NCBI GenBank assembly: GCA_046482545.1
Contig: JAWOEX010000039.1
Coordinates: 64,001 to 128,000, forward strand
Direction of reading: 5' to 3'
DNA length: 64,000 nt
From: Candidatus Thorarchaeota archaeon
Lineage (GTDB): Archaea; Asgardarchaeota; Thorarchaeia; Thorarchaeales; Thorarchaeaceae
The notes beneath the pieces are model-generated. The model did no database searches and was not told the origin of the DNA. It worked only from the letters and a program-made list of their open reading frames with translations. Shown here one piece after another: positions 1 to 64,000 of the stretch (position 1 is its first letter; each line of letters starts with the position of its first letter). A program made the position numbers and the translations under genes.

Positions 1-145
1 GTCTTACGGTATCCTGTGTTAGAACAAGAGACTTCTCTCCTTTGCTTGATTTTACTCCATCTAGGATGGGGAAAAAGAGATTCAACAACAATGCTGAAAG
101 AAGAAAATAGCAAATCATGGTTGCGTCTCTGTTGCTTTTTGACAT
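1..145 (-). CDS. Partial CDS (runs off the window edge), probable secreted/membrane protein
   Basis: ATG at 145 gives MSKSNRDATMICYFLLSALLLNLFFPILDGVK..., open to position 1, with a signal-peptide-like hydrophobic stretch. Not in the ORF track. Confidence 0.5.
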   Translation of the reverse strand, partial: MSKSNRDATMICYFLLSALLLNLFFPILDGVKSSKGEKSLVLTQDTVR

Positions 146-232
146 CTGAATCACAGTTTCGTAGTTAATCATTGCTTTTTAGAAAATGCTTCTACGCATG
201 AGTTCATCGATTTCTTCAAAGAACTAGAAGGT

Positions 233-382
233 GGGCACAGCGGTGGTAAGCAACCGGCGTTGCCGCGCCACCACCTAATTTGTTTTGCACGCCGCGTTCC
301 AGGAAACCTATTCTTAGGCTCCTGCAAGACTCTAGCCGCACGCCAGAGCGAGAGTCGGCTCACGTTATAGCCCGCTGTGCCC
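233..382 (-). ncRNA. Candidate structured non-coding RNA of unknown family (~150 nt)
   Basis: Perfect 11-bp terminal inverted repeat (233-243/372-382) enclosing four internal hairpins. 91/150 = 61% GC by hand count. G-U wobbles are tolerated only on the minus strand. Confidence 0.6.
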
Positions 383-588
383 TTTATACTCGTATAGACG
401 ATAGCACAATTTGCAGTTAAATTCTTGGGTACACGCGCATAAGTACCCCGTGAATGATTGCAAGCATAGAAGCGTAAAGTATGCGTTATCAGCGACTTCT
501 TGAACGTCAAATCCGTAAGTATACGACATGACTACCTGAATCCCGGACAACAGAGTTGCAGCATCAGAAATGATGGTAATCCTGATTC

Positions 589-3243
589 CTATCTCATGGG
601 TAAGACAATTTGGAACGTGGCGCCTGTGCTCGGTGGAGTATCAACCAATTCCATTGAACCCCCCAGTCCCTCCACTATCTGTTTAGACAGATAAAGGCCC
701 ATTCCTCCACCTCTAGTCGAAGTTCCTCTTTCAAAAAGCTTGTCTCGGATTTCTTGTGCAACCCCGGGCCCGTTATCAGAGACCAAAGCCTCTACCATTC
801 CATTTTTTTCAGAAATCCTTACTCTAATTGTTGGATTCTCTTCGAGGAAAGCCAGACTATTTCTAAAGAGATTCTCAAAGACCATTGGTAGAAGACGGCT
901 TGCAGGTATTCTTGCTTCTCTAGCATTTGGTCCTACATCAATATCCATGGTGAGTCCTGGCTCTTCTTTTGTAGTTTGGGCAGCAATCGCATCAATGAGA
1001 TTGTATAAGTTTGTTTCTACTGATTCCGCGGGACTACTCAAAGTGGTCAGCAGGCTATTCATTCGCTCGCAAACAGCGTCAGCTGATGAAATAGTCTTCT
1101 TGACCGCTTCATCACTATCCGTCAATAGCATCCTCAGAATATCAAAATTTCCTAGTATTGCACTAAGATCGTTCTTCAGATCATGATGCAAAAGTGAAGC
1201 ATATAACTCAAGATCGCGCTGCTGTTCATCCCTCCTTTGCTGGGTACGTCGATGCTTTATGTGGTCACCAATTTGTAAAGCCATCGCAGATAGGAGATTA
1301 ATCTCTTCAGCTAAGAATGGTCCATGATCTGATTCAGACCTCATCTCCAGATAACAAACCTCGAGAAGCCCTATTCTTTCTCCTTTGCACCAAATATCCT
1401 CGGTCAATGTCCATTCAGTTTTTTCGAAATTGGACGTAGTGTATTCATTTCCTTCAATTATGATTCGGACACATGCTACACTCGGATATTGAAAAGCATC
1501 TCTTACAACTTGAGTAACAGATTGCATTGCTTCGGAAAGGGGAATGTCAATCTTATTTGAAAGATTTGCCATTGCATATAACGCCTTCATCTCCTTCATA
1601 CGTTCACGAAGCTCATGTGTTGTTTCTCTAAGCACACGTTCGGCTTCCCTTCTCTCAGTAACATCAACAAAAACACCTATCGATCCATTAGTATTTCCAG
1701 CAGCATCGAGCCTAGGAGCTGCCGTCAGATGAACATCCCTCTTCTCGCCGCTCGAATGAATAATCTGAATCTCATAAGAGGATTCAACGCCTTTTCCCCT
1801 TCTTCGGGTTCCCGCAGAAATCCGGGCTGTATATTCAGGAGCTACGTAATCCAGTAGCGAGGTTCCAACGAGTTGTTCTGGGTCATATCCAAATATCTCT
1901 CCCAAGGCCTCATTGGCTAGCTCAATTCGTTCATCCAAGCCCGCAATCGCGACACCTTCAGGTAGCACTTCAATCAAACGCCGATATCGTTCCTTGCTGG
2001 CACGCAGTGCCTCCTCTATACTCTTTTGGGCAGAGATATCAACAAAGCTTTCAAGAAGGTATTCGTGTTCCCTTAGAGTAATACGAGTAACTGTCTTCAG
2101 AATTGGTATTCTCCGTCCATCTTTAGTTCGACATACCCGTTCAGAATTGTCCATAGTTTGACCCAAATCAGTAATTGGGCATTCATTCTCTTGAGCCACA
2201 CATAAGCAATTGGTGCATAGTTCGCCCTCGAGTTCGTCCTTACTGTAACCAGTAATATCAGATACAGCAGAGTTGATTTTGATAATCCGTTTGGTTAGAG
2301 GATCGACCAACACCAATCCCGCTGAAATTGATTCAAGTATCTTTCTAAGTTGTTTCTCACTTTCTTTGAGCTTCTTTTCTGCCCTCTTTCTGGCTGTGAT
2401 ATCTATTGATATCCCTACAACTCCAGTAACATTGCCCTGTTCGTCCTGAAATGGAATTTTGCTTGTACTAACCCACCGCTTTTCGCCCTCTACTGTCCAT
2501 GGCTCCACCACGTTTAGCTTCGGTTCCCCGCTTTCAATCACCTCTAAATCATCCTGAAGATACGAATCGGCTTGCTCTTCAGGATATAGGTCAAAGGTGG
2601 ACATACCTTGAAGATTTTCTTTTGACATCCCATGGGCTTCAGCAAGATATTCATTTACACGAATAAACCGCCCCCGTTTATCCTTGTAATAGACAAGAGC
2701 AGGGATGGCATCAAGGATTCTCTCAAATTCATGACTAAGCTCTCTATACTCGTTCTCAGATTGTCGCAGTCTCATTTCGAGTTCTTTCTGCTGAGATATA
2801 TCTAACAACTGTATAAGATATCCTATTTCTTCACCTGTTCGTGGAGATGTCAGGAGAGCCATTCCAGTCTCTACAAAGGCGACATCTGTTCTCGTAGTTG
2901 GGTAAAGTCCAAGAGCTCTAACTTTTTGAAAATCGATTTCAGATTGGTATCGGATGCTTTCTCCATTGCGCAATCGATCCTTCATGTCCTGAGACATGTT
3001 TGGATCTGAAAAGATGTTGAACCCCCGCAAATCTTTGAAAGAAGAAACTCCTGCAAATTCCATCAGGGCGTCGTTAGCAGCGATAATATTCCCATCCAAA
3101 TCAAAAACATTCGTCGGAATCGGAGTTCGTTTGAATACAGAGTGCAGCCATTCAAATTCTACGAGTTTTCCTTCTGAGTTCTCTGTGCTTGAATTCCTTG
3201 GTTTTGTGTCATTTTCATCGGAATTGGAGTTATCTTCACCCAT
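589..3243 (-). CDS. Cytoplasmic multi-PAS sensor histidine kinase (4 PAS/PAC + GAF-like + HisKA + HATPase_c)
   Basis: Repeated PAS/PAC ends (DISQQK, DITARK, DISAQK, DVTERR), H-box HHDLKNDL, N-box ENLFRNS, DNGPG, GMGLYL. Start taken at MGEDN (ORF track extends to 3276). Confidence 0.92.
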   Translation of the reverse strand: MGEDNSNSDENDTKPRNSSTENSEGKLVEFEWLHSVFKRTPIPTNVFDLDGNIIAANDALMEFAGVSSFKDLRGFNIFSDPNMSQDMKDRLRNGESIRYQSEIDFQKVRALGLYPTTRTDVAFVETGMALLTSPRTGEEIGYLIQLLDISQQKELEMRLRQSENEYRELSHEFERILDAIPALVYYKDKRGRFIRVNEYLAEAHGMSKENLQGMSTFDLYPEEQADSYLQDDLEVIESGEPKLNVVEPWTVEGEKRWVSTSKIPFQDEQGNVTGVVGISIDITARKRAEKKLKESEKQLRKILESISAGLVLVDPLTKRIIKINSAVSDITGYSKDELEGELCTNCLCVAQENECPITDLGQTMDNSERVCRTKDGRRIPILKTVTRITLREHEYLLESFVDISAQKSIEEALRASKERYRRLIEVLPEGVAIAGLDERIELANEALGEIFGYDPEQLVGTSLLDYVAPEYTARISAGTRRRGKGVESSYEIQIIHSSGEKRDVHLTAAPRLDAAGNTNGSIGVFVDVTERREAERVLRETTHELRERMKEMKALYAMANLSNKIDIPLSEAMQSVTQVVRDAFQYPSVACVRIIIEGNEYTTSNFEKTEWTLTEDIWCKGERIGLLEVCYLEMRSESDHGPFLAEEINLLSAMALQIGDHIKHRRTQQRRDEQQRDLELYASLLHHDLKNDLSAILGNFDILRMLLTDSDEAVKKTISSADAVCERMNSLLTTLSSPAESVETNLYNLIDAIAAQTTKEEPGLTMDIDVGPNAREARIPASRLLPMVFENLFRNSLAFLEENPTIRVRISEKNGMVEALVSDNGPGVAQEIRDKLFERGTSTRGGGMGLYLSKQIVEGLGGSMELVDTPPSTGATFQIVLPMR

Positions 3244-3775
3244 GGTACAAAACCTCTCAATCGCTGCTTCAGCCAAGATTTCTCGGTTATGAAAGGAACT
3301 AATCTGGAACTAGATTATGGGAACATCCCATAAGGTTCTATCTATACAATATTGGCAGGTGGTAGGAACTCTAGGAACATCATTCATACAAGGCATGGCC
3401 CGAAGTGTACAGGCACAAAACCATAGAAAAAACCTTGTGTGGTCAGAGACCCTGTGCAAAAAGTCATACCAAGATAGCGGAGTGATTCATATTATTGTTC
3501 CTGATTGTCAATATCCGTGCGTGTGAATAGCCAATTGACAGCTCATTTGAGCTTCTCACAACAATTCCGCCTACTTTTTCCACAGAGCTTATTTTTTCTT
3601 TTCTTTGGTCTTGAAGACCGATTATGAGCATTCGTTATGGTCTCTCTGCCGCCCTGGCCATTTTGGAAAAGAAACACCGATGTAAGAGATTAATGTCGCG
3701 CTCTTGCGAACCGCTAAAGCACTTATCTCTAAAGATGTCAGTTGTTAGTAGACTATGAGTAGAAATTCAAAACAA

Positions 3776-4246
3776 TCACAGAAATCTTTCTTCCGCTTCC
3801 ACTGTAGCACAACAATAGGGACATTGGGCCTTTAGGGGTCCAACCCATTCAATGTTCTCCTCATTCAGATTAGCCCCACACTCTGGACATTTCAGAGGAA
3901 CTTGATACACAATTCTTTCTCCAGAAGATGTTTTCTTCCGGCCGACAAAATGTTCAGTACTTTCGGTGCTTGCTGAACCAAAAACAGAAGGCGCTTGCAT
4001 TGAATCACCAGTGTCGACCATAAGACTTGCTATACCCAAAAGCAATCCAAGTGTTCCAATGCCAATGGAAACAAACAAGAATATTACCGGTGCACCTATA
4101 TTGAAAGCAGTAATGCCGGCCCCGAGCCCCACAAGGAAGAAGAAAACGGAAAAGCAACCCGTAACAGTCTTCTCAGTTCCCGATCTACTCATCAGGAGCG
4201 CCTCCAACCCGGTTGATTCTTTTGCGGTAATATGAGTTTCGCTCAT
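3776..4246 (-). CDS. Two-TM membrane protein with C-terminal zinc ribbon
   Basis: Two hydrophobic helices; CPEC...CPYC motif. Confidence 0.8.
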   Translation of the reverse strand: MSETHITAKESTGLEALLMSRSGTEKTVTGCFSVFFFLVGLGAGITAFNIGAPVIFLFVSIGIGTLGLLLGIASLMVDTGDSMQAPSVFGSASTESTEHFVGRKKTSSGERIVYQVPLKCPECGANLNEENIEWVGPLKAQCPYCCATVEAEERFL

Positions 4247-4552
4247 GTTTCATCTTCAACCGCAAACTTGGTTATCATAGTCTGCCCAAGGTTCTTCTTT
4301 TGTTACCTGTATTTCACATCACTAAAGACTATGAAAAGAATAGCAGGATATTTTCGCACCTGCTGGTGCTCAAGACATCGCAAAATAGTTAATATTACCA
4401 ACTATCACGGATGCCGTATAGCGCCGGTCAACAACAGACAGAGACTACGTCAACGACATTACACAAAAATGCAGCAAAACCAATAATAGCCGAGTATTTG
4501 GTCCCCCCAAGACACAAGGAAGGCGACCGGCGCACCTTTTTTGGGAGGTTTA

Positions 4553-4795
4553 CTAGGCATTCACAGAGGAGTTTTCCAAAGCCCCGCTGAATGCAACTCG
4601 ATTTTCAATTGCTCCTTGATTGCTTATGGAAAAGAACAAGTCTTCTAGGGTATCTTCATCAATGGTACCTTCGCCAATTTCATCCGATCTCATTTGGGTC
4701 AAGACTCTGAAGAAGGCCGACAGTAGGTCCGATGGGTAATCAAATTTTATCCTGGTTGAATAGAGCTGCAACCCTGAGCAAGTCTCAGGATTCAC
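4553..4795 (-). pseudogene. Possible remnant resembling the C-terminus of an ABC-2 ATPase
   Basis: ...IGEGTIDEDTLEDLFFSI resembles the terminal 'sLEDvF' motif of DrrA-type ATPases. No Walker motifs. Confidence 0.25.
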
Positions 4796-5984
4796 TCTTC
4801 AAATCCATTTCTTCACCGTTGATGAAAACCCGCTCAACCTCGCTATAGAATTCAAATGGGTGATTGGACCAAACAACAATGTCAGCATCCTTACCGGGTT
4901 CAAGCGAACCCACTTGGTCTTCCAGCCCAAGCATCTCAGCAGGATTGATAGTCACACACCGAAGTGCATCCTCTCTGCTCATGCCTTGCTTTATGACATG
5001 CATCGGCAGAAGTGGGAAGAAATTCATCGGGGTGAGTGAATCAGTCTGGAGGGCAACCTTAACTCCAGCTTCATCGAGTTTCACTGCAGTCTCAAATCCG
5101 CGCTCTCTCGTCTCCGGTTTGCTAACCCAGTACATTGTCGGGCCAACTACTGCTGAAACGTCGTTTTCCGCAAGAAAGCTTGCTATCTTATGACCTTCGG
5201 TGCAGTGAATGATAACCACCCTGAGATTGAATTCCTTCGCCACCCGTACCACTGTAGCAATATCATCCGCTCTATGGGCATGAGCATGAAGCGGAATCTC
5301 ACGCTTCAAGACCTTCACGAGCGTTTCTTTTCCTAAATCACGGTTAGGAGGCTTTGGCAGGGCTTCGCCCTTCTCTTTGGCTTCCTTCCTCTTGGCACCG
5401 TAGGCCTTCCATTCGTCCATATAATTTCGTGCTTCAGTAAACGTTTTTCGAAGTGTCGCCGCAACACCCATCCGTGTTGAAGGCATCCGATCATGCTCTT
5501 TTCCATGTGCACGCTTTGGGTTTTCTCCCATAGCTATCTTTAAGCCTGATGGAGCCAGAGTTACCATATTATCGACTACTGCGTCACCGGTTGGTTTGAA
5601 AACAAAGGCTTCTCCAGAAACTACGTTTGCGGAGCCCGGGCCTGTGTTTATACTGGTAACACCACCTTTCACAACTTCCGAAAGGCTTGGTTCATCAGGA
5701 TTGAATGAATCAATGCCTCTTACTTCTGGTGTTACGGGTTCGGTCGCTTCGTTTCCGTCAGATCCAGCCCATCCGATGCTACCGTCAAACATGCCTTGAT
5801 GAGCATGAGCTTCGACGAAGCCAGGAAGGATGTATTTTCCTTCGACATCCGTAACCTCTGCATCTTCAGGAATATCCACATCAGCACCAACTTCGCATAT
5901 CTTACCTTTCTCAAATAGAACTGTGCCGTTCTCGATGAGCCCATTCACTGGACAAAGAATCGTACCATTAACTAAGGCTTTCAA
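4785..5984 (-). CDS. Metal-dependent amidohydrolase (amidohydro_1 family)
   Basis: ILPGFVEAHAH, LKIAMGENPK, HAHRADD, IIHCTEG, GSLEPGKDADIV; GGAGG SD upstream of TTG. Confidence 0.92.
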   Translation of the reverse strand: MKALVNGTILCPVNGLIENGTVLFEKGKICEVGADVDIPEDAEVTDVEGKYILPGFVEAHAHQGMFDGSIGWAGSDGNEATEPVTPEVRGIDSFNPDEPSLSEVVKGGVTSINTGPGSANVVSGEAFVFKPTGDAVVDNMVTLAPSGLKIAMGENPKRAHGKEHDRMPSTRMGVAATLRKTFTEARNYMDEWKAYGAKRKEAKEKGEALPKPPNRDLGKETLVKVLKREIPLHAHAHRADDIATVVRVAKEFNLRVVIIHCTEGHKIASFLAENDVSAVVGPTMYWVSKPETRERGFETAVKLDEAGVKVALQTDSLTPMNFFPLLPMHVIKQGMSREDALRCVTINPAEMLGLEDQVGSLEPGKDADIVVWSNHPFEFYSEVERVFINGEEMDLKSES

Positions 5985-6096
5985 GACTTTACCTCCGATA
6001 CTGATTCAGATAGGTTCACAGGTGACAAAAATCTTCTTGTCGCACATATCATAACGATGCAACATCTTCAAATTTATTCAGTACAATCAAGGATAC

Positions 6097-7068
6097 ATGA
6101 CAGGTGGCCGTACCATAGGAGCGGTTCATGTAGGCCCAAGGTTGCTCCTGTTCAAGAACAAGGACCTGGTAGATGAAGGACATACTGATCATCTTCACTT
6201 CAATGATTCAGTTTTTTCAGTAAGAGGTGTTGCCATTGGTACAGGACAAGAAGCGGGCGTTTCGATTGGAATCAACAGACATGGGTTAACAGGATGTAGT
6301 GCCACGGTTCTTGCCACATATGCCCAGCCATACGACTACATCTTGGAAGAGATTCTTCAAAGCGCCAAGAACGTCGATGATGCATATCAGATAATCGAAG
6401 AGAAGATATCATCTGGGATGCAGTATCGATGGTGTAACATCGTGTTAGGAGATTCGAATGATGTAGCAGTCGTTGAGATTTCGGAAAATGAATGCGAATT
6501 AGAGAAAACCGATGATTATGTTGTGCGAACGAATCACCATGTTCTCCTCGGTACCTCGGATATTCTGGAATCCGCTCCTGTGGAAGAGAGAAAAGCAGGA
6601 AGGTCAATTTGGACAAGCCGACATAGGCGCCAAAGAACCGAAAGACAGTTGGGGGGCGCTCGCACAGTAGCGGGCATTACAGAGATTTTAAGCATGCATA
6701 GCGAAAGTAGAGGCTTTGATTCCATATGCAGACATGCAAATGGAAATGATTTTGGAATGCCATTCCTAGGACTGACTGTCTACAGCTATGTAGTTGATAT
6801 ATTATATCAGGATAATAGATTGCGAGATGCAGCTTTCTATGTGGCTCCGGGTAACCCGTGTGTCAACACATACAAGAAGATGGATGTAGACTTCAACGCC
6901 TCCCAAGAGGTAATCGAGAACCAATTCACCGAACAGAGAGCGAAGAGTAATGGTCTAGGACTGCATCTCGCCAAATGGATTGCTGGGATTTATAACGGAA
7001 GTATTGAGATAGCTCGTTCCGACTTGGGGGGAGCTGGTGTTGACGTTTATCTACGAAAAGCTGAGTGA
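6097..7068 (+). CDS. C45/AAT-type Ntn-hydrolase homolog lacking the Cys nucleophile, fused to a HATPase_c C-terminal fragment
   Basis: KNKD, GINRHGL, VRTNH, SICRH, GNPC motifs. Arg at the expected Cys position. Tail GLGLHLAKWIAGIYNGSIEI is histidine-kinase-like. Confidence 0.7.
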   Translation: MTGGRTIGAVHVGPRLLLFKNKDLVDEGHTDHLHFNDSVFSVRGVAIGTGQEAGVSIGINRHGLTGCSATVLATYAQPYDYILEEILQSAKNVDDAYQIIEEKISSGMQYRWCNIVLGDSNDVAVVEISENECELEKTDDYVVRTNHHVLLGTSDILESAPVEERKAGRSIWTSRHRRQRTERQLGGARTVAGITEILSMHSESRGFDSICRHANGNDFGMPFLGLTVYSYVVDILYQDNRLRDAAFYVAPGNPCVNTYKKMDVDFNASQEVIENQFTEQRAKSNGLGLHLAKWIAGIYNGSIEIARSDLGGAGVDVYLRKAE

Positions 7069-7166
7069 AGTAGCAAAATGGTATGCTCCTCGAACTGATG
7101 TAGTGACCATAGGTCCTCATAAAACGGACCTATGGACAGGCTCGCAATGATTCTCGGTCTTGATCG

Positions 7167-8171
7167 CTATAGGCTCTCTCCGACTATCTCGGTAAGATCC
7201 ACCATGCGAGTAGCGTAACCTGCTTCATTATCATACCAACCAAGCACTTTGGCCATGTTTCCTATGACTCGTGTCATGAGGGAGTCATAACTGCAGGAAT
7301 GCGGATCACCAATGAAATCAGATGAGACAAGTGGTTCATCAACGTATGCAAGATACTTGGCCAAATCCCCTGACTCTGCGGCTGTTTTGAATGCTGCATT
7401 GACAGACGCTATGTCGGTCTCCTCCTCAAGAGTAACGGTCATATCCACAACAGATGCATCCATGACAGGCACTCTCATTGCCATCGCATCGAGCTTACCT
7501 GCGGCTTTTGGATAGACCAAGTCAATAGCCTTAGCAGCGCCAGTTGTGGTTGGAATGATGTTCCAACCAGCAGCTCGAGCCCTTCTGAGGTCACCATGTG
7601 GCATATCAAGAATCCTCTGAGTCGTTGTAACTGCGTGAGTCGTTGTCATCAACCCACTTTCAATGCCAAATGCTTCATCAAGTACTTTCACAAGAGGGGC
7701 CAAACAGTTGGTGGTACAAGAAGCGTTGGATATCACATCATGCTTGTCGGGATCGTAGTCACTATCATTTACTCCCAACACAACGGTGAGCATCTCTCCA
7801 CCTTTTCCGGGTGCACTCAACAGAACCTTATCAGCACCGGCAGAAAGGTGTTTGTCGCAGTCTTTCCGCGTTCTAAATACGCCTGTCGATTCGATAACAA
7901 TGTCTATATCCATCTCTGACCAAGGCAACTGTGCTGGATTCTTTTCATTCAACATTTTGATCTCTTGGTCTTCTATTACCATCTTCTCAGCATCACTTTC
8001 AACAGAACCATCGAATTTGCCCATGACAGTATCGTACTTGAATAGATGAGCTCGTGTCTCAACATCCATTATGTCGTTGATAGCTACAATATCGAAGTCC
8101 CGTCCGATAGCTGCACGCACATAATTCCTTCCAATTCTGCCGAAACCGTTAATCGCAACTCTCGTCATCAT
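7167..8171 (-). CDS. gap: Class I (bacterial/eukaryotic-type) glyceraldehyde-3-phosphate dehydrogenase
   Basis: INGFGRIGR, ASCTTNCLAP, RRARAA, IIPTTTGAAKA, WYDNE. Confidence 0.97.
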   Translation of the reverse strand: MMTRVAINGFGRIGRNYVRAAIGRDFDIVAINDIMDVETRAHLFKYDTVMGKFDGSVESDAEKMVIEDQEIKMLNEKNPAQLPWSEMDIDIVIESTGVFRTRKDCDKHLSAGADKVLLSAPGKGGEMLTVVLGVNDSDYDPDKHDVISNASCTTNCLAPLVKVLDEAFGIESGLMTTTHAVTTTQRILDMPHGDLRRARAAGWNIIPTTTGAAKAIDLVYPKAAGKLDAMAMRVPVMDASVVDMTVTLEEETDIASVNAAFKTAAESGDLAKYLAYVDEPLVSSDFIGDPHSCSYDSLMTRVIGNMAKVLGWYDNEAGYATRMVDLTEIVGESL

Positions 8172-8303
8172 AATCTCTCAAGGTGAAGTTGGAGTACATC
8201 CGCTATATTTCTTGTGCAATCTCATCATGTCGCTAGGAAGCCGTCCCTTTTGCTGATGGGTTTCATTCAATGTCGAAAAACCCTGCAAGTCTAGCCAAAA
8301 CAC

Positions 8304-8840
8304 TCAACCAGAAAGAACATACTCGGCAGCTAGTCCGACAAGGATTACTCCCGACAGAATAAGTAGAGACCACTTCATGATTGTTGCAACACAGGCAGAA
8401 ATAATCACAAACGGAGATAGCACAGGAAAGCTTATGATTTGTGTTCCAATAAGGAAGTTTTCCAGATAATCGAAGAAGGTTTCCAAATAGGGGAGCAATG
8501 CAAGTTGTCGCCACCGAATGTCTTGTTCGTCCCGCAGACTATTCATGCGAGCAATTCCTTGAGAGAGTGTGGTACCAAAAAGGATGGGGAAAATCGCATC
8601 GAGAATTTGATGCTGGGTGTAAAGGGTTCTTCCGTCTTGCCCAAGCAAAGTGAAGAGCTGAACTGCATCTTCAAATGAGTACCATGGCCGCATATCAAGT
8701 ATTTGGAGCCCGCCTGTTATTGCCACAATACGGGACTGATAGAAAAAGCCCATCATAACCAAAACAGCTAGCGCAGCGACAAGAAAGCCGAAGAATGTCC
8801 ATATTGAAGCATATTCGTGAATTTTCTCGATGACATCCAT
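8304..8840 (-). CDS. Four-TM membrane protein of unknown function
   Basis: Hydrophobic helices with LD.R..Y, LG..GR..Y, D.IFP and FDYLEN motifs. Start at MDVIEK after GGGAA/GAGAGG. Confidence 0.75.
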   Translation of the reverse strand: MDVIEKIHEYASIWTFFGFLVAALAVLVMMGFFYQSRIVAITGGLQILDMRPWYSFEDAVQLFTLLGQDGRTLYTQHQILDAIFPILFGTTLSQGIARMNSLRDEQDIRWRQLALLPYLETFFDYLENFLIGTQIISFPVLSPFVIISACVATIMKWSLLILSGVILVGLAAEYVLSG

Positions 8841-8965
8841 TCGCAAATTCCCTCTCTCTGAACTAATGAAGCATCTCTTAAGGGGATTTCCTCTGAACCA
8901 AATAACTAAGTAGCGAGTGTAAGCTACGACAAGATACACCATTAGAATCTGAAGGATGCGTTTGC

Positions 8966-11563
8966 ATGATAAAAGCTATCGCCTCAATTGGTTTCAAGAA
9001 TGCCAAACGGCGAAAGACAACTTCATTCCTCACGATACTTGCTGTGGCCCTTGCTGTCAGCCTAACATACACCGCGATTTCAAGCACCGGCAGACTCATG
9101 GCCAGCGCGAACCAATTCATGCAACAATCGCTGTCCCCAGTTGATATTACGGTTTCTTCGACCAAATGGGGAAGTCCAATTACCAACAGCATGCGGGATT
9201 CAGTACAAGCACTTCCAAATACAGCGCAAGCAATTCCTAGAATAGAGGAAATCGTCAGTTATGAGAACGAAAGCAGTGCCATATCTCTTTTTCTGGCCGG
9301 TATCGACCCTCAGCAGGAAAAACACATAGGTAGCCTGAATGCCACCGAAGGGACGAACTCCCTTGTAGAAGACAACTGCTTTGTGACCACAGAAACAATG
9401 GAATTGCTAAATCTTTCCTTGGGTCAAGAACTACGGCTTGATACTACGGCCGGTCATCAGTTTTTCAACGTTTCAGGATATGGCTTGGCTATTGATAAGG
9501 GTGTCATTGGACCGGCAGTTTTCATTCCACTTGATTCCGCGTGGGAAATCTACACCATTCGGTACCCAGACCATTCAGTCAACAAACTTCTGGTTGAAGT
9601 CCACGATGTTTTTGGAGCCCCCGAGACGGTGTCGGCTGTAGAAGGCATGCTGGGGGAAGATTTCGTGGTAACCAATCTCAAAGCATATCATCTTAGGATT
9701 GCAAACCTGTTTCTTAGTCAGGCCAACACAATTCTCTTGGCTCTCGTTGGCGCTGCCGCATTTGTGGCCGCATTTCGGGTTTTCTCATCCTTTAGTATGC
9801 TTTTCAGTCAACGGAAGCGGGAAAGCGGAGTAGTATTGGCCTTTGGTGGTTCAAGAGGTGACTTGTTGTCGATACTTCTGTCAGAGGTAGGCATTATCGG
9901 ATTAGTGGGATCTCTTCTTGGAGGTGCCTTTGGGGTTATTCTCAGCCGCATCATTTTGGAACTCATAGTCGCTACCTCCAGAATTATCTACCTAGCTCCC
10001 ACCGCTGCATTTTTTGGTAGCGCTTCTAGTATCAGTCTATCTGGTCTTCTAGCATCAGGCGTATTTGGCATTGGCTTGACAGTATTCTCTGGATTCGTGC
10101 CAGCATGGCAATCTTCGAAAGAATCCATCGCCAGTAATTTGGGTAAGGGAACAGTTCAAACCAGCACCGGTAGTAGTGGTGTAGGGGTTGGCATCTCTGA
10201 CAGAGCTCAGAAAATCATGTACTGTATTAGTGTGCCGCTCTGTGTCCTTGTTGCGGTGCAAGTAAGCTCCGATCTGTTGAGTCTCTCTCTCCTATCAAGT
10301 GACATAATTCGAATCGGATCCGTCCCCATTCTGCTGTTTGGAGTCGTTGCGATTTCACCAAAACTAGCTGGATTACAACCTATTCTCAAACCTCTAACCT
10401 ATCAGGCCAGAGAGGTAGTCAGAGTACTGTCTCAGCGGAACTTGAGACGAAACACGATGGTTGCCATGGTAGTCTTCAACTTATTCGCGGCTGCCACCAC
10501 GCTACTCATAGCATCAAGCAATGTTGGATACGCTGTGACAGCCTCTTGGGAAAGAAGCCTAGGTGCAGGCGTCTCTTCAGCCAATATAATTGGATATGCT
10601 GACTCTCCAGTTGACCTTCCCATGGTCGATACAATCCAATCAATGCCTGAAGTAGAGCAAACTGTACCTGTCAACCAACGAGTAACTGAACTTCATTTCA
10701 ACGAGGAAAGTGGGATGGGCGTTCTCCTTGGCACTCATCCCGCGGAGTTTGAAGGGCTGGCCTCTATCGGTCTTTCACAAACGATAAACGAGAGCCAAGG
10801 ACTGAAAATTTTACAAGAATCCGGGTCCTGTGTCATTTCCGAGTACACAGCACGGGAACGAAATCTTGATCTTGGTGATAACATTACCGTCGGGACGCTC
10901 GGTAATACGACCGTGGTTGGAATTGCAGGATCATCTGTCCCCTTTTTCGTCCTGACCATTATGACCCCAAATTTCGTGATTGTAAGCAATGTAACGTGGA
11001 GCTCGTTGGTTGGTGAAGAATTCCAAGCGGGCAGCATCTTGATACGATCAGGTGATCCAGCCCAGACGATGAATGCACTTGCAGAATTTCCCAGTATTCG
11101 GAGTATTTTGATATCCAATATAGAAGCCGACTATGAAGGTGCTCTCAACGCTATTCAAACCACGATTGATGCATCCATTCTCACGCTGGTTGTAACAACT
11201 ATACTTAGCGCACTGATTGGTAGCTGGGCAATCTCCTCTACCAGAATCAGAGAAATCGGATTGCTTGCTTCCATGGGTATGTCTGATTCTGAAATTGCTT
11301 GGTCTATAACCGCAGAAAGCTCGGTTGCTATAATAACGGGAGTTCTAGTCGGTTCAGTGGTAGGCTTGGTTGTGCAGTCCTGCCTTCATGCGATAATGGA
11401 ACGATTTGTCTCTGCACCCATGATGATGCTTGACCCGAAAATCGTAGTTCTACTCATAGTCTCGATTTTCCTGTCGACCGGGCTTACGTACCGGTCGGTG
11501 AAATCAACTGCAAAACAACATCCAGCCAACTTATTGGCAGGAAGGCAGGCAAGAAAACGGTAG
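8966..11563 (+). CDS. FtsX/MacB-family ABC permease (duplicated halves)
   Basis: Two extracytoplasmic + FtsX repeats; QRKRESGVVLAFGG and TRIREIGLLASMGMS motifs. Confidence 0.88.
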   Translation: MIKAIASIGFKNAKRRKTTSFLTILAVALAVSLTYTAISSTGRLMASANQFMQQSLSPVDITVSSTKWGSPITNSMRDSVQALPNTAQAIPRIEEIVSYENESSAISLFLAGIDPQQEKHIGSLNATEGTNSLVEDNCFVTTETMELLNLSLGQELRLDTTAGHQFFNVSGYGLAIDKGVIGPAVFIPLDSAWEIYTIRYPDHSVNKLLVEVHDVFGAPETVSAVEGMLGEDFVVTNLKAYHLRIANLFLSQANTILLALVGAAAFVAAFRVFSSFSMLFSQRKRESGVVLAFGGSRGDLLSILLSEVGIIGLVGSLLGGAFGVILSRIILELIVATSRIIYLAPTAAFFGSASSISLSGLLASGVFGIGLTVFSGFVPAWQSSKESIASNLGKGTVQTSTGSSGVGVGISDRAQKIMYCISVPLCVLVAVQVSSDLLSLSLLSSDIIRIGSVPILLFGVVAISPKLAGLQPILKPLTYQAREVVRVLSQRNLRRNTMVAMVVFNLFAAATTLLIASSNVGYAVTASWERSLGAGVSSANIIGYADSPVDLPMVDTIQSMPEVEQTVPVNQRVTELHFNEESGMGVLLGTHPAEFEGLASIGLSQTINESQGLKILQESGSCVISEYTARERNLDLGDNITVGTLGNTTVVGIAGSSVPFFVLTIMTPNFVIVSNVTWSSLVGEEFQAGSILIRSGDPAQTMNALAEFPSIRSILISNIEADYEGALNAIQTTIDASILTLVVTTILSALIGSWAISSTRIREIGLLASMGMSDSEIAWSITAESSVAIITGVLVGSVVGLVVQSCLHAIMERFVSAPMMMLDPKIVVLLIVSIFLSTGLTYRSVKSTAKQHPANLLAGRQARKR

Positions 11564-11681
11564 TAGCAAGGATTTCTGGTGTGGCTATCACAGATTATTC
11601 CAGTAGCGTTGGTGTACTTGGTGACACAACAGGTATTATGAGAGATAGCTTGAGCTTATCTAGGATGAGGATGCGTCTCAA

Positions 11682-13538
11682 GTGCACATGACCAGACTAA
11701 AACGAATATTTCTGCCTGGTTGGATAATCCTCATTATGTTACTTATACAGCCTATGCTCCTTCTTGAGGGTGCTACAAATACTGATCATATTACTAAGCA
11801 GGGACCGTATGTAGATACGATCAGATACGAAATCATCCAAGATCAAGCAGATGCTATTACAGCACTGCAGAATGGAGAAGTCGAAGTCATCGTTGACTCA
11901 ATTGAGCCACAGCACCTTGAAGAACTTGAGCAGTCTGCAAACATAGAGGTAGCAAAGACCAATCGAAATGGCTATGGTTTCTTCCTATTCAACTACGAAC
12001 GGTATCCGCTGAACATGACCGTTCTCAGACGAGCTGCTGCATTTGCTTTCCATAAAGAAAAAGTGGCCAACGAAACCTGGAGTGGTTATGCTGAACCCCT
12101 TGATTCGCCGGTCCCTCCAATGAATCCATTGTCAGCTGAGGAAGAGCTCGATTATCACTACTATGAAACCGAAGTTGACCGTGCGAATTCGTTACTGGAT
12201 GCCGCCGGTTTCGAAATCAATGAAACAACAGGATTTAGAGAAGCACCGAATGGGGAGCCATTTGATATCTGTATTGATGCTTCATGGAACTCTCAAATAC
12301 AATTCTCCGTTGCAAAAGTGCTTGAAGATGCGTTCGAAAATCTTCATGTAGATGCATCAGCAGCCCAAGTTGACCCATATGATATGAAGTGTAGAACCGA
12401 GAGATTTGACATTCGTTTACTAGAGAATCACTTCGAAGATTTCAACGTAGATTGGCTGACTTCTCGGCTATGGGTTGGCGGATGGGATTGCCTCTGTCCC
12501 CAATACCAGCCCTATCAGGAAATCCTCGAATTGAGGAATGCTACCTTTAGAGACTGGAAAGAACAGCTTCTTACTGCTAGCTCATTTGAAAAGATTCGCG
12601 AAGCGGCTGTCGAGATCCAGAAAATCATTGTATACGAGAGCCCAATGATTGTGGCATACAATGACAAGTATCTGTCAGCGTACAGAACGGATGAATTTGA
12701 AGAATTTGTGAAAGGATCTCACCAGGGCGTTGAATCATGGTGGATGCCCTACCATGCACGGCTTATCGAAACTGGCGGGGTGCACATTGGCGGCACTTTG
12801 GAAATCGCTTACCCCTTCCGGGGTATAGACAGTTTCAACTTCATGCACGCCATGTTCCCTGTGTCAGATCCCATTGTTCAGTTCTTTTATGATAGTCTTA
12901 TTCGACAAAAACCAGATGGAGACGCTATCAACTGGTTTGCCAAGGATTATACTATAGAAACACATGCAGATAACACAAGTGTGCCTGAGAATCATACTCG
13001 AATTACTTTCATCATGATTCAGAATGCGACATGGACAGATGGTAAACCAATCACTGCGGAAGATGCTGCATTCTCGCTCAACTACTACCGTGATGCACCC
13101 GGGAATCCCTACAGTACGGACCTAACAAACTTGACCGCCGCTTACGCAAACTCTCCATATACGCTTGAGGTCGAATTCAACACCGAGTCATACTGGCACC
13201 TCCAGAGAGTCGGATACAAGCCTATCATTCCCCGACACATATTCACTCAGATAGGCACTGAAGGTTGGAACACCTGGAACCCCAATCCACCAGAGGAAGA
13301 GATGGTCACTTCTGGTCCATTCAACGTGTCGGAGTATGTTGCGAGCGAGTACTGTGAACTAAGCAAAAATGACAACTATCCGTTCAGACCAGAAGCCGTC
13401 ACAAGTGAAACTACCTATACGAATGATAGTACCCCAACGATTAATCTGGTCGAAGTGGGTATTGTATTTTCGATTGGGTTAATAGCAGTAGTAGCTGTGG
13501 GAGTTGTTGGGCGTAAAATCATGAGTAAAGTAGAATAA
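11682..13538 (+). CDS. Family 5 (Opp/Dpp) solute-binding protein, circularly permuted, with signal peptide and C-terminal TM anchor
   Basis: TWTDGKPITAEDAAFS, TSGPF, LRRAAAFA motifs present, but in swapped order relative to 44872..46812. Confidence 0.88.
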   Translation: MHMTRLKRIFLPGWIILIMLLIQPMLLLEGATNTDHITKQGPYVDTIRYEIIQDQADAITALQNGEVEVIVDSIEPQHLEELEQSANIEVAKTNRNGYGFFLFNYERYPLNMTVLRRAAAFAFHKEKVANETWSGYAEPLDSPVPPMNPLSAEEELDYHYYETEVDRANSLLDAAGFEINETTGFREAPNGEPFDICIDASWNSQIQFSVAKVLEDAFENLHVDASAAQVDPYDMKCRTERFDIRLLENHFEDFNVDWLTSRLWVGGWDCLCPQYQPYQEILELRNATFRDWKEQLLTASSFEKIREAAVEIQKIIVYESPMIVAYNDKYLSAYRTDEFEEFVKGSHQGVESWWMPYHARLIETGGVHIGGTLEIAYPFRGIDSFNFMHAMFPVSDPIVQFFYDSLIRQKPDGDAINWFAKDYTIETHADNTSVPENHTRITFIMIQNATWTDGKPITAEDAAFSLNYYRDAPGNPYSTDLTNLTAAYANSPYTLEVEFNTESYWHLQRVGYKPIIPRHIFTQIGTEGWNTWNPNPPEEEMVTSGPFNVSEYVASEYCELSKNDNYPFRPEAVTSETTYTNDSTPTINLVEVGIVFSIGLIAVVAVGVVGRKIMSKVE

Positions 13539-13650
13539 GAGCATAAATCCCGCCTGATGGCTGCAGAAATGGCAACACGAACACGTTGATTTCTGCAAGA
13601 AGAGCCATAGATTAAAGATGGGGGATTATCTCGAACAGTTATAAGCCGCC

Positions 13651-16416
13651 TTGTCTCCAAAAATGAATAATTCTGATATGGAGCTGTTCCTCATAACTAA
13701 TGAAAATCTCGTGCTAGACTTGACGGACGTCAACGTGCACCATAAGCAGCTAATAGGATCAAAAGCAGCCCATCTGGGAGAAATCCTGAATCAGAGACAC
13801 CACGTACCGAGGGGATACATTCTTACAACCGCGGCATATAATTATCTCTTTCAGGCGCAAGGTCTATTCGATAAAATACATGACCTATTTCATCGTACCA
13901 ATTTTGACAATTCTGAATCCATACAGCAAACCTCCAACCAAATCTGTGACGCAATATCTAGAGCAGATTTGCAGGGCAAAATTCTGAAACTCATATCCAA
14001 AAAACATCATGACCTGGACTTAGGGGCAGTTGCCGTGAGGTCGTCAGCAACCGCAGAGGATTTGCCTGAATCCTCCTTTGCAGGTCAATATGAGACATTC
14101 TTGAATGTGAAAGGAATGGAACATATAGCCAACGCTGTGGCGAAGTGCTACCAGTCTATGTGGTCACCCCGGGTAATGGCATATCGGCAGCGTCAAGGCA
14201 TCAATCAGCTGGAGGTCAAGCTTGCGATACTTATCCAGGAAATAGTTGAAGCAAAATCTGCAGGTGTTCTTTTCACAAAAGACCCAACGTCTTTGAAGAA
14301 TGATAGAATTGTAATCGAATCAAATTTTGGTCTCGGAGAATCCGTGGTCTCGGGTCAGGCTGTATCAGACCGCTTTGTACTGGAAGAAGAGCAAACTGAA
14401 AATGGAAATCATTTGAGAATACGTGAAACGCAAGTTGGAATCAAGGGAGTCGTTGTCAAGCCATCATCAGAAAATCAAGAAGGTGGGACTGTCGTTCTCA
14501 ACGCAACCAGCGATGAATCTGAGAGCCCTTCAATAACTGATGAACAGGCACTAAAGCTTGGTAAAATCGGCCAGCAGTTAGAGACCCTATTTGAGGGGCC
14601 ACAGGACATCGAGTGGGCCATTGACAGCAAGGGTACAATCCACGTACTCCAGTCCCGTCCCATTACAACAAACCTTGAAAGCGAAGATGAAGATGAAATC
14701 CTCTGGACTAGGGGATACAGCGACGATTATTGGAATGATAATGTCACGCCGTTGTTCTTTGATTTGTTGGGTGATCAACTCACCTACATAGTAAACAACG
14801 AGCTCAACACAATAATGGGCTACCAAGATATGCCTGATGAACTTCTCAAGCTCCATAAAGCTCATGTTTACTTCAACTTGGATGTACTTCGAGAAAAGGT
14901 GAGAAATGAAATTCCTCCTTTCATCAGATCCGAAGATGTTCTAGACTACTTCCCCAGCGGTGATGGACCCTACGGCAAGCAAACAATGCGAGAAATGCCA
15001 TTCAATCTTTTGGGTCGAATGATGGCGGAAATCAGGGTTATGCTGTTTGACTCTCGTGGATCATTAACCGACACTGCTGATGCCTATGACAAATGGACAG
15101 ATGGTGTGTTCGTACCATACTGTGAAAGATTTGACGCCAAACTCGAAGCGATGGCTGAACAATGTTCATTGAATGAGTTGATGAATCTAGCAGACGAGCT
15201 TGACAAGGAAATGATGACACACTTCCGGATGGTTCGATATGGCATTCCGGTTCATAACATTGGTATGAATTTGCTAACCAAGTACCTGCTTGGTACTTTC
15301 TTGGATAGCAGCAAGGCAGCAAGGTTCTATCCACTCCTTATCTCTGGATTGAATCATAAGACAAATGAAATTAACAAAAGAGTGAATGATCTTGCCGACG
15401 AAGCCCTCACAAGTGTAAAAGTCAGAAGACTAATAGCCGAAGAACCCTCTGAATCTACATACAATCACCTGAAACAAATGGACGATGATGCTTCCCGAGA
15501 ATTCATGGTTGAGTTCGATAGATTTCTGGAAGAATATGGGGAACGTGGATTCACGAGAGAGCCATTCTACCCTAGGTGGGGTGAAGCACCAGAGTATGTA
15601 TTTGATATTCTCAAATCACTAGTTCACGATGAAGAAAGCCCATCCTCAAGTCATGACCCGAAGAAGAAGCGCATTATTGCAGAACGGAGAGTCAAGAAAG
15701 CCATAAAGTCACAGACCCTTGGAACTCTCAAGTGGAAACTATTTTCTACGATTCTAGGTTTTGCCAGACGATATATCAGATTCAGAGAGGACCAGCGATT
15801 CAACCTTGACAGGTGGATAACTCGTAACAGAGCTGTCTTCTTGGAAATCGGAAAAAGGTTGGATGAAAGGAACATAATTCCAGACCCTTCCAAGATTTTT
15901 TTCCTGCATAGGAAGGAGATTAGGAAAATTGTGGCGGGACAAATGGGGCAGTACGAGATGGAACGTCTGGAAGAAACCGTAAACAGGCGCTTTCGAGAAT
16001 TCAAGGAGTACGAAAATACAACACCACCCAAGTTCCTCAAAGGTAGGAGAGAGTACAATGATGCAGTATTCACTCTCAATGAATCTGGCATTCTGAGTGG
16101 AACTCCCGCAAGTCATGGCCTCGTGAGCGGCACCGTAAGAGTACTTGAAACTGTGAATCAAGTTCCCGAGGTGCGCCATGGAGAGATTCTGATAGTTCCA
16201 CGCACGGATCCGGGATGGACTCCAGTGTTCTCCAAGATAGCAGGAGTAGTGACAGAAACAGGGGGGGTGTTATCACACGGGGCTGTAGTTTCACGAGAAT
16301 TTGGGATTCCAGCTGTAACAAATGTCAGCCGGGCCTGCAAGCTTGTGACCACAGGTCAAACGGTAACTATTGATGGCTACAAAGGCAAAGTCATTATCCA
16401 CGAGGAGAATGAATAA
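13651..16416 (+). CDS. PEP-utilising-family dikinase of RPH/PigC architecture (ATP-grasp + central substrate domain + C-terminal His swivel)
   Basis: GSKAAHL, AVRSSATAEDLPESSFAGQYET, GLGESVVSG, PQDIEWA, LQSRPIT; C-terminal TDPGWTP and SHGAVVSREFGIPAV. No pyruvate-binding TIM barrel. Confidence 0.92.
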   Translation: MSPKMNNSDMELFLITNENLVLDLTDVNVHHKQLIGSKAAHLGEILNQRHHVPRGYILTTAAYNYLFQAQGLFDKIHDLFHRTNFDNSESIQQTSNQICDAISRADLQGKILKLISKKHHDLDLGAVAVRSSATAEDLPESSFAGQYETFLNVKGMEHIANAVAKCYQSMWSPRVMAYRQRQGINQLEVKLAILIQEIVEAKSAGVLFTKDPTSLKNDRIVIESNFGLGESVVSGQAVSDRFVLEEEQTENGNHLRIRETQVGIKGVVVKPSSENQEGGTVVLNATSDESESPSITDEQALKLGKIGQQLETLFEGPQDIEWAIDSKGTIHVLQSRPITTNLESEDEDEILWTRGYSDDYWNDNVTPLFFDLLGDQLTYIVNNELNTIMGYQDMPDELLKLHKAHVYFNLDVLREKVRNEIPPFIRSEDVLDYFPSGDGPYGKQTMREMPFNLLGRMMAEIRVMLFDSRGSLTDTADAYDKWTDGVFVPYCERFDAKLEAMAEQCSLNELMNLADELDKEMMTHFRMVRYGIPVHNIGMNLLTKYLLGTFLDSSKAARFYPLLISGLNHKTNEINKRVNDLADEALTSVKVRRLIAEEPSESTYNHLKQMDDDASREFMVEFDRFLEEYGERGFTREPFYPRWGEAPEYVFDILKSLVHDEESPSSSHDPKKKRIIAERRVKKAIKSQTLGTLKWKLFSTILGFARRYIRFREDQRFNLDRWITRNRAVFLEIGKRLDERNIIPDPSKIFFLHRKEIRKIVAGQMGQYEMERLEETVNRRFREFKEYENTTPPKFLKGRREYNDAVFTLNESGILSGTPASHGLVSGTVRVLETVNQVPEVRHGEILIVPRTDPGWTPVFSKIAGVVTETGGVLSHGAVVSREFGIPAVTNVSRACKLVTTGQTVTIDGYKGKVIIHEENE

Positions 16417-16418
16417 AC

Positions 16419-17384
16419 TTGGAACAGATTACACACGAACCAACATCAAATCACATGAACTGGAATGAAAGCTATTACTTCCTTTTCTATGACAAGAAGA
16501 CAGAACTAGGACTCATGAACAGAGTGGGGTTTAAGCCAAACAAGCCTGAAGGTATGACTTTCCTATTCCTTTTCTTACCTGACGGTTCAGTTGCTGCATT
16601 CCATACTACCGATGAATGTGAGAGCTACCCCAATAGCCTTGATGTAGCTGGAGTGAGTCATCAGCCCAAGCCAGATGGTACTTGGGAATATTCGTTCGAT
16701 GGATCATTGGTTGTGGTAGAAGACTCAGAACAGCTGCCCAAAGCAAGAGAAAGACCCGAATTGATATCTGATCTCCTTGAAAGTCATATTCAGCTGAGCT
16801 TCGACCCACTAAACAAACCATACGAATACAGTGAACACATGACACCCGAATCATTAGAGCTCGGAAGGAAATCGGGTGATAAGCACTGGGAGCAAATAGC
16901 AACAATAAGTGGGTCAATCGAGCTCGGAGAGAATAGATATTCTATTAACAGCGTCATTGGACAGAGAGATCATACTCACGGAATTAGGGATTGGACAGGG
17001 GTGGGAAACTGGTTCTACTTTGTTGTATGGTTTGATGAAAATCTTGCAGTGAATCCTGCAGCCGTGGTTGCAGAAGACGGTAGTCTTGCCACAGGAGGCT
17101 TCATCTTCCGAGAGGGCGAAAATGTTCCGCTCACAAGCATAGAGGTAATCTCGCACGAGTTCAGAGCGGATGGAGTTTTTCCGACAAGAACAGAACTTGA
17201 GCTCAAAGACAACGAGAAGAACATATACCGCCTCATAGGAGAACCAGGGCCAATCGTACCCGTGCCATTTACGGATAGTTCCGGAAGAGAATCGGTACTC
17301 GTACAATCATTCGGAAAATTCGAGCTTGATAACAGGTTGGACGGATACGGGTCGTATGAAACATTGAGAAGGTTCACAATCTAG
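16419..17384 (+). CDS. Beta-barrel protein of AttH/CrtC/tocopherol-cyclase-like type, unknown function
   Basis: WNESYYF.F.D, R.G..PN, HWEQ, GQRDHTHGIRDW motifs; starts 2 nt after the dikinase stop. Confidence 0.7.
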   Translation: MEQITHEPTSNHMNWNESYYFLFYDKKTELGLMNRVGFKPNKPEGMTFLFLFLPDGSVAAFHTTDECESYPNSLDVAGVSHQPKPDGTWEYSFDGSLVVVEDSEQLPKARERPELISDLLESHIQLSFDPLNKPYEYSEHMTPESLELGRKSGDKHWEQIATISGSIELGENRYSINSVIGQRDHTHGIRDWTGVGNWFYFVVWFDENLAVNPAAVVAEDGSLATGGFIFREGENVPLTSIEVISHEFRADGVFPTRTELELKDNEKNIYRLIGEPGPIVPVPFTDSSGRESVLVQSFGKFELDNRLDGYGSYETLRRFTI

Positions 17385-17488
17385 ATAGACGAGAACGTAC
17401 ACCAGACGTAGTAATTCCAGCATCTCATACAAGTAAGCCCTGTATGGTTATGGGAAAGCGTTAAACGAAATATGATATCACAGTCCGT

Positions 17489-18637
17489 ATGGAATCGCCA
17501 AATATCAGGCCTGATTACAAGCATAGTATCGTCAACTTGACTAGCGCGCTCGCTGGGAAAATGGGAATCGATTCCATCTGCAAAGGCCTAGAAGAATCAA
17601 GTCTCTACGACATTGAAGAATCTTCGACCATTCTCTTCATAATCATTGATGGTCTGGGCTATAACTACCTTCTTCGCCACGGATCAGGGCTCTGGCTTCG
17701 CGACCACCTCGTATCTTCAATGTCCAGCGTATTTCCTCCAAGCACCGGTTCAGCCATGACTAGCTTCTACACTGCCACTACACCACTTCAGCACGGAATT
17801 ACCGGCTGGTTCGTATACCTGAAAGACCTTGGTGTTGTCTCACGGTTTTTACCATTCAGCACCTTGGTCAACGAGAAGCCCATGCAAACCGATGTTGCTC
17901 CATTTGTTGGTGCTGAACCTTGGCTAGGCAAAATACAGAAGAGAAGCATTTTCTTGGGGCCCCAGCGTATAATCAACTCTTCATATTCAAGATTTGTTTC
18001 AAGTGGCTGTACAAGAATTGGTTATCATAGCTTGCAGGAACTATTCGGCAATGCAAGGGATTTAGCCATTCACGCCCACGAGAATCAGTTCATGTTTGTC
18101 TACTGGCCCGAGTTAGATGCCACTGGACATGACGAGGGCATTGAGAGTGAAGCTGCAATCAATCATCTGACTACGCTAGATAAGAACTTGGAGAAGCTGG
18201 CTAAAGAGGTACCGAATAATGTCAGAATCATCATCACATCGGACCATGGCATTGTTGATGTGGAGCAAGAGAATACCGTCAAGCTAGCTAATCACCCAGA
18301 ACTCAAAAAGACACTTATCGCACCAGTGTGCGGCGATACTCGTACCTGTTATTTCTATGTGCGCCCAAACAAAGTCGATGCATTTCAATCCTATATGAAC
18401 GATCATCTTGCTCACGCGTGTACTATGTATCAGACATCTCAGCTGGTTGACATGGGCTGGTTCGGACCCGGAGAACCAAGTAACAAATTTGATACACGTG
18501 CCGGTGATTTTGTGGCCTTGATGAAGGAAGGCTATGCATTGCTCAATGACTTTCCGGGTGAAGAATACCCAGAGCTAGTAGGTCAACATGGCGGGTTATC
18601 TGAAGACGAGATGTTGGTTCCTCTTGTTATCCATTAG
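17489..18637 (+). CDS. Alkaline phosphatase superfamily (nucleotide pyrophosphatase/phosphodiesterase) protein
   Basis: IIDGLG, SVFPPST, HGITG, LDATGH, ITSDHG, GQHGGLSEDEMLVP. Confidence 0.9.
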   Translation: MESPNIRPDYKHSIVNLTSALAGKMGIDSICKGLEESSLYDIEESSTILFIIIDGLGYNYLLRHGSGLWLRDHLVSSMSSVFPPSTGSAMTSFYTATTPLQHGITGWFVYLKDLGVVSRFLPFSTLVNEKPMQTDVAPFVGAEPWLGKIQKRSIFLGPQRIINSSYSRFVSSGCTRIGYHSLQELFGNARDLAIHAHENQFMFVYWPELDATGHDEGIESEAAINHLTTLDKNLEKLAKEVPNNVRIIITSDHGIVDVEQENTVKLANHPELKKTLIAPVCGDTRTCYFYVRPNKVDAFQSYMNDHLAHACTMYQTSQLVDMGWFGPGEPSNKFDTRAGDFVALMKEGYALLNDFPGEEYPELVGQHGGLSEDEMLVPLVIH

Positions 18638-18753
18638 TCAAGGATTACTATAGTACCAAGGATAGACGTTGGCATTTAACGAGATGGAAGGGCGGAATTG
18701 CCAATTGGAATCGCTTTTATGGTGTCACTTTTTCCTCTTTCATGGCGTGAATC

Positions 18754-20520
18754 ATGGAATGGGACCTTTCTCCAATGGTTAAGGGCAAAAACCCTTCAGA
18801 AATCAAGGAAATGCTGCACAAGACTGCGGAAGAAGTGGAAACGGCAACGAGAGAATACGCTGCCAAACTTGATGATTATTCTGCTAACGAGCTGGCTGAT
18901 GCGCTTGAAGAGCTTGAGGACTTGATTGTTCAATCATCAGATCTTCGCAATTACTGCTCGATGCGCTACAGAGCCAATACCAAAGACAAGGATTCGGGGA
19001 TGCTATATAATGTCTCCCAGAATGTGGGCAGCCGCATCAGTGCCGCTAGAACGGTGTTCGAAATAAAACTTGGTAAGCTGCTTGAGAAAGAACCTGACCT
19101 GCTTGGGGACGAGGACCTAATCAACTACGGACACTATCTAGAAAAACTCAAACGCCGTGCACCGTATCGCCTGTCAGAACCGGAGGAAAGACTCGCCTCC
19201 ATGAAAGATGTCAATGGCATCGAGACTCTTGAGCAACTGCAACAATCCTGGGTTTCAGCCAAGACATTCGACATGATGCTGGAGGGGGAAACCAAGACCG
19301 TAACGCTTCCCGAACTCAGCTCGATGCGAATGAGTCCGGACAGAGATATCCGCAAGATGGCAACGGAGAAGCTCTACAAGAGCTATGCTGATAATGAAAT
19401 GATTCACGGTATGGCTCTCAGGGCAATTTGTGCGGACCATATGAAGATGACCAAGCACAGAGGTATGCCTTCATCCATGACTCAAAGCCTGTTGGATCAA
19501 GATGTAGACCAAAACACAGTTGATACCCTCTTGTCGACTATTGAGAGCACAGCTGGAGGATTTCAGAACTTTCTCAGAATGAAAGCGAAAGCCATGGGAG
19601 TTAAGAAACTTCCCGGCTACGATGTTATTGCTCCCTGGGTAACCGAGCCTGTCTGGACCTTTGACTGGCCAAAGGCGAAATCTACGGTAATTGATTCATT
19701 CGAGTCCTTTGATGACGAGCTTGGTTCGGTTGTACGAAGCATGTTCGAAGACAGACGCATTGACTCTGAAAATCGAGTAGGTAAGATGAACACGGCTTTC
19801 TGTTCGTCATGGCCAAGTGTAAGTAAGAGCTTTGTTTTTCTGAACTATAGCAAAACATTGAATGATATCTATACGCTCGCCCACGAAAATGGGCATGCAG
19901 CTCAAGGTCATCTAATCTACGAGAGTCAGACACCCGTCAACTACAGTATGTCGATGTGCATGGCTGAGACGGGGAGTATCTTCGGGGAATTGCTTCTGAC
20001 TGAGAGAATCCTTTCGATGGCCGATACTGAGAAAGAGCGTTACGAGATTCTGTCTCATGTGCTGAACTCCTATTACTATACCGTGTACTATGTCGGTGTT
20101 AGAGCATTCTTCGAGAAGAGCCTCTATAATGCGATAGACAACGGGGAAGTCATCGATGCGGACCTTGCCTGTGAGCTATGGAATGAAGCAAAAGAACGGA
20201 TATTCGGCGATGTTGTTGACTGGACGGACTACATGGAATACGAGTGGGCGCGCATACCGCACTTCTTTTTCAGTAACTATCGCTATTACAACTACCCGTA
20301 TAGCTTCGCTCAAATGCTCGTATTTGCTGTCTATGGGGACTATCGCAAAGGAGAGCCAGATTTCAACAGTCGATTTAAGCGACTTCTATCTGCCGGTGGA
20401 AGCAAGAGTCCAAGGCAACAGATTGCTGACTTCGGATATGACCTGACTAAGCCAAAATTCTGGGAACTTGGTTCATCACAGGCAGATAGGCTTCTGAAAG
20501 AGTTAGAGAAAGTTCTCTGA
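18754..20520 (+). CDS. pepF: M3B oligoendopeptidase F
   Basis: WDLS start, TLAHENGHAA zincin motif, AETGSIFGE, WARIPHFF, YNYPYSFA. Confidence 0.93.
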   Translation: MEWDLSPMVKGKNPSEIKEMLHKTAEEVETATREYAAKLDDYSANELADALEELEDLIVQSSDLRNYCSMRYRANTKDKDSGMLYNVSQNVGSRISAARTVFEIKLGKLLEKEPDLLGDEDLINYGHYLEKLKRRAPYRLSEPEERLASMKDVNGIETLEQLQQSWVSAKTFDMMLEGETKTVTLPELSSMRMSPDRDIRKMATEKLYKSYADNEMIHGMALRAICADHMKMTKHRGMPSSMTQSLLDQDVDQNTVDTLLSTIESTAGGFQNFLRMKAKAMGVKKLPGYDVIAPWVTEPVWTFDWPKAKSTVIDSFESFDDELGSVVRSMFEDRRIDSENRVGKMNTAFCSSWPSVSKSFVFLNYSKTLNDIYTLAHENGHAAQGHLIYESQTPVNYSMSMCMAETGSIFGELLLTERILSMADTEKERYEILSHVLNSYYYTVYYVGVRAFFEKSLYNAIDNGEVIDADLACELWNEAKERIFGDVVDWTDYMEYEWARIPHFFFSNYRYYNYPYSFAQMLVFAVYGDYRKGEPDFNSRFKRLLSAGGSKSPRQQIADFGYDLTKPKFWELGSSQADRLLKELEKVL

Positions 20521-20942
20521 CGTACACTGACCCAAGTATCAGCGATTACTTGTGAATTCGCATATCAAATCCGTTTCCCACTCTGGCATTAGACCTTCAT
20601 ATGGTGACTCAAGTCAATCCATCACTCTGAACCGGTCATTCTTCTGCCCCCTTCAAGACCGAATTCGCAATAGGAGTATATGGTCTCTCTTGCAATGATA
20701 GCTGTTTGGTATACAAGACCATATCGTGCTTGAGCTAGTCCAGCTGCCAAGTGAGGGCAGAAGTTGCGTAATCCATTAACTCAGGAGTTAGCTGTGCGAA
20801 TAATTTCATCTCGATGACGAAGGTTGGATTTGTTCAGAATATGGCCTCTGGCCTCTTTTACTTCGGAAATTGTTACGGAACTGTAAGTTTAAGTCATGAA
20901 TCATGTATTAATAGAACCGAAAGGAAGCGAATCAAAATAACT

Positions 20943-21734
20943 ATGCACGAGAAGTACAGGAAGTACGGAGAAGAATTACTAGCGAGATTGAAGTTGCGAA
21001 CCTACCCTTTGGCATTGAAACTGATGAAAACTGAAAGCGAAATCCCTTCTGGTGCTCACAGACCTTTAAGAGATTCGGGCCACCATTTATCTCTCTGCCA
21101 AGCTTTCCAGAAATCACGGCGTGAGGGGATGGAGGTTGCAATGTTAAAAGAAGACATGTGGTGTTTTGAACCGGTAGTAGGATACGGACTAGGGGAGCCC
21201 CCAGAATACTTCATGGATGGTAATAACCGATATCCGGTTGATGTTGAGACACAAGAGGCGGGCCGCCATTATGCGGAACAGTTTCCGCGTTTCGAAGTCG
21301 GTGAGTACGTGGGTATAGTTTCAGCCCCACTGAAGTCAGCGAGCTTTCAGCCTGACCTCGTCATGATCTATTGTGATTCTGAGCAGCTGAATCTTCTACT
21401 TCTTGCCAGAGAATACAAGGACGGCTACAATCTACCGTGTGCTTTGTCCAGTCACGCTGCCTGTGTTTATGCTGTAGTGCCGGTAATCAAGAATGGAAAA
21501 TCTCAAGTTGCCGTGCCCTGCCGAGGCGACCGATGGATGGCCTCAGCCGAGTCAGAAGAGATGATATTCTCGGTCCCCTTTGAAAAGTTGGATGACCTAA
21601 TGGAAGGTCTCAGGCACGTTAACAAGACCGATTCAACAATTCCACATGGACGCAAAGTTGAGCCGGAATATGAAATGGAAGATAGTTATCGAAAAATAGC
21701 AGAGATGATGGGGTATATAGATGAAGAGGAATAA
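20943..21734 (+). CDS. DUF169-family protein
   Basis: LKLRTYPLALK, SLCQ, PDLVMIYC, AAC, VPCRGDR. Start at MHEKY. Confidence 0.85.
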   Translation: MHEKYRKYGEELLARLKLRTYPLALKLMKTESEIPSGAHRPLRDSGHHLSLCQAFQKSRREGMEVAMLKEDMWCFEPVVGYGLGEPPEYFMDGNNRYPVDVETQEAGRHYAEQFPRFEVGEYVGIVSAPLKSASFQPDLVMIYCDSEQLNLLLLAREYKDGYNLPCALSSHAACVYAVVPVIKNGKSQVAVPCRGDRWMASAESEEMIFSVPFEKLDDLMEGLRHVNKTDSTIPHGRKVEPEYEMEDSYRKIAEMMGYIDEEE

Positions 21735-21778
21735 ATCATTCCAAACTGTATCGCATCTAGCCAGAAGGTAAGTGCTAA

Positions 21779-22372
21779 ATGAAAGAAGAGCGAAAACAAG
21801 AGTTGTTGGAAACAGCGTATGAAAAAGGAAGACAATATGAAGCAACAGCAACAGATTGTTGCCAATCTACGATAGCTGCTATTCAGGACACGCTTGGGTG
21901 CAAGAATGATGCTGTACTGAGAGCGGGTAGTGCCTTCGCGGGGGGAGTAGGATTGTCGGGCTTCGGCAGTTGCGGCGCTTTGACAGGCGCAGTAATGGTC
22001 ATCGGGCAACTATGCGGGAGAACTAGAGAGGAGTTTGTTGACGACGCAGACAGAGAAATCAACGATCCTGACTTTGATTACGTAACCGCCACGAAAGGCT
22101 GGGACTATGCCTACGAAATGGTTGAGAGATTCATTATTCACTACGGAAGCACCATATGCCGAGAGGTAGCGGCTAAAGCCGGTACATGGTCTGAAGGTGA
22201 GGAACACATACGGCTTCGAAGCCCTGCCCGGTCTCTACTGAAGAAGAAGAGAGAAGAGTCAGACCTTCTCTTCCCTCATGAATTAGATGGATGTCCAAAA
22301 GTTGTTGGTACTGCCGCTAAGTGGGCCACGGAAATCATACTGAGAGAACGGCTTTATGAGCCAGACGAGTGA
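21779..22372 (+). CDS. C_GCAxxG_C_C family putative redox protein
   Basis: CCQS, FAGGVG, CGALTG, GSTICRE, CPKVV. Confidence 0.88.
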   Translation: MKEERKQELLETAYEKGRQYEATATDCCQSTIAAIQDTLGCKNDAVLRAGSAFAGGVGLSGFGSCGALTGAVMVIGQLCGRTREEFVDDADREINDPDFDYVTATKGWDYAYEMVERFIIHYGSTICREVAAKAGTWSEGEEHIRLRSPARSLLKKKREESDLLFPHELDGCPKVVGTAAKWATEIILRERLYEPDE

Positions 22373-22465
22373 ATTGCACCAGTACATCTTGTCATCATGC
22401 CGAAAAATGTCCCCCGTAACTTAGCCCTATCTTTTTATTGAGGTATGAAGGATATTTGATGTCAT

Positions 22466-23131
22466 GTGTGCTGGCATGGAGAGGAAACAGCATTGAGGGA
22501 CGAGACGAATAACCCACCTGTATCCCAAAATGCAAGCAAAGAAACCAGCAATATAATCAAGTACTTTCTACACGGTATCCCTCTGGCCTTTGTTTCGCTT
22601 ATTTTTATGTATATACTGAGATTCTCATTAGCTGCAGCATCATACGATGTTATCTTAGAAGTCATTGGGCTTTTGTTGATAATAGGGGGAACATATCTCG
22701 TTATCATCGGTGGAGTGAACAGCATTGCTACCAACATGTTATGGAAAATAAGGATAAAAGCTAGCATTCTCAGCTTCTTGGGACAAGGATGCCTCTTCAC
22801 AATAATACTGTTTTTCGTGAACCCCTTTTTGTACATCATTATCTTCACTTTCGCAGCCACTCTCATCTTGGAGGTAGTATTGCTATCTTTCACCTTTGTA
22901 ATCTTAGCTCTGGTCTTGGGTTACATAGGACGCAATGTTGCGTCTGAATTCGTTGGTGACCGTTATGAATCGGACGAGCTCGCATCAGTTCATGATAGAC
23001 AAGTAGTGTGTCCACACTGCGGGGCTCAACAACTCGTTGGCCCCTCCAAGATTGATGCATCCGGAGGTACTCGATGCCCAAAATGCGGCGATTGGTTTCA
23101 AGTAAGAAACTCGGGTCCTTCCATTAGCTAA
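22466..23131 (+). CDS. Multi-pass membrane protein with C-terminal zinc ribbon
   Basis: 4 TM helices; CPHC...CPKC. Confidence 0.8.
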   Translation: MCWHGEETALRDETNNPPVSQNASKETSNIIKYFLHGIPLAFVSLIFMYILRFSLAAASYDVILEVIGLLLIIGGTYLVIIGGVNSIATNMLWKIRIKASILSFLGQGCLFTIILFFVNPFLYIIIFTFAATLILEVVLLSFTFVILALVLGYIGRNVASEFVGDRYESDELASVHDRQVVCPHCGAQQLVGPSKIDASGGTRCPKCGDWFQVRNSGPSIS

Positions 23132-23198
23132 TTTGCTAGAGGATATGAGTAGCACTTATTAAGCTCAAAGAACCTCTTAGTGATTTGGGGAGATTGAT

Positions 23199-23792
23199 TT
23201 GGAAGTCGAACCAAAGGAAGGAAAACGTCATTTCTACAAAGTTGAGCAAAAACTGGTCTCAATGAGGCCAGTCTATGAAATCTATGATGAAGAGACTGGA
23301 GAAAAGGTAGCGGTAGCCAGACAAACTTGGCTTAGCTTCTTACGGTCAACCGTCAATATGAAAGACCCCCAAGACAATGATATTCTCACAGCAAAGGGTG
23401 GTTTCTTTGATAAGACATTTCATCTGTTGGATCCGTCCGGGAACAAGATAGCAAAAATAACTCGACCATGGATAATGTGGAATAAACGGTTCACGATCCA
23501 TTATAGAGACGACGAAATCCACGCAGAAGGTGGAGTCATGGCGTGGGGTTTTGATGCTGCAAGCGAATCAGGTCGCTTTGCCTTCAAGCTTGATAAGAAA
23601 GTCATTTCGGTTCGCGACCAATTTCGTGTTGAAGTTGGCGATTACATGGATTGGAAACACGCAGTTGCGTCGGCCATCGTCGTTGATAGAATATTCTTCA
23701 AAGGGAAAGGTTGCGGTTGTAGGCTACTATTTTGTATAGCAATATTAGCTATAATCTTTGGCTTGATGCTGACCACCTTATTCATGCCTTAA
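23199..23792 (+). CDS. LURP-one/scramblase (Tubby-C-like) family protein with Cys-rich TM tail
   Basis: VEQKLVSMRPVYEIYDE, KKVISVRDQFRVEV, IVVD helix; tail KGCGCRLLFC followed by a TM helix. Confidence 0.8.
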   Translation: MEVEPKEGKRHFYKVEQKLVSMRPVYEIYDEETGEKVAVARQTWLSFLRSTVNMKDPQDNDILTAKGGFFDKTFHLLDPSGNKIAKITRPWIMWNKRFTIHYRDDEIHAEGGVMAWGFDAASESGRFAFKLDKKVISVRDQFRVEVGDYMDWKHAVASAIVVDRIFFKGKGCGCRLLFCIAILAIIFGLMLTTLFMP

Positions 23793-24135
23793 TCAGAAGT
23801 AAAATCGTTGGTTTTGAATATGATTTAGACGAATCATCATTCTGAGAACTTGGGCCTTCTTGGGCAGATATGCTTCTAAATGGCTACAGAAGGACCTCCA
23901 ATAATCTTTTCTTGAAAGAATCCGATAGCCACAGAGAAAGAGGAAATCATTCTTAGGTAGCGGTTCCACCTACAATGTGCCGTCCGACCAGTACTCCATA
24001 ATCATATGTTGAAGTCTTCTAACAGGCAATTAGAGATTCCTAAACGGAGTAAACTACAGATTCAATTTCGACTGAGAAATAATGAAAAAGAGAGAGTATG
24101 ACTCAGCTGAACTAGATGCTCTACTTCTAGCTAGC

Positions 24136-24300
24136 TTAGTCTGATATTTTCTCAAAGTCTGCCTTTGCTGCACCACACATCGGACAGACCCAGTCATCAG
24201 GAAGATCCTCAAACTTTGTTCCGGGTTCAACGCCGCTACCTGGATCGCCCTTCTCTTCGTCATATATCCAACCGCATATCAAACATTCATACTTGGCCAT
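24136..24300 (-). CDS. rub: Rubredoxin (54 aa; absent from ORF track)
   Basis: [54 protein letters not shown]: classic CxxC...CPxC rubredoxin. Confidence 0.97.
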
Positions 24301-24404
24301 CTATATCCCACTTAAGGAATTTTCACACCATTCATAGAGTGTACAATAGCAAAAACTGGAATGCCGAATAAAAGTGATTCTCTTTGACAAACTCGAGTTT
24401 GTGC

Positions 24405-24453
24405 AAAAAAAGAAGGCTGGAGACCCACACCGTTTTGGTGTAGGTCAATCAGC
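24405..24453 (-). terminator. Hairpin + U-tract downstream of the large surface protein gene
   Basis: Minus strand GACCUACACC-aaaac-GGUGUGGGUC followed by CUUCUUUUUUU. Confidence 0.6.
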
Positions 24454-24468
24454 ATCCGACATACTAAA

Positions 24469-26931
24469 CTAAGATCTGCGCCTTACCAGTAAGAGGGCAA
24501 CACCTATGACCGCAACGCCTCCAATGCCAGCAGCAACATAGAGTGTGGGAATACCAAAGATTTCGCCTTCAAGCAAGCCGCCTTCCCACCAACCCCCACC
24601 GCCCTCTGGTTCTTCCACCAAGATTTGATAACCTGTAGCTGACATGGTGTAATATGACGCACCATTCCAGTTTTCGGCGTTATCAGGGTCGAAGGTATCC
24701 AGAGTGGTGTTGAAGTAGAAGCATACGGCGGGCATATCAGCATAAAGACCAAGGTCGGTTGGGCTCACGTTGTAGGTTATCGTCCATGTCTCACCAGGAG
24801 CAAGTTCATCTCTGCCCCAATAGAACTCGCGGTCACCATCAAGGCCCGAACTCATACCATCTAGCACTCTAACTCTATATGCGGTGTCAGAACCGTAGTT
24901 GTGGACTGTTATGTTGAAATCCACAGTCGTATTGACAGTCACGGTTCTTTCTGCAGTACCCTTCGTGACAACCAAGTATGGACCGGAGAATTCGATGTTC
25001 TCCGGATCTGCATCAAAAGCCAGCTCCAAAGTGTTTGTGTCGAACTCCAGCGGCTCAAGATATCCGGTTGCATTCAGATTCGCAGAAAATGAGAATCCAA
25101 AGCCCGTCATCAGAGAATTGCCTAGATCGGCCATGAGATACGGTACAATTTCCTCTTGTAGGTTTTCGGGATCCAAGATGTTGTGTATTGCATCTTTAAT
25201 GGCAGTCACATCATCATTCGCCATTGCGTCCCAGAGACTCTGAAGCACGATATCCCAGTGGTCCTCAACGAACTCTGCTATGGTTTCCTTGCTCCTGAAT
25301 TCTGATGGTGTATCTATTCCACCGAAGTCCTGCAAGAAGCTGTTGATGCCATCTATCGTCGTATTCATATGATTTACAAAGGCGTCCGGCTCACCGTAGA
25401 CATCATTATCCACGATATCCAGCAGATTATAGGAGTCGAAGTACTCCAAGAATGCTTCGAGAATAGCAGCAACTGGATTCTCTTCAACCATATCATCGTC
25501 GATTCTATCCACAAGAGCCTCTGGAGTCATTCCTGCCATTTCCATGATTGAGCCTAACAGGTCCACGTTGATATCTTTGAGTGGAGTCTCTCCAATCTCA
25601 GAGCTGAAATTGGTATTCATGAGGGTCTGCCTGAAATCTGGAAGGGCTGTTGTCGAATCCCACACAGCATCAATAATACCATCCAACATGGTTGGATCTA
25701 TAGAAGCAATGCCATCATTAACCTCCAAGGCTAACTGCCTAGGCAGGTTAGTCAGAACCATCTTCACAGCCTCGCTTACCGTACTGTTAGCGGGTATCGT
25801 TATGTTGCCGATATCAAGCTCGTCAGGAATCTCGAATTGGTCATCGATAGTCAGCCATGAATCGGGCACTCCATTGATTGATAGTGATGCAGGTGCTGCT
25901 CCGCCTACTACTGAAACCGAATATGCACTGGCATCCTGCTTCATCTTATTCTCGATAGTTCCTGTGTAGCCAACATGGTCAGGCAATGAATAAGTCTCGT
26001 CTCCAATAGTTGCATCCACATATCCAGGGTGATTGAAGGAAACCTGATTCATGATGCCGGAGTATACAGTCTCCACAAGATCACTATGTGAAGAGTCAGC
26101 TCGATAATATGGACGTTCATAGAAGTCCATCATGTTCAAAACATTGAAACTGGGATGATATCCACCTGAAAGGAAATGAATTGGTGCGTAGACTTCGGTT
26201 GCCACGCTGGTCATCGTAGGCCAGCCCTCAGCACCAACAAGATCCATTAATCCTCCAAGCTGAGATACCCTTTCAAGCATAGATGCCATTGTTGAGTTGC
26301 CCAAGGTGGCATCCATTATACTGACATAGGTTATCTGGTATTCTGTCGCATTGTCTTCAACATTCCAGTCGTATTCGGCCCTTTCTTTGATTTCAGTACC
26401 TACGAGCATGAATTGCTCAAATTCAATTCCGAATCCAGACTCGTACTCTGATGTAAACTCATCAGCTAGGCCAATGGCTTCGCTTTCATTCAAATCCGTG
26501 AATGAAGCTTCACTCCTATTGACAGGAACCTCGAAAATAGGTTTCACGTCGAGTTGGAGCACTGCAGTAGGGCCACCAATGGCACCATTTGGGAATGGTG
26601 TAAGGCCATTGAGATTCAGTGTCGAAAGGGCTACATATCCATCATCGTTTTCCATTTGGCTTTGCACTACACTCTCAAGTGTCTCTACGTGAGAATAACC
26701 ATAGTGTGTTGCATTTTGGAATGACGCAAGCATATTCTGCACACCGCCCCATTGATCCACTTTCGAGACAATAGCCTCTACAGTGGCTAGACCAGCGCTA
26801 GGTTCCAGAGTCTCGGATTCCTCGTGCGGGTTGACAGGAGTTGGCATGCTATCGCTACCGCCGGCAAGTATAGGCGTGACAAGTGTCATCACTAGAAATG
26901 CAGCAAGTAGCAAGTGTTCTCGTCTTCTCAT
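24469..26931 (-). CDS. Large acidic cell-surface (glyco)protein with Ig-like C-terminal domain and TM anchor
   Basis: Signal peptide MRRREHLLLAAF, many NxS/T sequons, ITVHNYGSDTAYRVRVLD Ig/CARDB-like domain, TM + RRRS. Confidence 0.85.
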   Translation of the reverse strand: MRRREHLLLAAFLVMTLVTPILAGGSDSMPTPVNPHEESETLEPSAGLATVEAIVSKVDQWGGVQNMLASFQNATHYGYSHVETLESVVQSQMENDDGYVALSTLNLNGLTPFPNGAIGGPTAVLQLDVKPIFEVPVNRSEASFTDLNESEAIGLADEFTSEYESGFGIEFEQFMLVGTEIKERAEYDWNVEDNATEYQITYVSIMDATLGNSTMASMLERVSQLGGLMDLVGAEGWPTMTSVATEVYAPIHFLSGGYHPSFNVLNMMDFYERPYYRADSSHSDLVETVYSGIMNQVSFNHPGYVDATIGDETYSLPDHVGYTGTIENKMKQDASAYSVSVVGGAAPASLSINGVPDSWLTIDDQFEIPDELDIGNITIPANSTVSEAVKMVLTNLPRQLALEVNDGIASIDPTMLDGIIDAVWDSTTALPDFRQTLMNTNFSSEIGETPLKDINVDLLGSIMEMAGMTPEALVDRIDDDMVEENPVAAILEAFLEYFDSYNLLDIVDNDVYGEPDAFVNHMNTTIDGINSFLQDFGGIDTPSEFRSKETIAEFVEDHWDIVLQSLWDAMANDDVTAIKDAIHNILDPENLQEEIVPYLMADLGNSLMTGFGFSFSANLNATGYLEPLEFDTNTLELAFDADPENIEFSGPYLVVTKGTAERTVTVNTTVDFNITVHNYGSDTAYRVRVLDGMSSGLDGDREFYWGRDELAPGETWTITYNVSPTDLGLYADMPAVCFYFNTTLDTFDPDNAENWNGASYYTMSATGYQILVEEPEGGGGWWEGGLLEGEIFGIPTLYVAAGIGGVAVIGVALLLVRRRS

Positions 26932-27205
26932 TGTATTTCTTTCTCCGTTAAAATAACATTCAGACATACGAAAGCTAAAACTTTCAGTCTACTTGTACAA
27001 TGGTTCGGTTCTTCCCCTTTTCAAGCTTAGTCTGATGTATACTAGAATTTCATAGCTGAATTCTATAATCGGTACAGTACCCTATACGAGGATTAATAGA
27101 GTAAAGCGCGAATAGATGGACCCAAGAATCGACCCAGTCCATGACACAGGTCAACTCGATTGCAGATCAGTCCATTCCAGTTTCCGCTCCGAGGCGTTCA
27201 ATACG

Positions 27206-28507
27206 TCAGACATTTCCAGCTTCTTCTGCCGACCCTTCTGTATTTTCGTCTGCTCTTAATTCCTCATCCATCGTATCTTCTTCAGGAGACTCCTCTTCGA
27301 AACCTGATTCGGTTTCAGTCTCTGGTTTGGATTCTATTTCCTCTTCAGGAGTTACCACCGGAAGGTCCCCAGGTTCTTCAGGTTCTTTCTGTGCCTTGCG
27401 GGCCCTATAGATGAATCGAAGTTCCATTATCAGAGCAACAAGTGGGAATATCAACAGTTTGACAATATCACCTGTAGCTCCTTGAATGCCACCAGCAAGT
27501 TGTGTGAAAGCTGTATCAACAAAGGTATAGCTGCTCGCTAGGAAGAAAGTAAGGGTTGCCGCAGTTTCCTTTGAAACCTTCAATCGGGTATCCAGACCTG
27601 CCCTACTCGCGAGAATTTGGCCTACGGATGACATCGTGTAAAGGGTGAAGAAAACAGTAATTCCTAAGCTCACCCAATCGATGCTAGGATCGAATCCCTT
27701 CAAGACGTTGTAGGTGAAGTAGGTCGAATACAAAGACACGAACATGCTTAGAAGGGCTATATTGACCGCATGAGGCTTATTTCGTTCCCGAGTGATAATC
27801 AGGCCATTCAAGAAATTGAAACCCAGGGCTAATAGCATTCCAAGAATGCCAAAAATCAATGCGCCTGAATAGGGAGGAGCAATGACAGAGGGATTCACGA
27901 AGAGAATGGTGAAAATGAAACCCCCAATTATCACAACATAGTTGAATATGTTAGCTGCTCCGAGTAATACACTACCAAGTTTCGACCTTTCCTCAATGGT
28001 TACTCTCCTGGCGTATTTCAGAGATGTACGACTTGAGAAATACGACTGAAAACCAATCCAACCTATGAAGCCCACACCGATGTAGAGAAGGCTGAATGGC
28101 ATGAATAGTACAGAAGGGAATAGAAACAGCATAACAAACAGCAGGGCTCCGCTTGCAATAATCCAAGGTACGAAGCGTATAACTGAGTCCTTGTATGATT
28201 CGTCACTTACAATGAACCTCTGAAGACCAGCCACCGATACTATCAGCGCAAAAAGGAAGTAGGTCGGGAAAATTCCCCAGGCCAAGGATATAACTAGGCC
28301 AAGTCCACCCAGATATACACCAATTCGCTCCCACAGTGTCATCACTATAATTCCGATGAAGAAGACGATAGTAAACCAGCGAAGTCTAACCGACTCAAGA
28401 AACAATTTGAGCCCGTCTACAAAGCTGGTGATGAGTGGTATCTCTCTTCTCTGTTTCTCTTCCGTTTCGTTCTTTGGTGTCTCCACTATGGATTCCTCCT
28501 CAAGCAC
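27206..28507 (-). CDS. Polytopic membrane protein with acidic C-terminal tail
   Basis: About 10 hydrophobic helices; E/P-rich tail. Confidence 0.8.
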   Translation of the reverse strand: MLEEESIVETPKNETEEKQRREIPLITSFVDGLKLFLESVRLRWFTIVFFIGIIVMTLWERIGVYLGGLGLVISLAWGIFPTYFLFALIVSVAGLQRFIVSDESYKDSVIRFVPWIIASGALLFVMLFLFPSVLFMPFSLLYIGVGFIGWIGFQSYFSSRTSLKYARRVTIEERSKLGSVLLGAANIFNYVVIIGGFIFTILFVNPSVIAPPYSGALIFGILGMLLALGFNFLNGLIITRERNKPHAVNIALLSMFVSLYSTYFTYNVLKGFDPSIDWVSLGITVFFTLYTMSSVGQILASRAGLDTRLKVSKETAATLTFFLASSYTFVDTAFTQLAGGIQGATGDIVKLLIFPLVALIMELRFIYRARKAQKEPEEPGDLPVVTPEEEIESKPETETESGFEEESPEEDTMDEELRADENTEGSAEEAGNV

Positions 28508-28528
28508 ATCTTGTGAATGTAAGTCACC

Positions 28529-28996
28529 CTATTTATGTCTGAGCACATGCAGAATCTCAGCTTCAACAGAATCTTTTACTCGAGGCTTTTCTATGATTGC
28601 TCCTCGCTGATTGCCTTTCTTATCGAAAATCCTTACCCATGGAATTGCGGTCACATTCCATTTCTCGATTTCGGGGGGAGATGGTGGAATCCTCCATTGT
28701 CGGTCTTTGTTGAGAGGATCAGTCTTGATACCACCAAACACTCTCACGTCAAGTCCGACTTCTTCCTCCAACTTGGCCAGTGCTGAAACCATCTCTTTGC
28801 AGTCACCACACCATGCTGCGCTCATAACAACGAATACATAATCATCAGAAATCTCTGCAAGCTTTTTTGTTGCTTCAGGATCAAGTGTACATTCGTTATA
28901 CTTCTCAAGGAACATATCGCCTTGCTTACCTTCCATCTTCTCAATGTACTCTTTCGCCGTGACAGTCCGACTTTTAATATCGTCGAGATCAACCAT
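28529..28996 (-). CDS. Thioredoxin-family protein
   Basis: AAWCGDC active site, cis-Pro TAIP, IIEKP. Confidence 0.88.
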   Translation of the reverse strand: MVDLDDIKSRTVTAKEYIEKMEGKQGDMFLEKYNECTLDPEATKKLAEISDDYVFVVMSAAWCGDCKEMVSALAKLEEEVGLDVRVFGGIKTDPLNKDRQWRIPPSPPEIEKWNVTAIPWVRIFDKKGNQRGAIIEKPRVKDSVEAEILHVLRHK

Positions 28997-29083
28997 ATCG
29001 AATCGGGTGTACGAAGACAGATTTCCCATAAAAGTTGTTGTCATCTGCAATAAAGGCTATTCAGGCTATTGGAATTAGTTCAT

Positions 29084-29521
29084 TTACTTGAAAGGATTCC
29101 TAATCGTAAGAAATTCATATTTTTCAAAGTCTCGGACATTTTCTGTAAGAAGTATTTTTACATGATTCTCCTTCGCAATCGCAGCCAATACACAATCAAA
29201 TAATTCAGCCCCACTGATTCCGTGTTTCCTCACCAGCTCAAACACCAAGCTGGATGTTGTGATTTGAGGTTCAATGATTTCTATTGCGCCACTAATCCAC
29301 AAATCTTGGCAAATATTGGCGGCTTGATCAGTAGTCAGGGGATGGTGCACCCTTCGAATATTGGTAACAACCGAAAAGAATTCGTACAGTATCTGAGAAG
29401 TTATGCAAACCTCTAACTGACCATCAAGCGCTTCATGAAGTACTCCTGCTGCTTTCTCTTGATGTGGAGATGCGTGATTATGAGCGTGGACAAAGATATT
29501 AGTATCAAGCAACGTCTTCAT
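29084..29521 (-). CDS. vapC: PIN-domain toxin (VapC)
   Basis: MKTLLDTNIF, QILYEF, LFDCVLAA, LTENVRDF. Confidence 0.92.
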   Translation of the reverse strand: MKTLLDTNIFVHAHNHASPHQEKAAGVLHEALDGQLEVCITSQILYEFFSVVTNIRRVHHPLTTDQAANICQDLWISGAIEIIEPQITTSSLVFELVRKHGISGAELFDCVLAAIAKENHVKILLTENVRDFEKYEFLTIRNPFK

Positions 29522-29744
29522 AGATTTCTTCCCTTCTGAGAGTACCTTTGATTTTCCCAAGATTGGGTGGGGCATCAATTCGTTCTAGAATCCGATTAGT
29601 AGCTTGAGTAGATTTTAGAACAATCAACTTTACACCATCACCTGTTAGATGGAACCGAATAACATCACCATCTCTCAACCTGAGTTTTTCACGAATCTCT
29701 CTCGGAACGTAGATTTTGTCCTTGTAGTACCTCGTCTCGTTCAT
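29505..29744 (-). CDS. vapB: AbrB/MazE/SpoVT-family antitoxin
   Basis: KIYVPREIREKLRLRDGDVIRF; overlaps vapC by 17 nt; GAGGT SD upstream of the ATG at 29744. Confidence 0.88.
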   Translation of the reverse strand: MNETRYYKDKIYVPREIREKLRLRDGDVIRFHLTGDGVKLIVLKSTQATNRILERIDAPPNLGKIKGTLRREEIYEDVA

Positions 29745-29756
29745 TTCAACCTCACG

Positions 29757-29778
29757 ATTACCCAATGTATTGGGTAAT
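29757..29778. promoter_or_regulatory. Perfect inverted repeat, likely vapBC autoregulatory operator
   Basis: ATTACCCAAT-gt-ATTGGGTAAT, 12 nt upstream of the antitoxin start and next to a TATA-like AAAAGGTTATTA. Confidence 0.7.
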
Positions 29779-29966
29779 AATAACCTTTTGCAAGGGAATA
29801 GATAGATTACTAATTGCCCTAGAAATCAGAATAAGCAGAGTTAACCAGTAGGGCATATGCTAACAGATAGGCAAAGTAAATGCTCGCCAATAGCCTATTT
29901 CATAAGTATGAGAATCAAAGTACAAATGAGTTAGAGTGAGTTCCTTCTAATTCAATGGTGGACTAC

Positions 29967-30374
29967 ATGAAGCCCAGCAGATCTAACAGGTACAAACAGA
30001 GAATTGCCTGTATCCTTAATTGTCCTGATGAAATTGAGAGCGCCATGCCATAACCAGAAGGCATTGTGTTGAAGGGTATATACTATGACCTCAGTTCCGC
30101 AATTGACGCGGTAATGGATATAATTGCCATACTTTGCAAAGATTTAGGAACTATGCCAAGGGGAGATTACGAGAATATCGAGAACTTACAAACGAGAGAC
30201 ATTCTCAGTGCTGATTTGGTAGAAAGGTTAGCAAATTGCAATGGACTAAGGAATGTCCTAGTTCATCAATACAATGGAATAGATGAGAACTTGGTACTTG
30301 AATCAACACAACCCGTTGAAAGAGATTTGAGAGAATTTGTAAAGGTGGTGGAAGAACATATTACCAAACATTGA
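29967..30374 (+). pseudogene. hepT: HepT (DUF86/HEPN) RNase toxin interrupted by an in-frame TAA
   Basis: ATG 29967 is in frame with the 30066 ORF; TAA at 30051-30053; RNVLVHQY HEPN motif. Confidence 0.75.
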
Positions 30375-30726
30375 TGAAATTCGAGATGATTTTAGATTCC
30401 TATCAGACAAAGAAGTTGTGCTTTTCGGCTCCTACGTAAATGGAGAAACAGGACCTCGTTCTGACATTGATGTAGCAATTATTACGCGTTCACATGACCG
30501 AGAAGAAATGATGCAGATAAGAATAGAAGCGGCTGGAAAAGCCCCGGAGTATTATGATATTCAGGTCTTTGAAGCTCTTCCACTAATCTTGAAAAGCGCA
30601 ATAATCGAGAATTTCGAAGTCCTGTTTGGTAATCCGCTCGAAATTGGAATGCATTTCTATCATGTCCGGAAAATCTGGGAGGATTATCGTCACCGAATAG
30701 AGATTCCTACGATAGAAGAGATTTGA
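30358..30726 (+). CDS. mntA: MntA minimal nucleotidyltransferase antitoxin (start possibly degenerate)
   Basis: VLFGSY..G...PRSDIDVAI. Frame is open from ATA 30358 (LPNIDEIRDDFRFL); first canonical start is GTG 30418. Confidence 0.8.
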   Translation: MLPNIDEIRDDFRFLSDKEVVLFGSYVNGETGPRSDIDVAIITRSHDREEMMQIRIEAAGKAPEYYDIQVFEALPLILKSAIIENFEVLFGNPLEIGMHFYHVRKIWEDYRHRIEIPTIEEI

Positions 30727-30805
30727 AGAGGAGTAGCCGAGAGTTAAACGCTACGGAAGCAAGACGAAACAGAGATACTTGTTCCTTTTTTCGATAAAGC
30801 GTCAA

Positions 30806-30838
30806 AGAAAGTAGAGGGGGCTAATGGTAACCCCCTAT
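30806..30838 (-). terminator. Hairpin + pyrimidine tract after tldE
   Basis: Minus strand AGGGGGUUA-cca-UUAGCCCCCU then CUACUUUCUUU. Confidence 0.5.
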
Positions 30839-30860
30839 GGACCACTGTTTGAATTCTGCA

Positions 30861-32240
30861 CTATTTGGTTGCGGCGCTTAGTTTACAGTCTTCGATTCTC
30901 ATTGATGGAATGAAGGTCGGAGTATCGACTTCCCACCAGTACACCTGCCTACGATCATTGCCAAGAGCAGATATGTTTGAGAACATCCTCAGAAGATTAT
31001 CGCTGATTCTCAGATTCTTGATAGGCTTCATGGCCCCGTTCTTGATGAGGAACATTGCATCGCGTGGGATACTAGAGAACTCACTGCTCTGGTAGTTCTG
31101 GAAGCGAGTGTACCAATTGCTGGTCACGTATATCGCAGGATCGTTGTCCTCTACCAGCTCTTCAAAAGTGTGATCACCATTGTCGAAGACTATGTTCGTG
31201 GGTGCTGGAAGGAGCATCTTCGTTCCGCGTCCCATCGACACCGCATCGGAATTGCCCGTAGATTCCGTCTCATACATGCGAGCTGTACTTGTATTATGTA
31301 TGAACTTCTTCAGCACACCATCCTCAATAAGCGGGGTTTGCTGTGTGGCAGTACCTTCCATATCGAACGCCTTGCTTGCTACACCCCCTTCAACGTGAGG
31401 AGCATCACGAATACTCACAGTCTCAGGAGCAATCTGTTCGCCCATTTTGTCTCCCAGTGGGGACATCCCAATTAGTACAAAGAAGGGATTAGCTGAAGCA
31501 GGAATGTAACCCATCAAATTTGCTGCTACCGTCGGACTGAGTATGAGATCGTAGGTTCCGGGTTCTCCTTGTTCGGCACCTTCAGCCATTTTTGAAAGAC
31601 GCCCTGCCTTTTCTCCAGCGTTCACAAAGTCTTCCTCCGCCTCAGATGGTAACGTTCCGCATGCTAGACCCTGTCCTGAGTAGTCAAGCTCATCTTGGAA
31701 TGCGCGGATATTGAAATCATACTGAGTCCGCTTGTCGTTCGCCTCGGGTCCAAAGCTAGATCTTAAGAAAATGGATTCCTTAGAAAACTTCAGAGCCCCA
31801 GCCACCCGTTTGGCTCCTTTTGCAAGAGCAGCATCAATTGCTGCATTGACGTACTGCGGAGCTTCTTCGGTGAATTCGTCTATATGGGGGTCATAGCAGC
31901 CAGATAGCTCAGTATATTGTTGAGGGGTATCTTCAACACCAGCGAAAAACTTCGATTCAGGCAGCCTCTTTATGAATGAAATCGCATTATCTATCGCCTC
32001 TTTGACCTCTGCTTCACCAGTAACAGACCTGTCGGTGAAACCTGTTTTGCCACCGTCCACTATAAGGAAGAGGTCAAGCTTCAGCTCCTCCCAGCGCTTG
32101 CTGATGTCAATGGCGTTCTGTGAAAAGCGAATCTGTGAACCCGTAGACACAGTGCCCCTTGCTAGAATGCCTTCTGTTTTGTCTTCGGCATAATCAACAG
32201 CAACATCAACATATTCCTTCAGTCGTTCTACATCTTCCAT
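30861..32240 (-). CDS. tldE: TldE/PmbA family protein
   Basis: QIRFSQNAI, AFDMEG, LIEDGVL, STGN, KNLRISDN; no HExxGH; coupled to tldD. Confidence 0.9.
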   Translation of the reverse strand: MEDVERLKEYVDVAVDYAEDKTEGILARGTVSTGSQIRFSQNAIDISKRWEELKLDLFLIVDGGKTGFTDRSVTGEAEVKEAIDNAISFIKRLPESKFFAGVEDTPQQYTELSGCYDPHIDEFTEEAPQYVNAAIDAALAKGAKRVAGALKFSKESIFLRSSFGPEANDKRTQYDFNIRAFQDELDYSGQGLACGTLPSEAEEDFVNAGEKAGRLSKMAEGAEQGEPGTYDLILSPTVAANLMGYIPASANPFFVLIGMSPLGDKMGEQIAPETVSIRDAPHVEGGVASKAFDMEGTATQQTPLIEDGVLKKFIHNTSTARMYETESTGNSDAVSMGRGTKMLLPAPTNIVFDNGDHTFEELVEDNDPAIYVTSNWYTRFQNYQSSEFSSIPRDAMFLIKNGAMKPIKNLRISDNLLRMFSNISALGNDRRQVYWWEVDTPTFIPSMRIEDCKLSAATK

Positions 32241-33682
32241 TAGGCAACACCTCCAAGTCGGATATCCCTGAATCGGACTTGCCCGCCTCCAGCATATACA
32301 GGCACACCTTGCATGGGATCACCCTTACCGCATGTGGCGGGAAATTCTAAGCTGAACTGGTCAGAAACAGCATCTACCGAACTAAGTAGCCCAACACTGG
32401 TAGTTTCTAGAACGGGACGTTTCACCATCGTATCGGTGAGTTCTCCCTCTCGTATGAGATACGCTTCAGAACCTTTGTACTTGCTCTGATAACGCCGGTC
32501 GTCAATATTCCATTCAGCGAAACTACGCATGTATACACCTAGGTCGATGTCTTCTATAAGCTCATCAAATGAGTAGTCGCCAGGCTCAAAGAATGTGTTA
32601 CTCATTCGGATGATTGGCTCACGGTTAAACCCAGAACATCGTGCGGCTCCATTTGAACCCATCCCGAATTTGACACCAAACTCTCTATTCAGAAGTGGCT
32701 CATTCGCTATTCCATCTTTGATAAGTTCACGCTTGCGGGCCTCTACTCCCTCATCATCATAAAGATAGTAGCCGCCAGTTTTGGGAATTGTTGGGTCTTC
32801 CGATACATTCACAACTTCAGAACCGACCCTAGATTGACCAATATTTAAGTCTCGCCAAAAGCTTTCACCTGCCTGTGCGCCTTCCCGCCCCATGATTCGA
32901 TCCCCTTCGCTTGGATGACCTACATTCTCGTGGGCAATAATCCCGGCCACTTCAGGACCAACCACCATATCGATTTCTTGTTCCATAAGTTCGGGAATTT
33001 TCTTTGCTTCTTCTGCAGCCTTCTTGAGCCTATCCACTTTATCCTTCAAATCATCAATGAGATTTGCCTCCTGAATGCGTTCCCAGCCGCCACATTGCGT
33101 AAGATCGAAAAACTTCTGCTCAGTGCCTACCTTGGCCTTTGCTGTAAGTATGGTAAAAATAGTGATGAAACTCTTGAATGCAGTAATTTCACAGCCCTCG
33201 CTAGTCGCCAAGTACTTGTCATACTCAGTAGGCGACAAAATCAAAGTATATTTAGCCAATCCCTTCATCTGCTCGTTGAGCTCGTCACACACTTGCATGA
33301 TAGTGTCATTATCAACATCGGCGACTCGCTGGTCAACATCTACGCTCCATTTGGCTTTCGTATCTACTGGCTCGCCAAAATTAATAGGTTCCTTACGCTC
33401 TGCATTCTTTCCCATTTTGTAAGCGGCTTCAATAGCCTCTTTGGCTAGGTCCTCGTCCATTCGGTCAAAAGAGGCAAATCCCATTCCGCCATCCGCCAGA
33501 ATCCGAACACCGATTCCCTCTGAAGGTTGAAATCCCCCAGCCATCGGTTCTCCATTTCTATAAGCGAAACCTCGCGACCGCTGATTGATATAGCGAGCTT
33601 CAACATAACTGCAGCCCAGTTCAGTGCCGTAATCTACACAGAACTCAGCCATATCCTTTCCATTCTTCAAGGTGATTTCCAC
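32240..33682 (-). CDS. tldD: TldD metalloprotease subunit
   Basis: AHENVGHPSEGDR, YDDEGV, IIRMSNT, CGKGDPMQ. Confidence 0.93.
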   Translation of the reverse strand: MEITLKNGKDMAEFCVDYGTELGCSYVEARYINQRSRGFAYRNGEPMAGGFQPSEGIGVRILADGGMGFASFDRMDEDLAKEAIEAAYKMGKNAERKEPINFGEPVDTKAKWSVDVDQRVADVDNDTIMQVCDELNEQMKGLAKYTLILSPTEYDKYLATSEGCEITAFKSFITIFTILTAKAKVGTEQKFFDLTQCGGWERIQEANLIDDLKDKVDRLKKAAEEAKKIPELMEQEIDMVVGPEVAGIIAHENVGHPSEGDRIMGREGAQAGESFWRDLNIGQSRVGSEVVNVSEDPTIPKTGGYYLYDDEGVEARKRELIKDGIANEPLLNREFGVKFGMGSNGAARCSGFNREPIIRMSNTFFEPGDYSFDELIEDIDLGVYMRSFAEWNIDDRRYQSKYKGSEAYLIREGELTDTMVKRPVLETTSVGLLSSVDAVSDQFSLEFPATCGKGDPMQGVPVYAGGGQVRFRDIRLGGVA

Positions 33683-33972
33683 ACAGCTTCAAGCAGGGTC
33701 ACAGAAAATAAAGACTCCGCATAACGCCACTCCTGCCGTACATGCAATGCGCTTTTCACTTGCTGAGTGTTGAAATGCCAGATTTCAGCATAGGGAGCTT
33801 TTGATGTGGATTCTCCTACTAGAATTCGGGTATCTTGTATTTCTTATTTTAATGGGAACTGCCAAAGAGCGCAACCTTAAAGGCCCAGCAGACTTCTAGC
33901 AAGTTCAAATACGTATCATACTACAGTCTTGAGTACGAACAGTTCAATCTCTATTGTTCCGAGTGGTTTACA

Positions 33973-35313
33973 GTGGAAGAAAAGGAAAACGCGTCAAAGA
34001 TTCGTACACGAAAGAACATAGCAATTGGCATGTTTATGATTGTTGATCTCGTTCAAATCATATTTGTTTCAATTCTCACATTCGATGAACAATCTCCCCT
34101 TGTGATTGGACTTGACTATACTCGTTCAAATCCATATAGCTCCTTATCGGTATTCACCGCCATTTGCTTAGCCCAAATTGTGCTGCTCTACTTGTTTACA
34201 GCCAGTATCACCAATAAAAAAGAAATCATCCAGCTCTATCCGAAGGGGGACAAAAAGCGACAATTGGCTTGTAACTATACTCGTAGAGAGATTGTCGAAT
34301 GGACCCAAGAATTGGCTCAGAAAGGCGCCCTAAAGGTTGATAGGATATTTTTGATGCAATCGCCCATGCCAAATGCATTTACGTTCAGTTTGCCTCTTAT
34401 TGGCAACACAATTATCCTCCATAGTAATACTCTTGACTTCTTGTTACCAAGCGAAGTCAAATCCATCATCGGTCATGAATTAGGTCATATCAAAAACAAT
34501 GACTCGCTAGTTAACATCCTAACCCATATGCCGGGATTTTTTGTGCAACTCATCTATCTCTATGTGTACCTCCGCATAGGCCTAGGAGCAGCTACATCGT
34601 TCATAGTAGATTTCAACCCGTTATTTGGAATCCTGAGAATTACAGTTCTTGCCGGTTTCTTTCTTCTATCGAGATTCATGGTAAACGTGAGCAATCTTTT
34701 CACTCAAAAAGCGTCAAGAGATGCAGAGCTTTTGGCGGATTTCTATTCTGCAGAGTTAACAGGACTCAATCAAACAATGAATGCTCTTGTTCGGCTGGGA
34801 CAAAGAGTAGAGGCAATCACCATATTCGTTGAGGAGCTCAAGTGGTTGGATTCTCTAAGTGATGAGAAGCGCTGTAAATTTACGGGAAACCAGCTGATGG
34901 ACATGGTTTTCTCATATCCATTGGATGAGATTGATGAAGCGAATGCCAGAGCAGAAGCGCCTAGGATTTACCTCACTAGGAAACTGCAGAATCTCAGGAA
35001 AAACTACAACTTGAAGATCTCAGATGAGGAAATAGAAGCAGCTGTTGACCCCGCGGTAGAATCCCTTAACATGGAAAGGGAGACGAAAGAGAAACTAGAG
35101 AATCTTAAAGAGAAGACTGTGGACTGGAGGGATGTGGACTACGACCGGAATGAGCGACTTGATGACGAGGAGCTGGTTGATTTAGTGAACCTGCTTCGGA
35201 CGAACTCGAATAAGCTCATGTTCACAAACGAAGTCGGAGCAAAGCTTCTCATGATTGACCATCCAGATTTCAGAGGGCGAATTTTGATGCTTGCAAATCA
35301 TTTTGACCTATGA
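33973..35313 (+). CDS. M48 (HtpX/Ste24-like) membrane zinc protease with C-terminal insertion
   Basis: PNAFT, GHELGHIKNND, SRDAELLAD, terminal DHPDFRGRI. Confidence 0.9.
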   Translation: MEEKENASKIRTRKNIAIGMFMIVDLVQIIFVSILTFDEQSPLVIGLDYTRSNPYSSLSVFTAICLAQIVLLYLFTASITNKKEIIQLYPKGDKKRQLACNYTRREIVEWTQELAQKGALKVDRIFLMQSPMPNAFTFSLPLIGNTIILHSNTLDFLLPSEVKSIIGHELGHIKNNDSLVNILTHMPGFFVQLIYLYVYLRIGLGAATSFIVDFNPLFGILRITVLAGFFLLSRFMVNVSNLFTQKASRDAELLADFYSAELTGLNQTMNALVRLGQRVEAITIFVEELKWLDSLSDEKRCKFTGNQLMDMVFSYPLDEIDEANARAEAPRIYLTRKLQNLRKNYNLKISDEEIEAAVDPAVESLNMERETKEKLENLKEKTVDWRDVDYDRNERLDDEELVDLVNLLRTNSNKLMFTNEVGAKLLMIDHPDFRGRILMLANHFDL

Positions 35314-35370
35314 TACCGGTAATCAGTAATGTGTTCGCTATTGATTGGAGTGAGATCGCTTCGAAAAAAG

Positions 35371-35595
35371 TCATCTCATCAATTTCGTGAATGCTTCAAG
35401 CTCATCACACGGGGCAACGATTCGCGGAGTAACTTCATTGATGATTCATTTAGTATCATTTCGAACTTCCTGCTTATCTTCGGAAAAGTTGTCGAATATC
35501 GAGGTTCCGTCATAATCCACAAGAAGCTAGGTGTAGGCAATAGGTTCCATTTTCTTATTGTTCTTAGCGACAAGAAGGCTAACTTGGAACACCAT
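35371..35595 (-). pseudogene. Possible decayed small ORF with two in-frame stops
   Basis: MVFQVSLLVAKNNKKMEPIAYT*LLVDYDGTSIFDNFSEDKQEVRNDTK*IINEVTPRIVAPCDELEAFTKLMR* reads protein-like; no family recognised. Confidence 0.25.
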
Positions 35596-35708
35596 TTCTA
35601 AGGAATCGATAAGCAGAGACAAATATTAGATATGCTATCCACAAAGGCTGAAGAGATAGATATGAAAAGCATTACTTGTACCTATATTGAATGGAGGTTC
35701 TTTAAAGA

Positions 35709-36545
35709 ATGAAATGGCCGGCTAAAAAGAAGTGTGCTGTTTGTCTTACTTTTGACCTTGACGCAGAGATTTCTTGGCGCAACATTCTCAGACGCCATGG
35801 AATAGATAGAGATAATCCCGTAGTGCTTTCTCAAGGGACATATGGTCCGGAGGCAGGGGTTCCCAGAATCTTAAGAATGCTAGAGAAAAACAATATCAAA
35901 GCAGGTTTCTTCGTCCCCGGCGAAGTTGCTGAACGCCATCCTCAGACTGTTATTGATATTCATAATTCCGGGCATGAGATAGGACACCACGGATATTCCC
36001 ATACGAACCCGGCAAGCTGTTCACTCGAGGAGGAGATGGAAGAATTCGAACTGGGATTCACTATACTTGCAGAGATAATCAGTGACCGACCACAGGGTTA
36101 TCGTGCGCCCGCAGCTGATATGAGTGAGAACACCCTTAGTCTTCTTGCAGATAACAACCTGATTTATGATAGTACAATGATGGGACAAGATTTGCCGTAC
36201 ATCATCGAAGTTGATGATCGACGGATTGTTGAATTACCAATTCGCTGGCTTCTTGATGACTGGGTACATTTTGGTTTCAACTACTTCCCACCGCTAGAAT
36301 ATCAGAGTGGAGTTAGCAGTTCAAGAAGGGTATTCGAAATGTGGCTTGACGAATTCGAAGCCGTATACGATGAAGGGCTCTATTACATGCTCGTTATGCA
36401 CCCACAAATAATGGGTGTTCCCTCAAGAACGGCTATGCTTGACAAACTCATAACTGAGATGAAATGCAAAGGCGATGTTTGGTTCGCTACTCCACTGGAA
36501 ATCACAGAACATTGCCTACAAACGTTGGAGGTGGAAGCCAAATGA
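35709..36545 (+). CDS. Polysaccharide deacetylase family (PuuE/HpPgdA-like CE4) amidohydrolase
   Basis: LTFDLDAE, GHEIGHHGYSH, GYRAP, YDST, LDDW, MHPQ. Confidence 0.92.
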   Translation: MKWPAKKKCAVCLTFDLDAEISWRNILRRHGIDRDNPVVLSQGTYGPEAGVPRILRMLEKNNIKAGFFVPGEVAERHPQTVIDIHNSGHEIGHHGYSHTNPASCSLEEEMEEFELGFTILAEIISDRPQGYRAPAADMSENTLSLLADNNLIYDSTMMGQDLPYIIEVDDRRIVELPIRWLLDDWVHFGFNYFPPLEYQSGVSSSRRVFEMWLDEFEAVYDEGLYYMLVMHPQIMGVPSRTAMLDKLITEMKCKGDVWFATPLEITEHCLQTLEVEAK

Positions 36546-37297
36546 GATTTGAGGGGAAGACCTCAATTGTCACTGGTGCAAGTAGGGGAATCGGACGGGA
36601 AACATCTTTGCGATTTGGCAAGGAGGCGGCAACAGTAGTCTGTGCTGATATTGATGAGGCAGCAGGAAGAGAAGTAGCGGATCAAATTACTCAAGATGGT
36701 GGCAATGCAGTTTTCGTAAAGGCAGATGTTTCTCAGAAATCAGATGTTGTGCAGCTTGTTAAGAGAGCGATGGAACTGGGCTCTCCAGATATACTATTCA
36801 ACAATGCAGGGATTGAGGTTGTAAAGCCCCTGCAGGATACCACAGAAGACGAATGGGATAGAACAATGAGAGTGAATTTGAAGTCAGTTTATCTCTGCTG
36901 CAAATACGTTATTCCGAAAATGATTGAAGCAGAGGGTGGTGCGATAGTCAATACTTCATCAGCTGCAGGACTAGTTGGCTCTTTTTCCTCGGCTTACTCT
37001 GCCACGAAAGGAGGCATCATTGCATTAACAAAATCAATGGCTGTAGAACTCGCTAGGTATGGCATCCGTGTCAACTGTATTTGCCCTGGAGCTATTGAAA
37101 CTTCAATGCTTGAAAGAGTCATGAATAAACAAGGAGACTACGAGAAGATTCGTGAGAAAAGGTTGAAAAATTATCCTTTGGGAAGATTCGGAAAACCACG
37201 AGAAGTTGCTGATGCAGTTCTGTTTCTTGCATCTGATGAGGCTTCATTCATCACTGGCTCTGTCTTGACAGTAGACGGCGGATTCACTGCTCACTAG
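36542..37297 (+). CDS. Short-chain dehydrogenase/reductase
   Basis: TGASRGIG, NNAG, YSATK, PLGRFG, VDGG; ATGA overlap with the upstream gene. Confidence 0.95.
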   Translation: MRFEGKTSIVTGASRGIGRETSLRFGKEAATVVCADIDEAAGREVADQITQDGGNAVFVKADVSQKSDVVQLVKRAMELGSPDILFNNAGIEVVKPLQDTTEDEWDRTMRVNLKSVYLCCKYVIPKMIEAEGGAIVNTSSAAGLVGSFSSAYSATKGGIIALTKSMAVELARYGIRVNCICPGAIETSMLERVMNKQGDYEKIREKRLKNYPLGRFGKPREVADAVLFLASDEASFITGSVLTVDGGFTAH

Positions 37298-37367
37298 AAG
37301 GCGTACCAATTCTGCAGATTCGAATCCGAACCGGTGCTGAGCGATACTAGGAGCAGGCGAGCAGAGT

Positions 37368-38675
37368 CTACGAGGAAACTTGCCCACACCATTCAAGAGT
37401 AGTAGCGGCAACAGCCTTTGCCGTATCAATGAGGGAATCAATGTGGACTACTTCGTCAAACGAATGAATCCTTTCAGCCCTTGGACCACAAGTCACGGCT
37501 GGTATGCCGTGGTGAACAAAGTGCCGGGTGTCTAGCCCGGCAGAACCCCCATATAACACCGGCTTAGAACCCGTGACTGACTCCACTTCGTTCTTGATGA
37601 CTTCAAGAAACGAATCTGACAGATCTATTTCATGAGGACGGGCCCACCAACCGAACCATTCAACGGTGGGTGGATTCTTTTTCAGCCATTCGTCTTGTTG
37701 GGCGGCATTCTGAATCGCGTTTTCAACCTGTTCCATGACTTCTCCTCTTGTTTCACCTGGAGGCCAACCAATACGGTATTCAAGAACACAGTTGCCCGGT
37801 ACAGTAGATGGCCAATCGCCTGCAGAAATAACTCCCAGATTGATGGTTGTTGCATGATCTTTCATTTTGGGATCGACTTCAGCAAATGAATAGTGAATTG
37901 TTCTCTGGCGTTCTTGATTGAGTTGGGCTAAAGCCTGAATTACATGAATAGCCTTCTCAGCAGCATTAACACCGTAATGGGCTGTGGCTGCATGAGCTGG
38001 TCTCCCGGGAACAGTCACTCTGAAGTACATCACACCAGCACTGGCAACCGAGATGGACAAGTCGGTTGGTTCGGGAATAATTGCCGCGTCAGTTGGTGGT
38101 CGTACCATTCTGAGATAGAGAACTCCACCAATACCACCGTCTTCTTCTTCAATAGTGGTTTCAATCTGTACATCTCCCGCCAGCTTCACATCGCACTTCT
38201 GAAGAGCTTTTAGCGCATGAATCATAGCTGCTACACCACCTTTCATGTCACCCGATCCGCGTCCGTAGACTCCGCCATCATCAACCTCACCAGACCAAGG
38301 ATCACGGGACCATTTCTCTAGAGGTTCTACTGGAACTACATCGATATGACCACTCAGGCACATCGATTTTCCTTCGCCCGTACCTTCCCAAACGCCAACA
38401 ACATTTGGTCTATCCTCGTATTCATACTCTTTGAAAGAAGTGGTCTCGAAGTAGTCTTCATGCTCACGCAAATCCTCGATATCGGGATAGACCATCTCGG
38501 GGAAGAGGCCCATTTGCTCAAATTCCTGCTGAACCCGCACCTGAACATCATACTCTTTACCAGATACACTAGGAATCCGAACAAGGTCCTGTAGCAGGTT
38601 TACTAGGTCTGCTTCATTCTCATCTATCCAATCGAATACTTTCTGCTTGGTTGTTCCGTCATTCTCTTCGTTCAT
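37368..38675 (-). CDS. M20 ArgE/DapE-family deacylase
   Basis: SGHIDVVP, GRGSGDMKGG, IEEEDGG, IHSFDE. Confidence 0.93.
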   Translation of the reverse strand: MNEENDGTTKQKVFDWIDENEADLVNLLQDLVRIPSVSGKEYDVQVRVQQEFEQMGLFPEMVYPDIEDLREHEDYFETTSFKEYEYEDRPNVVGVWEGTGEGKSMCLSGHIDVVPVEPLEKWSRDPWSGEVDDGGVYGRGSGDMKGGVAAMIHALKALQKCDVKLAGDVQIETTIEEEDGGIGGVLYLRMVRPPTDAAIIPEPTDLSISVASAGVMYFRVTVPGRPAHAATAHYGVNAAEKAIHVIQALAQLNQERQRTIHYSFAEVDPKMKDHATTINLGVISAGDWPSTVPGNCVLEYRIGWPPGETRGEVMEQVENAIQNAAQQDEWLKKNPPTVEWFGWWARPHEIDLSDSFLEVIKNEVESVTGSKPVLYGGSAGLDTRHFVHHGIPAVTCGPRAERIHSFDEVVHIDSLIDTAKAVAATTLEWCGQVSS

Positions 38676-38724
38676 TTCTATTCACTGTTCCTTTCGCCAA
38701 AATCCTAATGCCGAATTTCCGTCG

Positions 38725-40341
38725 TCATTCAGCATCATTTGGTTGATACACTATGTTACCGTCAATTATCGTCATCACTACTTCAGTATCAATTATCTCG
38801 TCTGAAGGAATTGTCAGAATATCCTGTGAGAGTATAACTATATCTGCCAACTTATCAGGTTCGATTGAGCCAAGCCGATTTTCATCGAATTGTTGGTACG
38901 CCGAATTGGTGGTATAGAGTTTCAAAGCATCAAAAACTGGAATGCGTTGACTCGGCCCAATTGGTTGACCATTTTTCGTAATGCGATTCACAAGCGCATG
39001 AATCGCCATGAAGGGATTGAATGGTGCACATGGATGATCAGAATGCGCTGCAACTCTTATGTCTGCATCTAGGAACGAACGACCGCCGAACATCCATTCG
39101 AGGCGTTCCTCCCCGAATGCCGGTATCAGCTTGTCTCCATGATAATAGGCATATGGTCCAAATATCGTTGGTAAAACACCCAGTTTCTTGATTCTTTCTA
39201 CGATTTCGGGATTAATGACGGTGCAATGAATGTCCCTGTTCCTCGGGTCATCTTGCGGGTATTTCGCCTGAAGCCATTCCATGATATCAAGGTAAAGATC
39301 TATGGCTCGGTCACCATTGGCGTGAGCAGAAATACGATACCCCTGTGAATAAGCATCTTCAAGGGCTTCTCTTGCCTCCTCTTCAGTGGTTGCAAACACG
39401 CCATAGAAGTCAGGTCGGTTCAGATAGGCTTCTGATACAGCTGCAGTCCTAGCTGAGATAGCTCCATCGAAGAAGAATTTGATACCACATATCCTTAACC
39501 AATTGTCTCCCAAACCTCGGTGTATTCCAAGTTTCTTCAGTTCTTCTATGAGATCGATGGTCACATCCATTCTGACCCTGATTGGCAGTTCTGCGTGGTT
39601 CTTGAGATCAATTACAGCACGTATCTCATTTCTATCAACAGTATCGTAAACACACGTAAGGCCTACTGCCGCGCACTCCTTGAGAATCTCCTTTGCGCCG
39701 TCATACGCCTGTTGGCGTGTGGGCTCAGGCGGCCCTTGGGGTCGCAATATGTCATATGCCTTCTCATGGATGCCCCCTGTGATTTCGCCAGTCTCAGGAT
39801 CTCTGTCAAACTTCCCTCCAACAGGGTCAGGAGTATCCTTGGTCACACCCGCGTTCTCAAACGCCTTTGAATTAGCAATCCAAAAGTGGCCACCGACTGT
39901 TGTTACAAGAATAGGATGGTCTTCAGAGACAGCATCCAGCTCCCATCTTGTCGGATGCCGTCTCTCCACAAGTTTCGAATCATCCTCTTGATATCCAAAA
40001 ACCCATTCTCCATTCGGAGTGTTCTCTGCTTCTTTTTTCAGTTTCTTCTGAATGTGGGCAATGGAATGGATTCCGGCTTCCTCACTCAGGTCAACAAAGA
40101 TTTGGCGTGCTGAACCAGTGTTCATGAAATGACTGTGCGAATCTATCAGCCCAGGAATTGCTGTTTTCCCGTCTAAATCAATTACCCTCGTATCTGGCCC
40201 TATGAGAGGGTGGACCTCTTTCTCATTGCCCACAGCAACAATCCTTTCGAATTTGATGGCAACACAGTGAGAAATAGTATCGTCACTGTCCATGGTTACT
40301 ATCTTTCCGTTCTTCAGTACCAAATCAGCAAAAAGTGACAT
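38725..40341 (-). CDS. Amidohydrolase_3 (YtcJ/NfdA-like) protein
   Basis: PGLIDSHSH, KFFFDGA, HANGDRA, HSDHP, GSIEPDKLAD. Start at MSLFAD. Confidence 0.92.
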   Translation of the reverse strand: MSLFADLVLKNGKIVTMDSDDTISHCVAIKFERIVAVGNEKEVHPLIGPDTRVIDLDGKTAIPGLIDSHSHFMNTGSARQIFVDLSEEAGIHSIAHIQKKLKKEAENTPNGEWVFGYQEDDSKLVERRHPTRWELDAVSEDHPILVTTVGGHFWIANSKAFENAGVTKDTPDPVGGKFDRDPETGEITGGIHEKAYDILRPQGPPEPTRQQAYDGAKEILKECAAVGLTCVYDTVDRNEIRAVIDLKNHAELPIRVRMDVTIDLIEELKKLGIHRGLGDNWLRICGIKFFFDGAISARTAAVSEAYLNRPDFYGVFATTEEEAREALEDAYSQGYRISAHANGDRAIDLYLDIMEWLQAKYPQDDPRNRDIHCTVINPEIVERIKKLGVLPTIFGPYAYYHGDKLIPAFGEERLEWMFGGRSFLDADIRVAAHSDHPCAPFNPFMAIHALVNRITKNGQPIGPSQRIPVFDALKLYTTNSAYQQFDENRLGSIEPDKLADIVILSQDILTIPSDEIIDTEVVMTIIDGNIVYQPNDAE

Positions 40342-40360
40342 TTCAATCAGGTTCTCCACA

Positions 40361-41362
40361 TTAGAATGAATACTCCTTGAATTCGCTACTATAGGAAAAT
40401 CCGTGAGCAATTTGTAAGGAGTTCTTACCAGATTCATATGTCCATGACCATATGGTTGAGAACGGTACGTCGTTTCTCGTAAAGTCTTGATATACTCCTT
40501 TTTTCTCATCGAAGCGTCCTTTCAGTATCTTCTGAGCTTCCTCGATAGCTATCGTTTCTTCCCGTCCGCGGAACCATTCATCGATTAACTTGAGACGGGG
40601 AACACTGGACTCAGGGATGCGTGATTCATCTTCATACGCCTGCATTTCATCACTGAGGAAATGATTCGTAGTTATTGCGATTCCATTATCAGCTTCATTG
40701 ACCTCAACCCGTTTCGGACTTGCTTGAATCAGCGCTATCGATCCTGAGCTATCTGCGACGAGATAGTTGTTTCCTCGAACATGAGGAATTCTTTCCAAGA
40801 AATCGACTGCCTCCGCTACATCCTTACAATTATCCAACACCCATCGCGTGGCAAGGTGTAGCATGACTCCAGGGTGGTCCTCCGTGCAACCAGGTATTGC
40901 TGTAAGTCCTATGGCTAGGCCGGCTTCGTTGATGCCCCCGTACCTGCCAACGAGCAAGTCTGTACAGCTTAGACTGGATAGGCCATCCGTAGGATATGCT
41001 CTGAAAATTGTAGAAAATTCTTGAAATTTTGTTTCCCAATCATAATTTCGTGCAAAGATGACGTTTCCATTCTCTGTGTAATCGCCAGACACTGCAAAAA
41101 TGCTACAGCTGTAATCAGGGTACGGAAGCAGTGATACCTCGAAAGCCTTCAGACTTGTATTTTCATAACCTCCAGCTTTAACCATTGCGTCGATTTCTTC
41201 AAGCAATGAAGGTGTGTATTTTCTCAGTGCTTTCTCACAACCCATAGCTAATTCATGACGGCTCTTGGGTACTGGAGGTGGCGAATACCCTGTCTTCTTC
41301 ATCATCTTGCCAAGCGAAGACCCCATCTGTATTGGGGTGCCTTTTAGAGTAATTTCATTCAT
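40361..41362 (-). CDS. C45 family Ntn-hydrolase/acyltransferase
   Basis: SCSIFA nucleophile, ARNYD, GINEAGL, TTNH, S..R. Confidence 0.9.
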   Translation of the reverse strand: MNEITLKGTPIQMGSSLGKMMKKTGYSPPPVPKSRHELAMGCEKALRKYTPSLLEEIDAMVKAGGYENTSLKAFEVSLLPYPDYSCSIFAVSGDYTENGNVIFARNYDWETKFQEFSTIFRAYPTDGLSSLSCTDLLVGRYGGINEAGLAIGLTAIPGCTEDHPGVMLHLATRWVLDNCKDVAEAVDFLERIPHVRGNNYLVADSSGSIALIQASPKRVEVNEADNGIAITTNHFLSDEMQAYEDESRIPESSVPRLKLIDEWFRGREETIAIEEAQKILKGRFDEKKGVYQDFTRNDVPFSTIWSWTYESGKNSLQIAHGFSYSSEFKEYSF

Positions 41363-41398
41363 ATTCAATTCAATCCCTAAAGTCAAATATTTCTATAC

Positions 41399-42286
41399 TT
41401 ACTCATCCCACTTTCTGATGCTTTCCTGTAATTTCAAATCCCCCAGTTTCTTGAATATCTCTCCTTCTTGTAATCTTTCATAGGGTGGAAACCTACCATT
41501 AATTGGAGAATCCCTAAGACTCTTCCACACAGGATTCATACCGATATATCCATGCTGTCTGACCCAGCTCACTTTCTCAAAATCAATAACGTGTGTTATG
41601 ATCGCCTCATGGGTGCCTGTCCGTTCTAGTATCCGCCCCTCTGAATCAACCCAGATTGACTCCCCTCCCCCTTGCGGAGAGATTGCATTCACATTCAAAA
41701 CATAGCATTGATTCATAATTGCTTGTGCCTGAGCAAGTATGAGCTCTGCCTGTCTATCAGATGTATAGGTAAGCGATGGCTGGAGAATAAGCTCAGCTCC
41801 CTTCCAAGCTAGCGTTCTGAACAACTCAGGAAACCATACATCATAGCAAATAACTATGCCAACCCGTCCGATGTCGGGAATGTCGAACGTAACAAAATCA
41901 GTTCCCCAACTCGTGTTCTCCTGAGGCATCCAAGGAAACATCTTCCGATATTTTGCCACAACATCCCCATTTGGACCGAATACAATAGCCGTGTTGAAAA
42001 TCTCATCTCCGTCTTTCTCAAGGAACGAGCCAGGTACTAACCAGCAGCCCAATTCTTTTGCAATCTCAGCTAGACCATCTGTTTGCTCGTTTGGTATTGG
42101 CTTTGCGAATTCCTTCCAATCTTTCCTGCCGTATTCTTGAAGATAGAGCTCCCCTGTGAAGATGAGATCAATCCAGGGGAATGAGGACTTGGTTTTCTTC
42201 GCTACTCGCTCAAACTTGTCTTTGTTGGCTTCACTATCTTGACTTCTCAGCAGCTGCAGCCCTGCTACACCCAGCTTCCGGCTCAT
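41399..42286 (-). CDS. Carbon-nitrogen hydrolase (nitrilase superfamily)
   Basis: E-K-C triad: TGELY, YRKMFPW, ICYDVWFPE. Confidence 0.93.
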   Translation of the reverse strand: MSRKLGVAGLQLLRSQDSEANKDKFERVAKKTKSSFPWIDLIFTGELYLQEYGRKDWKEFAKPIPNEQTDGLAEIAKELGCWLVPGSFLEKDGDEIFNTAIVFGPNGDVVAKYRKMFPWMPQENTSWGTDFVTFDIPDIGRVGIVICYDVWFPELFRTLAWKGAELILQPSLTYTSDRQAELILAQAQAIMNQCYVLNVNAISPQGGGESIWVDSEGRILERTGTHEAIITHVIDFEKVSWVRQHGYIGMNPVWKSLRDSPINGRFPPYERLQEGEIFKKLGDLKLQESIRKWDE

Positions 42287-42295
42287 GATTGACCC

Positions 42296-43591
42296 TCAGA
42301 TTTTTCCGAGTTCTTCGCTCATCTTTTGGACTACTTCGGTAGCTTGATCCTCGGAGATTACAAGGGGCGGCTGAATTCGTAGTACATTCTTGAATATGCC
42401 ACCAAGCCCAACAATAATTCCTTTCTTCTGTAGATTGGCAACCAATTCCTTTGCTTCCTGCTTCGCAGGTTTCTTCGTTTTACGATCTTTTACCAGCTCG
42501 ACTCCGATCATAAGCCCTTTTCCTCTAACATCCCCAATAATGCTCCTTCTTTCTTGGATTTCCCTAAGTCGTTTCATTATGAAGGCTCCAACCTTGGCGG
42601 CATTATCAATCAAACCCTCATTTCGGATGTATTTGATATTCTCAAGAGCAATAGCGCTTGTTACCGGGTTTCCTCCAAATGTAGAGAAGAAATCACCTGA
42701 TTCAAGGTGTGATGCTATCTCATCCGTAGTAACACAGGCCCCAATCGGAATTCCTCCACCCATACCCTTCGCCAAGCTCATGATGTCTGGTTCTAATCCC
42801 CAATGCTCACTGGCGAACAGCTTCCCAGTTCTGCCAAAGCCTGTCTGTACTTCGTCAAGAAACAAGGGAATCTCTCTTTCCTTCAGTATCTTGACAATCG
42901 TCGAGAAGTAGGAATCTGGTGGCACAATAATGCCCCCTTCCCCGAGAATTGGTTCCATAATAAACGCTGAAACATCGCCAGCTGTATGTCTATCGATGAC
43001 TTCTTCCAAACGATTTGCTGTTTCTGTCCCACACTCATCCTCAGAAAAAGCAGATCGGTAAGTATAGGGTGTCGGGGCATGCTTGACACCTGGTGCAATT
43101 GAGTATGCACCAAAGCCTTTCTTGTAGGAAGCATTTGCTGTCAGACTGAACGAGAAACCGAGACGACCATGGAAGGCACATTCTAACCCAATCAATGCCC
43201 CCCCAGTTTTACCTTGAGAAGAAGCATATTTCTTCGATAGTTTAATCCCGTTCTCGACTGCCTCTGTACCGCTGTTGCACAGGAATGTCTTTCTCAAATC
43301 ACCTGGTGTTACTTCTGCCAGTTTCTGAGCGAGAAGAGTCTGAGGTATTGTAAAGTACCTTCCCGACACATGGAAGAGCTTTTTCATCTGTTCGCATCCA
43401 GCTTGTATCAACGCATCAGGTGCGTGACCGGCATTAGCTGTTGCAATCCCTGCAAAGCAGTCGATATACTCATTGCCCTGAATATCCTTCAGAATTGCTC
43501 CTTTTCCTTCAACAATCACCAAGGGTACTCTGGTGTAACCCTGTTGATAGTACTTCTTGTCCAGTTCAAAAACTTCTTCAGCTTTCTTCAC
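42296..43591 (-). CDS. Class III PLP aminotransferase (omega-amino acid: GABA/beta-alanine/AGXT2-like)
   Basis: NSGTEAVE, FHGR, EPILGEGG, DEVQTGFGRTG, LAKGMGGG, STFGGNP. Confidence 0.95.
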   Translation of the reverse strand: MKKAEEVFELDKKYYQQGYTRVPLVIVEGKGAILKDIQGNEYIDCFAGIATANAGHAPDALIQAGCEQMKKLFHVSGRYFTIPQTLLAQKLAEVTPGDLRKTFLCNSGTEAVENGIKLSKKYASSQGKTGGALIGLECAFHGRLGFSFSLTANASYKKGFGAYSIAPGVKHAPTPYTYRSAFSEDECGTETANRLEEVIDRHTAGDVSAFIMEPILGEGGIIVPPDSYFSTIVKILKEREIPLFLDEVQTGFGRTGKLFASEHWGLEPDIMSLAKGMGGGIPIGACVTTDEIASHLESGDFFSTFGGNPVTSAIALENIKYIRNEGLIDNAAKVGAFIMKRLREIQERRSIIGDVRGKGLMIGVELVKDRKTKKPAKQEAKELVANLQKKGIIVGLGGIFKNVLRIQPPLVISEDQATEVVQKMSEELGKI

Positions 43592-43620
43592 CTATTTCAT
43601 CTCCATTGGTGGTCATGTAT

Positions 43621-43704
43621 TCTCGCCGTCGCCATATATCAAATACAAACATATGATGGCGAGATGATACACGATACAACAATTGATATTCTATATTGAA
43701 TGGA
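43621..43704. promoter_or_regulatory. Divergent promoter region with an imperfect inverted repeat and a 14-mer shared with the deacetylase promoter
   Basis: TCTCGCCGTC (43621-30) / GATGGCGAGA (43655-64); CTATATTGAATGGA at 43691-43704 and 35682-35695. Confidence 0.35.
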
Positions 43705-43771
43705 ATTCAAAACAATGATATATATCTTGTGTGAGATACTGATATGAGTCTAAGAAAATGGGCAGATAATC

Positions 43772-44770
43772 ATGAATAACAGACAAACTGCAGGCTGTTT
43801 CATTGCATTCCTTTATCTGATATTGCTAACTCCGAAGCAGGCTGTCTGTCAGAGAAATGCTGATCTGGAGGGAATTGAAATTGCAATATATGATGGGGGG
43901 CAATACTCAGGATATGGAACACCTCGGGAAAGCAGTATGGCGGCCCTTTACTGGATGTTTAGATGGATGAATGCAACCGTTGAAATTGTTAATTCATCAC
44001 AGATACGAGCAGGATTACTGAACAACTTCCAAATGGTTGTTGTTCCAGGGGGATGGGCCTATGACTTCTATCAGGATCTCGGGTCAAACGGTCTAGAAGC
44101 TGTTCAATCGTTTGTCTCAGAAGGTGGTAGTTATTGGGGCAGCTGCGCGGGTGCTTTCCTTGCGTGCGAAAAAATCGTCTGGATAGAGAATCGCCGCGCG
44201 TTACCCTACAGTTATGGGCTAGCATTGTTTCCTGGAGTAGGAGTTGGTCCGATTGCCGAAATCGCAGACTGGCCTAATTATGTGATGACTGATATAGAAA
44301 TAAATCAAACCAATGGGCTTGTTAACGTGACAAGTCTGCCGCATACTCATAGTATCATGTACTATGGTGGCCCGTATTTTGATCTAGATGGTACCGAGAA
44401 TGTCACTGTTGTCGCTCATTATGGCCAAAATAGGGAAGCCGCTATGATTGCATTTCAATACGGAAAAGGGCGGGTATTTCTCAGCGGTGCTCATCCTGAA
44501 TGGGATGAGGATAGCGGCAGAGACGGATGTACATGGGAAAACAGTCTTGAGGATCAGGAATCAGATTGGGAGTTATGTAAAGCCGTTTCACACTGGCTTG
44601 TTGCCATTGAGTTACAAGCCCCCTCCCCTTTCGGTGGATACCTTATTTGGGCGGTTATCCTAGCTGGTTTCATAGGACTGCTCTCTGCAATTGTCTTGAT
44701 GAAAAGACGCACCCACAAAAGCTTAAGCGGCACTGAGCGCAAATTTATGCTCATATACAGCTCCAACTAG
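43772..44770 (+). CDS. Surface-anchored BPL_N / class I glutamine-amidotransferase-like hydrolase
   Basis: Signal peptide, VVPGG, YWGSCAGA, YYGGPYF, GAHPE, C-terminal TM + KRR. Confidence 0.85.
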   Translation: MNNRQTAGCFIAFLYLILLTPKQAVCQRNADLEGIEIAIYDGGQYSGYGTPRESSMAALYWMFRWMNATVEIVNSSQIRAGLLNNFQMVVVPGGWAYDFYQDLGSNGLEAVQSFVSEGGSYWGSCAGAFLACEKIVWIENRRALPYSYGLALFPGVGVGPIAEIADWPNYVMTDIEINQTNGLVNVTSLPHTHSIMYYGGPYFDLDGTENVTVVAHYGQNREAAMIAFQYGKGRVFLSGAHPEWDEDSGRDGCTWENSLEDQESDWELCKAVSHWLVAIELQAPSPFGGYLIWAVILAGFIGLLSAIVLMKRRTHKSLSGTERKFMLIYSSN

Positions 44771-44871
44771 AATTATTGTACACTATCCAAAATAACGATA
44801 AGTTATTGGTAAAATATTTAAGTTGCAATCTTCTTTCTAACACACAATTAGGATATTAGGAAGGAGATTAA

Positions 44872-46812
44872 ATGAGAAAGAAATATGCATGTGCTGTACT
44901 CCTCATTGTTCTGTTTTTACCCTATGCTGTGAATTCTCCTAGTTACGTTACAGCCCAAGACACCGAGAAAGTGCTTAAGCTGGGCGTCATCGGAGATCCT
45001 GAGAATCTCAATCCAGTATTGGCGTGGACAGAGCTCTCCTGGATACTCCTCGAATGGATGTATGAGCCATTAGTTCGATGGGATGTTTCAGGAGGCGAAT
45101 GGAAGATACAGCCAGGATTAGCAGAGAGTTGGGAGTGGTCTGAGGATGGAACTCAGGTTACTTTCCATTTGGCTGAAAACGCAACTTGGCATGATGGAAC
45201 CCCGATAACAGCCCACGACGTGAACTGGACACTCTTCACTATGACGTGGATGGCTTGGTGGAGAGCTTCGACATCTCATATCGACCATGAGAATATCGAA
45301 GTGCTCGACAACTACACAATCAGGCTGAACTTCGTGATGAATGGCTACAAAGAAGGTTGGTTCTGGCAAGAAGATCCTCCGTACTATTTCTGGCGTGACT
45401 GGTATGACAACACATCTGTTGCAATCAGCAAGGACTACTTCATGCAGAGTATTCCATACCTACCAATACTTCCAGAGCATATCTGGGATCCCGTGACGTG
45501 GCATGATCCGGTCTATGGGGTGAATGGTAGTTTCTACGAGCCGTGGGGTTTCTGGGATTACCTGAACTGGGATGGCATCGGTTGGGGCACCCTTGATTAC
45601 ACATGGGAAGCACCCAAGGTTGGATCCGGGCCATTCGAATTCGTTGAATGGGTACCTGGTGAGAGCTTGACTTTTGAGGCGTATGAAGACTATCATTATG
45701 GAGCTCCAAATGTTGACGAGATTGAAATCGAAATCTACTCAACGATTGAAACAATGACCCAAGCTGTTCAGAGCGGTGACATAGACATATGTGAAACAAG
45801 CATCACATTCACCGAGCTAAGTGACTACGGACCCAATGTTGAGGTCGTTGAAAACCCGTTCATGGGCTTTTCCATGTTGGGAGTAAATCAGTACGAACCA
45901 TATCTGAATGTATCAGGGCAATACGAAGATCGGTCAGGCGGAAAACACAATGCATTACTGGAACCGGCCGTCAAGAAAGCGATTCATCAAGCGGTCAACA
46001 AGACGAAGCTTGCTGAAGTGGCTTATCTAGGCACCGCAAATGCTACAGATTCGGTCATACATCAAGCTCTACCCTGGCACAATGACGATTTGGAGACATA
46101 CACAACTGGCACGGAAGCTGCAATTGCGACTCTAGAAGATGCTGGGTGGAGCAAGAATGGAGAGGACCTCTGGCAAAAGGAAATCGACGGAATCAATGAG
46201 ACTTTGGACTTCGGTCTGAAATACACCTCGGGGATTCCCATTGACTTCTCCCTCGCCCAATTAATCGAGGAAGATCTTGAGGCAGCTGGTTTCGCCATAA
46301 CTACTCTGCCTACTGAAGCAACGACTTTCGTCCAAGATTTGACGCAGTCAGTCTGGAATTTTGACCTGATGATTACCTTCTACACACAACTGGGTGATCC
46401 GAACTACTTCATGAGCTATATGAGGGCTGAAAGCTACATTAACCTCAACGGAATCAATATTACAGCCATTGAGGACATGTTCTTGCAGCAGCAGATTACT
46501 GCAGATCCCGAGGAGCGAAAGGAGATCGTTGACGAGTTCCAGCAGCTCATCTACAATGACTCCAGCGTAATTCCACTCTGCAATTATATGGATGTCGAAG
46601 TCTACAGAAGTGACAGATGGGAGTTCACAGAAACTGACTGGCACAGTGGTATGATTGCAATACCCAATGTGGATGCGTGGAGAACCGTAGATGAGGCGCC
46701 TGAAACAACTACGCCTGCTGCTCCGCTACCAGTCGAGATGATCATCCTTGCTGTTGGTGTAGCGGTTGTTGTGGTTGTCATACTCGGTGCAATATGGATA
46801 AAACAACGGTAG
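44872..46812 (+). CDS. Family 5 ABC solute-binding protein (canonical domain order)
   Basis: PENLNP, YEPLV, LAESWE, TWHDGTPITAHDV, GSGPF, VKKAIHQA; TM anchor. Confidence 0.93.
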   Translation: MRKKYACAVLLIVLFLPYAVNSPSYVTAQDTEKVLKLGVIGDPENLNPVLAWTELSWILLEWMYEPLVRWDVSGGEWKIQPGLAESWEWSEDGTQVTFHLAENATWHDGTPITAHDVNWTLFTMTWMAWWRASTSHIDHENIEVLDNYTIRLNFVMNGYKEGWFWQEDPPYYFWRDWYDNTSVAISKDYFMQSIPYLPILPEHIWDPVTWHDPVYGVNGSFYEPWGFWDYLNWDGIGWGTLDYTWEAPKVGSGPFEFVEWVPGESLTFEAYEDYHYGAPNVDEIEIEIYSTIETMTQAVQSGDIDICETSITFTELSDYGPNVEVVENPFMGFSMLGVNQYEPYLNVSGQYEDRSGGKHNALLEPAVKKAIHQAVNKTKLAEVAYLGTANATDSVIHQALPWHNDDLETYTTGTEAAIATLEDAGWSKNGEDLWQKEIDGINETLDFGLKYTSGIPIDFSLAQLIEEDLEAAGFAITTLPTEATTFVQDLTQSVWNFDLMITFYTQLGDPNYFMSYMRAESYINLNGINITAIEDMFLQQQITADPEERKEIVDEFQQLIYNDSSVIPLCNYMDVEVYRSDRWEFTETDWHSGMIAIPNVDAWRTVDEAPETTTPAAPLPVEMIILAVGVAVVVVVILGAIWIKQR

Positions 46813-46819
46813 CTAAGAA

Positions 46820-46869
46820 GAAGCTGCAGCTAGAAGTATTTGCTGCAGCTTCATCCCTTCTTTTTTTCT
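46820..46869 (+). terminator. Hairpin + U-tract after the SBP gene
   Basis: GAAGCTGCAGC-11 nt-GCTGCAGCTTC then CCCTTCTTTTTTTCT. Confidence 0.65.
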
Positions 46870-47180
46870 GGATATAGGACAAACAACTTGAGACATGCAT
46901 GTGTCTTCAGCAATACGACGGAAGCGATGCAAGACATCAAGAGAAAAACCAATATTGAGGTACGACTGCGATATACCTGCACCGCCCCAATGAGAAGAGT
47001 GACTGCCATCTTAGCTGAGATAGAATATTGCAACCACCCGATGGGCTCTTGGTGCCAAATATATCCCTTAATACCACAAAGATAGCTTGCAAAATCCCAA
47101 ATGATGCAAAATATTTAATAAGTTGGATGATTCTCATATTTTAACCATGATTTTCGTATGGTTTTTAAATAGAGGACAGT

Positions 47181-48653
47181 ATGAAGGTATTTCTTATGAC
47201 TAAAACGCCACTTCTTAGAAACTACATTAACGGGGAATGGATTGAGTCTGAATCTAAAGATATCCGAGATATCCTGAATCCCGCGACTGGAGAGACCATT
47301 GCGAGGGTTCCAATGAGCACTGTAAAGGAGACGAAAAGGGCAATAGAATCTGCTCATGAAGCATTCAAACCGTGGAGAGAAACGATTCCGCTTACAAGAT
47401 CCCGCTATCTCTTCGATTTGAAAGCTCTTATGGAAGAGCGATTTGAGGAGCTTGCAAAGTATGTGGTTCTTGAAAATGGAAAAACAATAGATGAAGCTAG
47501 GGGGGAGGTGAGGCGGGGTATTGAGAATGTGGAAGTCGCTACGGGCATTCCATCATTAATGATGGGTGTTAATGCCGAAGACATATCATATGGGATAGAT
47601 GAGATGGTAATCAATCAACCTCTGGGAGTTTTCTTCTGTCTTGCGCCATTCAACTTCCCGAACATGGTGCCTCTCTGGTTTCTTCCCTATGCAGTAGCAA
47701 CCGGAAACACCTACATTGTCAAACCTTCTCCCCAAGCACCCTACAGCATGGTTAAGCTCTTCGAGGTCCTAGATGAGGTAGGCTTCCCGCCAGGAGTGAT
47801 TAACTTGGTCCACGGTGATGTTGATGTCGCAGATACCCTCCTAGATAGTCCCAGAACGAAGGGCGTTTCTTTTGTCGGCTCCACAGCAGTTGGCAAGAAG
47901 GTATACGAAAGAGCAGCATCAAAAGGAAAACGAGCACAAATACAGGCGGGAGCTAAGAACTTTTTGTTAGTCATGCCGGACGCTGACCTTGAACGAACGG
48001 CCACAGCGTTTATGACTTCTTTCTTTGGTTGTGCTGGCCAGCGCTGTCTAGCAGGTGCCGTGGTGTTGGCAACCGAAGAGATACATGACGAGCTTACTAA
48101 TCTGATTCTAGAGAAAGCTAGGAGGATTAGTGTTGGATACGGCCTCAATGAGGGGGTACAGATGGGACCGGTAATTTCAGCGAACGCAAAGAAGAGAATT
48201 CTCGGTTATATAGAACAGGGGGTCAAGGAAGGAGCAGATTTGATTCTTGATGGTCGAGACATTGATGTGAATGGATATGCAAACGGCTTCTTTATTGGGC
48301 CTACAATTTTCGATAATGTAACTCCAGATATGAGCATAGCCAACGACGAAATCTTTGGGCCGGTTATGTCAATAATCAATGTGAAGGATTTTGATGAGGC
48401 TCTAGACATCATAGACAAAAATCCCTATGGAAATGCATCTTCAATCTTCACCGCAAGCGGAAAATGGGCAAGAAAGTTTCAATATAATGTACGCACTGGC
48501 AATATCGGAATCAACATTGGGATTGCAGCTCCGGTGGCCAATTTCCCATTCTCTGGAATGAAGGATTCGTTCTTTGGCGATCTTCATGGACAGGGACAGG
48601 ATGCAATTAGATTTTTCACAGAATCTAAAGTCGTCATCACAAGATGGTTCTAA
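47181..48653 (+). CDS. mmsA: CoA-acylating (methyl)malonate-semialdehyde dehydrogenase
   Basis: PFNFPNMVPLW, SFVGST, GAKN (no catalytic Glu, typical of MMSDH), GCAGQRCLA, EIFGP, SFFGDLHGQG. Confidence 0.93.
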   Translation: MKVFLMTKTPLLRNYINGEWIESESKDIRDILNPATGETIARVPMSTVKETKRAIESAHEAFKPWRETIPLTRSRYLFDLKALMEERFEELAKYVVLENGKTIDEARGEVRRGIENVEVATGIPSLMMGVNAEDISYGIDEMVINQPLGVFFCLAPFNFPNMVPLWFLPYAVATGNTYIVKPSPQAPYSMVKLFEVLDEVGFPPGVINLVHGDVDVADTLLDSPRTKGVSFVGSTAVGKKVYERAASKGKRAQIQAGAKNFLLVMPDADLERTATAFMTSFFGCAGQRCLAGAVVLATEEIHDELTNLILEKARRISVGYGLNEGVQMGPVISANAKKRILGYIEQGVKEGADLILDGRDIDVNGYANGFFIGPTIFDNVTPDMSIANDEIFGPVMSIINVKDFDEALDIIDKNPYGNASSIFTASGKWARKFQYNVRTGNIGINIGIAAPVANFPFSGMKDSFFGDLHGQGQDAIRFFTESKVVITRWF

Positions 48654-48675
48654 GATGACGAGGAATTGATAGAAA

Positions 48676-49116
48676 ATGGAATTGGGTACTGTGGGTGCAG
48701 TTCTCAGCTTCGCTCTCAAACAAGAAGAGAAGATACTTGGAGTATATGAAGAATCGATAAAAACTGAAAACGAATCTGATTTGCTTGATTTGCTGAGAGA
48801 GACAGCTAGAAATCACAAGAAAATGAAACGCGCCCTACGACGACTAAGGCGTGAGAACGTGACAGAAATGATTCTTGAACCGATTCATGGATTGAACAGC
48901 GACGATTTTGATATTAAGCAACATCAGGGTAAGAAGGCTAGTACTCAAGAATGGTTGGTTGCTCTTGAGAAGATTGAACGGAAGCAAGCAGAGTTCTTAG
49001 AGAAATCCGCTGCTAAGGTTTCCTTTTTACCTGAAGTTAGACAAAGGCTTGATACGATGTCGAAAACAGCAAGAATGAATGCTAGCAATCTTGATGAAGC
49101 GAGGAGTGTTGACTAG
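48676..49116 (+). CDS. Ferritin/rubrerythrin-like helical protein
   Basis: LSFALKQEE...YE, RRENVTEMILEPI; four-helix pattern. Confidence 0.65.
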   Translation: MELGTVGAVLSFALKQEEKILGVYEESIKTENESDLLDLLRETARNHKKMKRALRRLRRENVTEMILEPIHGLNSDDFDIKQHQGKKASTQEWLVALEKIERKQAEFLEKSAAKVSFLPEVRQRLDTMSKTARMNASNLDEARSVD

Positions 49117-51783
49117 ATGGCCCTCAGGGACGTATTGGGAAAGCGCATTCTCCAAGCTATTGTCACTATATTCATAGTTCTCGCAATAGACTTTGCAATA
49201 TTCCATCTAATGCCTGGGAGTATCGAAGATCGGTTGGCAAGAAATCCAAATCTCACTGAGGAAATGATTAACCAGATAATTGCCAGGTTCGGCCTTGACC
49301 AACCGCTTCATATTCAATTTCTCATGTTCGTTGCTAACTTCCTTCAAGGTGACTTTGGAATTTCATTCTTTTACAGAGCACCCGTGGGTCCAATTCTTAT
49401 GACTCGTCTCGTAAACACCCTCTTCCTGATGATTCCGGCAGATATCATTGCCATTTTGGTGGGTGTCTGGATTGGGAAAAAGGCGGCTTGGAATCGAGAG
49501 AAGATATGGGGTACGCTGGGAGTACTGTTCTCTCTGATAACATATGCAATCCCTGGATTCTGGCTTGGTATGATTATGCTGAGCATCTTCGGATATGATT
49601 TGCATCTTGTACCAACAAGTACCTTCAACTTGGTACTATCTCTGCAAGACTACCCGAATGATCCGATTGGATACGTTGTCAATGCCCTTTCACATCTCTT
49701 CCTACCAGTTTTGGTGTTAGTCATAATCATCCTAGGCGTTTTTGCCCTATTAATGAGAAATTCATTGCTAGACGTACTAAGGGAGGACTACATGCTCACG
49801 GCAAAGGCAAAAGGATTGAGCGAGAAAGATCAGCTAAACAGAGAAGCAGTTCCTAACGCCCGCATTCCCGTGGCAACAGTTGTGGCAATCCAGATTGGCT
49901 TCTCAGTAGTTGGTGCTCTTCTGATTGAGATTGTGTTCAACTACCATGGGATTGGTCGCCTCATATGGGATGCCGTTGTGCATCGAGATTACCCCATGCT
50001 TCAGGCTTCATTTTTCATGTTTACCGCCGTATTGGTGTTTACCAATCTGCTTGCCGACATGATATACTTCTGGCTTGATCCCCGAATTCGTGTGGGTACT
50101 CCAAAGAAGGAAACAGAAGCTGTCCATAGGGACTTCTCTTCAAGACTACCAAGTTCTGGAAACTTAATTCTGGCTCTTCTAATAATAATCGATGGTGTTT
50201 TAGCATTTCTCAATCCAGCTATGTTATACATCTCAGTAACGGTAACGATAGTTGCATTATTAGTTGTCAAACGACATTCTATTCTGAACCTTCTGAAATC
50301 TGTTTTCACATCGTATACTCCCAGCAATCTAAAATACTACTGGAATCATAATCGTCCCGAAATCATCTCAAAGGTATTCTCACTTGTGGCGTTCATCGCC
50401 ATAATAGCAATCGCAACCTTGCTGGTGCTTCCATTTCTGGGTTACTCCGGAGTTCCGAACACTGCTATGATAACTACGATGGCTTTTCTTGGGATTGGTT
50501 TCATTGGGATTATCATTGGATCAGTTTTGAAGCGCCCAGAACGGTATTCATCTATTATGCATCAAGTTGCTGGTAATAACATGGGGTTAGCAGGTTTCGC
50601 ACTTGTTTTTGTGTTTGTTCTCTTGGCAGCCTTTGCCGACGTCATTGCACCTTACAGCGCCAAGAAGCTCTCAACGGGTCCCATCTTTTCACCGCCCACA
50701 CCGCTTCCCTTTGAGCATTTTGTTCTATTTAGCATTTCATTTACTCTTATGATTATGGGAGGGGTGTTTATTTTCGTATCCAACCACAAAGAGGCTCCAT
50801 CTATCCCATCCTGGTTTAAAAGAACGCTTTATGGACTTGTTCTTGGCGAAACAGGAGCGCTATTTACCATAGCATCCGTCAACGACAACAGTCAGATTGC
50901 ACTGGCGACATCGATTATTCTTCTCATTATTGCAGGAGGGATCATCTTCCAAGCATTGTTTCGTCAAAGGATGTCTGCAGATCAACAGATTATGTCATCG
51001 CGTTTGAGACTGCTATCGCAGCTATTCATCACCGCTGCTTTAGCAATCTTTGTTGTAGGGGTTTTTCTACTGGCATCATATCAACCGAAGAATATTGCAG
51101 ATTTCCATCTCATGGGGACAGATCAATTAGGTAGAGATATCTTCAGTGGTATAGTTACTGGGTCTAGGATTACTCTTCTAATTGGTGCGCTTGCTACTTT
51201 AATCTCCGTTGCAATCGGAACAACAATTGGATTGATATCCGGGTACTACGGAGGAAAGATTGATACCCTCCTTATGCGCTTCACGGACATCTTCTTTGTC
51301 ATTCCTAGTTTCATACTCATGGTCATTGTAGCTGCTGTGGTAGGCCCCTCAATTACAACAATGTTATTGGTCATTGGAATATTCTCTTGGGCAACAACTG
51401 CCCGAGTGGTAAGAGGACAGGTCCTGTCGATTAAAGAACGACCCTATGTTGAACGAATCAAGTCCATTGGAGGGAGCAATTTATACATAATCTCAAAACA
51501 TATCCTCCCAGGTGTGGCACCACTAATCATAGTTCAGACAGTGCTTCTTGTAATGAACTCAATCTTTTTTGAGATATCACTCGACTTTGTGGGACTCGGT
51601 GACCCCGCAATAATCAGTTGGGGAGCGATGCTCTATCTAGCGCAGAATCAAGGAGCTGTTTCGTTGCATATGTACTGGCTCATTCTGCCGCCAGGAATCG
51701 TAATCATATGCCTTCTGGTAGGAATTTCATTCCTCGGATTTGGACTCGATGAAGTTACTAACCCAAGATTGCGAAAAAGGTAG
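49117..51783 (+). CDS. Fused DppB-DppC ABC permease with extra TM segments
   Basis: FGLDQPL, DYMLTAKAKG, RDYP, DPRIR (DppB); then GTDQLGRD, RFTDIF, ARVVRGQVLS, NPRLR (DppC). Confidence 0.92.
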   Translation: MALRDVLGKRILQAIVTIFIVLAIDFAIFHLMPGSIEDRLARNPNLTEEMINQIIARFGLDQPLHIQFLMFVANFLQGDFGISFFYRAPVGPILMTRLVNTLFLMIPADIIAILVGVWIGKKAAWNREKIWGTLGVLFSLITYAIPGFWLGMIMLSIFGYDLHLVPTSTFNLVLSLQDYPNDPIGYVVNALSHLFLPVLVLVIIILGVFALLMRNSLLDVLREDYMLTAKAKGLSEKDQLNREAVPNARIPVATVVAIQIGFSVVGALLIEIVFNYHGIGRLIWDAVVHRDYPMLQASFFMFTAVLVFTNLLADMIYFWLDPRIRVGTPKKETEAVHRDFSSRLPSSGNLILALLIIIDGVLAFLNPAMLYISVTVTIVALLVVKRHSILNLLKSVFTSYTPSNLKYYWNHNRPEIISKVFSLVAFIAIIAIATLLVLPFLGYSGVPNTAMITTMAFLGIGFIGIIIGSVLKRPERYSSIMHQVAGNNMGLAGFALVFVFVLLAAFADVIAPYSAKKLSTGPIFSPPTPLPFEHFVLFSISFTLMIMGGVFIFVSNHKEAPSIPSWFKRTLYGLVLGETGALFTIASVNDNSQIALATSIILLIIAGGIIFQALFRQRMSADQQIMSSRLRLLSQLFITAALAIFVVGVFLLASYQPKNIADFHLMGTDQLGRDIFSGIVTGSRITLLIGALATLISVAIGTTIGLISGYYGGKIDTLLMRFTDIFFVIPSFILMVIVAAVVGPSITTMLLVIGIFSWATTARVVRGQVLSIKERPYVERIKSIGGSNLYIISKHILPGVAPLIIVQTVLLVMNSIFFEISLDFVGLGDPAIISWGAMLYLAQNQGAVSLHMYWLILPPGIVIICLLVGISFLGFGLDEVTNPRLRKR

Positions 51784-51793
51784 GTGACAAAGG

Positions 51794-52759
51794 ATGGGAA
51801 ATGACAAACCACTGCTCAATATCCAAAACTTGAACGTCCATTATGAGACGCTTAAAGGAGAAATTCAAGCCGTTCAGGACGTAGATTTCACTCTCGACCA
51901 TGGCGAGTTCTTAGGATTGAGTGGAGAAAGCGGTTGTGGGAAAACAACTACAGCAATGAGTCTCTTGCGGCTTCTTCCAAGTGAGGGTATAATTGACAGC
52001 GGGTCGATATACTTTGAGAATCAAGATGTCCTAAGCTTGGCAAAGGCAGAACTACGGGATTTTCGCTGGAAGAGAGCCTCAATGATTTTCCAAGGTTCAA
52101 TGAATGCACTCAACCCAGTTCATAGAGTCGTCGACCAAATGGTGGATGCTATCCAATTGCATGAAGACATTGCCAAGGAGGAAGCTACTGAACGCTCACT
52201 TGACCTCTTAGAAGGCCTTGGCCTTGAACGGTCTCGAGGCTACGCCTATCCCCATGAACTAAGTGGTGGCATGCTTCAGCGGTCCATGATTGCACTATCT
52301 TTAGCCTGTCATCCGTCACTTGTGATAGCCGATGAGCCAACTACAGCATTAGACGTGATGATTCAAGCCCAGATTCTTGATCTCATAAATAGCATCCGAA
52401 AAGAGACAGACCTATCTATGATTCTCATCACTCATGACCTCTCTGTTATTGCAGAGACATGTGATAAGGTGATAATCATGTACGCAGGGCGTATTGTGGA
52501 AGAAGCCTCTGTTCATGATTTGTTTACGTCTCCAGTCCACCCATATACAAGAAAGCTGATTTCTTCTTTTCCAAGCATACTAAAAGAAAAAGAAATAGAC
52601 TATATACCGGGAGTTCCCCCGGATTTGAGCAATCCCCCATCAGGATGTCCGTTCCACGATCGGTGTGAGTACGCGATAGATGAATGCAGAAAGACAGTGC
52701 CGCCTCTTGAAGAGAAGAATGGAACGCGGGTTGCATGTATCAGGAGTGATGAGATATGA
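51794..52759 (+). CDS. dppD: Oligopeptide ABC ATPase DppD/OppD
   Basis: GESGCGKT, YPHELSGGMLQR, ADEPTTALD, HPYT, GCPFHDRC. Confidence 0.95.
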   Translation: MGNDKPLLNIQNLNVHYETLKGEIQAVQDVDFTLDHGEFLGLSGESGCGKTTTAMSLLRLLPSEGIIDSGSIYFENQDVLSLAKAELRDFRWKRASMIFQGSMNALNPVHRVVDQMVDAIQLHEDIAKEEATERSLDLLEGLGLERSRGYAYPHELSGGMLQRSMIALSLACHPSLVIADEPTTALDVMIQAQILDLINSIRKETDLSMILITHDLSVIAETCDKVIIMYAGRIVEEASVHDLFTSPVHPYTRKLISSFPSILKEKEIDYIPGVPPDLSNPPSGCPFHDRCEYAIDECRKTVPPLEEKNGTRVACIRSDEI

Positions 52760-53757
52760 GCTCTAGTGCTATTCTTGAAATTCATGACATTAAGAAGTGG
52801 TTCGCAGTCAGGGGTGGTTTCTTGTCAAGTCTTATCAGATCGGAACCCGAAGAGTACATCAAGGCAGTCGATGGAATCAGCCTTGATATCAATAGGGGTG
52901 AGATTTTCGCAGTTGTTGGTGAGAGCGGCTGCGGGAAGACGACCCTTGCCCGACTTGTTATGGGGCTTGAGGTGCCAACTAGTGGTGAAATCCTACTTGA
53001 AGGTAACAAGATTTCGCACATGAGCCAGTCTGAGTTCAAGCCTATCCGAACTCGAATTCAGATGATTTTCCAAGATCCGTATGGCTCACTGAATAATTCC
53101 ATGAGCATAGGTGATATTGTTGCAGAACCCCTTAGAATTCATAATATCTGTAGAATCGCACAAGAGCAAGAAGAAAAGGTCAAAACTGCGCTAGAAGATG
53201 TGGGATTAACTCCTGCAGAAGATTATGTCAACCGTTACCCCCATGAACTGAGCGGTGGGCAACGGCAGCGAGTAGCGGTCGCCGCTGCACTTGTGCTTGA
53301 TCCAGAAGTCCTGATTGCAGATGAGCCAGTTTCAATGCTAGATGTTTCAATGAGGGGGCAGATACTGAAGATTCTCGTTGATTTGAAACATAAACGGGGA
53401 ATCACAATCATGCTTATCACACACAATCTTGCTGTCGCACGGCAAGTAGCTGATAGAATTGCGGTAACATACCTAGGAAAGGTTGTCGAAACAGGAGACA
53501 TCCGATCTATTATTGAAGATCCCGAGCATCCCTATACCAAGGCATTGATTTCAGTTGTGCCTGTACCAAATCCGACTGCCAAGAGAGAGAAGATGTTACT
53601 TTTTGGTGAAATACCAAGTCCTATCAATCTCCCTACGGGTTGTAGGTTCCATCCTCGCTGCCCATTTTCCAAGGAAAAATGCTCTTCTCAGGAACCTTCA
53701 TTAAGAACAGTAGAGGATGGACGTAAGGTGGCTTGTTTCACACCTGAAGAACAATGA
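52756..53757 (+). CDS. dppF: Oligopeptide ABC ATPase DppF/OppF
   Basis: KAVDGIS, GESGCGKT, FQDPYGSLN, LSGGQRQR, GCRFHPRC. Confidence 0.95.
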   Translation: MSSSAILEIHDIKKWFAVRGGFLSSLIRSEPEEYIKAVDGISLDINRGEIFAVVGESGCGKTTLARLVMGLEVPTSGEILLEGNKISHMSQSEFKPIRTRIQMIFQDPYGSLNNSMSIGDIVAEPLRIHNICRIAQEQEEKVKTALEDVGLTPAEDYVNRYPHELSGGQRQRVAVAAALVLDPEVLIADEPVSMLDVSMRGQILKILVDLKHKRGITIMLITHNLAVARQVADRIAVTYLGKVVETGDIRSIIEDPEHPYTKALISVVPVPNPTAKREKMLLFGEIPSPINLPTGCRFHPRCPFSKEKCSSQEPSLRTVEDGRKVACFTPEEQ

Positions 53758-53760
53758 AAC

Positions 53761-54285
53761 ATGGAAATGAGGGAGATCAGAATGAAAACGAAACAGGGAC
53801 TTGACGAACTCGATTTGAAGATACTCTCGGAGCTCCAGAAGGACTGTCGAACGCCGCTCCAAGAAGTAGCTAAGCGCGTTGGAGCACCTTCGTCGACTGT
53901 GCATTATAGAGTAAAGAAGCTTGAAAGAGAAGGAATCATTGATGGCTATTATGCACACATCAATTCAGAAAAGCTGGACATGGACTACCTCACCATAATT
54001 CGCATAGGTGCCGAATATGGTCCCAAGTACTACGATGACGTGGGTAAGAAGTTGGCTGAAACGGAAGGGGTATGGGCAGTATACTTTGTCCTGGGAGAGA
54101 CAGACTTCTATGTTCTTACTAGATCAGCAGACCGCCGATCATACATGAAAATCCTTGATAGAATTATGTCTTTAGAACACATAAAAAGAACCTCCACGCA
54201 AGTCGTTGCAAAGGTCATCAAGGAAGATCCACGGCTCCAGATATTGACATTACAAAAAGAGGCGAACGAAGAGGAAAGCGCCTGA
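53761..54285 (+). CDS. Lrp/AsnC transcriptional regulator
   Basis: LDELDLKILSELQKDCR..L.EVAKRVG..SSTVHYRVKKLEREGII HTH plus RAM domain. Confidence 0.95.
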   Translation: MEMREIRMKTKQGLDELDLKILSELQKDCRTPLQEVAKRVGAPSSTVHYRVKKLEREGIIDGYYAHINSEKLDMDYLTIIRIGAEYGPKYYDDVGKKLAETEGVWAVYFVLGETDFYVLTRSADRRSYMKILDRIMSLEHIKRTSTQVVAKVIKEDPRLQILTLQKEANEEESA

Positions 54286-54399
54286 GCATTGTCAATGTTG
54301 AAACCAGAGTCATAAGCATCATTGTAGATAGGTATGAATGATTTTTATGTGAAGAAGTACAATATTAACTGCAGTAAAGACCTCGGAGAGGCTAAAATA

Positions 54400-54624
54400 G
54401 TGGTTGTAGTTATCGTGCTTACACAAGTTTCTGTGGGAAACGCAGAGAGCGTCCAAAAGAAAATGGAGTCCTTTGATGAGATAGAGTTTGCGCATGTTGT
54501 GACCGGTCCATACGACGTTATAGCTGTCGGTGAACTTGATTCAAAAGCAGACTTCCGAAGATTCGTGGACAGAATTCACGAAGTCGAGGGTGTCGTACGC
54601 ACAGAGACATGTCTGGGCATCTAG
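54400..54624 (+). CDS. Stand-alone Lrp/AsnC ligand-binding (RAM) domain
   Basis: HVVTGPYDVIA, IHEVEGVVRTET; no HTH; GGAGAGG SD upstream of GTG 54400. Confidence 0.88.
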   Translation: MVVVIVLTQVSVGNAESVQKKMESFDEIEFAHVVTGPYDVIAVGELDSKADFRRFVDRIHEVEGVVRTETCLGI

Positions 54625-54760
54625 TTGAATTGGATGAATCAGTCAGGCAACTTCATCGAAACTGACTTCGCATTAGAGCGCTGATCGAGAAAGTGCTCAT
54701 CACATGTGATGGAAGAAGCATCTCTAAATCACTTAACCAGCTAGCACCCAATCAGAAATC

Positions 54761-55132
54761 CTAGAATTCGGATAGAGTTCCTCGAGAGCTTATATTTCTC
54801 TCCGTCAAACGGAATAGTAGCAATCCGATTGTAATGAATACAATATCGAGAACCACTAAAGCTACTACAGCGTTCATGGCAGTGGAGAATGCGAAACCCT
54901 CCATCAGAAAACCCCTAAAACCTTCTACACTCCAAGTAAGAGGTGAAACAACGGCCACATACTGAAGCAGTGGTGGTAACACAGCAATGGGATAGGACAT
55001 CTGCGCAACGAGCAGGAGGATACTGGACAGGAGTTCGACAATCATCCATGCTTGCTTCGCGACAACTACAATGCACACCACGCTTAACACAAGACCCCGC
55101 ATGGCAAGGATGGAAGGATAAATCATAGCCAA
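54761..55132 (-). pseudogene. N-terminally truncated ABC-2 permease fragment
   Basis: SYPIAVLPPLLQYVAVVSPLTWSVEGFR is the C-terminal half of ABC-2 permeases; only 123 aa; no ATPase nearby. Confidence 0.6.
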
Positions 55133-55168
55133 ATAAGAGAGGAATTTTGATTGAAATTCCGGCGCAAA

Positions 55169-55789
55169 TTACTTGCCCAATTTCTCGAGACGTTTCTCGA
55201 TTCTTTTCAGCTGCTCCTGCATCTTATCCATTCGCTTCTTAAGATTCTCCAGTTCTTGATCTGTTGAAGCAGAAGCTTGTGAAGTAGGAGCTTGCGGACC
55301 CGCACCAGTGCCGGGCCAGCGTCTAAAGCCCATTCCACGTCCACCTCCGCGTCCACCTCCGCGTCCCATGCCCATGTTAGGCGCGGCTCCGACTCCAGCA
55401 CCAGCTCCTGTGCCTGCGCCCGCACCTGTACCCATTGAGGTTCCTGAAGGCGCTACTGTTCCAGCTGATTCAGCATCGCCGCTTTTGAAACTCTCAACCG
55501 CATTTCGAATAGTGCCGCCTACACCTGTAACCATTTTAATCCCTGCAGCCGATAGTGCCTGTGTAGCATTTGGTCCAAGGCTTCCGGTCAGTACTGCTTG
55601 AACTCCCTTCTGTGCCATCATCTGTGCTGCCTGAATGCCTGCTCCTCTTGCGGCGCCAGCGGCTGTATTCTGTATGACCTCAGATTCCATGGTATCAGAA
55701 TCTACAACAACAAAATACTGACATCTACCAAATCTCGGATCTACTTCTGCGTCCAAACTCGGACCTGTTGACGATATTCCCAGCTTCAT
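55169..55789 (-). CDS. NifB/NifX (Nitro_FeMo-Co) family protein with Gly-rich RGG tail and coiled coil
   Basis: VDPRFGRCQYF, GAGIQAAQ, GPNA...L; GMGRGGGRGGGRGMG; ELENLKKRMDKMQEQL. Confidence 0.88.
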   Translation of the reverse strand: MKLGISSTGPSLDAEVDPRFGRCQYFVVVDSDTMESEVIQNTAAGAARGAGIQAAQMMAQKGVQAVLTGSLGPNATQALSAAGIKMVTGVGGTIRNAVESFKSGDAESAGTVAPSGTSMGTGAGAGTGAGAGVGAAPNMGMGRGGGRGGGRGMGFRRWPGTGAGPQAPTSQASASTDQELENLKKRMDKMQEQLKRIEKRLEKLGK

Positions 55790-55991
55790 TTGAATTACTC
55801 TCGGTACTCTGTATTTGTGTTTATGCACAAATAAGATAACACTTGTGGTTTGTAACTGGCAACCACTTCGGAATCGGTAGGGATTGCTTGCTTACAATTT
55901 CTAGCTTTTCAGAAAGGTTCCCCCAAACCCGCGGATACTTAAATGATGAAACCAATAAACTGCCAAGCATCAAAGGTATCAAAACAGCAAG

Positions 55992-56396
55992 ATGAAACGA
56001 AAAGTCGATACCAAGATGCGAGGGATGAACATGATTCAGAAAAAACGAATGGGTATTTCTATTCTAGTGGGAGCTCTACTTGGAGTTCTGTGTATACTTG
56101 GAGTTGGCAGTAGGTTAGCAGGAGGATACATGACAAATGCAGTATTTCTTTTTGGTATGTGGTACAATAGAGTCATAATGGGAATACTGATTGGTTTTGC
56201 AGGGGAGGTCAACCTGTTAGGCAAAGAGGGTGAGAAACGACTGGTTAATGCCGCCGTTAAAGGATTGATTCTCGGAATCATAGTCTCATTTGCCATTTTC
56301 TTCTCCTCAGAATTCAGAGATCTTCCAAGCTTGTTTGCTGGTTTCGCGTATGGACCCATTATCGATATCGTTGCGACTTATGGTGAGACAAAGTAA
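55992..56396 (+). CDS. Small 4-TM membrane protein
   Basis: GALLGVLCILG, WYNRVIMG, GFAYGPIID. Confidence 0.75.
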   Translation: MKRKVDTKMRGMNMIQKKRMGISILVGALLGVLCILGVGSRLAGGYMTNAVFLFGMWYNRVIMGILIGFAGEVNLLGKEGEKRLVNAAVKGLILGIIVSFAIFFSSEFRDLPSLFAGFAYGPIIDIVATYGETK

Positions 56397-56463
56397 TGAC
56401 ATAATGACACACCAGAGGGGATTTGACCAGAAATATTAGCAGTAGGCCACGATTACAGTAATT

Positions 56464-57372
56464 ATGGCCCCTGTATCTTCAGATTTGGTCATTGGAGTTG
56501 CAGCCGGGTTACTGCATGCTCTCTTCTTTTCAATTTCAGTGAACATCTACAAGGGTCAACGTAAGGGAATCCACCCAGTAGCAGTTAGCGCATTGAAAAT
56601 GTGGGTCGCTTTCTTACTAATGGGATTCATTGTGTTAGTCACCCTAAGGACATCCGCACTACAAGTACCAATGCATAACGTTGTGATTCTCTCTATTAGT
56701 ATGATTACTTCAATGGTTGTTGGAGACACGTTCTACTTGTTATCTCAAGAACGGATTGGTGTGGCCTATGCCTATCCAATAAGCAATGTTTATCCGATAG
56801 TAACCTACATTCTCTCCATGGCCTTTCTCGGCGAGGCCTTCGTGATGGCACGCTGGTTTGGTGCGATTCTTGCTGTTACTGGAGTTGTATTGCTTTCATG
56901 GGAGCAAAACAGAAACAAACGTGAGGAAATACATGTTCGTGGGAAAACGATCGTCGGACTTGTCTTGGTTGTTCTAGCGATAATCTGTTATGCTGCCGGT
57001 ACCGTCCTCGTGCAAGTGGGTCTTGATGGTGTTGATCCTCTTGATGCGAATTTTGTGAGGACGTTCGTCTGTAGCCTTGTCTTCGTTCCGATATATGGCG
57101 TGGCCAGATACAGGGGGATGGATCAACCGACGAGAAAGGCAACGAAAATCACTGCTGTTGCCGCACTCTTTGGCATGGGTTTTGGTTCGTTGCTGTATGC
57201 AATCAGTGTGAAATATGTCGGAGCGACAACAATGTCAGTAATGGCTTCAATGGGTCCGATTTTCGGTCTTCCGATGTCAGTGCATCACCTGAACGAAAAA
57301 GTGACGCTCCGAGCTGTTGTTGGAACGGTAATCAGTATCCTAGGCGTTATTCTTGTGGTAATTGGATTCTGA
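56464..57372 (+). CDS. EamA/DMT family transporter (paralog 1)
   Basis: 10 TM, two EamA repeats, GDTFY..SQERIGV, LNEKVT. Confidence 0.92.
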   Translation: MAPVSSDLVIGVAAGLLHALFFSISVNIYKGQRKGIHPVAVSALKMWVAFLLMGFIVLVTLRTSALQVPMHNVVILSISMITSMVVGDTFYLLSQERIGVAYAYPISNVYPIVTYILSMAFLGEAFVMARWFGAILAVTGVVLLSWEQNRNKREEIHVRGKTIVGLVLVVLAIICYAAGTVLVQVGLDGVDPLDANFVRTFVCSLVFVPIYGVARYRGMDQPTRKATKITAVAALFGMGFGSLLYAISVKYVGATTMSVMASMGPIFGLPMSVHHLNEKVTLRAVVGTVISILGVILVVIGF

Positions 57373-57681
57373 CTACCAGTAGAAGCATATAAGACTATGA
57401 TTTGCTGAGGCTCCGTAATGTCGGTATTCCTTAGAGAAAAGACATAATCGGCAGCGAGGGCGGGAATTCTTCATTGGCTTTCAGATTCTGAAGAATTGCA
57501 AGGAACAATGTATGTGTATACGTGCCCCAGTAAGAAATAGTACATACTTATAAGTAAAACAACAGGAAAAAAATGAAAAACTAGCATGCCGCGCTTTAAG
57601 CTCCTTTTGACGTTGAGCATGTCCAAGCTCACCTCAACTGAACGAAATCGTTGTGTGCAATACGTTATATAAGATGGAGTT

Positions 57682-60438
57682 ATGAAAATGAAAAGAAGAT
57701 TTTTGCCCTTGGTTTGTATTGCTTTGTTCTTGGCAAGCGCAGTGATGCCATTAACAAGCCACCTAGACTACGAACAAGAAGAAGCATTGAACATACAACC
57801 GACATCGAAACGAACATTATCCCAAGGATCATCACATTACATGAAGATCCCTGTTTTCGCTGACGAGGCCGTTGTTTCAGGACACCCTGATAACAATTAT
57901 GATAGCAATGAGCATAAAGGAGGCCTTTTCGTTGGTTACGGCAGTATAGCTCTATATGCCCGTTCTTGGCTCTTGTTTGACTTGCACAATGTTCCCACAG
58001 ACATAGCACTAATCAAAGCAGAGCTAAGAGTGCATCTCAATGATAGGGTAGCGGATAGTGATGATCTTGCAATTGGTATGTACTATTCTTCAAATAGCAC
58101 TTGGAACGAGACAGACATCACTTGGAATAATCAACCGGATTTTGCAGCATCACCAACAACAGTACTAGATACTTCCTTTGAAATCCAAGAATGGTATTCA
58201 TTCGATGTTACAAACGATGTAATGACATCCTTGAACGGGGACAAGATGCTCTCTCAAGTCTTGAAGCAGGTAGACGAAACGCTGACAAACAAAACCTTCA
58301 AGTACTTCACAGAGAGGGAACATGATTACTTCAACGCATCCTATCTTGCTATCGAATATGAAGAGCCGGTAACTACGAATCTTGCAGTTGATGGCGAATC
58401 AAGCTCGCCGCACATCGATTACATAAAGAGTGATGATCCAACACTCAGCTGGGATGTTGAAGACACCATTGGTGATTTCCAGCGAGGTTATGAGGTAGAG
58501 ATGTGGAACAGCAGCTCTTTCAATGAAACGATGCACTTACTGCGACATAGCCCTAAGTCTATCCTCAATGTTCATGATACCGGGAGTACTGGCAATTTAA
58601 GACCATTCGGAACCGACTCAGGGATGCGATTTCAGTTCAAGTATAATGCAACAGAGCTATCAGGACCGGGAGTAATAGACAGATTGTGCTTCGATGTTGA
58701 TTCTGACGCTGAAAGACCGGTCTTTGAGAATCTTGAGATACTTCTGACCCATACCAACGTTTCGGGTGCTCTAGGTAGCGACTTTCAAGCCAATCTGGGT
58801 GGTGCAAGACCGACAACAGTGCTTTTCAGAGATATCTACAGCCCCGAAAATCATGATGGCTGGCTAGTCTTTGATGTGGAGAATTCATTCTTCCTAAATA
58901 AGCGCTACGACCTAATCATCGAGTTCAGATTCACCAACAACACTGGAGATCTTCTGGCTTCAAAACACTCGTCTGACCTAGAAGGCTCAGTTGCCTATAC
59001 TTGGGGTGTTGGTGCAGAGAAGAGCACTGATGCAGACTATGCCTTTGCACGAGAGCACAACTTGCGTATCGACCTTTCAAGTCAGAGTGTCTTTGAGGGA
59101 CTTGATTCAACGCAGAATAGCTATCCATTCGATGTTGAATTGGGAACGAGAGGCATCTTCCAAATCAAATATAACAAATCTCTATTGCCAAATCCGGGAA
59201 CCATCGACAGAATGTACTTCCCGGTCAATCAATTCTTTGGAGATGTTGTATATGAAAATTTCACCCTGAGAATCCTAGAAACCCCGATTGAAGGCGAACT
59301 CGATCATACTGATTTCGAGATCAATTATGGCGGTATTCAGCCAACAGTACTGATTGACAAGAGCCTGTATCGGATTCGAAATATTGGTGGAGTATTGGCG
59401 TTTGATTTCGAGAATGCGTTCCAAATAACTGGGGATTTCGATCTGCTCATTGAGATGACCTGGGACTCTCTCAAGGAAGGTGGGCTGACTGTCCGTCGAC
59501 AGCTTAATGCTGGAGTGTATCGAGCATATAACCTAACATTCACCGGCTCCAATTATGCGGGCAATGACACAAGAGGATATGATTTGCATCTAGATGTTGT
59601 TTACTCGCAAGAATCACTTGTATATGATGGGTGTTATGTTCTTGAGAATGCTACCAATTACTTCTGGAGAGTTCGAACCATGGACTCAACGGGAATTTGG
59701 GCCCCTTGGGAATCCCAACAATTCAAGTACGAGGTGCTCACCAGCGTTCCAGAATACAGCAATCTAAACTTCTCACCTAGTCCCCTTGTTGCTGGTCAAT
59801 CCGTGACCGTATCGATAGAGGTTACTTACTTCTTGAGCGTGAATGCTGTCTGGTTTGAGTTTGGTGGAACCAATCATTCTATGACAGGTGTTGGCGATTC
59901 CTACTCGTACACGTGGACGCCTGCATCAAATGGAACATTTCCGTACACGATCTACATGGAGAGCTACATCAACACTTGGAGTTCCACACAAAGTACTATC
60001 GACATTGTTAGAGCGCCGGATTGGACAGACCTTGTGTTTACCCCCGAACCTGGAGTGGTAGGACAAGAATTGACTGTTTCCATTACTGTCCAACATGATG
60101 ATGGAATAGATGGTGTTTGGTTTGAGTTTGATGGGATAAACTATACCATGACCTCTTCGGGTGATGTCTACTCTTATACATGGACGCCTGCATCAAATGG
60201 AACATTTCCGTACACAATCTACATGAACAGCTCGATTGGTACGTGGAATTCCACATCTGGCAACATAGTTATCGATCCAGCTCCTGACGCAACAACTACT
60301 GATACAACCACTACTGAAACAGACGATACAACTCCACCGATTGGAGCAACAATTGATACTAATCTAGGGTTGCTCATTGCCATTGTAGTTGGCGTAGTAG
60401 TAGTAGCGTTGATTATAATAGTTCGGCGTCGTGAATAG
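57682..60438 (+). CDS. Modular secreted surface protein (DNRLRE-like domain, split FN3-like domain, two tandem beta domains, two Ig-like repeats, Thr-rich linker, TM anchor)
   Basis: Signal peptide, ARSWLLFDL, WNETDITWNNQP, PTLSW/YFWRVR, repeated (R/I)FQ.KYN and VWFEF.G.N..MT...YSYTWTPASNGTFPYTIYM, TM + RRRE. Confidence 0.88.
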   Translation: MKMKRRFLPLVCIALFLASAVMPLTSHLDYEQEEALNIQPTSKRTLSQGSSHYMKIPVFADEAVVSGHPDNNYDSNEHKGGLFVGYGSIALYARSWLLFDLHNVPTDIALIKAELRVHLNDRVADSDDLAIGMYYSSNSTWNETDITWNNQPDFAASPTTVLDTSFEIQEWYSFDVTNDVMTSLNGDKMLSQVLKQVDETLTNKTFKYFTEREHDYFNASYLAIEYEEPVTTNLAVDGESSSPHIDYIKSDDPTLSWDVEDTIGDFQRGYEVEMWNSSSFNETMHLLRHSPKSILNVHDTGSTGNLRPFGTDSGMRFQFKYNATELSGPGVIDRLCFDVDSDAERPVFENLEILLTHTNVSGALGSDFQANLGGARPTTVLFRDIYSPENHDGWLVFDVENSFFLNKRYDLIIEFRFTNNTGDLLASKHSSDLEGSVAYTWGVGAEKSTDADYAFAREHNLRIDLSSQSVFEGLDSTQNSYPFDVELGTRGIFQIKYNKSLLPNPGTIDRMYFPVNQFFGDVVYENFTLRILETPIEGELDHTDFEINYGGIQPTVLIDKSLYRIRNIGGVLAFDFENAFQITGDFDLLIEMTWDSLKEGGLTVRRQLNAGVYRAYNLTFTGSNYAGNDTRGYDLHLDVVYSQESLVYDGCYVLENATNYFWRVRTMDSTGIWAPWESQQFKYEVLTSVPEYSNLNFSPSPLVAGQSVTVSIEVTYFLSVNAVWFEFGGTNHSMTGVGDSYSYTWTPASNGTFPYTIYMESYINTWSSTQSTIDIVRAPDWTDLVFTPEPGVVGQELTVSITVQHDDGIDGVWFEFDGINYTMTSSGDVYSYTWTPASNGTFPYTIYMNSSIGTWNSTSGNIVIDPAPDATTTDTTTTETDDTTPPIGATIDTNLGLLIAIVVGVVVVALIIIVRRRE
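59914..60215 (+). repeat. 35-nt exact intragenic direct repeat in the duplicated Ig-like domains
   Basis: TGGACGCCTGCATCAAATGGAACATTTCCGTACAC at 59914-59948 and 60181-60215. Confidence 0.9.
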
Positions 60439-60451
60439 TTTATCCACAGTA

Positions 60452-60490
60452 GGGTGAGCAAGGCATCTTGCTCATCCATCCATTATTTTT
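60452..60490 (+). terminator. Hairpin + T-tract after the surface protein gene
   Basis: GGGTGAGCAAG-gcat-CTTGCTCATCC then ATTATTTTT. Confidence 0.55.
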
Positions 60491-61062
60491 GTTCACCCAG
60501 ATTTGATCCCCAGGTTTCTATTTGTAGCTCAGCTCGTTAAATATCTCCTAGATAACCTGTTTCTTACACATTATGTGAACACAATCTGGTTGAAACTTCT
60601 AGGTTCCACCCGGCCCCCGTAAGTGTCACCACCTCCAGAATGGCCGAAGGCTTCCTTGTGGTCCTCGGGGACTCATCAAATATGGGCTATCCAAGATTTC
60701 TATTCCTCAGATTACAGGCAAGAGTATTTTTCTTGCTGGGAATAAGTTGGGCTGGTCGTATTAAATTAGGATTTATCGATACAATTATTGACTCAGCCCC
60801 AATGAGTCCAACAACGCGTTCCATAGGGGTCATTCGGTTGCTCCTTTTGGTCTGATGGTTTGAGCGTCTTTCAGGGTGGATTGGGAAAGGCAATCGGTAG
60901 AAAGATACCGGAAATCCAAACATCAAATCTACTCATGGGCCAATCAAAAGTATCTCTCTATGAAATTCCTTGAATGAGATTCTGCCCCATCTCTTTTAAC
61001 GAGAGAAAACCATCTTGTCATTATTCCAAAGGACTTAACGAGTCCTAGTGGGAAAAAGTACT

Positions 61063-61514
61063 ACGCACCTCTTGCCACAAATGATAGCAGGTAATATCTC
61101 AGGAGTTATTGGTGCTGCACTCTATGCCCTTTCTGTCACTGTCTACCTGAGTATGCAGAAGACAGTGATGCTATTGCTGTAGCGTCAATCAAAATGTGGA
61201 TAGATTTACCATGTCCAGCTATTCTGTGATTCATTCTCTTTTTCCAGCTTCGCCAACCATATCATTCGTCACTACGGTCTTTCTGGCACTGTCTTTCATT
61301 ATAGGTGCCGTGGTTGAAGGTACCGTGTATCTACTGAACCAAGAATGTATCGGGTATCAGTAGTGTTCCTGATATCCACAAGTCTTCCAGTGTTGACATA
61401 CATACTAACAGTATTGTTCCTTTGAGAACCGCTTATTCACTTTAAGATTGGCAGGTTCCATTGGGGCCTTTTGGGGTTATCAAAGCCTCACTAGAGCAAG
61501 ACAGAGGCGGCGAT
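61063..61514 (+). pseudogene. Degenerate partial copy of the EamA gene at 62570
   Basis: 61014-61514 aligns by eye with 62521-63025, including upstream CCAAAGGACTTAAC. ATG changed to ACG; frameshifts and stops; covers the first EamA repeat only. Confidence 0.85.
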
Positions 61515-61578
61515 TTGTTGAGGGGCCCTAATGTCGGTATCCTATAGTGTAAAAGTACCTCAAGACTGCAGAGTCAAC

Positions 61579-62484
61579 ATGACACTTCTCACCCAGGATC
61601 TTCTGATTGGCGTTTCTGCAGGATTGCTGGAGGCTGTTCTCTATGCTGCTTCGGTGACGGTATACAAATCACAGGAAGAGGGGATTCGGCCAATTGCAAC
61701 CAGCGCCATTAAGATTTGGGTGACCTTGGGTTTAATGACTACACTTGTTCTCGTTTTCTATGGAACACTACCGCTCTTCATGTCCCTGGGTACCTTATTC
61801 ATTCTCGCCCTATCAATTGTCGGACCTGTGATAGCAGATACACTTTATATTCAAGCCCAAGATAGAATTGGAGTTGCATTTGCTTTCCCAATTGCTTACG
61901 CATATCCGATTATGACGTATCTTCTCAGCGCTGCTTTCTTAGGAGAATCCCTACGTTTGACCAGGTTAGGGGGAGTCATCGTAGCGGTAGCAGGAATCGG
62001 TATCATCTCCTATGAGCGGAACAGGGAAACAGCTAAGGAGTTCAGATTAGAAGCTGGTCGTGTCGTCGGCATATTTCTCGCCATTTGTGCCCTGATTGGA
62101 TATGCAGTAGCTGTGGTATTGCTGCAAGTAGGACTGGAGGGTGTAGATCCCCTGCCGGCCAACTTCATTCGTTCCATTTTCGGTTCAATTGCGTTTCTGC
62201 CCATCTATGCAGGAGCTAGGATAAGTGGCATGAAGAAACCCAACCGACGATCCGCAGCAATCGTCGCTGTTGCCGCGCTGTTCGGATTCGGTTTAGGCTC
62301 ACTACTGTACACGATAGCAACCAAGTATGTTGGTGCAACCATCACTTCACTCCTCGATTCCATGGCCCCCATATTCGGTTTGGCCATTGCGGTCCCATTC
62401 CTAGGAGAAAAAGTCACCAAGAGAGTCATATTAGGAACCATCATGAGTGTAACAGGGGTCGCCATTGTCATCTTAGGATTTTGA
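61579..62484 (+). CDS. EamA/DMT family transporter (paralog 2)
   Basis: ADTLY..AQDRIGVA, LGEKVT; similar to the 56464 and 62570 proteins. Confidence 0.92.
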   Translation: MTLLTQDLLIGVSAGLLEAVLYAASVTVYKSQEEGIRPIATSAIKIWVTLGLMTTLVLVFYGTLPLFMSLGTLFILALSIVGPVIADTLYIQAQDRIGVAFAFPIAYAYPIMTYLLSAAFLGESLRLTRLGGVIVAVAGIGIISYERNRETAKEFRLEAGRVVGIFLAICALIGYAVAVVLLQVGLEGVDPLPANFIRSIFGSIAFLPIYAGARISGMKKPNRRSAAIVAVAALFGFGLGSLLYTIATKYVGATITSLLDSMAPIFGLAIAVPFLGEKVTKRVILGTIMSVTGVAIVILGF

Positions 62485-62569
62485 TGAGATGGTCATCTGC
62501 GTCGAATCAATCAAATGGACCTTGTCAACATCCCAAAGGACTTAACCACCCCTCAAGGAGAATCATGCT

Positions 62570-63472
62570 ATGCAGCTCTCGCCAGATATCATAGCAGGTA
62601 CTGTCTCAGGAGTTCTTGGTGCTGCGCTTTATGCCCTTTCTGTCACTGTCTATCGACGGTATGCAGACAACATCGATGCCATTGCGGTGGCTTCAATCAA
62701 AATGTGGATAGCATTACCATTTACAGCTGTTCTGGCACTCATTCTCTTTTTTCCAGCTTTACCAACCATATCATTCATGACCATGGTCTTTCTGGCTCTG
62801 TCAGTCATTCTAGGTGCAGTAGTTGGGGATACCATATACTTGGTGAGTCAAGAACGTATCGGAGTATCAATCGCGTTCCCGATATCTATGAGCTTCCCAG
62901 TCTTAACATATATACTGACAATATTCTTTCTTGGAGAAGCGCTTATCCCTGTAAGATTAGCAGGCACCATTGTGGCCGTTCTGGGTGTCATCATAATCTC
63001 ACGGGAACAAGACACAGGTGGTGATGAACATGAGAGTGAGGGTTATGATGTTCTCGGCATATTTCTTGCATTTCTCACGTCGGTATTGTATGCTACTGGA
63101 GCTGTCATACTTCAAGTTGGAGTCACTGATGTGGATCCGATATCAGGAAACTTGGTTAGAATCTTTTTTGGTTCAATTGCGTTCCTTCCACTTTTTGCTT
63201 TCGGTAGAAAAAGGGGCATGCGCATACCTCCATTGCGGGTAATCAAGGTCGTGGCAGTTGCCGCCCTTTTTGGAATGGCGATTGGTTCAATACTCTACGT
63301 TAATGCGACAAAGCTCCTGGGGGCAGCTACTACATCTGTCATTGTCTCATCAGCCCCGATCTTTGCAGTTCCAGTATCCGTGAAGTACCTCAATGAGCGG
63401 GTGACTCCGCGCATGGTCATTGGTATCATCGCCACTATTCTTGGTGTCGCACTAGTAGTTCTGACTTCGTAG
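62570..63472 (+). CDS. EamA/DMT family transporter (paralog 3)
   Basis: GDTIYLVSQERIGVS, LNERVT. Confidence 0.92.
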   Translation: MQLSPDIIAGTVSGVLGAALYALSVTVYRRYADNIDAIAVASIKMWIALPFTAVLALILFFPALPTISFMTMVFLALSVILGAVVGDTIYLVSQERIGVSIAFPISMSFPVLTYILTIFFLGEALIPVRLAGTIVAVLGVIIISREQDTGGDEHESEGYDVLGIFLAFLTSVLYATGAVILQVGVTDVDPISGNLVRIFFGSIAFLPLFAFGRKRGMRIPPLRVIKVVAVAALFGMAIGSILYVNATKLLGAATTSVIVSSAPIFAVPVSVKYLNERVTPRMVIGIIATILGVALVVLTS

Positions 63473-63542
63473 ATTTCGAATATCAGGCGAAAACAGAAGT
63501 GCTTATTTCATACAGAAAGGAATGTATTAGCTGTGCTGTAGA

Positions 63543-64000
63543 ATGAGTAACGAAATCGTCGAATACATAGAGAACCATCTAGAAGACGCCATTGAGGATC
63601 TCGGTGAATTGTGCTCGATTCCATCAGTTGCTGCAAAGGGAGAACATATGAAAGAGGCTGCCGGTAAAACCAAGCATCTATTTGAATCAGCCGGCTTAGA
63701 AACATCCATTCAGCAAACATCAGGGTTTCCAGTCGTCGTTGGTGAACTCGACGTAGGTGCTGAGAAGACACTTCTGTTCTACGATCATTATGATGTCCAA
63801 CCTGCAGAGCCATTCGACCTTTGGGATACGCCACCCTTTGAATTGAACCGGCGAGATGGAAGGCTGTACGGTAGGGGAGTTGCTGACAACAAAGGAGACC
63901 TCATAACCCGTGTTTGGGCTCTCAAGGCATTCCAAGATAGTGCTACCGATTTGCCGGTCAACATCAAATTCATGGCGGAAGGTGAGGAAGAGATTGGTAG
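63543..64000 (+). CDS. M20 dipeptidase (CNDP/Dug1-like), partial at the window end
   Basis: MSNEIVEYIENH..., SIPSV, YDHYDVQP, YGRGVADNKG, EGEEEIG; open to the window end; not in the ORF track. Confidence 0.92.
   Translation, partial: MSNEIVEYIENHLEDAIEDLGELCSIPSVAAKGEHMKEAAGKTKHLFESAGLETSIQQTSGFPVVVGELDVGAEKTLLFYDHYDVQPAEPFDLWDTPPFELNRRDGRLYGRGVADNKGDLITRVWALKAFQDSATDLPVNIKFMAEGEEEIG

Follow-up and report, generated by a model that had tools for sequence, protein, structure and literature searches.

To our knowledge, few universal stable RNAs exist in archaea, namely, tRNA, rRNA, RNase P RNA, signal recognition particle (SRP) RNA, and guide RNAs. The Alu domain of SRP RNA has a loop-loop pseudoknot, while in the T-box (RF00230) the UGGN of the sequence GGUGGNACCGCG pairs with tRNA NCCA. 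The bacterial RNAs raiA and OLE are orphan structured RNAs that are lineage-wide and single-copy, with their own promoters and complex pseudoknotted folds. Bulge-helix-bulge splicing has been reported for tRNA, rRNA, and some mRNA, and Asgard EndA is of the two-subunit type, with an L1 loop linked to relaxed splicing motifs (PMC5829648). How introns arrive in Asgard genomes has been left open, little copying between tRNA genes having been found (10.64898/2026.10.13.758758).

Here, we describe a minus-strand gene in a 64,000-nucleotide stretch of a Candidatus Thorarchaeota genome (the window) for an RNA that we regard with high confidence as real and place in a new family outside known classes. 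It resembles archaeal tRNA genes with bulge-helix-bulge introns (PMC5829648; 10.64898/2026.10.13.758758) in the pairing of its 3′ end with a G-rich 5′ end, its unpaired ACC, its expected short leader, the putative 29- to 30-nt hairpin introns of some homologues (two in one gene), and its downstream relic 3′ copies. As in tRNA, a junction carries three hairpins, the first and third with loops able to touch. However, the RNA is twice as long as tRNA, lacks a T-loop, a 7-nt anticodon loop, and a T-arm beside the acceptor-like stem, and the base following ACC in the DNA of homologues is never A (52 T, 15 C). Like archaeal SRP (7S) RNA (RF01857), it appears to be a single-copy stable RNA with paired ends, ACC and a pyrimidine run after the closing helix, a comparable rate of retention in the family, and a possible loop-loop pseudoknot. 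In contrast, SRP RNA is ~310 nt long, no 30-nt inserts were seen in it across 77 genomes, and its motifs are absent from the RNA described here. The large loop L6 reads like the T-box consensus GGUGGNACCGCG, and its sequence allows pairing with tRNA NCCA, but the bases that would close antiterminator helices covary with another helix (P6) instead, there is no Stem I or specifier loop, and synthetase genes are linked only in part of one genus (tyrosyl-tRNA synthetase). Finally, the RNA is lineage-wide and single-copy, with its own promoter-like motif and a complex fold, as are raiA and OLE, but it has no Rfam 15 sequence or model match, is archaeal and smaller, and carries inserts that are putatively spliced by protein enzymes.

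Location, predicted ends, and probable transcription of the RNA gene

The RNA gene is flanked by two genes that share its minus-strand orientation, one for a PAS histidine kinase, which ends at 589, and one for a small membrane protein, which starts at 145. Features of the locus are as follows.

415 to 428, minus strand: BRE/TATA-like promoter motif, CCAAGAA-TTTAACT, from motif comparison among homologues; TATA 39 nt upstream of the first G
230 to 382, minus strand: predicted mature RNA of 153 nt, read from 382 to 230, GGGC to GCCC-ACC
230 to 232, minus strand: invariant 3′ ACC after helix P1, a feature common to Thorarchaeota SRP RNA
218 to 229, minus strand: pyrimidine-rich, terminator-like run; homologues average 87% pyrimidine in the 10 nt after ACC
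1 to 145, minus strand: start of the gene of the ancestral downstream neighbor, a 183-aa predicted membrane protein; a synteny marker outside the RNA

The preliminary description of this DNA, made from the window alone, read these outlines correctly. Positions 233 to 382 are a GC island (60.7%, versus 34.5% and 41.7% in the flanks), an 11-bp stem (382-372/243-233) closes it, ACC and a pyrimidine run follow the stem, and the downstream gene has an ATG at 145; approximately 8 bp of the closing stem, not all 11, are kept family-wide. The minus-strand assignment also held. In paired columns of 62 distinct homologues (67% mean identity), 271 cells were G-U and 35 were A-C, an imbalance that fixes the strand, and the BRE/TATA-like motif was found upstream of 36/61 homologues in the sense orientation versus 10 in the antisense control. 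The suggested comparison of folding energy with shuffled sequences gave z-scores of −2.98 (minus strand) and −2.63 (plus strand), modestly better than shuffles and hardly telling the strands apart, so the evidence for an RNA is comparative. The 3′ ACC was considered as a special mark, an idea weakened by the same ending on SRP RNA.

Among homologues, the TATA element starts anywhere from approximately −29 to −46 while the first G stays fixed, so a short leader is expected in many copies; the 39-nt spacing in the window likewise implies that the primary transcript would carry one. Nine salt-lake metatranscriptome runs contain part of the stretch, and contigs cover the RNA in three of the four examined. 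The sole contig examined from one run spans 231 to 364 with adapter at 231, while two others extend past the predicted ends. As such contigs show neither ends, strand, nor level, they provide only a hint of expression. Independent transcription with a 3′ end near ACC is predicted with good support, and we place the probability of a stand-alone stable RNA at approximately 0.9.

Distribution and copy number

A covariance model matched exactly once in 68/86 genomes of the family, covering 16/16 genera and 21/23 high-quality assemblies; for comparison, SRP RNA was found in 77/86 and 22/23, respectively. The copy count asked for earlier came out as one in the genome of the window. BLAST recovered the RNA in 30 of 36 same-family genomes and in none outside, with one of the 30 matches (locus L027) spurious. 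The first model (R1) had no match in 124 other Asgard genomes, a second (R2), run with laxer filters, had none in 39 genomes outside the family, and a motif pattern searched in 400 genomes gave non-family matches that were isolated and unlike the RNA by eye; diverged or intron-riddled homologues outside the family could escape these searches. Carriers in a GTDB-wide pattern scan were mostly named Thorarchaeota, and bacterial and viral pattern matches all failed the covariance model. The earlier proposal of a novel Asgard noncoding RNA therefore stands as to noncoding RNA but narrows from Asgard archaea to one Thorarchaeota family. On this sequence evidence, the locus is a previously uncatalogued RNA gene, present in one copy in nearly all Thorarchaeota searched, and we found no description of it in the searchable literature, most subscription papers lying outside its reach.

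Two genomes depart from this distribution. Searches of G011, which is 97% complete, recovered SRP RNA but no copy of the RNA and no close relative of the small gene that lies downstream of it. In G387 (L199:160-303), the RNA lacks its 3′ third, with short UCAUUA repeats on either side of the deletion, through either real loss or misassembly.

Comparison with known RNA classes

The preliminary description could match the element to no familiar class, and Rfam searches of the window and of one high-scoring homologue agreed, returning only chance matches at E values up to 10. A divergent RNase P, SRP, or 5S RNA was rejected since the true genes lie elsewhere in the genome: RNase P RNA (RF00373) on contig C34 at 156 bits, and SRP RNA and 5S rRNA on contigs C28 and C38. 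The element itself has no RF00373 match and falls below the cutoffs of the SRP and 5S family models. For tRNA, ARAGORN and Rfam (RF00005) were negative, and the loops are of 9, 6, and ~28 nt with no UUCRA. ARAGORN likewise reported no tmRNA, and the 3′ strands of P2 and P1 are only 1 to 4 nt apart, which leaves no room for a T-arm. A T-box riboswitch was set aside for want of an Rfam match, antiterminator helices, Stem I, or a position before an amino-acid gene; a Y RNA because Ro60/TROVE (PF05731) was not found in the 98.9%-complete genome; and C/D and H/ACA guide RNAs because the RNA ends in ACC, varies most in the internal loop between P1 and P2, and has no conserved boxes.

Secondary structure

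In the structural model, P1 (8 to 11 bp) leads through a variable asymmetric loop to P2 (6 bp) and a four-way junction with hairpins P3, P5, and P6.

372 to 382, minus strand: 5′ strand of P1, paired with 243-233; 98% paired, 5/8 pairs with compensatory changes
358 to 363, minus strand: 5′ strand of P2, after the variable asymmetric internal loop, paired with 251-246; 94% paired, 69 compensatory cells
328 to 356, minus strand: P3 hairpin with the invariant loop GGCGUGC (L3, 344-338), from the homologue alignment
300 to 324, minus strand: P5 hairpin with a 6-nt loop of conserved adenines (315-310), from the homologue alignment
252 to 298, minus strand: P6 helix (298-289 with 260-252), abutting P2 and closing the 28-nt loop L6; 97.6% paired, 9/10 pairs with compensatory changes
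263 to 278, minus strand: conserved L6 motif UUAGG-UGG-UGGCGCGG, comprising a Shine-Dalgarno-like part and GCGCG (268-264); homologues have inserts at 274/273 and 271/270

Across the 62 homologues, 94% of cells were paired and 35/43 pairs showed compensatory change, versus at most 46% paired in slid-partner controls; both figures come from an alignment fitted to the model, but compensatory pairs also numbered 32 in an unfitted alignment. Within the model lie all 23 of the pairs with the strongest mutual information, and RNAalifold recovered the same helices from a plain MAFFT alignment.

The multibranch fold first proposed for the window was about half right. Its helices GACUCU/AGAGUC (91% paired, 131 compensatory cells) and AGCCU/AGGUU (93%, 85 cells) are well supported, while four others fail by covariation: GGCU/AGCC (33% paired), UUGCA/UGCAA (68%), GUGGUG/UACCAC (78%, no compensatory change), and GGCAAC/GUUGCU (no compensatory change). 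Missing from that fold was the long-range P2, GUGAGC/GCUUAC. Regarding the suggestion that ACGCC pairs with either of two GGCGU tracts as a tertiary or switch contact, pairing with the second tract (293-289) was 96% with 52 compensatory cells and pairing with the first had no such support, and the contact is an ordinary secondary helix, P6.

Invariance over the 62 sequences extends to 28 positions, located at the ends, the junction, L3 (GGCGUGC), the P5 loop adenines, and L6, whose invariant core is GGUGGCGCG once inserts are removed. GCGCG of L6 (268-264) could pair over 5 bp with CGUGC of L3 (342-338) in 100% of homologues, and the model points to an L3-L6 pseudoknot; both strands are invariant, which places this pairing beyond the reach of covariation. 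Natural variants of L6 include L005:1503-1649, without one UGG repeat, and L009 and L014, each without a G after GCGCG.

Inserts resembling tRNA introns

Four inserts of 29 to 30 nt interrupt the otherwise invariant loop L6 in three genomes. The insert of G013 (29 nt) follows AGGUGG, that of G391 (30 nt) follows UUAGG, and G035 has both sites filled, with the three bases UGG between them. All four have unambiguous junctions, and their excision restores the family motif letter for letter. Each can form a bulge-helix-bulge in which two 3-nt bulges would be cut 2/1 and the intron helix stacks on the central helix: the first bulge (2 exon bases and 1 intron base) is followed by an intron helix of 8 to 9 bp, four exon-facing bases, and the second bulge. 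The intron helices pair at 9/9, 9/9, and 8/9 positions and, in the fourth, over 8 bp with a bulge, while the exon-facing bases differ by site (UAAG versus AUUA and GCCG versus AGGU). Shuffles with fixed junctions gave P values of 3e-4, <5e-6, 3e-5, and 5e-3. The central helix of all four has three of four pairs plus A.G rather than the canonical four base pairs, an arrangement that is a relaxed motif by the definition of the Asgard preprint (10.64898/2026.10.13.758758), and the genome of the window encodes two EndA paralogues.

Taken together, the sequences make it likely that the inserts are spliced as introns. For any single insert, a tolerated hairpin is possible, but this would not readily explain the pair in G035, where only three bases separate two inserts and the excision of each is exact. 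The G391 insert is also similar to a 30-nt tRNA-Pro intron of the same genome (15/18 stem bases identical; P = 5.5e-5, with ~20 introns compared), which suggests that an intron may have moved between a tRNA gene and this RNA gene. A metagenome scan for further intron-bearing copies gave 12 matches, all of which failed the model. In G000, ARAGORN misassigns several intron-bearing tRNAs on contig C28 (one "Ser" reads as a CAU anticodon) and reports only 19 tRNA genes, compared with 30 to 36 by Rfam in relatives.

Proposed maturation and possible functions

We strongly infer that the RNA is matured by tRNA-processing enzymes. In our proposal, it would be a stand-alone, stable, trans-acting RNA of Thorarchaeota in which EndA and a ligase excise the bulge-helix-bulge introns where present, a 5′ leader is probably trimmed by RNase P, and cleavage close to ACC forms the 3′ end. 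The L3-L6 pseudoknot would then lock the fold, using GCGCG and holding out the strand (A)GGUGGU, which would pair in trans, most likely with the anti-Shine-Dalgarno sequence of 16S rRNA (AUCACCU) and otherwise with the CCA end of tRNA. The RNA might thereby be a ribosome-binding decoy or translation regulator.

The 16S rRNA of this genome ends in GGAUCACCUCCU, one of the 5-mers with the highest enrichment ahead of its start codons is AGGTG (79 versus 18), and every homologue can form 6 to 7 bp with the anti-Shine-Dalgarno sequence. The duplex of loop and anti-Shine-Dalgarno has −11.5 kcal/mol, versus −9.3 kcal/mol for the CCACCA end. Since no start codon follows the Shine-Dalgarno-like strand within the RNA, the strand is more plausibly part of a decoy or regulator than of a message. 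However, a 6- to 7-bp G-rich match is weak, the same strand pairs with the 3′ CCACC of the RNA itself and with many tRNA ends (CCACCA), and the stronger canonical GGAGG occurs at the loop site in no homologue. When intergenic regions were searched for C-rich sequences able to pair with the loop, the matches were many and unranked, and none was of use. Pairing in trans between the loop strand and the conserved 3′ end of an RNA in the translation machinery is a tentative proposal, with odds below even. The more specific picture of an enlarged tRNA-like four-way junction, spliced by tRNA endonuclease, that controls or parks ribosomes by gripping a 16S rRNA or tRNA 3′ end is slightly less probable still.

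Alternatively, the same gene and processing could yield a scaffold of a Thorarchaeota-specific ribonucleoprotein, with the invariant loops making up its tertiary core or a surface for protein binding. In that case, a two-tier G-quartet might arise from the GG-U-GG-U-GG run, or the 3′ ACC of the RNA might receive GGU. We consider this as probable as pairing in trans. The core GGUGGCGCG can be explained wholly in cis, as GCGCG/CGUGC and GGU(GG)/(CC)ACC are both 100% pairable, and the junction bases and loop adenines are invariant as well. Yet these cis contacts have no covariation support, the model would place the 3′ end ~25 bp of stacked helix away from L6, one GG is missing in one homologue and another GG in two, and neither a partner protein nor a Ro60/TROVE match was found. 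The clustering of the 28 invariant positions at junction and loops, in sequences of only 67% mean identity, would also suit a ribozyme or ligand-binding RNA of new fold acting in trans. This is improbable, given that no Rfam ribozyme or riboswitch matched at E values up to 10, no alternative helix covaries, and no consistent metabolic gene lies downstream.

Relic copies and gene neighborhood

Genomic islands insert at tRNA and tmRNA genes, and the RNA gene may similarly have served as an insertion site for foreign DNA. At seven loci, degenerate 23- to 47-nt copies from its last third lie downstream at distances of 40 bp to 4.9 kb; in six, the copy stops at the 3′ end of the gene or close to it, one repeats the loop, and three occur in a row in G007, where the 3′ half of the gene is also repeated exactly with a different flank. 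By analogy, these relics could be attR-like remnants, a reading that would explain the variable cargo near the RNA. No tyrosine integrase was found beside them with PF00589, a model that may miss archaeal integrases. At locus L055 of G007, a 23-nt repeat of the loop motif, 39 to 61 nt after the RNA, has GGAGG where the RNA has GGUGG.

These partial copies, along with the terminal inverted repeat, might instead mark the RNA as a domesticated or relic part of a mobile element (a MITE, omega RNA, or bridge RNA). We regard this reading as very improbable and largely refuted: each genome has a single full copy, in a conserved location and with no target-site duplication (a pattern that does not fit a MITE), G-U pairs show strand bias, no other element of the genome matches, and no viral-contig match passes the model.

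The 183-aa downstream protein has no Pfam match and occurs in all 16 genera, with longer paralogous domains in proteins of 700 to 2500 aa. Beyond the window (contig C12), its gene is followed by those for an FtsX-like permease and an ABC ATPase. It adjoins the RNA in many genomes and, in ~19, is 0.6 to 12.6 kb off behind unrelated or opposite-strand genes; in genus g3, the window-protein query left it unmatched in 16/17 genomes, and the RNA is retained in 13 of these. A tyrosyl-tRNA synthetase-like gene (named by sequence motif) follows the RNA in part of genus g8, at 135 nt in L303 (G009) and 5 kb in L290 (G033). Also very improbable is the preliminary suggestion of a cis-regulatory leader, here of a membrane-protein and FtsX-like ABC operon, since, although that operon follows on the same strand in ~18/28 loci, many genomes have the gap or opposite-strand genes in between, homologues come with a promoter-like motif of their own and always with a pyrimidine run behind the RNA, the gene is often distant or not found, and introns and 3′ relics are traits of a stable RNA gene.

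Implications

This RNA, whose retention throughout an Asgard family comes close to that of SRP RNA, fits no known universal class. Introns at this locus would extend bulge-helix-bulge splicing to an orphan RNA, and the question of how introns reach Asgard genes is touched by the near match of the G391 insert to a tRNA-Pro intron. At this length, the RNA lends itself to transcription, splicing with purified EndA, and structure determination. We know of no archaeal RNA described as gripping the 3′ end of 16S rRNA or tRNA; if the role proposed here is true, it would represent a new housekeeping RNA class in an Asgard lineage.
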